This document shows, piece by piece, positions 1-64,000 of a DNA stretch of 64,000 nt. Numbering within the stretch: the stretch's first letter is position 1; every line of letters starts with the position of its first letter. Origin of the DNA: Burkholderiales bacterium (GTDB taxonomy: Bacteria > Pseudomonadota > Gammaproteobacteria > Burkholderiales > Burkholderiaceae_C); NCBI GenBank assembly GCA_016219375.1, contig JACRNC010000016.1, forward strand, positions 218,006-282,005, written 5' to 3'. The position numbers were made by a program, and so were the translations under genes. The notes below the pieces were generated by a model. That model made no database searches, was not told the DNA's origin, and saw only the letters and a list, made by a program, of their open reading frames with translations.

Positions 1-452
<452 letters not shown>

Positions 453-618
453 TCAGGCGGCGCGCCACAGGCAGCAAGCAGGGCGGGGCAGGGAAGGACA
501 GGAAGCCCTTGCATCGGCCCTTGAGGCGGCCTGCATGCCGCGCGGGCTCAAATGCAAGCGGCCCGTCGGGGGTCCGTCCGGGCCGCATCAGGGGTGAAGT
601 GGAAGGCGGCGGGCGTGT

Positions 619-1809
619 TCAGAACCGCGTGGTCATGAAGCTGCGGTCGTCCGGCCGCACGTCCAGCGTGATCTCGGTGAAGGACGGGCCGTCCTCCTCG
701 TCGGGCTTGAGCATGCTGCCGCTGGCCGGCGGCACGACCGGCTCCTGCGCGTTCTGCAGGCGCCACATCAGGTTGGTGGGCGAGTCGGCGAAGGCCAGGC
801 CCTCGTCGCGGGTGATCAGGCCTTCGCCGATCAGGCGGGCCAGCTCCTGCTCGAAGGTCTGCGAGCCTTCGGCCAGCGACTTGTCCATCGCCTCCTTCAC
901 GCCGGTGAAGTCGCCCTTCTCGATCAGCTCGGACACCAGCTTGGTGTTGAGCATGATCTCCACCGCCGGGATGCGCCCGCCGGTGGTCGAGCGCAGCAGC
1001 CGCTGCGACACGACGGCCTTCAGGCCCGAGGCCAGGTCCGACAGCAGCGCGGGCCGCGCCTCCGGCGTGTAGAACGACAGGATCCGGCCCAGCGCGTGGT
1101 AGCTGTTGTTGGCGTGCAGGGTGGACAGCACCAGGTGGCCTGAGAGCGCATAGGAGATGGCCGCGGTCATGGTCTCGCGGTCGCGGATCTCGCCGATCAG
1201 GATGCAGTCCGGCGCCTGGCGCAGCGCGTTCTTCAGGCCCACCTGCAGCGACTGCGTGTCGCGGCCGACCTCGCGCTGGTTGACCACCGACTTCTTGTTG
1301 TAGAACACGAACTCCATCGGGTCCTCGATAGTGAGGATGTGCCCGGTCATGTTCTGGTTGCGGTGCTCCAGCATGGACGCCAGCGTCGTGCTCTTGCCGG
1401 TGCCGGTGGCGCCCGCCAGCAGGATCAGGCCGCGCTTTTCCAGCACCAGCGTGCGCAGCACGTCGGGCAGGTTCAGCGAGTCCATCGTCGGGATGCGCGA
1501 CGGGATGTAGCGGAACACCGCTGCAATCGAGCCGCGCTGCTTGAACGCGCTCAGGCGGAAGATCGCCACGCCCGGCAGCGTCAGGCCGATGTTGAGCTCG
1601 CCGGTGTCCTCCAGCTCTTCGAGCTGCGTGGGCGTGAGCATCTCGGCCAACAGCTGGCGCGGCTGCTGCGGCGTGAGTGCCTGGTCCGACAGCTGCAGGA
1701 TCTGCCCATGGATCTTGATGAGGATGGGCGTGTTGGCCGACAGGAACACGTCCGACGCCTGCTTGTCGACCATCAGGCGCAGCACGCGCTCCATGTTTCC
1801 ACCGCTCAT
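619..1809 (-). CDS. PilT/PilU-family type IV pilus retraction ATPase (PilU-like)
   Basis: 396-aa ORF with Walker A GATGTGKSTTLASM, ILTIEDPMEF, ILIGEIRDRET and STLHANN motifs of the PilT/PilU family. Confidence 0.85.
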   Translation of the reverse strand: MSGGNMERVLRLMVDKQASDVFLSANTPILIKIHGQILQLSDQALTPQQPRQLLAEMLTPTQLEELEDTGELNIGLTLPGVAIFRLSAFKQRGSIAAVFRYIPSRIPTMDSLNLPDVLRTLVLEKRGLILLAGATGTGKSTTLASMLEHRNQNMTGHILTIEDPMEFVFYNKKSVVNQREVGRDTQSLQVGLKNALRQAPDCILIGEIRDRETMTAAISYALSGHLVLSTLHANNSYHALGRILSFYTPEARPALLSDLASGLKAVVSQRLLRSTTGGRIPAVEIMLNTKLVSELIEKGDFTGVKEAMDKSLAEGSQTFEQELARLIGEGLITRDEGLAFADSPTNLMWRLQNAQEPVVPPASGSMLKPDEEDGPSFTEITLDVRPDDRSFMTTRF

Positions 1810-1863
1810 CGGACCTCTCCTTGACTGTCGTTGTGCGTGGCGGGCCCTGCGCAGGGCCGCCTA

Positions 1864-2685
1864 TCAGGCGCGCAGCAGGTCGTTGATGCTGGTCTTGGCG
1901 CGCGTCTGCGCATCCACCCGCTTGACGATCACTGCGCAATACAGGCTGTAGCTGCCATCGGCGCTGGGCAGCGAGCCGCTGACCACCACCGAGCCGGCCG
2001 GCACGCGGCCGTACATCACTTCACCGGTAGCCCGGTCATAGATCTTCGTGCTCTGGCCGATGTAGACGCCCATGGAAATCACCGAGTTCTCTTCCACGAC
2101 CACGCCTTCGACGATCTCCGAGCGGGCGCCGATGAAGCAGTTGTCCTCGATGATGGTCGGGTTGGCCTGCAGCGGCTCCAGCACGCCGCCGATGCCCACG
2201 CCGCCGGACAGATGGACGTTCTTGCCGATCTGCGCGCAGGAGCCCACGGTGGCCCAGGTGTCCACCATCGTGCCCTCATCGACATAGGCGCCGATGTTCA
2301 CGTAGCTGGGCATCAGGATGACGTTCCTGGCCAGGAAGGAGCCGCGGCGGGCCACGGCCGGCGGCACCACGCGCACCCCGGTGGCGCGCATCGCGTCGGC
2401 GCTCATGCCGCCGAACTTGGTCGGCACCTTGTCGAAGAAGCCCAGCTCGCCGGCGCGGATCTCGGCGTTGTCGTGCAGGCGGAAGCTCAGCAGCACGGCC
2501 TTCTTGATCCACTGGTGGGTGGTCCAGGCCCCGTCGATCTTCTCGGCGACGCGCAGGCGGCCGGCGTCGAGCTCACCGATCACGTGGGCCACGGCATCAC
2601 GCACCTCGGCCGGTGCCGAGGCGGGGGACAGGGAGGCGCGGTCGTCCCAGGCAGTGTCGATGGTGGTCTGGAGGGAGGAGGTCAT
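1864..2685 (-). CDS. dapD: 2,3,4,5-tetrahydropyridine-2,6-dicarboxylate N-succinyltransferase
   Basis: Real start is ATG at 2685 ([16 protein letters not shown]...). It has hexapeptide-repeat core [43 protein letters not shown]. The Arg-rich extension upstream in the ORF track was discarded. ATGA overlap with the dapC stop. Confidence 0.9.
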
Positions 2686-3902
2686 GCAGTGTGGGAGCGG
2701 ATGAAGGAGACGATGCGCGAGGCGGCTTCCAGGCATTCGTCGACGCCGGCGACCAGCGCCATGCGCACGCGGCCGGCGCCGGGGTTGACGCCGTGAGCCT
2801 CGCGGGCCAGGTAGCTGCCTGGCAGGACCGCCACATTGTATTGAGCGAGCAGTTCGCGGGCGAAGACGGTGTCCGAGCCGCCGCAGACCTGATCCGGCAC
2901 CTTGGCCCACAGGTAGAAGCCGGCATCGGGCAGCGCCACGTCCATCACCTCGGCCAGCATCGGCGTGACCTGCTCGAACTTGAGGCGGTAGAGCGCGCGG
3001 TTGTCCTCCACGTGCTGCTCGTCGCTCCAGGCGGCGATGCTGGCGCGCTGGATGGCCGGGCTCATGGCGCTGCCGTGGTAGGTGCGGTAGAGCAGGAAGC
3101 TCTTGAGCACCTGGGCATCGCCGGCGACGAAGCCCGAGCGCATGCCCGGCACGTTGGAGCGCTTGGACAGGCTGGTCAGCACCACCAGGTTGCGCAGGTC
3201 CGTGCGCCCCAGGTGCTGCGCCGCCTCCAGCGCGCCCAGCGGCGCGGTGTCGCGGAAGTAGATCTCGGAGTAGCACTCGTCCGACGCAATCACGAAGCCG
3301 TGGCGGTCGCTCAGCTCAAACAGCCGCGCCCATTCGTCCAGCGGCATCACCGCGCCGGTGGGGTTGCCGGGCGAGCAGGTGTAGAGCAGCTGGGTGCGGG
3401 CCCAGGTGGCCTCGTCGATGCTGGACCAGTCGGCGGCGAAGTTGCGTGTGGGGTCCGAGTTGGCAAAGGCCACCTGCGCGCCGGCCAGCAGGGCCGCGCC
3501 TTCATAGATCTGATAGAAGGGATTGGGGCAGACGACGACCGGGGCGCCCGCCTGCGCGGTGGCGCTGGGGTCGATCACCGTCTGCGCCAGCGAGAACAGC
3601 GCCTCGCGCGAGCCGTTGACCGGCAGCAGCTGCGTGGCCGCGTCCAGCTTGACGCCGTAGCGGCGCTCCACCCAGTCGGCGCAGGCCTGGCGCAGGGCGG
3701 GCTCGCCGGCCGTGGCCGGGTAGCTGGCCAAGCCGTCCAGCGATGCCGCCAGGGCCTCGCGGATGAAGGCCGACGTGGGATGCTTGGGCTCGCCGATACC
3801 CAGGCTGATGGGGCTGTGGGCGGGCGACGGCGTCACGCCCTGGACGAGCTGACGCAGCCGCTCGAAGGGGTAGGGCTGCAGGCGGGAGAGCAGGGGATTC
3901 AT
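2682..3902 (-). CDS. dapC: succinyldiaminopimelate transaminase (class I PLP aminotransferase)
   Basis: 406-aa ORF with aminotransferase class I features ([18 protein letters not shown]-lysine region). Position immediately upstream of dapD with a 4-nt overlap. Confidence 0.8.
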
Positions 3903-3938
3903 GGCCGCGGATTATCCGGGCCCGGCCCCCTCGGGCAG

Positions 3939-4601
3939 TCACGACCGCGGCGCAGCCGGCAGATAGCGCTCGTCCGAGTAGGTCAGCATCCACGCCGGGC
4001 GGAAGGCGACGAAGATGGCGGTGAGCATGCCGGTGGCAAAGGCCTCGCCCCAGGCGATCAAGGCCCGGGCCAGCCACAGGTCGCCCCGGGTGTGCTGCGC
4101 GGCCGATGCAACCAGGGCCGTCTCCAGCAGCGCGGCGGCCATCAGCGCCAGCGCCGTGCCCAGGAAGCCGCGGCCCAGGATGTAGACGAACAGGTGCTTG
4201 GGCAGCAGGTGGCGCACGGCCAGGCCCACTGCCAAGCCGCAACTGGCCGGCACGATGCCCACCCACAGCAGCTGGTTGACGGCCTGCGACCACCAGCCGG
4301 CCAGGCTGACGCTGCCGCCGGCGTTGCCGGTGAGCCAGGCCGCGATCAGCGCAATGGGCACGCAGGTCCACACCGCCAGCGGCCAGCCGAACATCAGCAC
4401 CATCAGGCAGGCGCCCGACAGGTGCACCGCCAAGCCTGAGGGCAAGAAGCGCTGCGAGGCCCACAGCAGCGGCAGCAGCACGATGGCGCCCAGCCAGGGC
4501 GTGCGCAGCTCGGCGCGGCGCAGGGTCTGCAGGGGACGGAAGGCCAGGGCAAGGCCGAGCAGGAGGGCGGCGACGATGCTCTGCGCCAGGGTCACGGTCA
4601 T
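3939..4601 (-). CDS. polytopic inner-membrane protein of unknown function
   Basis: Start ATG 4601 (MTVTLAQSIVAALLLGLALAF...). About 6 hydrophobic segments over 220 aa. The upstream part of the tracked ORF is Arg/Trp-rich and was discarded. Confidence 0.6.
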   Translation of the reverse strand: MTVTLAQSIVAALLLGLALAFRPLQTLRRAELRTPWLGAIVLLPLLWASQRFLPSGLAVHLSGACLMVLMFGWPLAVWTCVPIALIAAWLTGNAGGSVSLAGWWSQAVNQLLWVGIVPASCGLAVGLAVRHLLPKHLFVYILGRGFLGTALALMAAALLETALVASAAQHTRGDLWLARALIAWGEAFATGMLTAIFVAFRPAWMLTYSDERYLPAAPRS

Positions 4602-4650
4602 CGGGCGATTATGGTCAGCGCCCCGGCATGAGCTTTGATGTCGGACAGCC

Positions 4651-5805
4651 TCAGCCCGGAGCCCGCGCCGGCCAGCGCCGCTTGCCGGCCGGATCCACCG
4701 CGAAGCGGCCGTCGCCGTCCAGCCCGCTGTCCAGCCCCAGCCGGCGCAGCAGCCCCGCGGCGTCATAGGGCGCGCGCACCTTGATGTCGTTGTCGAAGTA
4801 GCAGTAGACGGGCCGCGCCGCGGCTGGCGGCGGTGGCTCGCTGCTGGCCAGTCGCGCATCGGCCGGCTGGCTGCCAGCACTCCAGGCACGGATGCGCGCG
4901 GCCCAGGCATCCAGCGCCTGGTCGGTGTAGCCGCTGGCGTAGAGCTCCACATCGCCATGCAGCCGCAGGTAGACGAAGTCGGCGCACAGGTCTTCCAGCA
5001 GCGGCCACTTGCCGGCGGTGTCCGCCACCACCAGGGCGACGTTGTGGTGTCGCAAGAGCGAGATGAACTCCGGCGTGGCAAAGCTCTCGTGGCGGATCTC
5101 CACCGCATGGCGCACCGGCCGCACGGCGTCGATGGCCAGACGCGAGCGGCCTTTCATGCGGCTATCACGCTTGCGCGCCAGGGCCAGCGCAGCCTCGGTG
5201 TCGTGAGGCAGTGCAGCCAGGAAGGGCTCGAACAGCTCGGCGCTGAAGCGCATGCTGGGCGGGAACTGCCACAGGATGGGCCCGAGCTTGTCCTTCAGGT
5301 TGAACAGGCCCGAGGCGAAGAAGTTGGGCAGCGCGTCGCCGATGTCCTTGAGCCGCCGCACATGGGTGATGTAGCGCGGCGCCTTGACGCTGAAGACGAA
5401 GCCGTCGGGCGTGTCGTCATGCCAGGCGGCATAGCGCTCGGGCGTCTGCAGCGAGTAGAACGAGCCGTTGAGCTCGATGCTGGGCAGCGCGCGTGATGCA
5501 AACGCCAGCTCCAGCCGCTGTGGCAGATCGTCGGGATAGAAGGTGCCGCGCCAGGGCGGATAGCGCCAGCCGGAGATGCCGATGCGCACGGCACCGGGCG
5601 GCTCCACCGGCAAGGCGCCGGCAGGGCTTGCTGCCGCCTCACCATCCGCTTGCGGTTGCGGATGTATTTGCGGTTGCGCCGCGGATGCGGCAGGGCTGGC
5701 GGCGCGGCCGGAAGACGTCAGGACCATGACGGCACAGAAGAGTGCCGCCTGAAAGGCGCGGCGGCGATGGCGCACAGCAGGCGCGCAAGCCGCCGCTGCA
5801 GGCAT
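4651..5805 (-). CDS. DUF72 (YecE/UPF0759-like) protein with N-terminal signal-like extension. Start uncertain (5805 or 5727 or later).
   Basis: Core VRIGISGWRYPPWRGTFYP...SIELNGSFYSL...FVFSVKAPRYITH...WQFPPS...VEIRHESF...YLRLHG is the DUF72 pattern. ATG 5805 overlaps the queF TGA by 1 nt. Confidence 0.75.
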   Translation of the reverse strand: MPAAAACAPAVRHRRRAFQAALFCAVMVLTSSGRAASPAASAAQPQIHPQPQADGEAAASPAGALPVEPPGAVRIGISGWRYPPWRGTFYPDDLPQRLELAFASRALPSIELNGSFYSLQTPERYAAWHDDTPDGFVFSVKAPRYITHVRRLKDIGDALPNFFASGLFNLKDKLGPILWQFPPSMRFSAELFEPFLAALPHDTEAALALARKRDSRMKGRSRLAIDAVRPVRHAVEIRHESFATPEFISLLRHHNVALVVADTAGKWPLLEDLCADFVYLRLHGDVELYASGYTDQALDAWAARIRAWSAGSQPADARLASSEPPPPAAARPVYCYFDNDIKVRAPYDAAGLLRRLGLDSGLDGDGRFAVDPAGKRRWPARAPG

Positions 5806-6275
5806 CAGCCCAGCAAGCCGCGTTCCTCGGTATGGCGCGGCAGGTCCACCAGGGGCTGAGGCTTCCAGCCCTTTTTGCGGTGCTCCACGACCACGTTGGT
5901 GTAGATGCCGCCGCGCACATACCACTTGGCCGTGATGCGCAGGAAGCGCGGCTGGATTGCGGCCACGATGTCGTCCAGGATGTCGTTGGTCACCTTCTCG
6001 TGGAAGGCACCCTGGTCGCGGTAGCTCCACATGTACATCTTCAGGCTCTTGAGCTCCACGCAGAGCTTGTCGGCGATGCACTCGATGGTGAAGTGGGCGA
6101 AGTCCGGCTGCTTGGTCAGCGGGCAGAAGCAGGTGAACTCCGGCACCTGGAACTGGATGACGTAGTCGCGCTGCGGCGCCGGATTGGGGAAGACGTGCAG
6201 CTCGCGCGAGGGCGCAGACGGCGGCGTCTCGGGGGCGGGGCGCTGCTTGGGCGCCGGGGCGGATTTCTTGTCCAT
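5805..6275 (-). CDS. queF: NADPH-dependent 7-cyano-7-deazaguanine (preQ0) reductase, unimodular type
   Basis: 156-aa ORF with EFTCFCPLTKQPDF (catalytic Cys) and the QueF motif ELKSLKMYMWSYR. Confidence 0.9.
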   Translation of the reverse strand: MDKKSAPAPKQRPAPETPPSAPSRELHVFPNPAPQRDYVIQFQVPEFTCFCPLTKQPDFAHFTIECIADKLCVELKSLKMYMWSYRDQGAFHEKVTNDILDDIVAAIQPRFLRITAKWYVRGGIYTNVVVEHRKKGWKPQPLVDLPRHTEERGLLG

Positions 6276-6516
6276 GATCGGAGCGGGGAAGGGCGTGCAG
6301 CGGGCGCTCGTGGCGAGCTGGCATGCGAGGGTTCAAGCCACCTGCGAGCCGTGCCGCAAGAGCCGGGCAACAGGCGGAAAGGCCGCCTGCGAGCTGCCGG
6401 GCGAAAGGGGTCGCGATGCTATCATCCCGGCCCGCTCCGCTCCCGCCTCATGGCGGGAATTTTGTTGTGTATCAACGACTTAGCGAGGCCCGGCGCTCCG
6501 GTGCCTGCCCCGACCG

Positions 6517-9500
6517 ATGCGCCTGAACTCCATCAAGCTCTCCGGCTTCAAGTCGTTTGCCGAGCCCACCAACTTCCAGCTGCCCGGCCAGCTCGTCGGC
6601 GTGGTCGGCCCCAACGGCTGCGGCAAGTCCAACATCATGGACGCGGTGCGCTGGGTGCTGGGCGAGTCCAAGGCCTCGGAGCTGCGCGGCGAGTCCATGC
6701 AGGACGTGATCTTCAACGGCTCGGGCAACCGCAAGCCGGCCAGCCGCGCCAGCGTGGAGCTGGTGTTCAGCAACGAGGATGCGCGCGCCGGCGGCCAGTG
6801 GAACCAGTATTCGGAGATCGCGGTCAAGCGCGTGCTCACGCGCGACGGCACCTCCAGCTACTTCATCAACAACCAGCCGGTGCGCCGCCGCGACGTGCAG
6901 GACGTCTTCCTGGGCACCGGCCTGGGGCCGCGGGCCTACGCCATCATCGGCCAGGGCACGATCAGCCGGATCATCGAGTCCAAGCCCGAGGAGCTGCGGC
7001 TCTTCCTGGAAGAAGCTGCGGGCGTCTCCAAATACAAGGAGCGCCGCCGCGAGACCGAGAACCGGCTCAAGGACACGCGCGAGAACCTCACCCGCGTCGA
7101 AGACATCCTGCGCGAGCTCAATGCCAACCTCGACAAGCTCGAGAAGCAAGCTGAAGTCGCGGCCCAGTACCGCACGCTGCAGGAGCAGGGCACGCTCAAG
7201 CTGCATCAGCTGTGGTTCCTCAAGCACCGCGATGCGGCCACGGAAGAAGCCCGCGTCAAGCAGGCCGTGCTGGAGGCCACCAACGCGCTGGAAGCCCGCC
7301 TGGCCGAGCTGCGCCATGTGGAGGCCGAGCTGGAGCACGTGCGCCAGGACCACTACGCCGCCAGCGATGAGCTGCACACCGCGCAGGGCGCGCTGGCCGA
7401 AGCCAGCCTGGCCGTCAGCCGGCTGGAAGAGCGCATCCGCTACGTGGTCGAGGGCCGCCAGCGCCTGGAACAGCGCCTGGTGGAGCTCAAGGCGCAGAAC
7501 GACCAGTGGGCCGAGCGCCGGGATCAGGCGCAGGCCGAGCTGGAGACGATTGCCGAGCAGATCGCCGCGGCAGATGAGCAGGCCGAGATCCTGGCCGCCC
7601 AGGCGGAGGAGGTGGCCGGCAACCTGCCCACGCACGAGGACGCCTTGCGCGCGGCCAGCCAGCGCGCCACCGAGCAGCGCAGCAAGGTCACCGAGGTGCA
7701 GCAGCAGATCCAGCTGCTGGCGGCCGAGTCACGCAACATCGACGAGCAGTCGCGCCAGCTCAACCTGCGCCGCGACCGACTGGCGGGCGAGCGCCAGAAC
7801 CTGGCCGCCCCCGACGAGGCCCGCCTGGCCGACCTGCGCCGGCAGCTGGCATCGGCGGAGGAACAGCAGGCCGTGGTCGAGGCGCAGTTGGAGGACCTGA
7901 CCACCAGCGTCCCCGCGCTGGACGAAGACCGCCGCGCCCGCCAGGACGAGGTCAACGCCCAGGCAGCCAAGCAGTCCGAGCTGGCTGCGCGCATGGAGGC
8001 GCTCAAGGCCCTGCAGGAGAAGGTGCAGACCGAGGGCAAGCTCAAGCCCTGGCTGGCCAAGCATGGCCTGGACGGCCTGAGCGGCCTGTGGACCCGGCTG
8101 CACATCGAGCCCGGCTGGGAGACGGCGCTGGAGTCGGCGCTGCGCGAGCGGCTCAACGCGCTGGAGGTCGGCCGCATCGAGACCATCCGGGCCTTCGAGA
8201 ACGACGCCCCGCCGGCCAAGCTGGCCTTCTACAGCCCGCCGGCGGCCATGCCGGCCAGCCCCCACCACACCCTGCCGCGCCTGGCCGACCTGCTGCGCCT
8301 GAACGACGCCGGCCTGAAGGCGCTGCTGGGCGACTGGCTGGAGGGCGTCTACACCGCCGGCTCGCTGGACGAGGCCTTGGCCAACCGCGGCCGGCTGACC
8401 CAGGGCGAGGTCATCATGACCCGCGCCGGCCATGCGGTCAGCGCACATGCCGTGGCCTTCTACGCGCCCGACTCCGAGCAGGCCGGCATGCTGGCCCGCG
8501 CGCAGGAGATCGAGAACCTGCAGAAGCAGCTGCGCGCCCAGGCCCTGATGGCCGACGAGGCGCGCAGCGGCCTCATCCGTGCCGAGGCCGCCTACACCGA
8601 GGCCTCGCAGCGCCTGGCCGCGGTGCGCCGCGAGGCCAGCGAGCAGCAGGCCCGCACGCACCAGCTGCAGGTGGAGACGCTCAAGCTCGCCCAGCAATCC
8701 GAGCAGGCCCAGGCCCGCCGCGGCCAGATCGAAGCCGAGCTGGCGGAGATCGACGGCCAGCTCGATGAGCTGAGCGAGCGCCGCGCCACCGGCGAGGCCC
8801 GCTTCGAGGAGCTGGACCTCTCTCTGGCCGACACGCAGGAGCGCCATGCCCAGCTGGAAGAAGCGGTGATCGAGGCCGAGCGTCGCCTGCACGGCGCGCG
8901 CGAGCAGGGCCGCTCGCTGGAGCGCCAGGCGCAGGAGGCGCAGTTCAGCGCCCGCTCCCTGGCCGCCCGCCGCGGCGAGCTGCAGCGTGCCATCGAGACG
9001 GCTGCGCAGCAGATCACCGCCAACGAGCAGTCCGCCGCCCAGGTGCACCAGGAGCTGGCCGAGCTCAGCGACGTTGCTGCCCAGGCTGGTCTGGAAGACG
9101 CCCTGGCCATCCGCATGGAAAAGGAAGCGGCGCTGAGTGCCACGCGCGCCCGCTACGACGACCTGTCCGCGCAGCTGCGACGCGCCGACGAACAGCGCAT
9201 GAGCTTCGAGCGCAGCCTGGAGCCGCTGCGCGAGCAGATCACCAGGCTGCAACTGGAGGAGCAGGCCGCGCAGCTCGGCGGCGCGCAGTACCTGGAGCAG
9301 CTCACCGCCGCACAGGTGGACCTGGAGCAGCTGGCCCGCACGATCGAGGAGGGCGGCGTCAAGCTCTACGGCCTGCAGACGGAGATCGACCGCATCCAGC
9401 GCGAGATCGCGGCCCTGGGCGCCGTCAACCTGGCCGCGCTCGACGAGCTGACCGCCGCGCGCGAGCGCAAGGGCTTTCTGGATGCGCAGATGGCCGACCT

Positions 9501-10032
9501 GCTGGACGCCATCCAGACGCTGGAAGACGCGATCAAGAAGATCGACCTGGAGACGCGCGACCTGCTGGGCTCCACCTTCAACACGGTCAACGAGCACTTC
9601 GGCCGCATGTTCCCCAGCCTCTTCGGCGGCGGGCAGGCCAAGCTCGTCATGACCGGCGACGAAATCCTGGACGCCGGCGTGCAGGTCATGGCCCAGCCGC
9701 CGGGCAAGAAGAACTCCACCATCCACCTGCTGTCGGGCGGCGAGAAGGCGCTGACCGCCATCGCGCTGGTCTTTGCCATCTTCCAGCTCAACCCCGCGCC
9801 GTTCTGCCTGCTCGACGAGGTGGACGCGCCGCTGGACGATGCCAACACCGAGCGCTATGCACGGCTGGTCAAGAGCATGTCGGGCAACACCCAGTTCCTA
9901 TTCATCTCGCACAACAAGATCGCGATGGAGATGGCCGAGCAGCTCGTGGGCGTGACCATGCAGGAGCAGGGTGTGTCGCGCATCGTGGCCGTCGACATGG
10001 AATCTGCCCTGGGCATGGCCGAGGCGGCCTGA
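6517..10032 (+). CDS. smc: chromosome segregation protein SMC
   Basis: 1171 aa. N-terminal Walker A GPNGCGKSNIMDAVRWVLGE, long coiled coils with a central hinge, C-terminal LSGGEKALTAIALVFAIF...LLDEVDAPLD. Confidence 0.95.
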   Translation: MRLNSIKLSGFKSFAEPTNFQLPGQLVGVVGPNGCGKSNIMDAVRWVLGESKASELRGESMQDVIFNGSGNRKPASRASVELVFSNEDARAGGQWNQYSEIAVKRVLTRDGTSSYFINNQPVRRRDVQDVFLGTGLGPRAYAIIGQGTISRIIESKPEELRLFLEEAAGVSKYKERRRETENRLKDTRENLTRVEDILRELNANLDKLEKQAEVAAQYRTLQEQGTLKLHQLWFLKHRDAATEEARVKQAVLEATNALEARLAELRHVEAELEHVRQDHYAASDELHTAQGALAEASLAVSRLEERIRYVVEGRQRLEQRLVELKAQNDQWAERRDQAQAELETIAEQIAAADEQAEILAAQAEEVAGNLPTHEDALRAASQRATEQRSKVTEVQQQIQLLAAESRNIDEQSRQLNLRRDRLAGERQNLAAPDEARLADLRRQLASAEEQQAVVEAQLEDLTTSVPALDEDRRARQDEVNAQAAKQSELAARMEALKALQEKVQTEGKLKPWLAKHGLDGLSGLWTRLHIEPGWETALESALRERLNALEVGRIETIRAFENDAPPAKLAFYSPPAAMPASPHHTLPRLADLLRLNDAGLKALLGDWLEGVYTAGSLDEALANRGRLTQGEVIMTRAGHAVSAHAVAFYAPDSEQAGMLARAQEIENLQKQLRAQALMADEARSGLIRAEAAYTEASQRLAAVRREASEQQARTHQLQVETLKLAQQSEQAQARRGQIEAELAEIDGQLDELSERRATGEARFEELDLSLADTQERHAQLEEAVIEAERRLHGAREQGRSLERQAQEAQFSARSLAARRGELQRAIETAAQQITANEQSAAQVHQELAELSDVAAQAGLEDALAIRMEKEAALSATRARYDDLSAQLRRADEQRMSFERSLEPLREQITRLQLEEQAAQLGGAQYLEQLTAAQVDLEQLARTIEEGGVKLYGLQTEIDRIQREIAALGAVNLAALDELTAARERKGFLDAQMADLLDAIQTLEDAIKKIDLETRDLLGSTFNTVNEHFGRMFPSLFGGGQAKLVMTGDEILDAGVQVMAQPPGKKNSTIHLLSGGEKALTAIALVFAIFQLNPAPFCLLDEVDAPLDDANTERYARLVKSMSGNTQFLFISHNKIAMEMAEQLVGVTMQEQGVSRIVAVDMESALGMAEAA

Positions 10033-10156
10033 GCCGCCGGGCCGCGCCCCACGCGCCCACCCCGGAACAGGCATCCGCACGCATTCGCCCGCACCCGCGC
10101 GCACTTGCACGCATTCGCCCGGCGCGGGCATCCTCAACCGATCAGGCTCTCATCGC

Positions 10157-13320
<3,164 letters not shown>

Positions 13321-13431
13321 GCCCCAGACTGTTCGGGGAGAGGCTCGCAGCATCGAGGGGCCGCCCATGCGGGAGGCTGTGCTGGGCCGTGCAGTGCGGG
13401 GCAGCTTGCACCGCCTGCCGCGCATGGCGCT

Positions 13432-14154
13432 TCAGCGCGCCGCTGCCTGCGCCTTCAGATGCCGCTCCGGCAGCACGATCACGCCGCGCCCATAGTGGCC
13501 CGGCAGCTCCGTCGGCGACTTGATCTGGTAGGCCGGCTTCCTGAGCTGCTGGTGCATGCCCTGGAGCGTGACCAGCGGCGCGCGCGTGGACACCGCATTG
13601 GCCAGCCAGCCCGGCACCAGGCCGCCCAGGTCGATCGTGGTCTCGAACTCCACCCGCGTCCAGCCGCCGTCCAGCGGCGTCAGGCGAAATGCATTGTTCA
13701 GGTAGGGCATGCGCACATAGCCCTCCTGCGGCGGCAGGCCTTCCACCTCACGGCTTTCCACCAGGATAACGCCGTCCTTGTTCTGGCTGACCGTGGTGCG
13801 GAACAGCACGTCACGATCGGAGGCCGGCCAGATGCCGTTGAAGCGCGCATAGATGCGGTCGGGCGCCTGCCCGGCGGGCGTTTCGGCGGACGCCATCTGG
13901 AAGATCCACGATGGCAGCGATTTTGTGTCGGACAGCAGGGCCAGCACGGCCAGCGCGTTGTGCGGCACCTCGGTCACGCCGCGGAAGGCCTTGACCTTCA
14001 TGCCGGCGACCGGGCGTGACCAGGTGTTGACCGCCTCACGGCCCTCGGCCTGGTTCATCGGCTGCCAGGCCTCGCCCGGCTGGGCGGCCGCCGGGCCCAT
14101 CAGGTTCAGGAGCGTCAGGCCCAAGGCCATCGCGGCTGCGCGTCGTGTCCACAT
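13432..14154 (-). CDS. secreted START/SRPBCC-like lipid-binding domain protein
   Basis: Start ATG 14154. Signal peptide MWTRRAAAMALGLTLLNLMGPAAAQP, then a roughly 200-aa domain resembling START-domain proteins. Confidence 0.55.
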   Translation of the reverse strand: MWTRRAAAMALGLTLLNLMGPAAAQPGEAWQPMNQAEGREAVNTWSRPVAGMKVKAFRGVTEVPHNALAVLALLSDTKSLPSWIFQMASAETPAGQAPDRIYARFNGIWPASDRDVLFRTTVSQNKDGVILVESREVEGLPPQEGYVRMPYLNNAFRLTPLDGGWTRVEFETTIDLGGLVPGWLANAVSTRAPLVTLQGMHQQLRKPAYQIKSPTELPGHYGRGVIVLPERHLKAQAAAR

Positions 14155-14337
14155 GCTGGTCTCCCCGTGGTTGCCACCGGCCTGTGCCGGTCGATGGGCG
14201 GCATTCTGGGAGCCGGCCATGCACCCCGCGCTTGATCTCCCACAAGCGCAGGGACGGGATTTCCCCGGGCATCCGGCACAGCGCCGCCTGCGCGATGCAA
14301 AGCCGGCGTGCCGCGCGCCCGGCACCAGGCGCGCGCG

Positions 14338-16071
14338 CTACAGCACCTCGGAGGCGAAGTCCGCCAGCCGCGAGCGCTCGCCGCGCGCCAGCGTCACGTG
14401 CCCGCTGTGCGGCCAGCCCTTGAAGCGGTCCACCGCATAGGTCAGGCCCGAGCTGCCTTCGGTCAGATAGGGCGTGTCGATCTGCGCCAGGTTGCCCAGG
14501 CAGACGATCTTGGTGCCCGGGCCCGCGCGGGTGATCAGCGTCTTCATCTGCTTGGGCGTGAGGTTCTGCGCCTCATCGATCAGCACGAACTTGTTCAGGA
14601 AGGTGCGCCCGCGCATGAAGTTCAGGCTCTTGATCTTGATCTTCGAGCGCACCAGCTCCTGCGTGGCCGCGCGGCCCCATTCGCCGGCGCTGGTGTCGGT
14701 GCGTGCGAGCACCTCGAGGTTGTCGTCCAGCGCGCCCATCCAGGGCGACATCTTTTCTTCCTCGGTGCCGGGCAGGTAGCCGATGTCCTCGCCCACCGGT
14801 ACGGTCACGCGGGTGACGATGACCTCGGTATAGCGCCGCTCGTCCAGGATCTGCGACAGGGCTGCGGCCAGGCTCATCAGCGTCTTGCCGGTGCCCGCCG
14901 TGCCGGTCAGCGTCACGAAGTCGCAGTCCGGGTCCATCAGCAGGTTCAAAGCGAAGTTCTGCTCGCGGTTGCGCGCGGTCACGCCCCAGACGGCGTTCTT
15001 CTGGTGCGAGTAGTCCTTGAGCGTGCGCAGCACCGCGCTCTTGCCGGTGATCTCGGTCACTTTCGCGTAGAGCGGGGCCGATCCGGCGGACTCCAGATAG
15101 ACGAACTGGTTGACCAGCAGCGTGGGCACCAGCGGGCCGGAGATGCGGTAGTAGGTGGCGCCGCCCTGCTGCCAGCTCTCCATCGTCTTGCCGTGCCGGT
15201 CCCAGAAGTCCGCCGGCAGCGGCAGCACGCCGGTGTAGAGCAGGTCGTCGTCGTCCAGGACCTTGTCGTTGTAGTAGTCCTCGGCTGGCAGGCCCAGCGC
15301 GCGGGCCTTGATGCGCATGTTGATGTCCTTGGACACCAGCACCACGTCGCGGTCCTTGATCGACTCGCGCAGCGACTGCACCACGCCCAGGATCTGGTTG
15401 TCGGCCTTGCCCTGCGGCAGCCCCGGCGGCAGCTGCACGTTGAGCAGCGTGGTCTGGAAGAACAGCTTGCCGCGCGCATCACGGTGGCCGGTCTTGGCCA
15501 GGGGGATGCCTTCTGCCGCGCCCAGCGTGCCGTCGGACGCCAGCGCGTCGAGCTCACGGCTGACCTGGCGGGCATTGCGCGCGACCTCGCTCATGCCCTT
15601 CTTGTGGTTGTCCAGCTCCTCCAGCGTGATCATGGGCAGGTAGACGTCATGCTCCTCGAAGCGGAACAGCGACATCGGGTCATGCATCAGCACGTTGGTG
15701 TCCAGCACGAAGAGCTTGGGGCGGCCGTCGTCACGCTCGCGCCGGCGCTCGCGCACCGAGCGGGCAGGCATCTTGGGCGCGGCGCTCGCCGCCTTGACCG
15801 GCAGCCCGGGGGCCACGCTGGCCGCCGGCGTGGTCGGCGACGCCGGCGTGGCGCCGGGTGCCGCCTTCTGGCGCGCACCCGGACGCTGCGCCGCCGGTGA
15901 CGCGGCATTCGCCGAGGCCGGCGGCTCGCGCAGCTCCATCACGCCGGGCGCATCGGGCGTGTCGCCCGAGCGGCGTGCGGAGCCCTTGCGCGGACGCGGC
16001 GGCGCCTGGTTCTCGAAGTCCTCGGGGCTGAGCATGGACGCGCGCTTGGCAGGGGGCTTGGGCAGTGGCAT
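14338..16071 (-). CDS. PhoH-family ATPase with N-terminal PIN domain (YlaK-like)
   Basis: PIN-like LFVLDTNVLMHDP...VYLPMITLEELD, then the PhoH ATPase GTAGTGKTLMSLAAAL...VLIDEAQNLTP. ATG 16071 is preferred over the tracked TTG at 16095, which lies inside the upstream terminator hairpin. Confidence 0.85.
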   Translation of the reverse strand: MPLPKPPAKRASMLSPEDFENQAPPRPRKGSARRSGDTPDAPGVMELREPPASANAASPAAQRPGARQKAAPGATPASPTTPAASVAPGLPVKAASAAPKMPARSVRERRRERDDGRPKLFVLDTNVLMHDPMSLFRFEEHDVYLPMITLEELDNHKKGMSEVARNARQVSRELDALASDGTLGAAEGIPLAKTGHRDARGKLFFQTTLLNVQLPPGLPQGKADNQILGVVQSLRESIKDRDVVLVSKDINMRIKARALGLPAEDYYNDKVLDDDDLLYTGVLPLPADFWDRHGKTMESWQQGGATYYRISGPLVPTLLVNQFVYLESAGSAPLYAKVTEITGKSAVLRTLKDYSHQKNAVWGVTARNREQNFALNLLMDPDCDFVTLTGTAGTGKTLMSLAAALSQILDERRYTEVIVTRVTVPVGEDIGYLPGTEEEKMSPWMGALDDNLEVLARTDTSAGEWGRAATQELVRSKIKIKSLNFMRGRTFLNKFVLIDEAQNLTPKQMKTLITRAGPGTKIVCLGNLAQIDTPYLTEGSSGLTYAVDRFKGWPHSGHVTLARGERSRLADFASEVL

Positions 16072-16093
16072 GGAGGTCAGCGGGTAGGAAAAC

Positions 16094-16126
16094 AAAAAGC
16101 CGCACGGCCAGGCCGGTGCGGCTTTT
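16094..16126 (-). terminator. rho-independent terminator downstream of bcp
   Basis: AAAAGCCGCAC-N10-GTGCGGCTTTT. On the minus strand the stem is followed by TTTTTGTTTT. Confidence 0.6.
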
Positions 16127-16275
16127 GGTGGAGCGGGAAAACGTCGCAGGCTCTCAAGAGCATAGGCCCATTATGCACAGGCCGATGGAGCCGCCCGCGG
16201 CAGGAGCAACCCGGGTGAGGGCGCCCCATCGGGGCCGGTCGCCGGCCCGGGTGCCGGGCACCCGGGCATCCGCTG

Positions 16276-16755
16276 TCAGGCAGCTTCCTTGCGAAGGGAT
16301 TTGACGGCCTTGAGCACATCGTCCACGTGCCCAGCAACCTTGATGCCACGCCACTCCTGGCGCAGCACGCCGTCGGCGTCGATCAGGAAGGTGGAGCGCT
16401 CGATGCCCTTGACCTTCTTGCCGTACATGATCTTGTTCTTGACCACGCCGAACATGTGGCAGAGCTTTTCCTCGGTGTCGGCCACCAGCTCGAAAGGCAG
16501 CTCCAGGTTCTGCTTGAACTTCTCGTGCGACGCCATGTTGTCGCGCGAGACGCCGAACACCACCGCGCCAGCCTTGAGGAATTCCTTGTGCTTGTCGCGG
16601 AACTGCATGGACTCCGTGGTGCACCCCGGGGTATGGTCCTTGGGGTAGAAGTACAGCACCACGATCTGGCCCGCAAAGGCTTGCGGGGAGAACTTCACGC
16701 CACCCGTGGCTTGTGCTTCAAATTCCGGCAGAGGTTTGTTGAGTGCTGGCGTCAT
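16276..16755 (-). CDS. bcp: thioredoxin-dependent thiol peroxidase (peroxiredoxin Bcp)
   Basis: 159 aa. VVLYFYPKDHTPGCTTE peroxidatic-Cys motif. Confidence 0.9.
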   Translation of the reverse strand: MTPALNKPLPEFEAQATGGVKFSPQAFAGQIVVLYFYPKDHTPGCTTESMQFRDKHKEFLKAGAVVFGVSRDNMASHEKFKQNLELPFELVADTEEKLCHMFGVVKNKIMYGKKVKGIERSTFLIDADGVLRQEWRGIKVAGHVDDVLKAVKSLRKEAA

Positions 16756-16796
16756 GAAGAATCGGAAGAGGGATGCCGTCAGGTGAGCAGCACGCG

Positions 16797-16802
16797 ATTA
16801 TA
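16797..16802 (-). promoter_or_regulatory. candidate -10 box (TATAAT on the minus strand) for bcp
   Basis: ATTATA on the plus strand equals a perfect TATAAT on the minus strand, about 40 nt upstream of the bcp ATG, in an otherwise GC-rich spacer. The -35 is weak. Confidence 0.35.
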
Positions 16803-16825
16803 AATCGGCGGGCACTCCGTCACGA

Positions 16826-17305
16826 TCAGGCCTCGGGTGCCAGCATCAGTGCGGCCATCACGCTGCGGCCTTCGGAGACGAGCACGTTGTAGGTGCGGCA
16901 GGCTGCGGCGGTGTCCATCGTCTCCACACCGATGCGCCGCTTCATCAGCGGCTGCAGCAGGGCGGGCGGCGCAAAGCGCAGGCGCGGCCCGGTGCCCAGG
17001 ATGACCAGCTCGGGCGCGGCGGCGGCGATCATCTCGATGTGCTCGGCCAGCAGCGCGGCGGTGTCCGCGGGTGGCCAGGTCACCACGGGCCCGGTGGCGG
17101 GCACGAGGATGGACCGCGTCCAGCTCTGGCCGTTGACCACCAGCTCGCCCGGCGTGCGGGACTGGATGAAATTGACGCCGTCGGCGCGGTCGGGCTGCAG
17201 TTTCAAGTGGGCCTCGCTGGACGGGTGGAGCCCGCGCTGCGGCGCGCGCGGAATCAGCGCAGAAGCGGTGCGCGCCGGCGCCCGCCGCGGCCTGCCGATG
17301 CTCAA
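16826..17305 (-). CDS. Mth938-like (DUF498) domain protein. The start may be the internal TTG at 17206.
   Basis: LKLQPDRADGVNFIQSRTPGELVVNGQSW...LVILGTGPRLRF...GVETMDTAAACRTYNVLVSEGRSV matches the DUF498/NDUFAF3-like pattern. Both candidate starts are TTG. Confidence 0.7.
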   Translation of the reverse strand: MSIGRPRRAPARTASALIPRAPQRGLHPSSEAHLKLQPDRADGVNFIQSRTPGELVVNGQSWTRSILVPATGPVVTWPPADTAALLAEHIEMIAAAAPELVILGTGPRLRFAPPALLQPLMKRRIGVETMDTAAACRTYNVLVSEGRSVMAALMLAPEA

Positions 17306-17337
17306 GGAAGAGGGGGCTCGGCACAGGGGCGTGGGGC

Positions 17338-17347
17338 TAGAATTCTA
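17338..17347. promoter_or_regulatory. back-to-back TAGAAT -10 boxes inside the palindrome GCTAGAATTCTAGC
   Basis: The 14-bp perfect palindrome at 17336..17349 places TAGAAT on both strands, between the divergent DUF498 gene and alaA. Confidence 0.4.
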
Positions 17348-17389
17348 GCTTTTCGACCGCTGCCCCCAGGTCACCGCCCGGAGCCCCCT

Positions 17390-18616
17390 TTGAAGCCGAT
17401 CGCCAAGTCCAGCAAGCTCGCCAACGTCTGCTACGACATCCGCGGGCCGGTCCTGGCCAAGGCCCGGCAGATGGAGGAGGACGGGCACAAGATCATCAAG
17501 CTCAACATCGGCAACCTGGCCGTGTTCGGGCTGGAGCCGCCCGACGAGATCGTGCAGGACATGATCCGCAACCTGCCCGACGCGGCGGGCTACACGGATT
17601 CCAAGGGCCTGTTCGCACCGCGCAAGGCGGTCGTGCACTACTGCCAGGAAAAGCGCATCGCCGGCGTCACGGTGGATGACGTCTACCTGGGCAACGGCGC
17701 CTCCGAGCTGATCGTGATGTCGCTCAATGCGCTGCTCAACGACGGCGACGAAGTGCTGCTGCCGGCCCCGGACTACCCGCTCTACACCGCAGCCGTGTCG
17801 CTGTCGGGCGGCCGCCCGGTGCACTACCTGTGCGACGAGTCCAACGGCTGGCTGCCCGACCTGGACGACATCCGCGCCAAGATCACGCCGCGCACCAAGG
17901 CCATCGTCGTCATCAACCCCAACAACCCGACCGGCGCGCTCTATCCCGAGGACCTGCTCAAGGACATCGTCGAGATCGCGCGGCAGAACCAGCTCATCGT
18001 CTTTGCCGACGAGATCTACGACAAGGTGCTCTACGACGGCAACACGCACACCAGCATCGCCTCGCTGGCCGACGATGTGCTGTTCGTCACCTTCAACGGC
18101 CTGTCCAAGAACTACCGCTCCTGCGGCTACCGGGCCGGCTGGATGATCGTTTCGGGCGACCGCCGGCAGGCGCGCGACTACATCGAGGGCCTGGACATGC
18201 TGGCCTCGATGCGCCTGTGCGCCAACACGCCGGGGCAACTGGCCATCCAGACGGCGCTGGGCGGGTACCAGAGCATCAAGGACCTGGTCGCGCCCACCGG
18301 TCGGCTGTGCCGGCAGCGCGATCTGGCCTATGAGCTGCTCAGCGACATCCCGGGCGTGAGCGTGGTCAAGCCCAAGGCGGCGCTGTACATGTTCCCGCGG
18401 CTGGACCCCAAGATCTATCCCATCCAGGACGACCAGCAGTTCGCGTACGACCTGCTGGCCGAGGAGAAGGTGCTGATCGTCCAGGGCTCGGGCTTCAACT
18501 GGCCCGGCACGGACCACTTCCGGCTGGTCTTCCTGCCCAACTCGGACGACCTCACCGACGCCATCGGCCGCATTGCGCGCTTCCTCGACGGGATGCGCAA
18601 GCGCCACAGCCAGTAA
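17390..18616 (+). CDS. alaA: alanine transaminase-type PLP aminotransferase (AlaA/YfbQ-like)
   Basis: TTG start at 17390 (LKPIAKSSKLANVCYDIRGPVLAKARQMEEDGHKIIKLNIGN...). Collinear with E. coli AlaA as I recall it, including NGLSKNYRSCGYRAGW and SMRLCANTPGQ. Confidence 0.85.
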   Translation: MKPIAKSSKLANVCYDIRGPVLAKARQMEEDGHKIIKLNIGNLAVFGLEPPDEIVQDMIRNLPDAAGYTDSKGLFAPRKAVVHYCQEKRIAGVTVDDVYLGNGASELIVMSLNALLNDGDEVLLPAPDYPLYTAAVSLSGGRPVHYLCDESNGWLPDLDDIRAKITPRTKAIVVINPNNPTGALYPEDLLKDIVEIARQNQLIVFADEIYDKVLYDGNTHTSIASLADDVLFVTFNGLSKNYRSCGYRAGWMIVSGDRRQARDYIEGLDMLASMRLCANTPGQLAIQTALGGYQSIKDLVAPTGRLCRQRDLAYELLSDIPGVSVVKPKAALYMFPRLDPKIYPIQDDQQFAYDLLAEEKVLIVQGSGFNWPGTDHFRLVFLPNSDDLTDAIGRIARFLDGMRKRHSQ

Positions 18617-18699
18617 GCGGGCGGCGCGCGGCGCGCAACCGCTCCATTCCCCTGCACCAGCGCCGCCGCCCCGAGCGGGCCGCGGACCGGAGAGACCCC

Positions 18700-20031
18700 A
18701 TGAAGACCCCCCCCATCGGCCCGATCCGGGTCGGCCTGCTCGGCATTGGCACCGTCGGCGGCGGCACCTACGAGGTGCTCAAGCGCAATGCCGCCGAGAT
18801 CCGCCGCCGCGCCGGGCGCGATATCGAAATCACCGTGGTGGCCGACCTCGATGTCGAGCGCGCGTGCCGGCTGGTCGGCCCGGGCGTGGCCGTGGTGGGC
18901 GATGCGCGCGAGGTGATCGCCCGCCCGGACATCGACATCGTGGTCGAGCTGATCGGCGGCTACGGCATCGCCCGCACGCTGGTGCTGGAGGCGATCGCGG
19001 CCGGCAAGCATGTGGTGACGGCCAACAAGGCGCTGCTGGCGGTGCACGGCACCGAGATCTTCGAGGCCGCGCGTGAACGCGGCGTGATGGTGGCCTTCGA
19101 GGCGGCGGTGGCCGGCGGCATCCCCATCATCAAGGCGCTGCGCGAGGGCCTGACGGCCAACCGCATCCAGTGGATCGCCGGGATCATCAACGGCACGACG
19201 AATTTCATCCTGTCGGAGATGCGGGACAAGGGCCTGGACTTCGACGTGGTGCTCAAGGAGGCGCAGCGCCTGGGCTATGCCGAGGCCGACCCGACCTTCG
19301 ACATCGAGGGCGTGGACGCCGCGCACAAGGCGACCATCATGAGCGCCATCGCCTTCGGCGTGCCGGTGCAGTTCAACAAGGCGCATGTGGAGGGCATCAC
19401 CAAGCTGCAGGCGGCCGACATCGAATATGCCGAGCAACTGGGCTACCGCATCAAGCTGCTGGGCATCACCCGCCGGCGCGATGACCTGGGTGGCATCGAG
19501 CTGCGCGTGCACCCGACCCTGGTGCCGGCCAAGCGCCTGATCGCCAACGTCGAGGGCGCGATGAACGCCGTGGTGGTGCAGGGCGACGCCGTGGGCACGA
19601 CGCTGTACTACGGCAAGGGCGCAGGTGCCGAGCCCACCGCATCGGCCGTGGTGGCTGATCTGGTGGACATTGCCCGGCTGCACACGGCTGACCCGGATCA
19701 CCGCGTGCCGCACCTGGCCTTCCAGCCCGATGCGCTGGCCAGCACGCCCATCCTGCCGATGGACAAGGTCCGGACCGCCTTCTACCTGCGCCTGCGCGTG
19801 GCCGACCAGACCGGCGTGCTGGCCAGCCTGACCCGCATCCTGGCCGATGCGGAGATCTCCATCGACGCCATGCTGCAGCGCGAGGCCGGTGAGGGCGAAG
19901 GCCAGACCGACCTGATCATCCTGACGCACGACACGGAAGAAGGCGGCATGAACGCCGCGCTGGCGCAGATGCAGGGCCTGCCCACCGTGCTGGCCCCCAT
20001 CGTCAAGATCCGCAAGGAAGAGCTGGCCTGA
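18700..20031 (+). CDS. hom: homoserine dehydrogenase
   Basis: 443 aa. GLLGIGTVGGGT NAD(P) loop, catalytic region, C-terminal ACT domain. Confidence 0.9.
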   Translation: MKTPPIGPIRVGLLGIGTVGGGTYEVLKRNAAEIRRRAGRDIEITVVADLDVERACRLVGPGVAVVGDAREVIARPDIDIVVELIGGYGIARTLVLEAIAAGKHVVTANKALLAVHGTEIFEAARERGVMVAFEAAVAGGIPIIKALREGLTANRIQWIAGIINGTTNFILSEMRDKGLDFDVVLKEAQRLGYAEADPTFDIEGVDAAHKATIMSAIAFGVPVQFNKAHVEGITKLQAADIEYAEQLGYRIKLLGITRRRDDLGGIELRVHPTLVPAKRLIANVEGAMNAVVVQGDAVGTTLYYGKGAGAEPTASAVVADLVDIARLHTADPDHRVPHLAFQPDALASTPILPMDKVRTAFYLRLRVADQTGVLASLTRILADAEISIDAMLQREAGEGEGQTDLIILTHDTEEGGMNAALAQMQGLPTVLAPIVKIRKEELA

Positions 20032-20059
20032 ACACGCTGAGCCGTCCGCCACACCCGCC

Positions 20060-21475
20060 ATGAAATACATCAGCACCCGCGGTGACCGCACCGAGCGCGG
20101 CTTCTCCGAGATCCTGCTCGAAGGCCTGGCGCCGGACGGCGGGCTGTACCTGCCCGTGGCCTATCCGCGCATCGACGATGCCACGCTGACGCGCTGGCGT
20201 GGCCTGCGCTATGCGGACCTGGCCTTCGAGATCCTGTCGCTGTACATCGACGACATCCCGGCGGACGATCTGCGCCGGCTGGTGGACAAGACCTACACGC
20301 GCGAGGTCTTCGGCACCGAGGCCATCACGCCGCTCAAGCCGCTGCAGCCCGGCCTGTGCCTTGAGGCCCTGTCCAACGGCCCGACGCTGGCCTTCAAGGA
20401 CATGGCCATGCAGCTGCTGGGCAACCTGTTCGAATACGAACTGGGCCGCCGCGGCGAGGAGCTCAACATCCTGGGCGCCACATCCGGCGACACCGGCAGC
20501 GCGGCCGAGTACGCCATGCGCGGCAAGCAGGGCGTGCGCGTGTTCATGCTCTCGCCCCACGGCCGCATGAGCCCCTTCCAGCAGGCGCAGATGTTCAGCC
20601 TGCAGGATCCGAACATCCACAACCTGGCGGTGCAGGGCGTCTTCGACGATTGCCAGGACATCGTCAAGGCGGTGTCCAACGACCTGGCCTTCAAGCGCCG
20701 CTACAAGATCGGCACCGTCAACTCGATCAACTGGGCGCGGCTGCTGGCGCAGGTGGTGTACTACTTCGCCGGGTACTTCCAGGCCACCAAGAGCAATGCC
20801 GAGCAGGTGAGCTTCACCGTGCCCTCGGGCAACTTCGGCAACATCTGCGCCGGCCATGTGGCGCGCATGATGGGCCTGCCCATCCGGCAACTGGTGGCGG
20901 CCACCAACGAGAACGACGTGCTCGACGAGTTCTTCCGCACCGGCACCTACCGCGTGCGCAAGAGCGCGGAGACGTTCGAAACCTCCAGCCCGTCGATGGA
21001 CATCTCCAAGGCGAGCAACTTCGAGCGCTTCATCTACGACCTGCTGGGCCGCGACGGCGAGCGCACGCGCCAGCTGTTCAAGGACGAGGTGGAGCAGCGC
21101 GGTGCCTTCACGCTGACGGCGGACGAGTTCGCCCGCGTGCAGGGCTTCGGCTTTGCCTCCGGCAAGAGCACGCATGCCGACCGGCTGCAGACCATCCGCC
21201 AGACCTGGGAGCAGCACGGCGTGATGATCGACACCCACACCGCCGATGGCGTGAAGGTGGCGCGCGAGCATATGCAGCCCGGCACGACGATGATCGTGCT
21301 GGAGACGGCGCTGCCGGTGAAGTTCGCCCAGACCATCCAGGAGGCACTGGGCCGCGAGCCCGAGCGGCCGGCTGCACTGGTCGGCATCGAGGACCTGCCC
21401 AAGCGCTTCGAGGTGATGCCGGTGAGCGCGCAGGCGGTCAAGGACTACATCGCCGAGCACTGCGCCGGCGCCTGA
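20060..21475 (+). CDS. thrC: threonine synthase
   Basis: 471 aa. MKYISTRG start and the PLP-lysine motif PTLAFKDMAMQ. Confidence 0.9.
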   Translation: MKYISTRGDRTERGFSEILLEGLAPDGGLYLPVAYPRIDDATLTRWRGLRYADLAFEILSLYIDDIPADDLRRLVDKTYTREVFGTEAITPLKPLQPGLCLEALSNGPTLAFKDMAMQLLGNLFEYELGRRGEELNILGATSGDTGSAAEYAMRGKQGVRVFMLSPHGRMSPFQQAQMFSLQDPNIHNLAVQGVFDDCQDIVKAVSNDLAFKRRYKIGTVNSINWARLLAQVVYYFAGYFQATKSNAEQVSFTVPSGNFGNICAGHVARMMGLPIRQLVAATNENDVLDEFFRTGTYRVRKSAETFETSSPSMDISKASNFERFIYDLLGRDGERTRQLFKDEVEQRGAFTLTADEFARVQGFGFASGKSTHADRLQTIRQTWEQHGVMIDTHTADGVKVAREHMQPGTTMIVLETALPVKFAQTIQEALGREPERPAALVGIEDLPKRFEVMPVSAQAVKDYIAEHCAGA

Positions 21476-21634
21476 CGCGCGGCCCGACGGGCTGCGCCGA
21501 GCGCCGTAGCCGTCCGGTTGTCGCAGCCTGCCCCGGCCCGGTTGACGCGGCAGCCGAACAGCGGCCGATGACATGCCCGCCGCGTACCGGCTGAATGTCC
21601 GGGCGGGCAGGTCTCTTGCTTGAAGGATCGCGCA

Positions 21635-22879
21635 ATGGATGCCCCCAACCCGCCCGCTGCAACCGCCCCCGCACGCAAGCCGCTGATGCCGCTGGACGAG
21701 GCGCTGGTGCGCATGCTGGGCAGCGTGCAGCCCGTGCCCGACGTGGAAGAGGTGGAGACCGCCGCGGCGCTGGGCCGGGTGCTGGCTGCCGATCTGGCGT
21801 CGACCATCGACGTGCCGCCGCTGGACAACAGCGCGATGGACGGCTTTGCCGTGCGCTGCCATGAACTGCCGGACGAAGGCGTGGCGCTGCCCGTCAGCGC
21901 GCGCATCGCGGCCGGGCAGGTGGGGACGGCGCTGCAGCCGGGGACGGCCGCGCGCATCTTCACCGGGGCGCCCCTCCCCGAGGGCGCCGATGCGGTGGTG
22001 ATGCAGGAGCACACCGAGCCGGCCGATGAGGGCCACGTGCGCATCTGCCGCATCCCGCAGCCGGGGCAGAACATCCGCCGCCGGGGCGAGGACATTGCCG
22101 CCGGTAGCACGGTGCTGGCTGCGGGCACGCTGCTGACGCCGCAGGCGCTGGGCGTGGCCGCATCCGTGGGCGCGGCCCGGCTGACCGTGCGCCGGCGCCT
22201 GCGCGTGGCCCTGCTGAGCACTGGCGACGAGCTGGTCATGCCCGGTGAGCCGCTGCGCCCGGGCGCCATCTACAACTCCAACCGCTACACGCTGCGTGGC
22301 CTGATCGAGGCAGCCGGTGCGCAGTGCACCGATCTGGGCATCGTGCCCGACCGGCTGGACGCCACGCGCCAGGCGCTGCGCCAGGCGGCGGCGGATCACG
22401 ATCTGATCCTCAGCAGCGGCGGCGTGTCGGTCGGTGAGGAAGACCACCTGCGCCCGGCCGTGCAGGCCGAGGGCGAGCTGACGCTGTGGCAGCTGGCCAT
22501 CAAGCCGGGCAAGCCGCTGGCTTTCGGCCGGGTGGGCGCGGCGGCTTTCGTCGGCCTGCCGGGCAACCCGGTGGCCAGCTTCGTGACCTTCGTGCTGCTG
22601 GTGCGCCCACTGCTGCAGCGGCTGGCGGGCCGCATGCCCACTGCGCCGCAGCCGCTGATGCTGCAGGCCGGCTTCGACTGGCCGCGGCCCGACCCGGCGC
22701 GGCGCGAGTTCCTGCGCGCCCGGCGCGAGGGCGATCGGGTGGTGATCCACGGCCGCCAGGGCTCGGGCGTGCTGAGCTCCGTGCACTGGGCCGACGGCCT
22801 GGTGGACCTGGCCCCAGGGCAGGTGGTGCGGCAGGGTGAGGCCGTGCCCTTTCTGCCGCTGAGCGGGCTGGGCGCCTGA
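21635..22879 (+). CDS. moeA: molybdopterin molybdenumtransferase
   Basis: ATG 21635 (the tracked start at 21620 is TTG). LDNSAMDGFAV, IFTGAPLPEGADAVVMQE and SSGGVSVGEEDH motifs. Confidence 0.85.
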   Translation: MDAPNPPAATAPARKPLMPLDEALVRMLGSVQPVPDVEEVETAAALGRVLAADLASTIDVPPLDNSAMDGFAVRCHELPDEGVALPVSARIAAGQVGTALQPGTAARIFTGAPLPEGADAVVMQEHTEPADEGHVRICRIPQPGQNIRRRGEDIAAGSTVLAAGTLLTPQALGVAASVGAARLTVRRRLRVALLSTGDELVMPGEPLRPGAIYNSNRYTLRGLIEAAGAQCTDLGIVPDRLDATRQALRQAAADHDLILSSGGVSVGEEDHLRPAVQAEGELTLWQLAIKPGKPLAFGRVGAAAFVGLPGNPVASFVTFVLLVRPLLQRLAGRMPTAPQPLMLQAGFDWPRPDPARREFLRARREGDRVVIHGRQGSGVLSSVHWADGLVDLAPGQVVRQGEAVPFLPLSGLGA

Positions 22880-22897
22880 GAGCCGCAGGTGCCGGGC

Positions 22898-23158
22898 ATG
22901 AGCGAGCTGACCGTCACCGTGCGCTACTTCGCTGCCGTGCGCGAGGCGCTGGGCGAGGGCGAGACGCTGCGCGTGCCGGCCGCCACCACCGTGGCCGACC
23001 TGCGCCTGCGCTTGGCCGCGCGCGATGCGGCGCATGCCCGCGCGCTGGGCCCCGAGCAGCGGCTGCGCGTGGCGGTGGACCAGGCGCTGGCCGACGAGTC
23101 GCTGGTGCTGGCCGCAGATGCCGAGGTCGCCTTCTTCCCGCCGGTGACGGGGGGCTGA
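22898..23158 (+). CDS. moaD: molybdopterin synthase sulfur-carrier subunit
   Basis: MSELTVTVRYFAAVREALG...FFPPVTGG, with the C-terminal GG typical of MoaD. Confidence 0.8.
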   Translation: MSELTVTVRYFAAVREALGEGETLRVPAATTVADLRLRLAARDAAHARALGPEQRLRVAVDQALADESLVLAADAEVAFFPPVTGG

Positions 23159-23160
23159 GC

Positions 23161-23880
23161 ATGGCGATGGAGCACGGCGCAGCGCAGGACCGCGCCTGGC
23201 AGGTGCGGGTGCAGCAGGCGGCTTTCGACGTGTCGGCCGAGCTGGCCGACATGCAGGGCGGCGACTGCGGCATCGGTGGCATCGGCATGTTCGTCGGCAC
23301 GGTGCGCGACCTCATGCCCGGAGCCGGCGCGATCCGTGCCCAGGGGCCTGATGGGCTGGCCGGCGCGGCGTCCGATGCGGCAGGCGAGGGCGGCCCCGCG
23401 CCCGACGCAGCGCCCACCCGGGCGGACGGCCACATCGCCTCCAGCCCTGCCACCGCGGCCAACACGGCTGCCTCCGACGCCGCCGCATCCCTGCATGCCC
23501 TGGAGCTGGAGCACTACCCCGGCATGACCGAGCGGCTGCTGGCCGGCATGCTGGACGAGGCCCGCCAGCGATTCGGCCTGCGCGCCGGGCGCATCGTGCA
23601 CCGCGTCGGGCGGCTGGCCGCGGGCGAGCCCATCGTGCTGGTCATGGCCGCGGCCGAGCACCGGCATGCGGCGCTGGACGGCTGCGCCTTCCTGATGGAC
23701 TGGCTCAAGACCGATGCGCCGTTCTGGAAGAAGGAGCACACCGCTGCCGGCAGCCGCTGGGTGGAGGCCCGCGAGTCCGACGACCGCGCGCTGGCGCGCT
23801 GGGGCCGACGCTCGGGCAACGCTGCTGCCGCCGGCGCCGATCCCACAGACGCCGCCCCGGCCGGAGGCCCTGCCGCATGA
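23161..23880 (+). CDS. moaE: molybdopterin synthase catalytic subunit with internal low-complexity insertion
   Basis: MoaE blocks GMFVGTVRD ... LELEHYPGM ... IVLVMAAAEHRHAALDGCAFLMDWLKTDAPFWKKE, interrupted by about 60 Ala/Gly/Pro/Asp-rich residues. Confidence 0.8.
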   Translation: MAMEHGAAQDRAWQVRVQQAAFDVSAELADMQGGDCGIGGIGMFVGTVRDLMPGAGAIRAQGPDGLAGAASDAAGEGGPAPDAAPTRADGHIASSPATAANTAASDAAASLHALELEHYPGMTERLLAGMLDEARQRFGLRAGRIVHRVGRLAAGEPIVLVMAAAEHRHAALDGCAFLMDWLKTDAPFWKKEHTAAGSRWVEARESDDRALARWGRRSGNAAAAGADPTDAAPAGGPAA

Positions 23881-24257
23881 CCGCCTGGGCCCAGGGCGTG
23901 GCCGTCGCCGCAGGCGCGGCGGCCGGGGCGCTGCTGCGCTGGCGGGCCGGCGTGTGGCTCAACCCGGTGCTGCCGCAGATCCCGCTGGGCACGCTGGCGG
24001 TCAACTGTGCCGGCGGGCTGCTGGCCGGCGTGGCGCTGGTCGCCTTCGCCCGGCTGCCCAACGAGACGGCGCGGCTGCTGCTGGTGACCGGGTTCCTGGG
24101 CGGGTTGACCACCTTCTCCACCTTCTCGGCCGAGTCGCTGCTGCTGATCCAGCGCCAGCGCTGGGAGCTTGCCCTGCTGCACAGCGGGCTGCATCTGGCC
24201 GGCTCGCTGGCCTGCGCTGCGCTGGGGGCGCGGCTGGCCCGGATGGGCCTGTCCTGA
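23877..24257 (+). CDS. crcB: fluoride channel CrcB/FluC
   Basis: 126 aa, four TM segments. GTLAVNCAGGLLAG and GFLGGLTTFSTFS motifs. ATGA overlap with the moaE stop. Confidence 0.85.
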   Translation: MTAWAQGVAVAAGAAAGALLRWRAGVWLNPVLPQIPLGTLAVNCAGGLLAGVALVAFARLPNETARLLLVTGFLGGLTTFSTFSAESLLLIQRQRWELALLHSGLHLAGSLACAALGARLARMGLS

Positions 24258-24501
24258 AAGAAGCGCCAACGCGCCGCCCTGCGGCGTGCAGCTTGTCGCA
24301 CGGCGGCCGGGTGGATGACGGCCGGCGGCTCAAGATGGCTGCCGGGCGGCCGATCTAGCTTGATCGTCCCCCCCGTCCCGTGCGCCCACCCGGCGTGCAG
24401 GGGCCGGGCGGCAGGCGGGCCGGCATCCGGCTGCGCCGGCCGGCACCGGACTGCAGCCCCATGTCCCATTCCGTCCCCCCTCCTTGCCGCGGCGCTGCCT
24501 G

Positions 24502-25671
24502 ATGCTGGCTGTCGACGTCTACACCTGCTATGCGGTGTCCGGTGCGGGGTCTCTGCTCGGGCTGGGGCTGATGCACCTGCTGTGCAGCGATCAGCCGCGC
24601 GTGCGTGAGGCGCTGCGGCTGTACAAGCTGGGCTTCATCCTGCTGGCCGGGCTGATCGCGCCGGTGTTCATGCCGGCCGGGCTGCGCTCGGCCACGGCGC
24701 AGATCGCCATCAGCCTGGCCTGCCTGGGCGTGGGCGTGCTGGGCTGGGCTTTCCACCTGCTCAACGGGCGGCAGGCCTCGCCTCTGGCGGGTGCCTGCGG
24801 GCTGGGCGTGCTGGCGCTGCTGCTGGGCTGGGCCACGGACCAGGGCGATCCGCATGTCTACGCCGTCACCTTCACCCTGTGTTTTGCGGCGCTCAGCGCC
24901 ATCATCCTCATCGACCAGATGTGGATCATCCTGCGCAGCCCGCGGGTGCAGCCCAGCGAGGCCGCGCTGCTGGCCATCATTGCGCTCTTTCTGGCCGACT
25001 GGCTGGCGATTGCCCACCACACGCTGAGCTCGCCCCAGCCGGTGCCGTCCGACTGGATCCACGCGCCCGCCTGGCTGCGCGGCTGGTCGGCGCTGAGCTA
25101 TGCGGTGCTGCCGCTGGGCGTGGCGGCCGTCGTCTTTGCCCTGATCAACGAGCGGCTGATGCAGGCGCTGCGCAACCGCGCGCTGTCCGACGACCTGACC
25201 GGCGCGCTGTCGCGGCGCGGCCTGCGCGAGATGGGCGAGCAGATGCTCGCCTTGCAGGCCAGCAGCCCCAACGGCGTCGCCGTGCTGATGATCGACGCCG
25301 ACCACTTCAAGGCCGTCAACGACCGCCACGGCCACCTGTGCGGCGACGAGGTGCTGCGCCACATCGCCCGGCTGATGCGCGAGCACCTGCGGGCCGAGGC
25401 TTTGGTGGCTCGCTACTGCGGCGAAGAGTTCACCGTACTGCTGCCGCTGCAGGCCGAGGACGAGGCGGTGGTGGTGGCCGAGCGGCTGCGCGCCGTGATC
25501 GAGGCCACGCCCTGCCAGACGGCGCAGGGGCCGATCCCGATGACCGTGAGCATCGGCGTGGCCTACCACGAGGCCCGCAGCACCCTGGAGCGGACGCTGC
25601 AGCGGGCCGACGAGCGGCTCTACATCGCCAAGCAGACCGGCCGCAACCGGGTGGTGACCGGCGGCGCCTGA
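24502..25671 (+). CDS. membrane-anchored GGDEF-domain protein (signature reads CGEEF)
   Basis: Roughly 200-aa multi-TM N-terminus, then DDLTGALSRRGL...LMIDADHFKAVNDRHGHLCGDEVL...ARYCGEEFTVLLP. ATG 24502 is preferred over the tracked TTG at 24484. Confidence 0.8.
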   Translation: MLAVDVYTCYAVSGAGSLLGLGLMHLLCSDQPRVREALRLYKLGFILLAGLIAPVFMPAGLRSATAQIAISLACLGVGVLGWAFHLLNGRQASPLAGACGLGVLALLLGWATDQGDPHVYAVTFTLCFAALSAIILIDQMWIILRSPRVQPSEAALLAIIALFLADWLAIAHHTLSSPQPVPSDWIHAPAWLRGWSALSYAVLPLGVAAVVFALINERLMQALRNRALSDDLTGALSRRGLREMGEQMLALQASSPNGVAVLMIDADHFKAVNDRHGHLCGDEVLRHIARLMREHLRAEALVARYCGEEFTVLLPLQAEDEAVVVAERLRAVIEATPCQTAQGPIPMTVSIGVAYHEARSTLERTLQRADERLYIAKQTGRNRVVTGGA

Positions 25672-25758
25672 GCGGCCAGGCCCACCTTGCACACCTGATC
25701 TTCGTCAAATACCCCGGGCGGTGCCGCGGCCGCCCGCTGGACGGCGCACGCCAGCCGC

Positions 25759-25786
25759 CTTGAAATCGCGTGCAGGCTCCTCAGAT
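25759..25786 (+). promoter_or_regulatory. candidate sigma-32 heat-shock promoter of clpB
   Basis: CTTGAAA-N13-CCTCAGAT compared with the consensus CTTGAAA-N13/14-CCCCATNT. It lies 29 nt upstream of the AGGAGG RBS (25801) and ATG 25815. Confidence 0.45.
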
Positions 25787-25814
25787 AGGCCGACAGTCGA
25801 AGGAGGATTTCTGC

Positions 25815-28409
<2,595 letters not shown>

Positions 28410-28443
28410 CGGCCCACGCGGCCGACATCGCGCCGCAAAAGCA

Positions 28444-28479
28444 AAGGCCGGCGCCCGCGAGGGCGGCCGGCCTTTTTTC
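28444..28479 (+). terminator. rho-independent terminator after clpB
   Basis: AAGGCCGGCGCCC-GCGA-GGGCGGCCGGCC followed by TTTTTT. An A-tract upstream could allow bidirectional use with the convergent qor. Confidence 0.65.
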
Positions 28480-28531
28480 ATCGGCTGGTAGGTGCGGCCG
28501 CGTAGTTCGGCCGGGTAGCGCGGCCGGGCGA

Positions 28532-29506
28532 TCAGTTGACCAGCACCACCTTGCCGCGCACGCCGCGGCTGGCCATCAGCTCGAAGCCCTTCTTCAGCTC
28601 GCTCATGGGCAGCTGGGTCTCGATGACCGGCTTGATCTTGCCCTCGGCGTACCACATGGCCAGCTGCATCAGCGCCTGAGCGTTCTTCATCGGCTCGCGG
28701 CGGGCGAACTCGCCCCAGAAGACGCCGAGGATGGACGCGCCCTTGAGCAGGGTCAGGTTCAGCGGCAGGCTGGGGATGCTGCCGCCGGCAAAGCCCACCA
28801 CCAGGTAGCGGCCGCGCCAGCCGATGGAGCGGAAGACCGGCTCGGCCAGGTCACCACCGACCGGGTCGTAGACCACGTCCGGGCCCTTGCCGTCGGTCGC
28901 TGCCTTGATCTGCTCGCGGATGTCGCCCTGGCTGTAGTTGATGGTGGCGTCCGCGCCCAGCTGCTTGCACAGCGCGCACTTCTCGTCGGTGGAGGCGGCG
29001 GCGATCACCTTGGCGCCCGCGGCCTTGGCGATCTGGATGGCCGCCGTGCCGACGCCGCCGGCTGCGCCCAGCACCAGCACCGTCTCGCCGGGCTGCAGCG
29101 CGGCGCGGTCCATCAGGGCGTGATAGGTGGTGCCATAGGTGCACAGGAAGGCCGCGGCATCCTCGAACTTGAAGCCCGGCGGCAGCGGCATGAGCTGCGC
29201 GGCCGGCGCCACGGTGTGCGTGCCGAAGCCGCCGGTGCCGACGAAGCCGGCCACCGGCGTGCCCACCGGCAGATGCGACACGCCTTCGCCCACGGCCTCG
29301 ACCACGCCGGCGAACTCCGCGCCCGGCACGAAGGGCAGGGGCGGCTTCATCTGGTACTTGTTCTGCACGATGAGCAGGTCGGGGAAATTCAGGCTGGCAG
29401 CCTTGATGGCCACGCGGACCTGGCCCTTGCCCGGCTCGGGCGTCGGCACTTCCTTCCAGACCAGGGCCTCGGGGCCGACGGGGTTCTCGCAAAGCCAGGC
29501 GTGCAT
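28532..29506 (-). CDS. NADPH:quinone oxidoreductase (MDR/zeta-crystallin family)
   Basis: 324 aa. GAEFAGVVEAVGEGV and LVLGAAGGVGTAAIQIAKAAGAKVIA Rossmann motif, with no catalytic-zinc ligand pattern. Confidence 0.8.
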   Translation of the reverse strand: MHAWLCENPVGPEALVWKEVPTPEPGKGQVRVAIKAASLNFPDLLIVQNKYQMKPPLPFVPGAEFAGVVEAVGEGVSHLPVGTPVAGFVGTGGFGTHTVAPAAQLMPLPPGFKFEDAAAFLCTYGTTYHALMDRAALQPGETVLVLGAAGGVGTAAIQIAKAAGAKVIAAASTDEKCALCKQLGADATINYSQGDIREQIKAATDGKGPDVVYDPVGGDLAEPVFRSIGWRGRYLVVGFAGGSIPSLPLNLTLLKGASILGVFWGEFARREPMKNAQALMQLAMWYAEGKIKPVIETQLPMSELKKGFELMASRGVRGKVVLVN

Positions 29507-29716
29507 GGTGTCTCCTCAAGCGGTTCGGCAAAAAACGACGGCCGCGATGATGGCAGAGAGCCTGCCGTGCCGGGAGAGGGTGGCCATGCATTGCGTACGG
29601 AAACGTACACGGCAGATGACCAGGCCGGACCGGCTGGCGGAATGCCGTCGCCTCCGATGCTGCACAGCGGGTTGCTGGAGCCGGGGAAGGCCGCCGTCCC
29701 ACGCCGCCGGGCGGCT

Positions 29717-30586
29717 TCAGAGCTGCGCGGTCTTGAAGGTGTCGCAGGCGGCCACGTCGCCGGACTCCAGCCCGCGCTTGAACCAGCGCACGCGCTGCTC
29801 GCTGCTGCCGTGGGTGAAGCTGTCGGGCCGCACCGGGCCGCCGGCGCCCTTTTGCAGTGCGTCGTCGCCGATGCGCGAGGCGGCGTTGAGCGCTTCTTCC
29901 ACGTCGCCGCTCTCCAGGATCTGCTTGCCCTGGTCGGCATGGTGGGCCCAGACGCCGGCATAGCAGTCGGCCTGCAGCTCCAGGCGCACGCTCATCGCAT
30001 TGGCCTCGCGCTCGCTGACGCGGCCGCGCAGGCGCTGCACCTGCTCGCTGGTCCCCAGCAGGTTCTGCACGTGGTGTCCCACCTCGTGGGCGATCACATA
30101 GGCCTGGGCAAAGTCGCCCGGTGCGCCGAGCTGGCTCTTGAGCGTGTCGTAGAAGTCCAGGTCGATATAGACCTTCTGGTCGGCCGGGCAGTAGAACGGC
30201 CCCATCGCCGACTGCCCCGTGCCGCAGGCCGTGGGCGTAGCACCGCGAAAGAGCACCAGCGTCGGATCGCGGTAGCTGCCGCCGGCCTGGCGGAAGAGCT
30301 CGCGCCACACGTCCTCGGTCAGCCCCAGCGTGGTGGTGACGAAGCGCGTCTGGGGATCGTCGGCCGGCGTGCTGCGTGCCGGCGCCTGCTGCACCGCGCT
30401 GGGCGAGCCGCCGCTCAGCAGGCTGAGCACCGTCAGCGGGTTGACGCCGAAGACCGCGCCGGCCACCAGCGCGATCACCACCGCGCCCAGGCTCAAGCCC
30501 CGGCCGCCGATCGGCAGACCACCGAAGCCACCCGCACCGCGGCGGTCTTCCACATTGCTCGATTCGCGTTGTCCTTCCCAGCGCAT
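29717..30586 (-). CDS. YpfJ-family neutral zinc metallopeptidase
   Basis: Start ATG 30586 preceded by AGGAGAG (MRWEGQRESSNVEDRRG...). TM segment, then the HExxH motif VIAHEVGHHVQN. Confidence 0.8.
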   Translation of the reverse strand: MRWEGQRESSNVEDRRGAGGFGGLPIGGRGLSLGAVVIALVAGAVFGVNPLTVLSLLSGGSPSAVQQAPARSTPADDPQTRFVTTTLGLTEDVWRELFRQAGGSYRDPTLVLFRGATPTACGTGQSAMGPFYCPADQKVYIDLDFYDTLKSQLGAPGDFAQAYVIAHEVGHHVQNLLGTSEQVQRLRGRVSEREANAMSVRLELQADCYAGVWAHHADQGKQILESGDVEEALNAASRIGDDALQKGAGGPVRPDSFTHGSSEQRVRWFKRGLESGDVAACDTFKTAQL

Positions 30587-30635
30587 GCTTCTCTCCTCAT
30601 CGTGGCGATCGGGCAAGTGTGCGCCAGCGGCCACC

Positions 30636-30641
30636 TAGAAT
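30636..30641 (+). promoter_or_regulatory. TAGAAT -10 box 9 nt upstream of the nadB ATG (leaderless-type)
   Basis: CTAGAATCGCCCGACCATG with no Shine-Dalgarno sequence. The same CTAGAATCGCCC motif occurs before ispD. Confidence 0.4.
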
Positions 30642-30650
30642 CGCCCGACC

Positions 30651-32288
30651 ATGTCCAAGAGCGACCCTGCCGACCTCCCCGTGGTCATCGTCGGCGCCGG
30701 CCTGGCCGGTTTGACCGTGGCCCTGCACCTGGCAGAAAGCCGCCCCGTCATCGTGCTGGCCAAGCGCCAGCTGCAGGAGGCGGCTACGGCCTGGGCCCAG
30801 GGCGGCATCGTCGGCGTGCTGGGCAGCGACGACAGCATCGCCAGCCATGTGCGCGACACGCAGGAGGCCGGTGCCGGCCTGGTGGACGTGCACACGGCCG
30901 AGTTCATCGCCCAGCACAGCGCGCGCGCCATCGAATGGCTGGTGGCACGCGGCGTGCCGTTTTCGCCCGACCCCACCGGGCCGTTGGGGCTGCACCTGAC
31001 GCGCGAAGGCGGCCACGCGGTGCGCCGCATCGCCCACGCGGCCGACGCCACCGGCAAGGCCATCCACGACGTGCTGCTGGACGAGGCCCGCCGCCATCCC
31101 AACATCACGCTGCGCGAGAAATGGATGGCGGTGGACCTGATCACCAACCGCCAGGTGCTGCGCAAGGTGGACCGGCCCGAGACCTATGCCGACCGCTGCT
31201 GGGGCGTCTATGCGCTCAACATCCAGACCCAGCAGGTCGAGACGCTGCCGGCTGCCGCCGTGGTGCTGGCCACCGGCGGCGTGGGCAAGGTGTACCGCTA
31301 CACCAGCAACCCCGACACGGCCACCGGCGACGGCATCGCGATGGCCTGGCGGGCCGGATGCCGGGTGGGCAACATGGAGTTCATCCAGTTCCATCCCACC
31401 TGCCTCTATCACCCGACCGAGCGCAGCTTCCTGATCACCGAGGCGCTGCGCGGCGAAGGCGCTCTGCTGCGTCTGCCGGACGGCACGCGCTTCATGCCCG
31501 ACCATGACGGCCGCGCCGAGCTGGCCCCGCGCGACATCGTGGCCCGCGCCATCGACTTCGAGATGAAGAAGCACGGCCTGGACTACGTGCTGCTGGATGC
31601 CACGCACCTGGAGGAGGCCTTCCTCAAGGAGCACTTCCCGACCATCCATGCCCGCTGCCTGGCCCTGGGCATCGACATCGCGCGCCAGCCCATCCCCGTG
31701 GTGCCGGCCGCGCACTACACCTGCGGCGGCGTCGTGACCGACCTGCACGGCCGCAGCGACCTGCCCGGCCTGTATGCCGTGGGCGAGGCCACCTACACCG
31801 GCCTGCATGGTGCCAACCGGCTGGCCAGCAACTCGTTGCTGGAATGCGTGGTGCTGGGCCGCACCTGCGCCGACCACATCCTGGCGCAGGAGGCGGTGGG
31901 CCTGGCCCAGCTGCCGCCCTGGGACGAAAGCCAGGTGGAGGACGCCGATGAAGAGGTCGTCATCTCGCACAACTGGGACGAGCTGCGCCTCTTGATGTGG
32001 AACTACGTCGGCATCGTGCGCACCACGCGCCGGCTGGAGCGCGCGCTGCACCGCATCAAGCTGCTGCGCAGCGAGATCGACGACTACTACGCCAACTTCC
32101 GCGTCACGCGCGACCTGCTGGAGCTGCGCAACCTGGTGGACTGCGCCGAGCTGATCGTGCGCTCGGCCCTGGCCCGGCGCGAGAGCCGCGGCCTGCACTA
32201 CAGCCGCGACTACCCGCAGACGCTGCCGGTCAGCTTCCCGACGGTGCTGCAGCGCAAGCCTAAGCGGCGCGACGCCTGGCTGCCCTGA
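30651..32288 (+). CDS. nadB: L-aspartate oxidase
   Basis: 545 aa. [18 protein letters not shown] loop, AQGGI and HYTCGGV motifs. Confidence 0.9.
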
Positions 32289-32406
32289 GGGCAGCCGTCC
32301 GGTTTTCCGCGCTGGCCTTGATCCGGGCCAGATGCCGGGCCGTTTCGCAGGGCGATAATTTCTGTTTACAGTCGTTCACTGACGCAGAAATCGCTTGCCG
32401 CCCGCC

Positions 32407-33327
32407 ATGCCCAATCGCTTCGTCGCCCTGATCAAGGGCTGCGTGTCCGCCACGCTGCTGACGCTCAACACGCTGGTGTGCTTCTCGGCCCTGCTGCCCG
32501 TTGCGCTGCTCAAGCTGCTGCTGCCCATCAAGCCGGTGCGCGCCGCACTGGACCTGATCCTCAACGGCATCTGCGCCGTCTGGATCGGCGCCAACAACCG
32601 ATGGATGGCCCTGGCCGGCCGCACCCGCTGGGACGTGACCGGCGTGGACAGCCTCAGGTCGCGCGGCTGGTACCTGGTGAGCAGCAACCACCAGAGCTGG
32701 GTGGACATCCTGGTGCTGCAGAAGGTGTTCAACCTGCGCATCCCGCTGCTCAAGTTCTTCCTCAAGAAAGAGCTGATCTACGTGCCGATCATGGGCTTTT
32801 GCTGGTGGGCGCTGGACTTCCCCTTCATGCGGCGCAAGGGCGGCGCCAGCCTGGCCAAGGACATGGAGGCCACGCGCAAGGCCTGCGAGCGCTTCAAGGT
32901 GATCCCCACGTCCGTGCTGAGCTTCCTGGAGGGCACGCGCTTCACCCAGGCCAAGCACGACCAGCAGCGCTCGCCCTACACCCATCTTCTCAAGCCCAAG
33001 ATCGGCGGCATCGCGATGGCGCTGGCCACCATGGGCGAGAAGTTCGACGCCCTGGTGGACGTGACCATCGTCTACCCCAAGGGCGTGCCCGACTTCTGGG
33101 ACCTGATGTGCGGCCGGCTGCGCGAGGTGGTGGTGCGCGTGGACAAGCTGCCCATCCCCGCCGCGCTGCGGCATGGCGAGGACGCGGCCGATGCGGCCTA
33201 TCGCTCGACGCTGCAGAACTGGATCACCCAGATGTGGCAGGACAAGGACCGGCGCATCGGCGAGCTGATGGGCCAGCCGCTGGCGCCGACCGCTGCAGCC
33301 GCGCTGCCGGTCGCGCAGCGCGCCTGA
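32407..33327 (+). CDS. acyltransferase of the lysophospholipid acyltransferase family (YihG-like)
   Basis: ATG 32407 (MPNRFVALIKG...). HX4D motif NHQSWVDI and FLEGTRF block. Confidence 0.75.
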   Translation: MPNRFVALIKGCVSATLLTLNTLVCFSALLPVALLKLLLPIKPVRAALDLILNGICAVWIGANNRWMALAGRTRWDVTGVDSLRSRGWYLVSSNHQSWVDILVLQKVFNLRIPLLKFFLKKELIYVPIMGFCWWALDFPFMRRKGGASLAKDMEATRKACERFKVIPTSVLSFLEGTRFTQAKHDQQRSPYTHLLKPKIGGIAMALATMGEKFDALVDVTIVYPKGVPDFWDLMCGRLREVVVRVDKLPIPAALRHGEDAADAAYRSTLQNWITQMWQDKDRRIGELMGQPLAPTAAAALPVAQRA

Positions 33328-33376
33328 TCCTGGCGCGGTCGGAGCCGGTCGCTGAGGGGCGGGGGCAGGGCGCCTG

Positions 33377-33416
33377 CAGGCCGCTCCAGGCTGCTTCAGG
33401 CCGCTTCAGGCCGCTT
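33377..33416. repeat. 4 tandem copies of a 10-bp unit (CAGGCCGCTT consensus)
   Basis: caggccgctc caggctgctt caggccgctt caggccgctt, in the spacer between the convergent acyltransferase and ComFB-like genes. Confidence 0.8.
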
Positions 33417-33432
33417 GAGCCCGGAGCGCCTT

Positions 33433-33720
33433 TCAGCGCCGCGCCCGCATCACGGTGCGTGCCTGCACGAACTCGAAGGCGAACTGCACCGACTCGTCCA
33501 CCGAGCGCTCGTTCTCCAGCCGCTCGCGCTCGGTCAGGTAGAAGGCCAGGTCCACCTCGTGGCGGATGTAGCGCGGCGGCAGCCGGTTCAGCGCCACGCA
33601 GGCCACGTCTGGCAACTGCTCGGCGCTGATCAGCGGATAGTGCGGCGCACGCGCCGTGACCGCCTCGAAGACGGCCCGCTCGTGGAAGTTGCGGATGGAG
33701 CTGAAGTCGGCGGCGGACAT
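33433..33720 (-). CDS. ComFB-like (late competence development protein family) small protein
   Basis: 95 aa. NFHERAVFEAV...DVACVALNRLPPRYIRHEVDLAFY resembles the ComFB fold family as I recall it. Confidence 0.6.
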   Translation of the reverse strand: MSAADFSSIRNFHERAVFEAVTARAPHYPLISAEQLPDVACVALNRLPPRYIRHEVDLAFYLTERERLENERSVDESVQFAFEFVQARTVMRARR

Positions 33721-33918
33721 GGGGCGGCGGATCGCGGCGGATCAGGGCACGTGAGGACGCCCTCAGTATCGGCAGCCGCCCTTGCTTGCCGCAGGGCGCA
33801 TCCGGGCTGGGGGCGGTGCTATGTCACGGCCGGCGCCCGGGCCCCGGCGTTCGCGGGGGCGCCCGTTGCCAGGCGGGCATGCGGGTCGTCCCGCCCTTCG
33901 GTCAAAGCTGCAGGTTGA

Positions 33919-34803
33919 TCAGCCGATGACGCGCATGGAGTAGTCCACCGCACGCACGTCCTTGGTCAGCTTGCCGATGGAGATGCGGTCCACGCCGGTG
34001 GCGGCGATCTCGCGCAGGCGCTCCAGCGTCACGCCGCCGGAGACCTCCAGCAGCGCGCGGCCGGCATTCAGCGCCACGGCCTCGCGCATCTGCTCAAGCG
34101 AGAAGTTGTCCAGCAGCACGCTGGTCGCGCCCGCGTCCAGCGCCTCCTGCAGCTGGGCCAGCGTCTCCACCTCGATCTGGATGCCCACGCCGGCCTGCAG
34201 CGCCTGCGCGGCTTGCAGCGCGGCGCACACGCTGCCGGCGGCGGCGATGTGGTTCTCCTTGATCAGGATGCCGTCGTAGAGCGCCAGGCGCTGGTTCTGC
34301 CCGCCGCCCACGGTGACGGCGTACTTCTGTGCCAGGCGCAGCCCCGGCAGCGTCTTGCGCGTGTCCAGCACCGCGCAGCCGCGCGGATTGGGCGACGCGC
34401 CGGCGATGGCATCCGCATGCTGGCGGGTGAGCGTGGCGGTGCCGGAGAGCAGCTGCAGGAAGTTCAGCGCCGGCCGCTCGGCCGACAGCAGCGCGCGGGC
34501 ATCGGCCTGGATGGTGCACACCGGCGTGTCGGCCGGCATGCGATCGCCCTCGGCGTAATGCCAGGTGATCTGCGCCTGGTCGTCCAGCGCCCGCACGCAG
34601 CCGTCGAACCAGTCGCGGCCGCACAGCACGGCGTCCTCGCGCACGATCACGCGGGCGGTGATGCGCTTGCCCGCAGGCGCCAGCTGCGCCGTCCAGTCGC
34701 ACACGCCGATGTCTTCCATCAGCGCATCGCGGATGTTGCGCTGGCGGGCCTGGGCAAGGGTCTCGTTGTGGTCGAACATGGGTGCGGGGGCTGAGGGCGG
34801 CAA
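33919..34803 (-). CDS. nadC: nicotinate-nucleotide diphosphorylase (carboxylating)
   Basis: 294 aa. ILDTRKT.PGLR..QKYAV..GGG.NHR-type block (VLDTRKTLPGLRLAQKYAVTVGGGQNQR) and LIKENH. Confidence 0.9.
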   Translation of the reverse strand: MPPSAPAPMFDHNETLAQARQRNIRDALMEDIGVCDWTAQLAPAGKRITARVIVREDAVLCGRDWFDGCVRALDDQAQITWHYAEGDRMPADTPVCTIQADARALLSAERPALNFLQLLSGTATLTRQHADAIAGASPNPRGCAVLDTRKTLPGLRLAQKYAVTVGGGQNQRLALYDGILIKENHIAAAGSVCAALQAAQALQAGVGIQIEVETLAQLQEALDAGATSVLLDNFSLEQMREAVALNAGRALLEVSGGVTLERLREIAATGVDRISIGKLTKDVRAVDYSMRVIG

Positions 34804-34852
34804 AGCCGTGATTTTCCGTCAGCGCCCGCACCGCGGCCGGCACGGCGGGCCG

Positions 34853-36304
34853 TCAGAGGTCGCGCGCCGGGAAGATGCTCTTCCTGACCACCGCGTGCAC
34901 GCCCCAGTTGCCGTCCACCACCTGCGTGATGCCGAAGTCCACCGCGATGGACATCAGCGAGATGGCCTCGTCCTCGCCCAGGCCCTGGGTGGTCATGAGG
35001 AAGTGGCGCATCTTGTGATACGCGTCGCGCAGGGCCAGGTCCACCGAGGATTTCTGGTAGATCAGGTTCTGCGCATCCGGGCCCAGCTCGGCCAGGTAGT
35101 TGGCATAGCTGAAGCCGTGCAGCAGCCATTCGTCGGGCGTCTCCAGCAGCGGGTAGCGCAGGTCGGCCAGCGGCGTGCCGGGGAGCTGGGCCTTCTTGTG
35201 CAGGATGAGCTGGAAGGTGCCGGTCAGCGAGCACTCGATGGCCGTGCCGCAGAGCTCCGAGTCGCCCTGCGAGGCATGCGGGTCGCCGACGCTGAACATC
35301 GCGCCGGGCACGGCCACCGGGTAGTAGAGCGTGGCGCCCTTGCCGATGCGCCAGTTGTCGATGTTGCCGCCGGTGTAGTTGGGCGGGATGGAGGTGACCA
35401 TGTCCGCCTCCGCCGGGGCCACGCCCATCGTGCCGAAGTGCGGCCGCACGGGGATGCGGATGTTCTTCAGCACCTTGTCGTTCTTGGTGATGGTGCGGTG
35501 GTCCACCGGCACGCCGGGGTAGTCGATGGTGGGGTGCACCACGCCGAAGGGGTCGGTCTGCGGCGTCCAGCGGTAGTTGTAGACCGCGCGGGCCCAGTTG
35601 CGCTCGCCGGTGGCGTCGATCTCATAGATGGTGACCACCTCGCGCTTCTTCGGCTCGGTCAGCGTGTCGCCGTAATGGAAGCCCCAGTTGGCCGCGGCAT
35701 TGCTACCGAAGGCGCGGCCCTTGTAGGCCGGGTTGGCGCAGGGCCGGGGCACGACGTCGACGATGCGCACCTCCAGGATGTCGCCGGGCTCGGCACCCTT
35801 GATGCGCACCGGGCCGGTGCAGATGTGCACGCCCTGGCCGCCGCCTGCACCGACCTTGGCATCCATCGGGCCGGCGCCGCGGCGGTTGACGCCCTTGCGC
35901 TGCGCATCCCAGTGGAAGACGCTCTCGGCACCCGCGTCGCCGCGCACCATGCGCTCGGCATCGTCGTTGGCATGGTGGGTCAGCGTCTCGATGGTGACGA
36001 AGTCGCCGGACTCCACCTCCACCACCGGCTTGGCCGACTTGCTGAAGTAGCCCCAGAGCACCGTGTCGGCGCGGGCGGGGATGTAGTAGTGGCTGGCCAG
36101 GCCCGAGCCGGGCTGGGCGCTCTTGGCGAATGCGCTGGGCGCCATCGAGACGCTGAGCGCGCTGGCCGAGACGGCGCTGCCGCCGACGACCATCGCGTCG
36201 CGCAGGAAGGAGCGGCGCGCGGATTTGAACTCTTCCTTGGCGTCGGCTTGCTGTTCGGGCGACAGGCCGTGCTGGCAGCCGGGCCCGCAGATGTGCTGGC
36301 TCAT
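34853..36304 (-). CDS. acetamidase/formamidase-family protein with twin-arginine signal peptide
   Basis: ATG 36304. Tat motif SARRSFLRD plus h-region plus AFA. Family blocks HICTGPVRIKGAEPGDILEVRI, GGNIDNWRIGKGATLYYPV, GDPHASQGDSELCGTAIECSL and VDFGITQVVDGNWGVHA. Confidence 0.8.
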   Translation of the reverse strand: MSQHICGPGCQHGLSPEQQADAKEEFKSARRSFLRDAMVVGGSAVSASALSVSMAPSAFAKSAQPGSGLASHYYIPARADTVLWGYFSKSAKPVVEVESGDFVTIETLTHHANDDAERMVRGDAGAESVFHWDAQRKGVNRRGAGPMDAKVGAGGGQGVHICTGPVRIKGAEPGDILEVRIVDVVPRPCANPAYKGRAFGSNAAANWGFHYGDTLTEPKKREVVTIYEIDATGERNWARAVYNYRWTPQTDPFGVVHPTIDYPGVPVDHRTITKNDKVLKNIRIPVRPHFGTMGVAPAEADMVTSIPPNYTGGNIDNWRIGKGATLYYPVAVPGAMFSVGDPHASQGDSELCGTAIECSLTGTFQLILHKKAQLPGTPLADLRYPLLETPDEWLLHGFSYANYLAELGPDAQNLIYQKSSVDLALRDAYHKMRHFLMTTQGLGEDEAISLMSIAVDFGITQVVDGNWGVHAVVRKSIFPARDL

Positions 36305-36454
36305 GGATCGACTCCGGTGTGTGGGGACGGCTGCAGTGTTGGCCGGCAGGGCCGCGGTGCACTGGTCGGCAGGCGCACAACGGCTGGTCGGCCGGCCGGG
36401 CCGGCCCGATGGATGCATGCAGGCTGCGGCATTGCGACGCCCGAGCCTGCCGCC

Positions 36455-38947
36455 ATGCACGACGACCTGCGCCACCTGACGCTAGACGCCTATCCCGAGG
36501 CCCTGCGCCATGAGGCCTGGGACACCGTGCTGGAGCGGCTGCGCGTGGCGGCCGGGCCGTCGGCCGTCGCCCCGTGGGGCCAGGGCTGCTGGCGGGCGTC
36601 GGCGCTGGGCAGCGTCTTCGTGCGGCTGGCCGCATCGGCCCAGACCTGGCAGCCCCGGCCCGGCCAGACACCCGAGGGCCTGCTGGCCGTGACGGTGCTG
36701 GAGGGCAGCGCCCTGGTGGACCACGACGGCGGCACGCTGGCGCTGCGGGCAGGCGACGTGCTGCTGCTGGCGCCGGGCGGCGGCTGGCGGCTCGGCTTCA
36801 TCACGCCGTGGCGGGCGCTGGCGGTGCGGCTGCGGCCGCAGGCGCTGCTGCAGCGGCTGCTGCGCCTGGCCGGGCCGCAGCTGGCGCACCTGGAGCGCGG
36901 CCGGCCGCTGCATGGCGTGTGCAGCGCCCTGCTGGCCAGCGTGGCCGAGCGCCTTCCCGGCCTGGGCCAGGCCGACCTGGCCACCCTGGAGACCACGCTG
37001 GACGGCCTGCTGACCAGCTGCCTGGGCGGCCTGGGCACCCCGGTCGAAACCGGCGCCGAGCCGGCCAGCGCAGTGCAGGCCAGCGCTGTTCAGTTGGGCC
37101 ACCTGCAGCGCGTGTGCCGCACGCTGGAGGCCCGCCTAGGCGAGGCCGACATGAGCCTGGAGCGGCTGGCGGCGCTGGACGGCCTGTCCACCCGCTATGT
37201 GCAGCGGCTCTTCCAGACCGCGGGCACCACCTTCGGCGACCACCTGCGCGAGCGCCGGCTGGAGCGGGCGCGCATGGACCTGCTCAACCCCGCGCTGGCC
37301 CGGGTGACGGTGGCCGAGATCTGCTACCGCTGGGGCTTCAGCGACCCGTCCAACTTCACCCGCGCCTTCAGCGCGCGCTACGGCCTGGCGCCGCGCGCCT
37401 GCCGCAGCCGGCCCGGTGCCCAGGCCGGTGTGCAGGGCGGCAGCCCGGAGCTGCCCCGCCACCGCGGCCGGCCCACGGCCGATGAGCAGGCCGTGGAGCC
37501 GACCCAGGTGCAGGCCGCCCCGCGCGGGCCGGCCACTGCACGCCCTGCAGACGTCGGCCCGGCGCCCGACCCGTCCTTCCGCCAGGTGCTGGACGACCAT
37601 GCCTACCAGGTGCTGGCGGTCAGCCTGGCGCCCAAGCGCAGCCTGGCGGCCGATGTGCCGCTGCCGGCCGCCGCCGGGCCGGCGCCCCGGCATCACTACG
37701 TGCCCGCCTCGGCGCAGACGGTGCACTGGGGCTATCTCAGCCGCAGCCTCAAGCCGGTGGTCACGGTGCGCTCGGGGGATGTCGTCACGCTGGAGACGCT
37801 CACCCAGCACGCGTCGGACGACTGGGAGCGCATGGTGCAGGGCGACGCCGGCGCGCAAAGCGTCTTCCAGTGGACGCCCGGGCACAAGGCCGTCTCGCGC
37901 CGCGGCGCCGGTCCGCAGGACGCGTCGGTCTTCGGCCGCGGCAGCGGCGAGGGCTTCGGCGTGCACATCTGCACCGGGCCGGTCCACGTGCAGGGTGCGG
38001 AGCCCGGCGACGTGCTGGAGGTGCGCATCCTCGACGTGCGCCACCGCCCCAGCCAGAGCCCCCGCTTCCGCGGCCGGGTGTTCGGCAGCAATGCCGCGGC
38101 CTGGTGGGGCTACCACTACCAGGATCTGCTGACCGAGCCGCGCCCGCGCGAGGTGGTCACGCTCTACGAGATCGACACCGTGGCCGAGCCGGCCGTGGCC
38201 CGCGCCGTCTACAGCTACCGCTGGATGCCGCAGACCGACCCGGACGGCGTGCGCCACGCCACCATCGACTATCCCGGCGTGCCGGTGGAGGAGGGCAGCG
38301 TCTACAAGCGCTACGGCGTGCTGGCGGGCGCCTGCGTGCCGCTGCGGCCGCACTTCGGCCTGCTGGCCGTGGCGCCGCGCGAGGCCGGGCCGGTGGACTC
38401 CATCCCGCCCGGCTACTTCGGCGGCAATCTGGACAACTGGCGGGCCGGCAAGGGCGCGCGGCTGTACCTGCCTGTGGCGGTGGACGGCGCGCTTTTCTCC
38501 GCCGGCGACCCGCATGCGGCCCAGGGCGACGGCGAGGTCTGCGGCACGGCCATCGAGTGCTCGCTGACCGGCGTCTTCCAGCTCGTGCTGCACAAGCGGG
38601 CGCAGTGCAGCGGGCCGCTGGCGGGCCTGGGCAGCCCGCTGCTGGAGACGGACGACGCCTGGGTGGTGCAGGGCCTGAGCGAGCCCAACCACCTGGCCGA
38701 CCTGGGCCCGCAGGCGCAGGCCGAGGTCTACCGCCGGGCCTCGCTGGACAGCGCGATGCGCGACGCCTTCCGCAAGGCGCGGCGCCACCTGATGCAGACC
38801 TGGGCGCTGGACGAGGACGAGGCGCTGTCGCTGCTGTCGGTCGGCGTGGACTTCGGCATCACGCAGGTGGCCGACGGCAACTGGGGCGTGCATGCGGTCA
38901 TCCCCAAGGCGCTGTTCCCGCAGCCCGCCGGGCCGCTGGGCGGCTGA
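36455..38947 (+). CDS. AraC-family transcriptional regulator continuing in frame into an acetamidase/formamidase-like domain (830 codons)
   Basis: ATG 36455 (MHDDLRHLTLDAY...). AraC HTH LSTRYVQRLF...VAEICYRWGFSDPSNFTRAFSARYGLAP at about 37170..37400. No stop until 38947. Residues from about 37690 onward are roughly 60% identical by eye to the neighbouring amidase. Confidence 0.65.
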   Translation: MHDDLRHLTLDAYPEALRHEAWDTVLERLRVAAGPSAVAPWGQGCWRASALGSVFVRLAASAQTWQPRPGQTPEGLLAVTVLEGSALVDHDGGTLALRAGDVLLLAPGGGWRLGFITPWRALAVRLRPQALLQRLLRLAGPQLAHLERGRPLHGVCSALLASVAERLPGLGQADLATLETTLDGLLTSCLGGLGTPVETGAEPASAVQASAVQLGHLQRVCRTLEARLGEADMSLERLAALDGLSTRYVQRLFQTAGTTFGDHLRERRLERARMDLLNPALARVTVAEICYRWGFSDPSNFTRAFSARYGLAPRACRSRPGAQAGVQGGSPELPRHRGRPTADEQAVEPTQVQAAPRGPATARPADVGPAPDPSFRQVLDDHAYQVLAVSLAPKRSLAADVPLPAAAGPAPRHHYVPASAQTVHWGYLSRSLKPVVTVRSGDVVTLETLTQHASDDWERMVQGDAGAQSVFQWTPGHKAVSRRGAGPQDASVFGRGSGEGFGVHICTGPVHVQGAEPGDVLEVRILDVRHRPSQSPRFRGRVFGSNAAAWWGYHYQDLLTEPRPREVVTLYEIDTVAEPAVARAVYSYRWMPQTDPDGVRHATIDYPGVPVEEGSVYKRYGVLAGACVPLRPHFGLLAVAPREAGPVDSIPPGYFGGNLDNWRAGKGARLYLPVAVDGALFSAGDPHAAQGDGEVCGTAIECSLTGVFQLVLHKRAQCSGPLAGLGSPLLETDDAWVVQGLSEPNHLADLGPQAQAEVYRRASLDSAMRDAFRKARRHLMQTWALDEDEALSLLSVGVDFGITQVADGNWGVHAVIPKALFPQPAGPLGG

Positions 38948-39012
38948 GGCGCACCCGGCCGCCGCACAGCACGCCGGGTCTATGCTGGCGGCTCCACACC
39001 GGGAGCCATGCG

Positions 39013-39948
39013 ATGGGCGACAAGAACGGGAAGAACGGCGGCAAGAACGGGGACGGCAAGGCCCCGGGCAAGGTCGAAAAGACCGGCAAGGACAGCAGGG
39101 GCGACAAGGACGCCAAGGACGCCAAGGACGGCAAGAAGGCGGGCGGCCACGGCAACGGCCACGCGGCCGCTTCCACCCGCCTGCCTCGGGCCGAGTACGA
39201 GGCTGCGCTGGAGGCGCTGCAGATCGAGCTGGGTGGCATGGCCCGCTGGCTGCAGCACACCGGCCAGCGGCTGGTGGTGGTGATCGAGGGCCGCGACACC
39301 GCGGGCAAGGGCGGGGTGATCGCCGCCATCAGCGACACGCTCAACCCGCGCCAGTGCCATGTGGTGGCGCTGGCCAAGCCCAGCGAGCGCGAGCAGACGC
39401 AGTGGTACTTCCAGCGCTACGTGCCGCATCTGCCCGCGGCCGGCGAGATCGTGCTGTTCGATCGCAGCTGGTACAACCGCGCCGGCGTCGAGAAGGTGAT
39501 GGGCTATGCCACGCCTGAGCAGGTGCGGGCGTTCCTGAAGCAGGCGCCGGTCTTCGAGCGCATGCTGGTGGACGACGGCATCCTGCTCTTCAAGTACTGG
39601 CTGACGGTGGACCAGGCGCTGCAGGAAGAGCGCTTCCAGGAGCGGCTGACCGATCCGCTCAAGCGCTGGAAGCTCTCGCCCATCGACGTGCAGGCCCGCG
39701 CCAGGTACGCGGAGTACGGCCAGGCGCGCGACGAGATGCTGCAGGCCACGCACACGGCGCATGCGCCGTGGACGCTGGTGGACTTCAATGACCAGCGGCG
39801 CGGGCGGCTCAACCTGATCCGCGACCTGCTGGACCGGCTGCCCGACACGCATGTGGAGCCGCCGGCCCTCGACTTCCCCCCGCTGGACGGGCCGCTGCTG
39901 GCCGAGAACTTCACCGGCCCGGTCAAGCCGATCGCCGGCAAGTATTGA
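39013..39948 (+). CDS. ppk2: polyphosphate kinase 2 with Lys/Gly/Asp-rich N-terminal extension
   Basis: ATG 39013. PPK2 core VVVIEGRDTAGKGGVI (Walker A), QWYFQRY and LFDRSWYNRAGVE. Confidence 0.85.
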   Translation: MGDKNGKNGGKNGDGKAPGKVEKTGKDSRGDKDAKDAKDGKKAGGHGNGHAAASTRLPRAEYEAALEALQIELGGMARWLQHTGQRLVVVIEGRDTAGKGGVIAAISDTLNPRQCHVVALAKPSEREQTQWYFQRYVPHLPAAGEIVLFDRSWYNRAGVEKVMGYATPEQVRAFLKQAPVFERMLVDDGILLFKYWLTVDQALQEERFQERLTDPLKRWKLSPIDVQARARYAEYGQARDEMLQATHTAHAPWTLVDFNDQRRGRLNLIRDLLDRLPDTHVEPPALDFPPLDGPLLAENFTGPVKPIAGKY

Positions 39949-39967
39949 CCGCCTCAGGCCGACCGCT

Positions 39968-41092
39968 TCAGGCCGCCCCGACGCCCGGCACGAAGCCCTG
40001 GGCCGGCTTGGCGATCGCCGCCGGGTGCTGCGCGACGAAGGCCAGCATGCGGTCGATGCAGCCGTGGGCCTGGCTGCGCACCGGCTCGGGCACGTCGATC
40101 TCGCCGGTGCCTCGCTCCAGACAGTCGATGACGCCCTGCAGCGCGTTCATGGCCATCCACGGGCAGTGCGCGCAGCTCTTGCAGGTGGCGCTGTTGCCGG
40201 CCGTGGGCGCCTCGATCAGCGTTTTGCCCGGCGCCAGCTGGCGCATGCGGTGCAGGATGCCGTTGTCGGTGGCGACGATGTAGGTCTGGGCCGGGCCCTC
40301 GACCACCGCCTTGAGGAGCTGCGAGGTGGAGCCGACTACGTCGGCCTGCTTGACGACGCTCTCGGGCGACTCGGGGTGCACCAGCACCATGGCGCCGGGG
40401 TGATGCGCCTTGAGCAGGTCCAGCTCCAGGCCCTTGAACTCGTCGTGCACGATGCAGGCACCGTTCCACATCAGCATGTCCGCGCCGGTCTGCTGCTGGA
40501 TGTAGCGGCCCAGGTGGCGGTCGGGCGCCCAGAGGATCTTCTCGCCCTGGGCCTTCAGGTGCTCGACGATGGCCAGCGCGCAGGAGCTGGTCACCATCCA
40601 GTCGGCGCGGGCCTTCACCGCGGCGCTGGTGTTGGCATAGACCACCACCTTGCGGTCGGGGTGGGCGTCGCAAAAGCGCGCGAAGTCCTCGGCCGGGCAG
40701 CCCAGGTCGAGCGAGCAGGTGGCGTCCAGGTCGGGCATCAGCACCCGCTTGTCGGGCGACAGGATCTTGGCCGACTCGCCCATGAAGCGCACGCCGGCCA
40801 CCACCAGCGTCTGCGCCGCATGGTCGCGGCCGAAGCGGGCCATCTCCAGCGAGTCGGCCACGCAGCCGCCGGTCTCCAGCGCCAGGTCCTGCAGGTCGCC
40901 ATCGACGTAGTAATGGGCCACCAGCACGGCGCCGCGTTCGGCCAGCAATTGCTTGGCGCGCGCCTTCTGCTGCTGGCGCTGCTCGGGCGTCAGCGCAGGC
41001 GGGACCTTGGCCCAGGCATGGGCCACGCACGAGGCGCCGCTGGCGTCCTGGCGGGTGTAGTCGTATTCGACGGTGGATGAGGCGGTGTTCAT
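39968..41092 (-). CDS. nadA: quinolinate synthase
   Basis: ATG 41092 ([12 protein letters not shown]...). [20 protein letters not shown], three Cys-bearing blocks including [12 protein letters not shown]. Confidence 0.9.
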
Positions 41093-41231
41093 GGCATCAG
41101 GCCCGGCGGGCGCGGGCGTCGTGATCGTGGGGCGAAGGCGGGACGATAGCCGCAGCAGGGCATCGGCGCAGGGCGTGCGGCTGAGATGGACGCAGGAGCG
41201 GCGACGGCAGGCTGGGCGAGAGTTGGGGCCT

Positions 41232-42014
41232 TCAAGCCCCGCTGCAAGGGCGCCCGGCGGCACCGGCCGTGACCGATGCCCGCCAGCGCCAGGCGGCCAG
41301 CACCACCTGGCCGCTGGCCCACACGGTGAAGAAGGCAAAGAGCACGTCGCCCAGGTAGTGGCCACCCTGCAGCATGCGCCCGGCGCCGATCACCCCGCCG
41401 CAGATCAGGCCGAGGCCGAACCAGCGCCGCCGCCAGGCCGGCGAGGCGAGCAGCCCCCAGCTCATCAGCCAGAAGCCGGCTGCGGCATGGCTGCTGACGA
41501 AGGAGTAATGCTGGTCGCAGCTCCAGCACGGGCGCAGCGGCGGGTGATAGGGCCGGCTGCCGCCGAAGTCCACCGTCTGCACCGGGCGCGGGCGCTGCAG
41601 CTCGGGCTTGAAGACGCCTTCCACCAGCAGCCCCGGGCCAAGCAGGGCGGTGCACAGGGCGACGCCGGCCGCGGCGCGGCGGGCCGGAGCGATCCGTCGC
41701 CATCCCAGCCGTCCGGCCAGCCAGGCCAGGAACACCGCCAGCAGCAGTGCGCGGCCCACCCACGGCGACCAGCGGTAGGACCACTGCACCCAGCCCAGCG
41801 CATCGCCGGTGAAGCCCGCGCCCGGCGTGTAGAGCGCCTGGCTGACGCGCAGGTCCAGCTGCGGCCAGACCAGGTAGATGGCGATGGCGGCCAGCAGCGC
41901 GGCAGCGGTCAGCCGGTCGTGCAGCGTCCACAGCGGCGGCCGGGCCGGTCGCGACGCGCCGGGCGCGTGCTGCGACGAAGCAGCGCCGGGCGCCTGCGGC
42001 GGGGGGGTAGGCAT
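41232..42014 (-). CDS. PAP2-family lipid phosphatase (LpxE/LpxF-like)
   Basis: 260 aa, multi-TM. PAP2 motifs [17 protein letters not shown] and [11 protein letters not shown]. Confidence 0.75.
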
Positions 42015-42020
42015 GGCGGC

Positions 42021-43673
42021 TCAGCGCGCGGCGGCGACCCGGGCGCCTGCGGCACCGGGCTCGGCGGCGCCATAGGCTGTCGGCGGGCCGATCCAGCCGC
42101 CCAGGCGGAAGGCGTGCACCTCGGCCGTGCGATCGGGGCCGACACGGATGATGGCCGGCGGGATGCGCTCGACACGGGCGAAGTGCTCCAGCACATGGCG
42201 CGGCTCGCCGTCACGGGCCAGCAGCACGATGGGCTGGCCGGGCCGCGGCGCGAAGCGCGTGGTGAGCTCGTAGTGGTCGCGCACGCCGCCTTCCGGGTTC
42301 CAGGCCACCGGGCGCACATTGAGCGCGCGCCACTGGTAGGCCGCCTCGGTCAGCAGCAGCCGGTCATCGGACAGCACGATGGTGCCGGGCTGCGCCAGCT
42401 CCGGCAGCCGCGTCTGCAGGTCGGCAAAGGCCCGGTCCCAGCCGCGCATGCGCACGAAGACGTCCAGCCGGCTGGGCAGCGTGGCGCCGCTGGCGCGGGC
42501 CAGGTCGGGCAGGTGAGCCACCAGCAGGGTCAGCGCCAGGTTGCTGCCCACCAGCACCGCCAGTGCGCGCCGGCGCAGGCCCGCCGCCGGCATCAGCGCC
42601 ACCACGGCCAGCAGCACGCTGCCCACATGGGCCGGCGCAGCCCAGTTGATGTGCGCGCTGGCGCGGAAGGCCTGCAGCACCGCCACGCCCAGCAGCGGCA
42701 GCGTCAGCGCCAGCAGGTAGGCGGCGGCGCCGGGTGGGAGGTGCTCCGCACCATCTCGTGCCGCGTCATGTGCTGCGCTCCGGTCAGCGCCCTGTGCCGG
42801 GATGCTTCGCGCAACCGCCCGGGATGCCCCGCGCAGCCGCCGCACACCGGCCAGCGCATACCAGGCGCCCACCGGCCCCAGGATGGCCGCCTGGCCGGCG
42901 ATGAACTCCAGCGCCGCAGCCAGCCCGCCGCCCCGGCTGGAGCGCGTGGTGATGTCGGCCGTGTGCTGCAGCGTGGGGAATCCCATCTGCGCGTTCCACC
43001 ACAGGTTGGGGGCGATCAGCGCCAGGGCGATGGCCGCGGCCAGCCAGGGCCCGGGGCGCAGCAGGCCGCGGCGCGGGCCGGGCACGGCCCACAAGGCGAT
43101 CAGGGCAGTCAGCGCAAAGGCGGCCGCCGTGTACTTGGCCAGCAGGCCCAGGCCCGCAGCCACGCCCAGCAGCGCCCACGAGCGCAGGCGGTCGGTGGTC
43201 TGCGCCCGCCACAGCGCCCAGGCTGCCAGCGCCCAGGTGAGTAGCAGCGGCGCATCGGTGGTGGCGAACAGGCCCAGCAGCCCGCTGATGGGCAGGCTGA
43301 TGAAGATCAGTGCCGCCACCGGCCCGCTGCCCGGGCGCAGGTCCGCGGCCAGGCGGCCGATCAGCAGCGCGGTGAGCGGGTACAGCAGCATGATCAGCAG
43401 GCGCACGCCCAGCACGCTGTCGCCGAAGACGGCAGTGGACGCCCCGATCAACCAGGCCACCAGCGGCGGCTTGGAGTAGTAGCCCCAGGCCGGCTCGCGC
43501 GACCAGTCCCAGTACTGGGCCTCGTCGTAGAACAGCGTCATGCCGCTGTGCGGGATGAACCACACGTGCCAGGCCAGCAGGCCCAGCATCACGGCGGCCG
43601 CGGCTGCGGTGACGGACCCGGTGCCCGGGTGAGCCTGGCGCGCGCCGGCCGGCGCCGATGCCGTGCCCGTCAT
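42021..43673 (-). CDS. ArnT-like polyprenyl-phosphate-sugar-dependent glycosyltransferase (GT39/GT83 type)
   Basis: 550 aa, about 10 or more TM segments. N-terminal YDEAQYWDWSREPAWGYYSKPPLVAWL motif, soluble C-terminal domain. Confidence 0.8.
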   Translation of the reverse strand: MTGTASAPAGARQAHPGTGSVTAAAAAVMLGLLAWHVWFIPHSGMTLFYDEAQYWDWSREPAWGYYSKPPLVAWLIGASTAVFGDSVLGVRLLIMLLYPLTALLIGRLAADLRPGSGPVAALIFISLPISGLLGLFATTDAPLLLTWALAAWALWRAQTTDRLRSWALLGVAAGLGLLAKYTAAAFALTALIALWAVPGPRRGLLRPGPWLAAAIALALIAPNLWWNAQMGFPTLQHTADITTRSSRGGGLAAALEFIAGQAAILGPVGAWYALAGVRRLRGASRAVARSIPAQGADRSAAHDAARDGAEHLPPGAAAYLLALTLPLLGVAVLQAFRASAHINWAAPAHVGSVLLAVVALMPAAGLRRRALAVLVGSNLALTLLVAHLPDLARASGATLPSRLDVFVRMRGWDRAFADLQTRLPELAQPGTIVLSDDRLLLTEAAYQWRALNVRPVAWNPEGGVRDHYELTTRFAPRPGQPIVLLARDGEPRHVLEHFARVERIPPAIIRVGPDRTAEVHAFRLGGWIGPPTAYGAAEPGAAGARVAAAR

Positions 43674-44755
43674 GCCGCCGCGGCGTCCTTGCGGTGCCAG
43701 GCCGCATCAGGCGCCAGGGCCTCGGTGGCGCTGGTGTGATAGGCCGCGGCCGGCTGCTTTTCTCGCGGAGCGTAGTAGATGCGGATCAGCAGCTCGGCCA
43801 GCACGCCGGTGGTCAGCAGCTGCAGCCCGCCCAGCACGCACAGCAGGCCGAAGAACAGCAGCGGGCGGCCGCCGATGTCCTCGCCGAAGAGCTTGAGCCC
43901 GGCCAGGTACATCAGCACCAGGCCGCCGATGCCGGTCAGCCCCAGGCCCAGGCCGCCGAAGAAGTGGCCCGGCCGCGAGGCATAGCGCAGGAAGAAGTGC
44001 ATCGCCAGCAGGTCGACGATGACGCGGAAGGTGCGCGAGATGCCGTACTTGGACGTGCCGTGCAGCCGCGCGTGGTGGCGCACCGGCTCCTCGGCCATGC
44101 GCCGCGGCGAGGTGACGGTGGCCATCCAGCCGGGGATGAAGCGGTGCATCTCCCCGTACAGCCGCACGCGCTTGAGCACGCTGGCGCGGTAGGCCTTGAG
44201 GCTGCAGCCCAGGTCGCGGAAGGGCAGGCCGGTGATGCGGCGGATGATGCGGTTGGCAATCTTGCTGGGCACCTTGCGCAGCACCAGGCCGTCCTGGCGG
44301 TTGACGCGCCAGCCGGCCACCAGGTCCAGGTCGTCGCGCAGCAGGCGATCGACCAGCTTGGGGATGTCGCGCGGGTCGTTCTGCAGGTCGCCGTCCAGCG
44401 TCACGATGACGTCGCCGCGGGCGGCATCGATGCCGGCCTGCATGGCCGCCGTCTGCCGGAAGTTGCGCCACAGCGGCACGATGCGGATGTGCGGGCCGAA
44501 GCGGCGCGAGGCCGCCTCCAGCGCGGCTACGGTGCCGTCGCTGGAGCCGTCGTCCACCACCACCAGTTCCCACTCGCAGGGGTAGTCGGCCAGCGCGTTC
44601 TGGATGGCCTCGACCATCGCCGGCGCGTTGTCCTCCTCGTTGTACATGGGCACGACCACCGACAGACGGTGGGCCGGCATGGTGCGCGGCATGGGCAGGT
44701 CGAGCTCGATGGGACCGGTCACGGGGGAGAGGGCGGCAGTCATGGTCGTTGGCAA
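43670..44755 (-). CDS. ArnC/GtrB-like family 2 glycosyltransferase (polyprenyl-phosphate glycosyltransferase)
   Basis: LSVVVPMYNEEDN, VVDDGSSDGT and LDGDLQNDP (DxD) motifs, two C-terminal TM helices. 4-nt overlap with the downstream GT39 gene. Confidence 0.8.
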   Translation of the reverse strand: MPTTMTAALSPVTGPIELDLPMPRTMPAHRLSVVVPMYNEEDNAPAMVEAIQNALADYPCEWELVVVDDGSSDGTVAALEAASRRFGPHIRIVPLWRNFRQTAAMQAGIDAARGDVIVTLDGDLQNDPRDIPKLVDRLLRDDLDLVAGWRVNRQDGLVLRKVPSKIANRIIRRITGLPFRDLGCSLKAYRASVLKRVRLYGEMHRFIPGWMATVTSPRRMAEEPVRHHARLHGTSKYGISRTFRVIVDLLAMHFFLRYASRPGHFFGGLGLGLTGIGGLVLMYLAGLKLFGEDIGGRPLLFFGLLCVLGGLQLLTTGVLAELLIRIYYAPREKQPAAAYHTSATEALAPDAAWHRKDAAAA

Positions 44756-44863
44756 GGGGCGCGGTGTGCAGGTGGCGCAGGCGGTAAGCCCGGGGCGCGC
44801 CCAAAAGGCAAACCGCGATTGTCTCAGCGCGGCGCGACCGTGCCCACGGGCAGGGTGGGCGGC

Positions 44864-45832
44864 TCAGCGCTTGCCGCCGGGCAGGGCGCGCAATCCGCAC
44901 AGCACCGCACCGCCCACGGCGCCGGCCAGCAGCGTCAGGTGCCAGACCAGTGCGGCCAGGATCACGCCGGCCGGGGTGGCCGCCCCCATCCCGCCCAGCC
45001 AGGCCACGCCCGCGTGCACGCCGGCCTCGAAGGTGCCGAAACCCGCTGGGCCCTGCACCGGCAGGATGGAAATGAGCTCCGCGCCCACCATGCCGGCCCA
45101 GGCCGGCTCCCAGCCGATGCCTGCGGCGGCCGCAACCAGGGCCATGCCGCCGGCCATCTTCACCGTCCAGTTCAGCAGCGTATAGACCCAGGCCAGCGGA
45201 TGGTGGTGGGCGCGGTCATCGAGCGCCAGGCGCAGCTTGGCCAGGCTGCCGACCAGCTTGCGCCGCCATCCACCGGCCGGCGCCTCGTCTGCCGTCGGCA
45301 GCGCGGTGAAGGCCGGCAGCCGGGACAGGATGGCGCGCGACGCCGGCTCCAGCAGCGCCACGCCGGCCAGCCACAGCAGCACCAGCCCGCCGCGCGCACC
45401 CAGGCCGAACCCCGGCCAGGCCAGTACGGCCAGCAGCGCCAGGACCGCCAGATCCTGCACCCGCATCCACACCCAGGCGGCCACGGCGGTGGCTGTGGGC
45501 GTACCCAGCTCGCGCGCGGCCAGCCAGGGGAAGGCCAGCTCGCCGCTGCGAAAGGGCAGCAGCACGATGGCGCCGTTGTAGAGCAGCATCAGCCGCCACG
45601 CCGCGCGACGCGGCCACCACAGCCCGGCGTGGCGGGCCAGCACCACCTGCATGCGCGCGGCGCGCATGCCGTAGCTCACCAGCAGCGCCACACAGGCCAT
45701 CAGCCAGGTGCCCCAGCCGATTCGCGCCAGCGCCTGCGGCAGGTTGTCCAGCGGCAGCCGCGCCAGCAGCCAGGCCAGCAGCGCCAGGCCCAGGGCCCAG
45801 CCGAGCAGCTTCTTCCAGGGCGGGCGCGTCAT
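44864..45832 (-). CDS. flippase-like / lysylphosphatidylglycerol-synthase TM-domain (UPF0104) membrane protein
   Basis: 322 aa, about 8 TM segments. Composition and length fit UPF0104. 4-nt overlap with the upstream PAP2 gene. Confidence 0.6.
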   Translation of the reverse strand: MTRPPWKKLLGWALGLALLAWLLARLPLDNLPQALARIGWGTWLMACVALLVSYGMRAARMQVVLARHAGLWWPRRAAWRLMLLYNGAIVLLPFRSGELAFPWLAARELGTPTATAVAAWVWMRVQDLAVLALLAVLAWPGFGLGARGGLVLLWLAGVALLEPASRAILSRLPAFTALPTADEAPAGGWRRKLVGSLAKLRLALDDRAHHHPLAWVYTLLNWTVKMAGGMALVAAAAGIGWEPAWAGMVGAELISILPVQGPAGFGTFEAGVHAGVAWLGGMGAATPAGVILAALVWHLTLLAGAVGGAVLCGLRALPGGKR

Positions 45833-46698
45833 GCGTGGCGGGCGGCCGCGGTGCAGCGCGCTTCTTCAGTCAGATGCCAGGCGCGGTGCAGCCCCAAGCC
45901 CAGGGCCGCGATCACCAGCGCCACCTGCGCTGCACGCCCCTGCGGATAGCCCAGCGGCAGCGCCGCGGCGAGGAAGCCGCACAGCAGCAAAGCCGCCGCT
46001 GCCACCCGCTGGCCGTGCCAGCCGGCCACCCAGTCGCTCAGCCCGCTGCGTGCGGCCAGCAGCACCGAGAAGGCGCCGAACAGCCAGCCGAGCGCAGCGC
46101 CGGCCAGCAGATCGCGCGGCCAGTGCACGCCGGCGGCGAGTCTGGACAGCGCCATCGCCACGGCCAGGCCCAGCACCAGCGGCGCGGCCCACTTCGGTAT
46201 GCGGCCATTGCGGCGACTGAGCAGCACCACGGCTGCGGTGGCGAAGGCGCCGGCCGCATGGCCGGAGGGCATGGAGCGCTCCTTCAGTACGTCGCCCAGC
46301 ACGTGGATCTCGCCCGCTGCCAGTACCGCCGGCGGGCGCGGCGCGGCAAAAGCGCCCTTGAGCGCATCCACGCCCAGCCCGCCCAGCAGCAGCACGATCA
46401 GGCCGGCGGCGGCCCAGTCCGGCCGGCGGCGGGCCCCCAGCAGGAAGAGGATCAGCAGGCCCAGCGCACGGCCGACCAGCGACAGGCTGGACCACCACAC
46501 CGCCAGCGCCGGTTGCGGCGCGCCGCCGTCGCCCCGCCCCAGCAGCAGGGCATTGGCTTGCAGCAGCAGCGGCCGGTCCAGCCCGTGGGCGGCCACCCAG
46601 CCGGCCGCCAGCAGCAGGGCCAGCGGCAGCGCCAGCCAGGCGAGCCCATGCCGGGCCCAGAAGCGCCAGGGGCGGCGGACGGTGGAGAGATCGGTCAC
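45829..46698 (-). CDS. PAP2-family phosphatase
   Basis: GTG 46698 (VTDLSTVRRPWRFW...) is the likely start. PAP2 motifs KGAFAAPRP, SMPSGHAA and SRLAAGVHWPRD. Confidence 0.7.
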   Translation of the reverse strand: MTDLSTVRRPWRFWARHGLAWLALPLALLLAAGWVAAHGLDRPLLLQANALLLGRGDGGAPQPALAVWWSSLSLVGRALGLLILFLLGARRRPDWAAAGLIVLLLGGLGVDALKGAFAAPRPPAVLAAGEIHVLGDVLKERSMPSGHAAGAFATAAVVLLSRRNGRIPKWAAPLVLGLAVAMALSRLAAGVHWPRDLLAGAALGWLFGAFSVLLAARSGLSDWVAGWHGQRVAAAALLLCGFLAAALPLGYPQGRAAQVALVIAALGLGLHRAWHLTEEARCTAAARHA

Positions 46699-46857
46699 GG
46701 CGTACGTGCGGGAACGGAAGGGCGGCCGGATGACGGCCCGCTTGCGCGGCAGGGCGGCCTGCCGGGATCGCGAGGCGGGCCTCGATGTTCTGGCCAGGGC
46801 CGGCTGCAAGGCATGAGAGCAAGCCACACGAGCACGGCACAAGAGCTGGGCCGGGAA

Positions 46858-46883
46858 CAAGGCCAACGAGCAAGGCCAACGAG
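46858..46883. repeat. 13-bp tandem duplication (CAAGGCCAACGAG x2)
   Basis: Perfect direct duplication in the 395-bp spacer between the PAP2 operon and rraA. Confidence 0.8.
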
Positions 46884-47093
46884 CCGGAGCTTTCAGGATG
46901 TGCCGCCAGAGGCCGGGCACTGTAGCGGATACCGATGGGCCGGCCACGGCCGCCGCACCGGGCGAACGGTCACGGGGTGGAGGCGCCCGGGGCTGCGCGA
47001 CACAATCGCCCATCCTCTCCCCCCAACCCTGCAGCGCGCTGCGGCCGAACGCCCCGCGCGCCCTTCATCGACCCGTCATCCGCGACTTCAGCC

Positions 47094-47600
47094 ATGACCC
47101 AAGCCCCTGCCACCTTCGCCACCTGCGACTTCTGCGACGAGCACAAGAACGATACCGACGGCGCCTTCCGCGTGCTGCCGCCGGTGTTCCGCGACTTCGG
47201 CGCCCGCCGGGTCTTTGCCGGCCCGGTGGCCACGGTCAAGTGCCATGAGGACAACACCCTGGTCAAGGCCGCGGTGGACAGCCCGGGCAACGGCCGCGTG
47301 CTGGTGGTCGACGGCGGCGGCTCGCTGCGCCGCGCCCTCGTCGGCGGCAACCTGGGCAAGGCCGCGGCCAGGAACGGCTGGGCCGGCGTGATCGTCGACG
47401 GCTGCGTGCGCGACGTGGGCGAGCTGGCCGAGTGCGAGGTCGGCATCCGCGCGCTGGCCTCCATGCCGCTGCCCACCGAAAAGCGCAACCAGGGCCAGGC
47501 CGACGTGCCGGTGCAGATCCAGGGCGTGTGGGTGCGCCCGGGCGACTGGCTCTATGCCGATGCCGACGGCATCGTCGTGTCGGACCGGCCGCTGGCCTGA
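47094..47600 (+). CDS. rraA: RraA-family protein (RNase E regulator / 4-hydroxy-4-methyl-2-oxoglutarate aldolase fold)
   Basis: ATG 47094. TCDFCDE..., [20 protein letters not shown] and [13 protein letters not shown] motifs. Confidence 0.85.
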
Positions 47601-47687
47601 CACCCGGCCCACGCGGCAGCAACCGGGCCCGCCGCTTTGGCCGCCTCACCCAGCACTTGACCGCCGGTCACCCAGCAGCCGCCCGCG

Positions 47688-48224
47688 ATGAACCGCGACA
47701 CCACCCACCCAGCCGCTGCCGCGCAGCCGGGCGCGCCCACGGCCGCGCTGCCGGACCTGGCCACCCTGCCGCTGCTGCAGCGCCCGGTGTCGGTGCTGGT
47801 GGCCACGCGTGATGCGACGCACCAGCCGCACGTGGTGCGCGCGCTGGGCCTGCAGGGGCCGCCGCGCAGCGAGCGCATCGCCGTGCTGATCGACGGCGCG
47901 GCGGCCGAGGACACGCTGGCCGATGTGCGCGCCAACCGGCAGGTCGCCGTGGTCTTCTGCGAGCCCAGCACCCACCGCACGGTGCAGATCAAGGGCCGCG
48001 ATGCCCGGCTGGAGCCGGCCGGCCCCCAGGACGCGGCCACCGCGCGCAGCTACATCGGCCGCATGACCGGCGAGATCGGCCTGCTGGGCTTTGCGCCGCA
48101 GATGGTGGAGGCGCTCTTCAGCCACGACCCGGCCGCGCTGCAGGTGCTGAGCTTCACACCGTGCGAAGCCTATGAGCAGACGCCCGGCGCGCATGCGGGC
48201 GAGCCGCTGCCGCCGCAGCCCTGA
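47688..48224 (+). CDS. pyridoxamine 5-prime-phosphate oxidase-like (FMN-binding split-barrel) family protein
   Basis: 178 aa. VSVLVATRDATHQPHVVR...VAVVFCEPSTHRTVQIKG resembles the PNPOx-like split-barrel pattern. Assigned from memory of the fold family. Confidence 0.5.
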   Translation: MNRDTTHPAAAAQPGAPTAALPDLATLPLLQRPVSVLVATRDATHQPHVVRALGLQGPPRSERIAVLIDGAAAEDTLADVRANRQVAVVFCEPSTHRTVQIKGRDARLEPAGPQDAATARSYIGRMTGEIGLLGFAPQMVEALFSHDPAALQVLSFTPCEAYEQTPGAHAGEPLPPQP

Positions 48225-48253
48225 GCCGGACGCACACGCTGCAGTCCCTGCCC

Positions 48254-49708
48254 ATGCCGCTGACGCTGGACGACATCCGCGACTGCCTGGAGGGCGCCAT
48301 CCCCGGCGTCATGGCCACCTGCGCGGCCGACGGCACGCCCAACGTCGCCTACCTGTCGCAGGTGGACTACGTGGATGCGCGGCACGTGGCGCTGTCCTTC
48401 CAGTTCTTCAACAAGACGCGGCGCAACGTGCTGGCCGACCCGCGGGTGGAGATCCTGGTCGCCCATCCCTTGACCGGCGCGCTCTACCGCATCCGCGCCC
48501 GCTACCTGGCAACGCAAACCGAAGGGCCGCTGTTCGAGCGCATGAAGGCCAAGCTCTCGGGCATCGCCTCGCACAGCGGCATGGCCGGTGTGTTCCACCT
48601 GCTCGGTGCGGACCTGTACGAGGTGACGTCCATCGACCACGTGCGCAAGGCCGACCTGCCGGCGCCGGCGCCCGGCGTCAACCGGCTGGCCGCGCTGCGT
48701 CGCTGCACGCAGGCGCTGCAGGGCTGCGGTGATCTGGACAGCCTGCTGGAGGCGCTGCTGGACGGCCTGGCCCGCGAGCTGCACATCGAGCACGCGCTGG
48801 TGCTGGTGCACGATGCCGCCGCACAGCGCCTCTACACCGTGGCCAGCCGCGGCTACGGCCGCTCGGGCGTGGGCTCGGAGATCGGCCTGGGCGAGGGCGT
48901 GATCGGCGTGGCCGCGCGCCAGCGCGTGCCCGTGCGCATCAGCCACCTGACCAGCGAGCAGGCCTATATGCAGGCGGTGCGCAAGCACCTGCCGCCGCAC
49001 CAGCCGGGCGATGCCGGCGCCATGCGCGAGATCCCCTGGCCCGGCCTGGCCGAGCCGCACAGCCAGCTGGCCGTGCCGCTGCTGGCCTGCGGCGAGCTGG
49101 TGGGCGTGCTGTTCGACGAGAGCGAGCAGGACCTGCGCTTCAGCTACGACGACGAGGACGCGCTGGTGGCGCTGGGCGGGCAACTGGCAGCCTGCCTGCG
49201 CCAGCTGCAGGACGGCGAGGCCGCCGATGCGGCGCCGACACCGGGGCAGCCGGCGGAGCCACGTGCACGGCATGGCGTGCCTCAGTGTCCACCGCCGGGG
49301 CCACCGCACGGCACGGCCCACGGCTCACAACAGGGCTCACCGCAAGGCACGCCATCGCCGCCCCCCGCGCAGCCGGCCGCCGCCCCGCTGCACGTGCGCT
49401 ACTACGAGCAGGACGGCAGCGTCTTCTTCGACGGCGACTACATCATCAAGGGCGTGGCCGGCGCCGTGCTCTGGACCCTGCTCAGCGACCACGCGGCCAG
49501 CGGGCGCTGCGAGTTCACCAACCGCGAGCTGCGGCTGGATCCGCGGGTGCGCCTGCCCGACGTGGCCGACAACCTGGAGGCCCGCCTGGTGCTGCTGGCC
49601 CGCCGCCTGGCCGAGCGCGGCGGCCGCGTGCAGCTGGCCAAGGCCGGCCGCGGCCGCCTGCGGCTGGAGGTGGGCCGCCCGCTGCTGCTGCAGGCGCTGG
49701 GCGCTTGA
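48254..49708 (+). CDS. PNPOx-like domain + GAF domain + unassigned C-terminal domain protein
   Basis: 484 aa. N-terminal VMATCAADGTPNVAYLSQV...FFNKTRRNV (PNPOx-like), central GAF-like LVLVHDAAAQRLYTVASRGY...GEGVIGVAA...LAVPLLACGELVGVLF, Pro-rich linker, then a roughly 115-aa C-terminal domain. Confidence 0.65.
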   Translation: MPLTLDDIRDCLEGAIPGVMATCAADGTPNVAYLSQVDYVDARHVALSFQFFNKTRRNVLADPRVEILVAHPLTGALYRIRARYLATQTEGPLFERMKAKLSGIASHSGMAGVFHLLGADLYEVTSIDHVRKADLPAPAPGVNRLAALRRCTQALQGCGDLDSLLEALLDGLARELHIEHALVLVHDAAAQRLYTVASRGYGRSGVGSEIGLGEGVIGVAARQRVPVRISHLTSEQAYMQAVRKHLPPHQPGDAGAMREIPWPGLAEPHSQLAVPLLACGELVGVLFDESEQDLRFSYDDEDALVALGGQLAACLRQLQDGEAADAAPTPGQPAEPRARHGVPQCPPPGPPHGTAHGSQQGSPQGTPSPPPAQPAAAPLHVRYYEQDGSVFFDGDYIIKGVAGAVLWTLLSDHAASGRCEFTNRELRLDPRVRLPDVADNLEARLVLLARRLAERGGRVQLAKAGRGRLRLEVGRPLLLQALGA

Positions 49709-49789
49709 GACGGTGCCAACGAAGCCGCCAGGCCTGCTCGGACACACCGGGTTCATTCACGCCTTCTGAGCCGGCCGCACGCAGTGGCA

Positions 49790-50557
49790 TCAGGCGGCCA
49801 GCAGCGCTGGCTGGGTTGCCGGCTGGAGCGACGGGTCGGTGGCTGCGGTCAGACCCAGGCCGCGCTGCACGCCAGCCCACTGCGCCGCATCCAGCACCTC
49901 GCGCGCCAGGTCCAGCACGGCGGCGAAGGCCGGCGGCGGGGCCTCGGCCTGCATGCCGGCCAGCATGCCCAGGCGCTCGGTGGGGCTCAGCGCCGGCAGC
50001 ATCCAGCGCATGATGAACATCATCTCGGCAGGCTGGATGCCGGCCAGGATCTCGTCATGCACGGCCTTGAGCTCGGCGTCCGAGTAATGCGCCCACAGCA
50101 CGGCGTTGTGGCGGGCCTCCTCCACTTGCATGTGCTCGAAGTTCTCGCCGACGAAGCGCGAGAGCTCCAGGTACAGCCGGTGCAGCGCCCCGGCCCGCAC
50201 CGGGCCCGTGGCTTGCTCCGCGCCGTCGCACAGCGCACGCAGGCCGCTGATGCTGTCGGCATGGTCCTGGTGCTCGCCGGCGACGCGCGAGCTGGCGCCG
50301 CCCACCGCGCGCTCCACGAGCGGGTGCACGTAGTGCTCTTCCTTGGCGATGTGGGCCTCGCAGGCGGCCAGCAGCTCGCGCACCTGGGCCAGGGCGCCGT
50401 CGGCGGATGCACGGTCGTCGGCATCGGCGCGGCCCAGGCGCAGCAGCGTGTCGCTCATCAGGCTGCGCAGCGCCTTGTGGATGAAGGCGTACAGGTCCAT
50501 GCGCGGGGCCTGGGCGGGCGTACCGGGCAGGGTGGGCGGGGTGGGGATGGTGTTCAT
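49790..50557 (-). CDS. hemerythrin (HHE cation-binding) domain protein
   Basis: ATG 50557 preceded by AGGAA. His/Glu spacing FIHKALR...HIAKEEHYVHP...GEHQDH...FEHMQVEE typical of hemerythrin-like domains. Confidence 0.6.
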   Translation of the reverse strand: MNTIPTPPTLPGTPAQAPRMDLYAFIHKALRSLMSDTLLRLGRADADDRASADGALAQVRELLAACEAHIAKEEHYVHPLVERAVGGASSRVAGEHQDHADSISGLRALCDGAEQATGPVRAGALHRLYLELSRFVGENFEHMQVEEARHNAVLWAHYSDAELKAVHDEILAGIQPAEMMFIMRWMLPALSPTERLGMLAGMQAEAPPPAFAAVLDLAREVLDAAQWAGVQRGLGLTAATDPSLQPATQPALLAA

Positions 50558-50765
50558 GGTTCCTCTGCTTTGCTGTTGATGAGTGGGGCAGCGCGATGGC
50601 GTCATCGCGTGCCGTCACTCTAGGAAAGCAGCCCGCCGAGGGTTCGTAAATGAACCCTCACGGAACCTTAAGGCCTCATTAATCCCCCGCCGGAGGGTGG
50701 CCGGCCGAGCAGGGGCGCTCAGGGACGCCAGGGACGCTGAGGGGCCCCCAGCGGCCCGGATGCGC

Positions 50766-51482
50766 TCAGGCGGCCACGACCTCCAGCAGCCGGTCCAGGC
50801 CGCCGCTGTGGATGGCCACCATCGCCTGCTCGCGCACCTTGGGCTTGGCGTGATAGGCCACGCTTAGGCCGGCCGCGCCCATCATCAAGAGGTCGTTGGC
50901 GCCGTCGCCCACGGCAATGGCCTGCGACGGCGGGCAGCCGATGCGCTCGCACAGGGCCAGCAGGTGGGCACGCTTGGCCGCGCCGTCCACGATGTCGCCC
51001 AGCACGCGGCCGGTGAGGCGGCCGCCTTCGATCTCCAGCACGTTGGAGTGGGCCTCGTCCATGCCCAGGCGCTCGCGCACCCGGTCGGCGAAGAAGGTGA
51101 AGCCGCCGGACACCAGCAGCGTGCGCAGGCCCGCAGCCCGCGCCGCGGCCATCAGCTCCTGCGCGCCGGGGTTCAGGCGCAGCCGCTGCTCATAGACCTC
51201 CTGCAGCGCACCGGCCGGCACGCCCTTGAGCAGGGCCACGCGACGGATCAGGCTCTCCTTGAAGTCGGCGATCTCGCCGCGCATGGCCGCCTCGGTGATG
51301 GCCGCCACCTCGGCCTTCTTGCCCACCGCGTCGGCGATCTCGTCGATGCACTCGATGTTGATCAGCGTCGAGTCCATGTCGAAGGCGATGGCGCGGAACT
51401 GCCGCAGCGCAAGCGGCGGCGTGAAGCCCTGGATGAGGAGGCCGGGGGAGACTTCTTGCGGCTGGGCAGACGGGCGGGACAT
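50766..51482 (-). CDS. serB: phosphoserine phosphatase (HAD family)
   Basis: 238 aa. FDMDSTLI (DxDST), VSGGF and GDGANDL motifs. Confidence 0.85.
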   Translation of the reverse strand: MSRPSAQPQEVSPGLLIQGFTPPLALRQFRAIAFDMDSTLINIECIDEIADAVGKKAEVAAITEAAMRGEIADFKESLIRRVALLKGVPAGALQEVYEQRLRLNPGAQELMAAARAAGLRTLLVSGGFTFFADRVRERLGMDEAHSNVLEIEGGRLTGRVLGDIVDGAAKRAHLLALCERIGCPPSQAIAVGDGANDLLMMGAAGLSVAYHAKPKVREQAMVAIHSGGLDRLLEVVAA

Positions 51483-51549
51483 GGACGCAGGGGTCGGGCG
51501 GGCAAAGCCGCGATTATCCGGCGGGGCCTGCTGCCGACCGGCTCGTGAC

Positions 51550-53556
51550 CTAGAAGCCCAGCTCCCGCACCGCCACCAGCAGGGCGGGCTTGAGCGTGTG
51601 CAGCAGCCAGCTGCGAGGCTGGCCCTCGATCACCGCACGGCCGCGCAGGAGGCGAGGCGGGCCTGGGGGCGCATCCAGCCGGATGCGCAGCCGGTAGAGC
51701 GTGTCTCGCACCATGAGCGCCCGGTCTCCAGGCAGGACCGCGATGGGGCCGCCGTGACGGCTGGCCAGTACGGGGTGGGGCAGGGTGATCATGCGGCTCT
51801 GGTCCACCGCCACGACCTGGCCGTTCAGCGGCTGACCGCCGCCGTCGGGGAAGAAGCGCACCGCCGCGCCGGCCCGCAGGCGGGAGAGGTCGTCCTGGGT
51901 GACGAACACCTCGGCCTGCCAGCGCGAGCCGGAGACGACCACGGCCAGGGCCTGGCCCGGTGATACCCAGACCCCTGGCGCCAGGGCAGGGTCCAGGTCG
52001 AGCACCTGGCCATCGAAGGGAGCGGCCAGGACCAGGCGTGCCGCCTCGTCCTGCTGCGCGGCAGCTTCGGCCAGGTTCTGCGCCCACAGCCGCTGCAGCA
52101 CGTCGCGCTGGGCTTCGCCGTCCAGCGTGCCCGACAGGCCGCGGATGCGTGCAGCCAGGGCGTCGGCCGAGGTGGTCGCCAGTGCGGCCTTGTAGGCCAC
52201 CTCCGGCTGCTCCAGCGTGAAGACCGGCCGTCCGGCCCGCACCGGGCCCGCCTGCGGCAGGGCGACGATGCGCGCCGGCATGGGGCTGTAGAGCGTCTGC
52301 GCCTGCGCCGGACGTGCCCAGCCGGGGGCATGCACGCGCCAGGGCAGCGGCAGCAGGCCGATGGTGAGCAGCAGCGCCACCCCGGCCGCGGCGCCGCCCA
52401 GGCGCCGGCGGGGGATGGCCGCGCGCCGGGCCAGCCAGATGCGCAGCTCGCGCCACATCGGCAGCACGACGAACCAGGCGATCTCGACGATGAACAGCAG
52501 GATGCCCAGCAGCTTAAAGAAGAGCAGGTAGACGGCCACCGCGATGCCGACGAAGACCACCAGCCGGTAGAGCCAGGTGACCACCGCAAAGGCCACCAGC
52601 GCCCGGCGGCGGCCCCGGGGCAAGGGTTCGGGGTCAGGCTCGTCCCAGCCCAGCAGGCGACGGCGCAGGCTGGCGCGGGCCAGCGCGGCGGCCCGCTCGC
52701 GCAGATTGGGCTCGTCCAGCACGTCCGACAGGATGAAGTAGCCGTCGAAGCGAATGAACGGGCTGGCATTGAGCGCCAGCGTCATGACCCAGGCGGTGGT
52801 CGCCAGGAAGAACAGGCCCTGCCGCACGCTGCCTTCGGCGGTGAAGTTCCAGGCCAGCAGGGCCAGGCCGGCCAGGGCCAGCTCGGTGACGATGCCGGCC
52901 GAGGCGATGCGCAGCCGCTGGCGGTGGTCCGACAGCCGCCAGGACTCGCCGGTGTCGGTGTAGAGCATGGGCCACATCACGACGAAGGCCACGCCCATGT
53001 GCGCCACGCGCAGCCCGTAGCGGGTGGCGGTGACGGCATGGCCCAGCTCGTGCAGGCTCTTGGTGACGGCCAGCGCGGCCAGGTAGCCCAGCAGGCCGGC
53101 GGGGGTGAGGGTGTCGACGAAGCTGGCGGCAAAGGCGTCCCATTGCCGCGCCGTCAGCACGAGGCCCAGGAGCGTGAGCCCGGCCACCGTCACGGCCGTG
53201 GCCCGGGTGTAGACCCAGCCCAGCGCGGGGGCCAGCAGGCCCAGCCAGGCCGCCGGGCGCAGCAGCGGCACGCGGAAGAACAGGTAGTGGTGCAGCAGCC
53301 AGTGCATCACGCCGGGCCGCGCCTGGCGGTGGCGGGCCAGCAGCGCGCGGGTGTAGTCGGGGTGGCGCACGTCGAGCAGTTGGTGGTGCAGCAGGAAGGC
53401 GTAGAGCTCCTCCAGCTCGGCCTGCTCGGGCTGCAGCAGGGTCTCGGCCGCGGTGGCCTGCAGCAGCGCAGCGGGGTCGCCCAGGTGCCAGCGGCTGAGC
53501 AGCTCGAACTCCAGCCAGCCGATGCGGAAGAACTGGTTGGTGGCCGGGTCCTGCAC
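51550..53556 (-). CDS. site-2-protease (M50) membrane metalloprotease fused to a C-terminal HlyD-like adaptor domain. The 5-prime end probably extends toward 53646.
   Basis: HELGH in KSLHELGHAV and the second M50 motif LNASPFIRFDGYFILSD. The C-terminal roughly 270 aa has lipoyl-like and beta-barrel adaptor segments. The tracked start at 53556 is GTG. Confidence 0.75.
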   Translation of the reverse strand: MQDPATNQFFRIGWLEFELLSRWHLGDPAALLQATAAETLLQPEQAELEELYAFLLHHQLLDVRHPDYTRALLARHRQARPGVMHWLLHHYLFFRVPLLRPAAWLGLLAPALGWVYTRATAVTVAGLTLLGLVLTARQWDAFAASFVDTLTPAGLLGYLAALAVTKSLHELGHAVTATRYGLRVAHMGVAFVVMWPMLYTDTGESWRLSDHRQRLRIASAGIVTELALAGLALLAWNFTAEGSVRQGLFFLATTAWVMTLALNASPFIRFDGYFILSDVLDEPNLRERAAALARASLRRRLLGWDEPDPEPLPRGRRRALVAFAVVTWLYRLVVFVGIAVAVYLLFFKLLGILLFIVEIAWFVVLPMWRELRIWLARRAAIPRRRLGGAAAGVALLLTIGLLPLPWRVHAPGWARPAQAQTLYSPMPARIVALPQAGPVRAGRPVFTLEQPEVAYKAALATTSADALAARIRGLSGTLDGEAQRDVLQRLWAQNLAEAAAQQDEAARLVLAAPFDGQVLDLDPALAPGVWVSPGQALAVVVSGSRWQAEVFVTQDDLSRLRAGAAVRFFPDGGGQPLNGQVVAVDQSRMITLPHPVLASRHGGPIAVLPGDRALMVRDTLYRLRIRLDAPPGPPRLLRGRAVIEGQPRSWLLHTLKPALLVAVRELGF

Positions 53557-53646
53557 GACCCAGGCGGGCGAGCCGTCGCCATGCGGGGCCGCCGGATGCA
53601 GCTGCAGGTCGTCGCGCAGCGGCGGCGCCGGGCGCAGCGGCGGCGC

Positions 53647-54735
53647 TCACAGGCCCACCCACTGGCGCAGCGCGCCCAGCGGCCGGCGCAGCACCCAGTA
53701 GAGGAAGGGCCGCCAGTCGCCGTAGACCTTGGCCACGCCGCGCAGGCCGATGTGCGCCTGCTCGCCCGGCAGCAGCCGGCCGCGCACGCGGTAGGACGCG
53801 ACCTCGTCGGGCGACAGCGTGGCCTGGTAGCTGGTCTCCACCAGCTGCGCCGACAGCGCATCCAGCGGCGCCACCTGCAGGTACACGCGCATGGGCGCGC
53901 CGCGCTCCAGCGCGATGGCGTCGCCCACCGGCACCCAGACCAGCACGCCCAGGTCATCGGGGCGGGCCAGCTGGGCGATGCGCTCGCCGGTGACCACCGG
54001 CTTGCCGATCCAGTCGTTGGGGTCGCCGAAGACGAAGACGCCGTCGTGCGCGGCGCGCACCTCGATGCGGCCGAGCAGCTCGTCCAGGTAGGCGACCTCG
54101 GCCTCCTTCTCGCGCACGCGGCCCTGCAGCGTGGCCACGCCGCCCTTGGCCTGGGCATCGTCGAAGGCCTTCTGGCTGGCGGCCAGGGCGTCGGCCCGCG
54201 CCGCCTCCAGCGCCTGCACCGCCACCTCGCGGCGGTTGCGCAGCGTGGTGTCGTCCAGCGAGAAGAGCTTCTGCCCGGCCTTGACCGGCTGGTTGGGCTG
54301 CACGTGGAAGGCCTTGATGACGCCGTCGGTGGGCGCGGCAACGGCCTGGGCCTCCAGGGCGACGATTTCGGCCGGAGCGATCACCGACAGGCGCACCGGG
54401 ATCAGCGTGGCAAGCGCCGCGGCCAGCACCAGGCCACGCAGCCAGCGCCGCCGGCGCGGGTCGTCTGCCAGGCGGGGCAGCAGCCGGCGGCGGCGCGCCT
54501 GCAGCGCCTGCAGGCAAAAGGCGTAATGGCCGTGCAGCACGGCCAGCAGCGCGCGCTCGGCATCCTGGAAAGGCTCGTCGCGCACGTAGAAGACACCGCC
54601 GAGGCTCTGGCCGTCCGGTGCCGTCAGCGGCAGCCACAGCGCATGCTGCGGCCACCACTCGGCCCAGCCGGCGCGCAGCGGCCCGGGCAGGTCGGCGGCG
54701 GTCAGCGCCCGGCCGCCGTCCGGCGCGGGCGGCAT
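53647..54735 (-). CDS. HlyD-family periplasmic adaptor protein (5-prime boundary uncertain: ATG 54735 or GTG 54837)
   Basis: TM WLRGLVLAAALATLIPV, lipoyl-like GVIKAFHVQPNQPVKAGQKLFSLDD, coiled coil, beta-barrel C-terminus. The frame is open upstream into the adhesin remnant. Confidence 0.6.
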   Translation of the reverse strand: MPPAPDGGRALTAADLPGPLRAGWAEWWPQHALWLPLTAPDGQSLGGVFYVRDEPFQDAERALLAVLHGHYAFCLQALQARRRRLLPRLADDPRRRRWLRGLVLAAALATLIPVRLSVIAPAEIVALEAQAVAAPTDGVIKAFHVQPNQPVKAGQKLFSLDDTTLRNRREVAVQALEAARADALAASQKAFDDAQAKGGVATLQGRVREKEAEVAYLDELLGRIEVRAAHDGVFVFGDPNDWIGKPVVTGERIAQLARPDDLGVLVWVPVGDAIALERGAPMRVYLQVAPLDALSAQLVETSYQATLSPDEVASYRVRGRLLPGEQAHIGLRGVAKVYGDWRPFLYWVLRRPLGALRQWVGL

Positions 54736-54837
54736 GCCGTCGGGCAGGGGATGGAGCGATGGCAGGGCCCGCTGCACCTGGGCCAGCCACAGCGTGTAGG
54801 GCGTGTCCTCGGCGGTGCTGGCCAGGCCGCCGAGCAC

Positions 54838-57283
54838 CTTGTCGGCGATCTGCTGGTCCACCACCACCGTGCCGTCGGCACGGATGATCGTCAGCCAGGT
54901 GCTGCCGGCCACATAGGTACCGATGTCCGACGCGGTGGCCCCGGCCGGCACCACCAGCGCGTCCTTGATGTTGATGTTGAACAGGTCGATGACCGCGCGG
55001 TTGGTCACCGAGATGGTGAACTCGATCTGCTCGCCCAGCTCCACCTGCGTGTCGTCGTCGCTGGCCGATGCCCCGTAGGTCACGCGCGAGGCCTCGGTGG
55101 AGACCTTGCTGAAGACGTAGTCCGGGAAGGGCAGCACCGTGGTGCCCAGGTCCAGGTAGGGATTGCCGGCCCCGGCGATGGACGGATCCTCGCCCCAGGC
55201 GGCGGTGATCAGCGTGCCGTCGGTGTGTAGACGGTCAGGCCGCTCTGGTCGTTGTCGCTGTCGAAGACGCGGTAGGACTCCAGCTCGGTGATGTCGTACT
55301 GGAAGGTGTTGGTGCTGCCCACGCGCGTGCCGGTGACGGTGGCTCCCTTGGAGTCCTTGACCGTCACGCCGGCGGCGTTGTCGATGTAGAGCGTGGTGTC
55401 GTCGGTGGCCGTCACCCACACCGGGCTGCCGTTGGCCGCGCCGGTGGTCGGGGTGTTGTTGTTGCCCGGGCCCCAGGCCACCACGAACTTGGTGGTCAGG
55501 TAGGTCTCGGGCACGAGCGAGTAGCTCCAGTCGTGCGTCGCGTTGCTGGTGGCGTCGGCGTCGATGACGCTGACGGCATAGAACTTGGCGCCGTTGGCGG
55601 TGTAGAAGTGCGCCGCCGATGCCGGCATCAGCACGTAGTTGGTGCCCTTGGCTGCCACCGTCACGCTCAGACCGGTCTGCGTGGCGGTGTCGTAGTAGAC
55701 GGTCAGCGGGTTGGACGCATCGGGGTTGTAGATCACCACATAGGCCGGGTCAGCCGACAGCGTCGTGCCCAGCGGGGCGTAGTAGCTGGAGGCCCACTGT
55801 TCGTCAGGCGTCAGCGAGAACCAGCGGTTCTCATAGGACGAGCCCACGTCGCCGGCGATCACGTAGACGCCGATGCCCTTGTCCGCCTCGATGCGCCCGC
55901 CGGCGTTCAGGCCGCCGTTGACGAGATAGGTGTCGCCCTCGTTGGCCAGCGTCACCGTGGTCTCGAAGGTGCCGTCGCCGTCCTTGTCGATGCGCACCGT
56001 GGTGTTGGCCGCGGTGGCGATGATGTGGGCCGAGGTGTACTCGAACAGCTTGTTGGTGCCGGTGGCCACCGTGGAGACGTTCTGGCCGATGGGCAGGGTG
56101 TAGACCTTGCCCGCATTGCCGGCGTCCACCACGGCCACCGCGCCGGCCAGCACCGTGCCCGGGCTGGCCGACCAGCCGGCCTTGGTCACGGCGATCGCCG
56201 TGGTCGAGCCGATCTTGTCGCGGCCGTCATAGTCCACCGTGGACGGGCTGGACGGGTTGACGCGTTGCGCAGCACGATGCTCTGGCCGGCGGTCAGCGTG
56301 TCCTCGCCCGCGTCGAAGCTGCCGTTGTTGTTCAGGTCCAGGTAGCCGTTGGACGCATCGTTGTCGCCCCAGACCTGGGTCGTGGCCTGCAGCGGGTTGT
56401 TGATGTCGGCCTCGTAGCCGTCCTCCCAGTGGTCGTAGATGACGACCGTGCCGTTGCTCGTCGCGCTGATGGCGATCACCGTCTCGATGTTGCCCGACAC
56501 GCCCGAGGCGATGGCCGACAGCGCCATCTTGATGTCCGGCTCCGGCAGCGGCACATAGTGGATCTGGGCCACGGCATAGGGCGCGGCCTGCTCCACCGCC
56601 ACGGCCTGGCCGTCCACCATCACCGTGCCCTGGTCGTCCTGCGCGCCGGCCGTCACGGCATTGGCCGCACCGGCGGTCAGCAGGCTGGCGAAGGCATGGC
56701 CCTCGTCGCCGGGCGTGTCGGCATCGCCATTGAGCCGGTTGTCCAGCGAGTGGCCGATTTCCTCCAGCAGCACCGCGCGCAGCGCCGCGGTGCTGGCCGT
56801 GGCCGCGTAGTCGGCGTTCAGGTAGATCACGGGCTGGCCGTCCGGCCCCTGGGCAGCGTAGCCCCCCAGCGCGCCCTGCATGTCGGCCGCGCTGCGCAGC
56901 TCGATGCGCACCGGCGCGGAGCCGTCCGCCCAGTCCTGCAGCGCCTGGGCCGCCTGCGCCCGCCAGGCCGCATCGGCCGCCGGCGCGTCGGCCGCCTGGA
57001 ACATCTGCACCAGCGTGTCCACCGCACCTTGCTGAGCGGCAACGCCTTGCACCAGCTCCTGCGCCTCGGACAGGGCGGTGACCACCGGCGCAGGCAGCGC
57101 CAGGTCGGCCGGGCCCTGGGGCACCGCACTGGCCGCATCAGCCGCGGCACCGGCCGCCGCGTCGGCTGCAGCCAGGTCGTGCACGACGTCCACCGCTGCT
57201 GCGCCGTCGAACAGGATGCGCGGCTCCAGCTCCAGCAGACGCAGACGGGACGCCCGATGGGCAGCAGCATGGGGAGGCTTCAT
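54838..57283 (-). pseudogene. LEPR-XLL-type large surface/adhesin-like protein gene, disrupted by two frameshifts and truncated within a DUF11-like repeat
   Basis: ATG 57283 gives MKPPHAAAHRASRLRLLELEPRILFDGAA (LEPR-XLL N-terminus). The protein-like sequence continues in a second frame from about 56261 (VNPSSPSTVDYDGRDKIG...) and in a third from about 55224 (TDGTLITAAWGEDPS...ELGEQIEFTISVTNRAVIDLFNINIKDAL). Confidence 0.6.
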
Positions 57284-57552
57284 GGAGGCGATCCGCAGAC
57301 GGGTTGAAGAGCTTTGCGCAACCCCGCATTAGAACGGCGGCAACCCTTTTTCAGGCGGGGAATAGCGCAATCGGCTGGATCTTGATCGGGACAAGCCCCC
57401 TGTAATTGAGATCTGTCTCACGAAAACAGGGCTGTTCCGACATGCGGGCGGCTCACCGGGGCACCGGGTGGCAGGCACGCGCTTGTGCGCGGCGGCGTGG
57501 TTCGGCATCGTCCTTGCAACGCGCCGGCGGGTGCGCGGCAAAGGAGATCGGC

Positions 57553-58791
57553 ATGGCGGCGATCACACAGGTCATCGAGCGGCGGCTGCAGGGCCTGCCG
57601 CGATCCGTGGTGCTGGAGTGGCCGGGCGGGCGGGCCGGGCGGGGCGGCGACGTGGCGCTGCGCTTTCGCCAGTCGCGCGGGCTGCTGGACTTGGCGCGCG
57701 GCGAGGTCGGCGCCCTGGCCGATGCCTATGTGCGCGGCGAGGTGGACATCGACGGCAGCATGCGCGACGTGATGACCGTGGTGGCCCAGCTCACGCGCCA
57801 GCCGGTGGACGACCGCCCGCCCATGCCCTGGACGCGTGCATGGCGCCACCTGCGCTCCAGGCTGGCGCACCGGCTGCACCGCGATGCGCGGCAGATCAGC
57901 TTCCACTACGACGTCGGCGACGACTTCTACGCGCTCTGGCTGGACCCGCGCCGGGTCTACAGCTGCGCGTACTTTCGGGACGCTGACATGACGCTGGCCC
58001 AGGCGCAGGAGGCCAAGCTGGACCACATCTGCCGCAAGCTGGCGCTGCAGCCCGGGCAGCGCCTGCTGGACGTGGGCTGCGGCTGGGGCGGGCTGCTGTT
58101 GTGGGCCGCCGAGCACTACGGCGTGCAGGCCACCGGCATCACGCTGTCGCGCAACCAGCATGCGCACGTGGCGCGGCTGATCGACGAGCGCGGCCTGTAC
58201 GGCCGGGTGCAGGTGCGGCTGATGGACTACCGCGAGCTGCCGGACGGGCCGTTCGACCGCGTGGCCTCGGTCGGCATGTTCGAGCACGTGGGCCGCGCGC
58301 AGCTCAGCGCCTATTTCGACAGGCTGCGCGGCCTGGTCGTGCCCGGCGGCCTGGTGATGAACCACGGCATCACCGCCGGCGGCCTGCACAACGCCGAGCT
58401 GGGCGCGGGCATGGGCGGCTTCATCGAGAAGTACATCTTCCCCGGCGGCGAGCTGACCCACGTGGCCCACGTCGCCCGCCATCTGGCCGAGGGCGGCCTG
58501 GAGCTGCTGGATGCCGAGAACCTGCGCCCCCACTACGCCCGCACGCTGTGGGCCTGGTCCGACAGCCTGGAAGCCCGGCTGGCCGAGGCCCGGCGGGTGG
58601 CCAGCGAGCAGACGGTGCGCGCCTATCGGCTCTATCTGGCCGGCTGCGCGATGGCCTTCGAGCAGGGCTGGATCGCCCTCTATCAGCTGCTGGCCGCACG
58701 CCCGAGCGGCCGGGTGGGCGAGCCGGGCGAGGCGCTGCGCGGGGCGCAGAGCGACTATCCCTTCAACCGCGGCTACATGTACCCGGCTTGA
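57553..58791 (+). CDS. cfa: cyclopropane-fatty-acyl-phospholipid synthase-family SAM methyltransferase
   Basis: AAGGAG RBS then ATG 57553. HYDVGDDFYALWLD and the SAM motif LLDVGCGWGG. Confidence 0.85.
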   Translation: MAAITQVIERRLQGLPRSVVLEWPGGRAGRGGDVALRFRQSRGLLDLARGEVGALADAYVRGEVDIDGSMRDVMTVVAQLTRQPVDDRPPMPWTRAWRHLRSRLAHRLHRDARQISFHYDVGDDFYALWLDPRRVYSCAYFRDADMTLAQAQEAKLDHICRKLALQPGQRLLDVGCGWGGLLLWAAEHYGVQATGITLSRNQHAHVARLIDERGLYGRVQVRLMDYRELPDGPFDRVASVGMFEHVGRAQLSAYFDRLRGLVVPGGLVMNHGITAGGLHNAELGAGMGGFIEKYIFPGGELTHVAHVARHLAEGGLELLDAENLRPHYARTLWAWSDSLEARLAEARRVASEQTVRAYRLYLAGCAMAFEQGWIALYQLLAARPSGRVGEPGEALRGAQSDYPFNRGYMYPA

Positions 58792-58920
58792 GCGCCCGCC
58801 GCCTCAGGCCGCCTTCAATGCCGGCGCGGTTCGGCGTGGCGGTGGTGCGGGTGGCGGGTGGCTGAAGGCGGACGCCGGATGTGCGCAGGGTGAGTCCGCC
58901 GTGCGTGCGGCGTCGGGCGT

Positions 58921-59994
58921 TCAAGGCGTGATCGCCACCTTCAGCACGCCGTCGCGCTGGTGGCTGAAGAGCTCATACGCCGCCTCGATGTCGTCCAGCT
59001 TGAATCGGTGCGTCACCATGCTGCCCAGGTCCACCCGGCCGGCTTCGACCACGGACATCAGCCGGCGCATGCGCTCCTTGCCGCCCGGGCACAGGCTGGT
59101 GATGATGCGGTGGTCGCCCAGCCCGGCGGCGAACGGGCCCAGCGGGATGGTGAGGTCGGTGGAGTAGACGCCCAGGCTGGACAGCGTGCCGCCCGGGCGC
59201 AGCACGCGCAGGCTGGCCTCGAAGGTGGCCTGCGTGCCCAGCGCCTCGATGGCCACGTCCACGCCGCGCCCGCCGGTGATCTTCAGGATCTCGTCCACCG
59301 GGTCGACCTTGCTGAAGTCCACCACATGGTCCGCGCCCATGCGGCGGGCCATTTCCAGCCGCTCGGGCAGGCGGTCCACGCCGATCACGGTGCTGGCGCC
59401 GCTGAGCTTGGCGCCGGCCGTGGCGCACAGCCCGATCGGCCCTTGGGCGAAGACGGCCACCGTGTCGCCGATGCAGATGCCCGCGCTCTCGGCCCCGGCA
59501 AAGCCGGTGGACATGATGTCCGGGCACATCAGCACCTGCTCGTCGCTCAGGCCGTCGGGCACCGGGGCCAGGTTGGCCATCGCGTCGGGCACCAGCAGGT
59601 ATTCGGCCTGCGCGCCGTCGATGGTGTTGCCGAAGCGCCAGCCGCCGATGGCCTTCCAGCCGTGCGCCGTGCCCGCGCCGTCCTGCGAGCACTGGCCGCA
59701 CAGGCAGGCGTTGCTCCAGCCGCTGGGCGTGATGGCCCCGGCGATCACGCGCTGGCCCTCGCGGTAGCCCTTGACGGCCGAGCCCAGCTTCTCGATCACG
59801 CCCACCGGCTCATGGCCGATGGTCAGGCCGCGGGCCACCGGGTACTCGCCCTTGAGGATGTGCACGTCGGTGCCGCAGATGGTCGTCGTGGTGACACGGA
59901 TCAGCGCATCCAGCGGGCCCACGTCGGGCACGGGCTTGTCTTCCAGCACGATGCGGCCGGGCTCGACGAAGACGGCGGCTTTCATCTTGGGCAT
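58921..59994 (-). CDS. zinc-dependent NAD(P) alcohol dehydrogenase (MDR family)
   Basis: 357 aa. ICGTDVH, GHEPVGVIEKLG, the structural-zinc Cys cluster CLCGQCSQ and the GPIGL Rossmann motif. Confidence 0.85.
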   Translation of the reverse strand: MPKMKAAVFVEPGRIVLEDKPVPDVGPLDALIRVTTTTICGTDVHILKGEYPVARGLTIGHEPVGVIEKLGSAVKGYREGQRVIAGAITPSGWSNACLCGQCSQDGAGTAHGWKAIGGWRFGNTIDGAQAEYLLVPDAMANLAPVPDGLSDEQVLMCPDIMSTGFAGAESAGICIGDTVAVFAQGPIGLCATAGAKLSGASTVIGVDRLPERLEMARRMGADHVVDFSKVDPVDEILKITGGRGVDVAIEALGTQATFEASLRVLRPGGTLSSLGVYSTDLTIPLGPFAAGLGDHRIITSLCPGGKERMRRLMSVVEAGRVDLGSMVTHRFKLDDIEAAYELFSHQRDGVLKVAITP

Positions 59995-60123
59995 GGCGGG
60001 CTCCTTGAGGTGAATGTGTGATCACCGCAGTCTAGGAAGCGGCCGCGACCCTCTCAAGCACCCGGCTGCCCGGCTTGACGTGCCGCAAAGGGCCGGAGCT
60101 GCGGGCGGCGCGTTCATCGCGCT

Positions 60124-60253
60124 GTCACGACGCCACCGGCGTGCGCCTTGTCACATCACGCCGCGACCGGCGTGAGGGCCCTTGAACGTCACGCCACGAC
60201 CGGCGTGCGGGCCCGTGAACGTCACGCCGGCACCGGCGTGCCGAGGGACCGCA
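60124..60253. repeat. four tandem copies of a 31-33-bp hairpin unit. The last copy forms the 3-prime end of mfd.
   Basis: Units start at 60124, 60155, 60188 and 60221. Each holds a CACGCC-N6-GGCGTG inverted repeat (degenerate in the first unit: ACGCC-ACC-GGCGT), with consensus GTCACGCCNCGACCGGCGTGNGGGCCCNTGAAC. Confidence 0.75.
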
Positions 60254-63200
60254 GCACGTCGCGCACGAACTGCGCGCGGTCCTTGGGCTCGGGCAGGGCG
60301 CGCTCGATGCGCAGCTTGTCGTTGCCGGCCAGCTTGATGTGGCGGTTCTTCTGCACCAGCTCGATGATGCGCATCGGGTCCACCGGCGCCTTGGGGCGGA
60401 AGGTGATGGCCATCGCGCCCGGCGCGGCGTCGATTTTCAGCACGCCATAGGGCTTGGCCTGCACGCGCAGCCGGTGCGTGTCGAAGAGCGTCTGCGCCTG
60501 GGCGGGCAGCTTGCCGAAGCGGTCGACGATCTCCTCCAGCAGCGTGTCGATCTTGTCCAGCGTGTCGGCCGAGGCCAGGCGCTTGTACAGGCTCAGCCGC
60601 ACATGCACGTCGCCGCAGTAGCTGTCGGGCAGCAGGGCAGGGGCGTGCAGGTTGATCTCGGTCGTGCCGCCGAAGATGCCGGTGGGCGACAGCAGGTCCG
60701 GCTCCTTGCCGGACTTCAGGCTGCGCACGGCCTCCGAGAGCATGTCGTTGTAGAGCTGGAAGCCCACTTCCATCATGTTGCCGCTCTGGTTCTCGCCCAG
60801 CACCTCGCCGGCGCCGCGGATCTCCAGGTCGTGCATGGCCAGGTAGAAGCCGCTGCCCAGCTCTTCCATGTTCTGGATGGCCTCCAGGCGCTGCGCGGCC
60901 TGCTTGGTCAGGCCCTCCACGTCCGGCACCAGCAGGTAGGCATAGGCCTGGTGATGGGAGCGGCCCACGCGCCCGCGCAGCTGGTGCAGCTGGGCCAGGC
61001 CGAACTTGTCGGCCCGGCTCATGATGATGGTGTTGGCCGTGGGCACGTCGATGCCGGTCTCGATGATGGTGGAGCACAGCAGCACGTTGTGGCGCTGGGC
61101 GACGAAGTCGCGCATCACACGCTCCAGCTCGCGCTCGGGCATCTGGCCGTGGGCGATGGCGATGCGCGCCTCGGGCAGCAGCTCCTGCAGCTTCTGGCGG
61201 CGGTTCTCGATGGTCTCCACCTCGTTGTGCAGGAAGTAGACCTGCCCGCCGCGCTTGAGCTCTCGCAGCACGGCCTCGCGGATCACGCCGCTTGTCTCGC
61301 TGCGGACAAACGTCTTGATGGCCAGCCGGCGCTGCGGCGCGGTGGCAATGACGCTGAGGTCGCGCAGGCCTTCCAGCGCCATGCCCAGCGTGCGCGGGAT
61401 GGGCGTGGCGGTGAGCGTCAGCACATCGACCTCGGCGCGCAGGGCCTTCATCGCCTCCTTGTGGCGCACGCCGAAGCGGTGTTCCTCGTCGATGATCAGC
61501 AGGCCCAGGCGCTTGAACTTGACCGACTCGCTCAGCAGCTTGTGCGTGCCGACCACGATGTCGATGGTGCCGTCCTCCAGCCCCTGCATCGCCGCCTTGA
61601 TCTCCTTGGCCGAGCGGAAGCGCGACATCTCGGCCACCTTGACCGGCCACTTGGCAAAGCGGTCGGCGATGTTCTGGTAGTGCTGCTCGGCCAGCAGCGT
61701 GGTGGGCGCCAGCAGCGCCACCTGCTTGCCCCCGGTCACGGCGACAAACGCCGCGCGCAGCGCCACTTCCGTCTTGCCGAAGCCCACGTCGCCGCAGACC
61801 AGCCGGTCCATCGGGCGCGGGGAGATCATGTCCTGGATGACGGCGTGGATGGCGGCGTTCTGGTCCGGCGTCTCCTCGAAGCCGAAGCTCGCGGCAAAGG
61901 CCTCGTAGTCCTGCGGCGAGAAGCGGAAGGCAAAGCCCTCGCGCGCCGCGCGGCGGGCATACAGGTTGAGCAGCTCGGCCGCGGTGTCGCGCACCTGCTC
62001 GGCGGCCTTGCGCTTGGCCTTTTCCCACTGGCCGGAGCCCAGGCGGTGCAGCGGCGCCTCCTCGGCGCTCACGCCGGTGTAGCGGCTGATCAGGTGCAGC
62101 TGCGACACGGGCACGTAGAGCGTGGCCTTGTCGGCGTACTCCAGGTGCAGGAACTCGGTCGGCCCTTCGCCCAGATCCAGGTTGATCAGCCCCTGGTAGC
62201 GGCCGATGCCGTGGTTGGCATGCACCACCGGGTCGCCCACCTTGAGCTCGGACAGGTCCTTGATCAGCGCATCGACATCGCTGACCTGCTCCTGGCGCTT
62301 GCGCCGGCGCGTGGTGGGGGTGGCGTCGAACAGCTCGGTCTCGGTGACGAACTGCACCCCGCGCTCGGTCCAGAAGAAGCCCGAGGCCAGCGGCGCCACA
62401 GTGATGGCGCGCTTCAGATCACTGTCCAGGAAGGCCTGCAGCGACTCGACGGTGGTGGGCTCCAGCCCGTGCTCGCGCAGCAGCTCCAGCAGGCTCTCGC
62501 GTCGGCCGGCGCTCTCGGCCACGATCAGCACGCGGTGCTCGGTGCTGGCCAGGTGGCGGTCGAGCTTGCGCAGCGGCTCCTGGGCGCCGCGCTCCACCGA
62601 CAGATCCGGCAGCGGCCGGGCCCAATCCACCGGCTCGCTCCCGCGCACGGCCAGCACCGCGTGCGCGCCGGCCAGCGTGAAGAACTCCTCCGGCCGCAGG
62701 AACAGATCCTCCGGCGGCAGCAGCGGCCGCTCCGGGTCGTGCTGCAGGAAGCGGTGGCGCTCGCGGGTCTCGCCCCAGAAGCGCTTGAGCGCCTCGTCCA
62801 CCTCACCGTGCAGCACCACGCCGGCCTGCGGGCCGAGGTGGGTGAAGAAGGTCGCCACCTCATCGAAGAACAGCGGCAGGTAGTACTCGATGCCGCCCGT
62901 GGCCACGCCGTTGCCGATGTCCTTGTAGATGCGCGAGCGGGTCGGGTCGCCCTCGATGCGTTCGCGCCAGCGGTTGCGGAAGGCGCCGCGCGCGTCCTCA
63001 TCCATCGGGAACTCGCGCCCGGGCAGCAGGCGCACCTCGGGCACCGGGTAGAGGCTGCGCTGGCTGTCGGGGTCGAAGGTGCGGATGGAGTCCACCTCGT
63101 CACCGAACAGGTCCACCCGGTAGGGCACCGGCGAGCCCATCGGGAAGAGGTCGATCAGCCCGCCGCGCACGGCATATTCACCCGGCGAGACGACCTGGCT

Positions 63201-63656
63201 CACATGGTTGTAGCCGGCCAGCGTCAGTTGGGCCTTGAGCTTGGCTTCATCCAGCTGCTGCTTCTGCTTGAAGTGGAAGGTGTAGGCCGCCAGGAAGGAC
63301 GGCGGCGCCAGCCGCGTCAGCGCCGTGGTGGCCGGCAGCAGCACCACGTCCAGATCGCCCTGCTGCACCCGCCACAGCGTGGCCAGCCGCTCGGAGATCA
63401 GGTCCTGGTGCGGCGAGAAGGTGTCGTAGGGCAGCGTCTCCCAGTCCGGGAACACGGCGATGCGCAGCCCGGGCGCGAAGAACGCGATCTCGTCTTGCAG
63501 CCGCTGGGCATCGGCCGGCTCCGCCGTGACGATGGCCGTGATCTGCTTGCTGGCCGCACGCGCCTTGGCGAACTCGGCCAGCAGCAGGGCGTCTGACGAG
63601 CCGATGGGGCGGGGCAGGGTGAAGCGCTTGCCGGGGGCCAGGGTGGGCAGTTGCAT
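60222..63656 (-). CDS. mfd: transcription-repair coupling factor
   Basis: ATG 63656 (MQLPTLAPGKRF...). Helicase motifs GDVGFGKTEVALRAAF, IIDEEHRFGV, LTATPIPRT and QLHQLRGRVGRS. The Arg-rich extension upstream in the tracked ORF was discarded. Confidence 0.95.
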   Translation of the reverse strand: MQLPTLAPGKRFTLPRPIGSSDALLLAEFAKARAASKQITAIVTAEPADAQRLQDEIAFFAPGLRIAVFPDWETLPYDTFSPHQDLISERLATLWRVQQGDLDVVLLPATTALTRLAPPSFLAAYTFHFKQKQQLDEAKLKAQLTLAGYNHVSQVVSPGEYAVRGGLIDLFPMGSPVPYRVDLFGDEVDSIRTFDPDSQRSLYPVPEVRLLPGREFPMDEDARGAFRNRWRERIEGDPTRSRIYKDIGNGVATGGIEYYLPLFFDEVATFFTHLGPQAGVVLHGEVDEALKRFWGETRERHRFLQHDPERPLLPPEDLFLRPEEFFTLAGAHAVLAVRGSEPVDWARPLPDLSVERGAQEPLRKLDRHLASTEHRVLIVAESAGRRESLLELLREHGLEPTTVESLQAFLDSDLKRAITVAPLASGFFWTERGVQFVTETELFDATPTTRRRKRQEQVSDVDALIKDLSELKVGDPVVHANHGIGRYQGLINLDLGEGPTEFLHLEYADKATLYVPVSQLHLISRYTGVSAEEAPLHRLGSGQWEKAKRKAAEQVRDTAAELLNLYARRAAREGFAFRFSPQDYEAFAASFGFEETPDQNAAIHAVIQDMISPRPMDRLVCGDVGFGKTEVALRAAFVAVTGGKQVALLAPTTLLAEQHYQNIADRFAKWPVKVAEMSRFRSAKEIKAAMQGLEDGTIDIVVGTHKLLSESVKFKRLGLLIIDEEHRFGVRHKEAMKALRAEVDVLTLTATPIPRTLGMALEGLRDLSVIATAPQRRLAIKTFVRSETSGVIREAVLRELKRGGQVYFLHNEVETIENRRQKLQELLPEARIAIAHGQMPERELERVMRDFVAQRHNVLLCSTIIETGIDVPTANTIIMSRADKFGLAQLHQLRGRVGRSHHQAYAYLLVPDVEGLTKQAAQRLEAIQNMEELGSGFYLAMHDLEIRGAGEVLGENQSGNMMEVGFQLYNDMLSEAVRSLKSGKEPDLLSPTGIFGGTTEINLHAPALLPDSYCGDVHVRLSLYKRLASADTLDKIDTLLEEIVDRFGKLPAQAQTLFDTHRLRVQAKPYGVLKIDAAPGAMAITFRPKAPVDPMRIIELVQKNRHIKLAGNDKLRIERALPEPKDRAQFVRDVLRSLGTPVPA

Positions 63657-63737
63657 GGTCGGGATCGGTTCGGAACAGGCCAGAAACGACGAACGGCCCC
63701 GACAGCGGTGCTGGGGGCCTGAAAAGGTGGCGAATTC

Positions 63738-63743
63738 TAGAAT
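63738..63743 (+). promoter_or_regulatory. TAGAAT -10 box 8 nt upstream of the ispD ATG. It is part of the palindrome ATTCTAGAAT, which also presents TAGAAT toward mfd.
   Basis: GAATTCTAGAATCGCCCCCCATG with no Shine-Dalgarno sequence. The motif is shared with the nadB upstream region. Confidence 0.4.
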
Positions 63744-63751
63744 CGCCCCCC

Positions 63752-64000
63752 ATGTCCCTGCCCCCGACCGGCCACGTTGAAGGCGCTGCTGCACCGGCTG
63801 TTCCGGGCTATGCCATCGGTGTCGAGCCGCGCTGTTATGCCCTCGTCCCCTGCGCCGGCAGCGGCCAGCGCGCCGGCCCCGGCGGGCCCAAGCAATACCG
63901 CCACGTGGCCGGGCAACCGGTGGTGGCGCACACGCTGGCCGCACTGGCCGCGGTGCCGCGCCTGGCCGCCACGCTGGTGGTGCTGTCGCCGGATGACGGG
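63752..64000 (+). CDS. ispD: 2-C-methyl-D-erythritol 4-phosphate cytidylyltransferase, N-terminal part (runs off the window end)
   Basis: MSLPPTGH...YALVPCAGSGQRAGPGGPKQYRHVAGQPVVAHTL matches the IspD P-loop-like motif (A.PAAG.G.R...PKQY). Divergent from mfd, as in many betaproteobacteria. Confidence 0.85.
   Translation, partial: MSLPPTGHVEGAAAPAVPGYAIGVEPRCYALVPCAGSGQRAGPGGPKQYRHVAGQPVVAHTLAALAAVPRLAATLVVLSPDDG

What the first reader, a model, noticed from the sequence alone, without database searches (positions are those of the whole stretch)
51550..54735. Intramembrane M50 protease fused to a HlyD adaptor, paired with a second HlyD adaptor, with no pump or TolC gene
Two consecutive minus-strand genes are involved. 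The first is a classical single-TM HlyD-type adaptor. The second is a multi-pass protein carrying both site-2-protease motifs (HELGH, then NASPFIRFDG), whose last roughly 270 residues form another HlyD-like adaptor (lipoyl-like and barrel segments). No ABC, MFS or RND transporter and no outer-membrane factor is encoded anywhere in the 64 kb. The pair lies directly downstream of a LEPR-XLL/DUF11 surface-protein remnant. A protease active inside the membrane, covalently joined to a periplasm-spanning adaptor, suggests a processing-coupled export or signalling device. As far as I know this family is annotated only by similarity (YydH-like peptide metalloprotease) and has no described mechanism.
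Basis: partly seen in the sequence, partly recalled or inferred. Interest (0 to 1): 0.65.

Follow-up and report, generated by a model that had tools for sequence, protein, structure and literature searches.

The report
Decayed remnant of adhesin-handling protease-adaptor system
The two genes are real but are the broken remains of a widespread, unstudied gene cluster in which a membrane protease fused to a periplasmic adaptor sits with a giant surface adhesin, a TolC-like channel and two more adaptors, and never with a pump.

Summary
Gene B (51550-53646, minus strand) fuses a site-2-type protease (HELGH, NASPFIRFDG) to a C-terminal periplasmic adaptor. Gene A is a second adaptor. No ABC, RND, MFS or outer-membrane factor gene lies in the 64 kb.

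Three points need correction:
- Gene B also has an N-terminal peptide-binding RRE domain. Its closest described relative is the daptide leader peptidase MpaP, but it scores below that family's cut-off.
- Gene A is not a classical HlyD. It belongs to a GAF-TM-adaptor family.
- The pair is not a free-standing device. In 65 of 66 beta/gammaproteobacterial genomes it ends a five-gene cluster: giant LEPR-XLL adhesin, TolC-like OMF, small adaptor, GAF-adaptor, RRE-protease-adaptor. No ABC transporter lies within 10 kb.

The family has at least 3,180 50%-identity clusters and occurs in at least 581 species. I found no paper on it.

In this window the cluster is decayed. The adhesin has two frameshifts and is truncated. 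It is fused in frame to gene A, which lacks about 55 codons. The OMF and small adaptor are absent. Gene B has a 5' frameshift.

Likely original function (inferred): a type-I-like, pump-less conduit for the adhesin, whose conserved end motif is bound by the RRE and cut by the protease.

The parts
56186..57283 (-). Adhesin remnant, fragment 1. It holds the N-terminus with the LEPR-XLL motif (LELEPRILFDGAAA, about 57203-57229). It ends at frameshift 1 (about 56240-56261).
   Evidence: ORF. The motif scan finds LE[PQ]RxxFDGA only at adhesin N-termini. P0123 is colinear across fragments 1 and 2 in different frames. The same ORF occurs in 4 sequencing runs.
55209..56237 (-). Adhesin remnant, fragment 2. 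It ends at frameshift 2 (about 55221-55224).
   Evidence: blastx: the L089 1961-aa and L090 526-aa adhesin ORFs are colinear across the frame change.
54838..55419 (-). Adhesin remnant, fragment 3 (frame open up to 55749). It includes a DUF11 domain cut off midway (about 54901-55056).
   Evidence: Pfam DUF11 matches residues 122-173 of the 590-aa ORF, profile positions 9-62 of 114. NCBIfam B_ant_repeat also matches.
54790..54840 (-). Deletion junction. A mid-adhesin DUF11 domain is joined in frame to about codon 55 of the GAF-TM-adaptor gene.
   Evidence: Alignment A2: homology to the canonical protein starts at LGGLASTAEDTPY (54834). tblastn gives 53653-54837, covering 87% of the reference. 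Adhesin homology ends at about 54790.
53647..54837 (-). Gene A: a 5'-truncated GAF-TM-periplasmic adaptor (called 'mHlyD' here). TM segment at 54376-54432. Stop codon TGA at 53647-53649.
   Evidence: HlyD_3, Biotin_lipoyl_2 and RND_mfp hits. It is 41-61% identical to canonical 441-459-aa proteins. Hydropathy. The family's N-domain hits GAF in 5 of 70 members, best E 4.3e-9.
53614..53662 (-). Disrupted 5' end of gene B. The canonical overlapping start, GTG at 53660-53662 (MGGPVS, compare MERAVS elsewhere), is in a different frame from the conserved coding frame. A 15-bp direct repeat GCGCCGCCGCTGCGC occurs at 53632-53646 and 53614-53628.
   Evidence: Frame analysis of 86 loci. Sequence. Repeat coordinates. 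Homology to P0001 starts at 53625.
53377..53619 (-). Gene B, N-terminal cytoplasmic RRE-like (PqqD-type) peptide-binding domain: three strands then three helices.
   Evidence: AlphaFold2 models. Foldseek matches TbiB1 bound to its leader peptide, 5v1u/5v1v, target TM 0.70-0.71, probability 1.0. The NF041824 match spans residues 27-397. MpaP is described as an RRE-fused site-2 protease.
52354..53256 (-). Gene B, seven-helix site-2-protease (M50) membrane core. HELGH at 53038-53052 and NASPFIRFDG at 52741-52770.
   Evidence: Pfam PF02163 above its cut-off. Motifs invariant in 75 homologues. The top Foldseek hit is 3b4r, MjS2P, at E 0.011. Helix positions.
51550..52338 (-). Gene B, C-terminal periplasmic adaptor with lipoyl and beta-barrel domains and an alpha-hairpin (residues 481-537), plus the stop codon.
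   Evidence: HlyD_3 at 4e-14. Foldseek matches MexA, MacA, AcrA and EmrA at E 6e-11 to 1e-8.

Best explanation
The two genes are the surviving, probably inactive, end of a conserved gene cluster.

The intact cluster encodes:
1. a giant repeat adhesin (about 900 to over 5,000 aa) with an N-terminal LE[PQ]RxxFDGA (LEPR-XLL) motif and a C-terminal [SG]F[SR]xQ[LIV] motif;
2. a lipoprotein TolC-like outer-membrane factor;
3. a small secreted adaptor;
4. a GAF-TM-adaptor (gene A);
5. an RRE-site-2-protease-adaptor fusion (gene B).

How the intact system most likely works (inferred, not shown):
- The three adaptor-type proteins and the OMF form a type-I-secretion-like conduit across the envelope, dedicated to the neighbouring adhesin.
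- The cytoplasmic RRE domain of gene B binds one conserved end motif of the adhesin. The N-terminal LEPR-XLL 'leader' is the most likely ligand, by analogy with RiPP leader peptides.
- The adjoining protease, whose active site lies near the cytoplasmic face, cuts the adhesin there. This either matures it during export or releases it.
- The GAF domain of gene A gives a regulatory input.
- No ABC, RND or MFS energiser belongs to the cluster.

State of this window (shown): the adhesin gene is frameshifted twice and truncated. A deletion has joined it in frame to gene A, which lacks about 55 codons. The OMF and small-adaptor genes are absent from the 64 kb. Gene B has lost register with its start codon. 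The locus is therefore a relic.
For: Cluster membership:
- Six diverse genomes show adhesin, OEP, an adaptor of about 255 aa, a protein of about 445 aa, then the M50 fusion, contiguous on one strand, with unrelated flanks and no ABC, RND or MFS Pfam hit within 10 kb.
- tblastn on 80 species genomes: 65 of 66 loci with more than 4.5 kb upstream have all four genes. An ABC-motif scan hit only two small downstream ATPases in one locus.
- An alphaproteobacterial locus keeps adhesin, GAF-adaptor and fusion adjacent.
- Family size: 3,180 50%-identity clusters at E<=1e-30, and the top 150 are all about 700 aa aligned end to end. At least 581 species carry a relative.

Domain architecture:
-; the daptide paper for RRE-S2P.

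Adhesin motifs:
- The LEPR motif sits at every adhesin N-terminus within reach, at 7 distinct loci, and nowhere else in six-frame translations of the loci.
- The C-terminal motif is in 64 of 68 adhesin tails, at a median of 26 aa from the end.
- No Sec-type hydrophobic signal is visible in the N-termini read directly from the sequence.

Decay in the window:
-.
- The same sequence was recovered at 100% and 99.99% identity from independent metagenome assemblies.
Against: - No experiment exists on any member, so secretion, cleavage and the identity of the substrate are inferred from synteny and homology only.
- Which motif the RRE binds and where the protease cuts are unknown.
- A conduit with no energising transporter has no precedent. 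An unlinked ABC exporter cannot be excluded, because only 10 kb on each side was examined.
- Foldseek E-values for the S2P (0.011) and RRE (0.07-0.1) matches are weak, although probabilities are 1.0.
- The OMF and small adaptor are not always between the adhesin and gene A (L089, L095). In this genome they might lie outside the window rather than be deleted.
- Genes A and B still have long open frames, so some residual expression from internal starts is possible.
Confidence: 0.6

Rival explanations
1. The pair is a functional, self-contained processing or export (or signalling) device in this organism. It would use a TolC and perhaps a pump encoded elsewhere.
For: Both reading frames are long and open, with GC3 of 0.84-0.94. 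All catalytic residues are intact. In some clades the OMF and small adaptor are not adjacent to the pair, so unlinked partners are conceivable.
Against: The presumptive substrate gene is frameshifted twice and lacks its C-terminal motif. Gene A lacks the first ~55 residues of its GAF domain and is fused to adhesin debris. Gene B's conserved N-terminal strand of the RRE lies upstream of any in-frame start, and the canonical start is out of frame. The nearest relatives of gene B are all in five-gene clusters.
Confidence: 0.12
2. The cluster is an ordinary type I secretion system whose ABC transporter is encoded elsewhere. The protease fusion would be only an accessory maturation or release factor, like LapG/LapD for LapA-type adhesins.
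For: The substrate type (giant Ca-binding repeat adhesin), a conserved motif within the last ~50 residues, and a TolC-like OMF plus HlyD-type adaptors all recall T1SS adhesin systems. Only 10 kb on each side was inspected.
Against: No ABC gene lies in or near about 70 clusters, although T1SS genes are normally linked. No adaptor reaches the type_I_hlyD cut-off (27 bits against 208.65 in gene A; 18-19 bits in the canonical small and GAF adaptors). There are three different adaptors, one of which carries its own 7-TM domain. No RTX or T1SS C-terminal family hits the adhesins.
Confidence: 0.2
3. The protease acts in RiPP or bacteriocin maturation: a YydH- or MpaP-like leader peptidase, with the adaptors exporting a small peptide.
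For: The best family match is the daptide leader peptidase (176 bits), with a weak YydH/LiaK hit. An RRE fold is present.
Against: Scores are far below both equivalog cut-offs (300 and 225). None of the genes called with precomputed Pfam hits within 10 kb in six genomes is a modifying enzyme, a short-precursor gene or an ABC exporter. The invariant neighbour is a giant adhesin.
Confidence: 0.04
4. The protease is a regulated-intramembrane-proteolysis signalling protease (RseP- or SpoIVFB-like) that cleaves a membrane-anchored regulator.
For: It has the site-2-protease fold and motifs.
Against: No sigma or anti-sigma factor, or other membrane-anchored regulator, is conserved next to it. It has an RRE instead of PDZ or CBS domains. 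It is fused to a periplasmic adaptor.
Confidence: 0.03

Closest known systems
Daptide leader peptidase MpaP (NCBIfam NF041824; RRE domain fused to an intramembrane site-2 protease; 10.1101/2023.03.08.531785)
   Same: An N-terminal RRE-type peptide-binding domain is followed by an M50 core with HExxH and NxxPxxxxDG. The alignment covers residues 27-397 against model positions 17-366 of 379 at 176 bits, and all 13 family members tested match. The RRE fold is supported by the Foldseek match to TbiB1.
   Different: The score is below the equivalog cut-off of 300. The protein has extra TM helices and a ~260-aa periplasmic adaptor at the C-terminus. There are no daptide biosynthetic genes or short precursor ORFs. 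The neighbour is a giant adhesin. It occurs in Gram-negative Proteobacteria together with an OMF.
Periplasmic adaptor proteins of tripartite pumps and T1SS (MexA, AcrA, MacA, EmrA, HlyD)
   Same: Lipoyl, beta-barrel and alpha-hairpin fold. Foldseek E about 1e-10, target TM 0.6-0.7. Pfam HlyD_3 and HlyD_D23 match. The family is encoded with a TolC-like OMF.
   Different: The adaptor is covalently fused to a protease instead of pairing with an ABC, RND or MFS transporter. There are three different adaptor-type proteins per cluster. Subfamily cut-offs are not reached (RND_mfp 29.5 against 94.9; type_I_hlyD not reached).
Giant-adhesin type I secretion with regulated proteolytic release (LapA-LapBCE with LapG/LapD; SiiE; from my own knowledge)
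   Same: A giant Ca-binding repeat adhesin is encoded beside a TolC-like OMF and HlyD-type adaptors. A dedicated protease and a ligand-sensing cytoplasmic domain (GAF here, a degenerate EAL domain in LapD) are plausible control elements.
   Different: There is no ABC exporter. The protease is an intramembrane metalloprotease fused to an adaptor, not a periplasmic cysteine protease. The adhesin has an N-terminal LEPR-XLL motif instead of a retention module, and a distinct C-terminal motif. No RTX or T1SS C-terminal domain family matches.
Peptidase-containing ABC transporters (C39 domain fused to a bacteriocin exporter; from my own knowledge)
   Same: The concept is shared: a leader-recognising protease is covalently joined to a component of the export machine, so that cleavage and export are coupled.
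   Different: The protease class, the component it is fused to, and the size of the substrate (tens of residues against thousands) all differ. No ATPase is present here.

Membership tests
Peptidase M50 / site-2 protease | HExxH in a TM helix plus NxxPxxxxDG in a later helix; Pfam PF02163 above its gathering score | tested here: met
   HELGH and NASPFIRFDG are present and invariant in 75 homologues. PF02163 scores 34.7 bits against 27.2.
Peptidase M50 / site-2 protease | S2P membrane-core fold | tested here: inconclusive
   The top Foldseek PDB hit is MjS2P 3b4r (probability 1.0, 21% identity), but E is 0.011 and target TM 0.46.
Daptide RRE-S2P peptidase (NF041824 equivalog) | Score at or above the curated cut-off of 300 bits | tested here: not met
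   170-176 bits. A homologue, not a member.
Daptide RRE-S2P peptidase (NF041824 equivalog) | N-terminal RRE domain | tested here: met
   The model shows a three-strand, three-helix domain. TbiB1-leader complexes match at target TM 0.70-0.71, probability 1.0, E 0.07-0.1.
Daptide RRE-S2P peptidase (NF041824 equivalog) | Neighbouring short precursor genes and daptide tailoring enzymes | tested here: not met
   None among the genes called within 10 kb in six genomes, and none in the window.
YydH/LiaK epipeptide protease (NF058609) | Score at or above 225 bits | tested here: not met
   23 bits.
Periplasmic adaptor (membrane fusion protein, HlyD superfamily) | Lipoyl, beta-barrel and alpha-hairpin fold; Pfam HlyD_3 | tested here: met
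   Gene B: HlyD_3 at 53.7 bits against 22.2, and Foldseek matches to MexA and MacA at E 1e-10. Gene A: HlyD_3 at 40.7 bits, and Biotin_lipoyl_2 at 29.4 against 29.8, just below its cut-off.
Classical type I secretion system | Dedicated ABC exporter encoded with the adaptor and OMF | tested here: not met
   No ABC family is found in the window or within 10 kb of the intact clusters.
Classical type I secretion system | Adaptor of the type_I_hlyD subfamily (TIGR01843, cut-off 208.65) | tested here: not met
   27 bits for gene A. 18-19 bits for the canonical small and GAF adaptors.
Classical type I secretion system | TolC-like OMF | tested here: not met
   Absent from this window. Present in 65 of 66 related loci, with PF02321 matched twice.
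Tripartite efflux pump | RND, MFS or ABC inner-membrane transporter | tested here: not met
   None in the window or in related clusters.
LEPR-XLL domain protein (NCBIfam NF012209, recalled from memory) | N-terminal LEPRxLL-type motif on a very large repetitive protein | tested here: inconclusive
   The motif LELEPRILFDGAAA can be read directly and recurs at the adhesin N-termini of 7 distinct loci. No NCBIfam model hit the 365-aa ORF even at E<=1.
GAF domain (cytoplasmic domain of gene A's family) | Pfam GAF match | tested here: inconclusive
   5 of 70 members match PF01590 (best E 4.3e-9) and 2 match GAF_2. Most members do not reach E<=1. In the window the first ~55 residues of this domain are missing.

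The most novel reading that the evidence does not exclude
The intact cluster is a distinct secretion and surface-display pathway for giant LEPR-XLL adhesins that works without any ABC, RND or MFS transporter. Its inner-membrane component would be an oligomer of an RRE-site-2-protease-adaptor fusion and a GAF-adaptor. The RRE would recognise the adhesin's terminal 'leader', as in RiPP biosynthesis. Intramembrane cleavage would be coupled to passage through, or release from, a TolC-like channel.
Probability: 0.3. Interest if true: 0.9.

Novelty: new variant of a known kind. Interest (0 to 1): 0.65.

Why it matters
Giant adhesins govern biofilm formation and surface attachment in many Proteobacteria. 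The only established route for them is ABC-driven type I secretion. Here, a cluster found in at least several hundred species pairs such adhesins with a TolC-like channel and three adaptors but never with a pump. It also brings in the RRE-plus-site-2-protease module so far known from peptide natural-product maturation.

If the inferred function holds, three things follow:
- the so far unexplained LEPR-XLL N-terminal motif of giant proteins would have a receptor and a protease;
- RRE-based leader recognition would extend from small peptides to proteins of thousands of residues;
- there would be a testable case of adhesin export or release without a dedicated ATPase.

For this window alone the result is more modest. 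It is a decaying copy, useful mainly as the pointer to the family.

Tried and rejected
- Literature: eight full-text searches found no paper on this fusion or cluster. They covered LEPR-XLL; M50 with HlyD, adhesin and TolC; peptidase M50 with OEP and cadherin; 'putative peptide zinc metalloprotease'; site-2 protease with periplasmic adaptor; DUF4347; daptide; and RRE with S2P and HlyD. The 'M50' hits in the two adaptor reviews were residue numbers or DOIs.
- Sequence search of the PDB with the RRE-S2P half, and with a profile of the GAF-like domain: no hits.
- Pfam on isolated RRE domains at E<=5: no PqqD-type hit. The RRE call therefore rests on fold and on homology to NF041824.
- Periplasmic-binding-protein gene downstream of the fusion: present in only 8 of 75 loci, so not part of the system.
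- TGA read-through fusing genes A and B: rejected on topology, because gene A ends in the periplasm and the RRE must be cytoplasmic.
- A CTG start for gene B: possible but unsupported.
- Assembly error as the cause of the frameshifts: unlikely, because identical sequence was recovered from separate runs.
- The Skermanella homologue P0319 could not be located on a contig.
- The adhesin N-terminal fragment has few relatives, 11 hits, so a broad N-terminal motif survey was not possible.


Full report

Yes. On the minus strand, one reading frame holds two coding regions separated by a single TGA at 53647-53649. Codon-position composition marks both as coding: GC3 is 0.94 for 51550-53646 and 0.84 for 53647-55749.

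The downstream region (gene B) matches Pfam Peptidase_M50 (34.7 bits, cut-off 27.2) and HlyD_3 (53.7 bits, cut-off 22.2). It carries HELGH (53038-53052) and NASPFIRFDG (52741-52770). The upstream region (gene A) matches HlyD_3, Biotin_lipoyl_2 and RND_mfp and has one hydrophobic segment at 54376-54432.

Pfam scans of 37 further ORFs across the window returned only housekeeping families: a PilT-like ATPase, SMC, LigA, homoserine dehydrogenase, ThrC, MoeA, a GGDEF protein, ClpB, NadA/B/C, ArnT-like glycosyltransferases, Mfd and others. No ABC, RND, MFS or OEP family appeared. ORFs shorter than about 190 aa were not scanned.

Upstream lies an ORF starting MKPPHAAAHRASRLRLLELEPRILFDGAAA, followed by a partial DUF11 domain.

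**2. What gene B is**

An AlphaFold2 model built on 75 homologues (pLDDT 87, pTM 0.68) shows three parts:
- an N-terminal domain of three strands then three helices (residues about 10-90);
- seven transmembrane helices (about 148-431), with HELGH in the second and the NxxPxxxxDG motif after the fourth;
- a C-terminal periplasmic adaptor with an alpha-hairpin (481-537).

An odd number of helices puts the N-domain in the cytoplasm and the adaptor in the periplasm. It also puts both catalytic motifs near the cytoplasmic face. This topology is inferred from the model.

Foldseek against the PDB matches the C-terminal part to MexA, MacA, AcrA and EmrA at E about 1e-10. A second model of residues 1-435 (pLDDT 88, pTM 0.81) gives as its best hits the M. 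jannaschii site-2 protease 3b4r (E 0.011, probability 1.0) and the lasso-peptide RRE protein TbiB1 bound to its leader peptide (5v1u/5v1v, target TM 0.70-0.71, probability 1.0, E 0.07-0.1).

At sequence level the best NCBIfam match is the daptide intramembrane metalloprotease NF041824. It covers residues 27-397 at 176 bits, E 1e-51, against a cut-off of 300. The paper that defined daptides describes that enzyme as an RRE domain fused N-terminally to an intramembrane site-2 protease that removes the leader peptide. Its leader motif is ELExMEAP (10.1101/2023.03.08.531785). YydH/LiaK scores only 23 bits against 225.

Gene B is therefore an RRE-S2P-adaptor fusion. It is homologous to RiPP leader peptidases but is not a member of those families.

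**3. How common it is, and what it sits next to**

The fusion is a large family. A word-indexed search found more than 1,652 relatives. An exhaustive search of 1.84 billion cluster representatives found 3,180 at E<=1e-30, and the best 150 are all about 700 aa aligned end to end. These are Beta- and Gammaproteobacteria such as Pseudomonas, Polaromonas, Hydrogenophaga, Variovorax, Achromobacter, Alcaligenes, Comamonas, Dyella, Aeromonas, Azotobacter and Magnetococcus. A more distant clade includes Alphaproteobacteria.

Six diverse genomes with precomputed Pfam annotation all show the same contiguous, same-strand set:
- a giant adhesin (Cadherin_4/5, Big_9, He_PIG; 2,500 to over 5,800 aa);
- an OEP/TolC-like protein (554-640 aa);
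- a small adaptor (253-323 aa);
- a protein of 441-459 aa;
- the fusion.

The genes flanking this set are unrelated from genome to genome.

With reference proteins from those loci, tblastn over 80 species genomes found all of OMF, small adaptor and the ~445-aa protein directly upstream in 65 of 66 loci that had enough upstream sequence. A Walker-A / LSGGQ / Walker-B scan of all six frames found ABC-like ORFs in only one locus, and those were two small ATPases well downstream.

The partner proteins were then characterised:
- The OMF is a lipoprotein with two OEP repeats and no NCBIfam match.
- The small adaptor has a signal peptide and passes the RND_mfp cut-off (105 bits against 94.9).
- The ~445-aa protein is gene A's family. 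It has a cytoplasmic N-domain of about 190 aa, one TM segment and an adaptor. The N-domain is a divergent GAF domain: 5 of 70 members hit PF01590, best E 4.3e-9.

Gene order is not absolute. One contig has OMF and small adaptor upstream of the adhesin (L089). A Xanthobacteraceae genome has adhesin, then GAF-adaptor, then fusion, with nothing between (L095). The invariant core is therefore adhesin plus GAF-adaptor plus fusion.

**4. The adhesins carry two conserved end motifs**

Wherever an adhesin start was within reach (the window's locus, L013, L016, L049, L052, L089, L090), the N-terminus reads basic residues then (A/L)LE(P/Q)RxxFDGA. That pattern occurs nowhere else in six-frame translations of the loci held then. 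Relatives found by protein search show the same motif. None of these N-termini has a hydrophobic Sec-type core; this is read directly from the sequences.

At the other end, 64 of 68 adhesin ORFs that finish just upstream of the OMF carry [SG]F[SR]xQ[LIV], followed by a basic, alanine-rich stretch, at a median of 26 residues from the C-terminus. Three of the four exceptions have close variants. The alphaproteobacterial adhesin has SLAQQL. No RTX or T1SS C-terminal family matches.

**5. The state of the locus in this window**

The cluster here is decayed. There are four lesions.

- Two adhesin frameshifts. Relatives are colinear across the window's separate ORFs: P0123 spans ORF 56186-57283 and ORF 55209-56237, with the frame change at about 56240-56261. 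The L089 and L090 adhesins span the next change at about 55221-55224.
- Truncation and fusion. Adhesin homology stops at about 54790, inside a DUF11 domain of which only profile positions 9-62 of 114 remain. From 54834 (LGGLASTAEDTPY) the same frame continues as gene A's family, missing the first ~55 residues of the GAF domain. The adhesin's C-terminal motif is gone.
- Missing partners. The OMF and small adaptor genes are absent from the window.
- A 5' frameshift in gene B. In most loci the fusion gene starts at an ATG or GTG that overlaps the end of the preceding gene (MERAVS, VDRAVS and similar). The window keeps that start (GTG 53660-53662, MGGPVS), but it is out of frame with the conserved coding frame. 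That frame has no ATG, GTG or TTG before the conserved LPPLRDDLQLHP strand; its first is GTG at 53556, inside the RRE. A 15-bp direct repeat lies in the affected stretch.

These lesions are not assembly artefacts of one data set. Contigs from other sequencing runs are 100% and 99.99% identical over 6.8-7.9 kb, and the first adhesin ORF recurs in four runs.

A Rhizobacter MAG (L052) shows an independent relic of the same kind. There a mid-repeat adhesin sequence abuts about codon 40 of the GAF-adaptor gene out of frame, with no OMF or small adaptor.

Was the OMF deleted here, or was it never adjacent? One deletion from a five-gene ancestor explains everything, and this is the arrangement in 65 of 66 relatives, including the closest (L003, 64% identity). 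The L089 and L095 arrangements leave that open.

**6. Mechanism**

Shown:
- domain architecture;
- conservation of the catalytic residues;
- strict linkage of the fusion to a GAF-adaptor and a giant adhesin, and usually to an OMF and a third adaptor;
- absence of any linked energising transporter;
- two conserved terminal motifs on the adhesins.

Inferred:
- The adaptors and OMF form a type-I-like conduit for the adhesin.
- The cytoplasmic RRE binds a terminal motif. I favour the N-terminal LEPR-XLL motif, because RRE ligands are N-terminal leaders and the active site faces the cytoplasm.
- The S2P cuts there, either as leader removal coupled to export or as regulated release of an adhesin that stays threaded through the conduit.
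- The GAF domain provides a regulatory input.
- The C-terminal motif is then the better candidate for a secretion signal.

The energy source is unknown. An unlinked ABC exporter is the main rival. My confidence is about 0.9 that the window's pair is a relic of this cluster, and about 0.4-0.45 in the mechanistic outline.

**7. Comparison with known systems, and novelty**

The parts are known kinds: site-2 protease, RRE, periplasmic adaptor, OMF, GAF. The combination is not described in any paper I could find.

It fails the defining test of a T1SS or a tripartite pump, because it has no inner-membrane transporter. It also fails the curated cut-offs of the daptide and YydH protease families.

I rate it a new variant of a known kind: a type-I-like adhesin system with an RRE-S2P-adaptor fusion in place of the ABC exporter. 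There is roughly a 0.3 chance that it is a genuinely distinct, pump-less pathway. The window itself holds only a broken copy, which lowers its local importance but not the value of the lead.

Noticed in passing
L003-L088 (adhesin ORF ends just upstream of the OMF gene); L095:8400-8521: Giant adhesins of the cluster share a C-terminal motif [SG]F[SR]xQ[LIV] followed by a basic, alanine-rich stretch, at a median of 26 residues from the end (64 of 68). It is a candidate sorting signal that matches no known T1SS C-terminal family.
   Followed up: partly
L052:6391-11684 (Rhizobacter sp. MAG): This is an independent relic with the same outline as the window: LEPR-XLL adhesin stump, 5'-truncated GAF-adaptor, intact fusion, and no OMF or small adaptor. 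The breakpoints differ and the junction is out of frame. Both right-hand breakpoints fall within the first 40-55 codons of the GAF-adaptor gene.
   Followed up: partly
L089:1-9261 and L095:1-12127: Two alternative gene orders exist. OMF and small adaptor lie upstream of the adhesin in L089. In a Xanthobacteraceae genome (L095) the order is adhesin, GAF-adaptor, fusion, with no OMF between.
   Followed up: partly
window 53614-53646: A 15-bp direct repeat GCGCCGCCGCTGCGC occurs as two copies 3 bp apart, within the stretch where gene B loses register with its canonical start codon.
   Followed up: partly
window 56700-56800 (ORF 56186-57283) and relatives P0122-P0130: The adhesin N-terminal region after the LEPR motif holds a conserved LLEEIGHxxDxRLNxxxDTPGDEGHAFA segment with no Pfam or NCBIfam match. 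Other adhesins of the family have DUF4347 at that position.
   Followed up: no
window 48254-49708 (+) and 47661-48224 (+): A PNPOx-like domain is fused to a GAF domain and a long Pro/Ala-rich linker. It sits next to a second PNPOx-like gene and a hemerythrin-domain gene (49790-50605, minus). This may be a redox or oxygen-sensing module unrelated to the finding.
   Followed up: no
window 34853-36481 (-) and 36482-38947 (+): Two FmdA_AmdA (formamidase/acetamidase) family regions lie on opposite strands. The second lies in one long open frame together with AraC-type HTH and ligand-binding domains. Gene boundaries there are unclear in this high-GC sequence.
   Followed up: no
window 9956-11224 (+): A 422-aa ORF with no Pfam match lies between smc and ligA. 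In many Proteobacteria zipA occupies this position (from my own knowledge).
   Followed up: no
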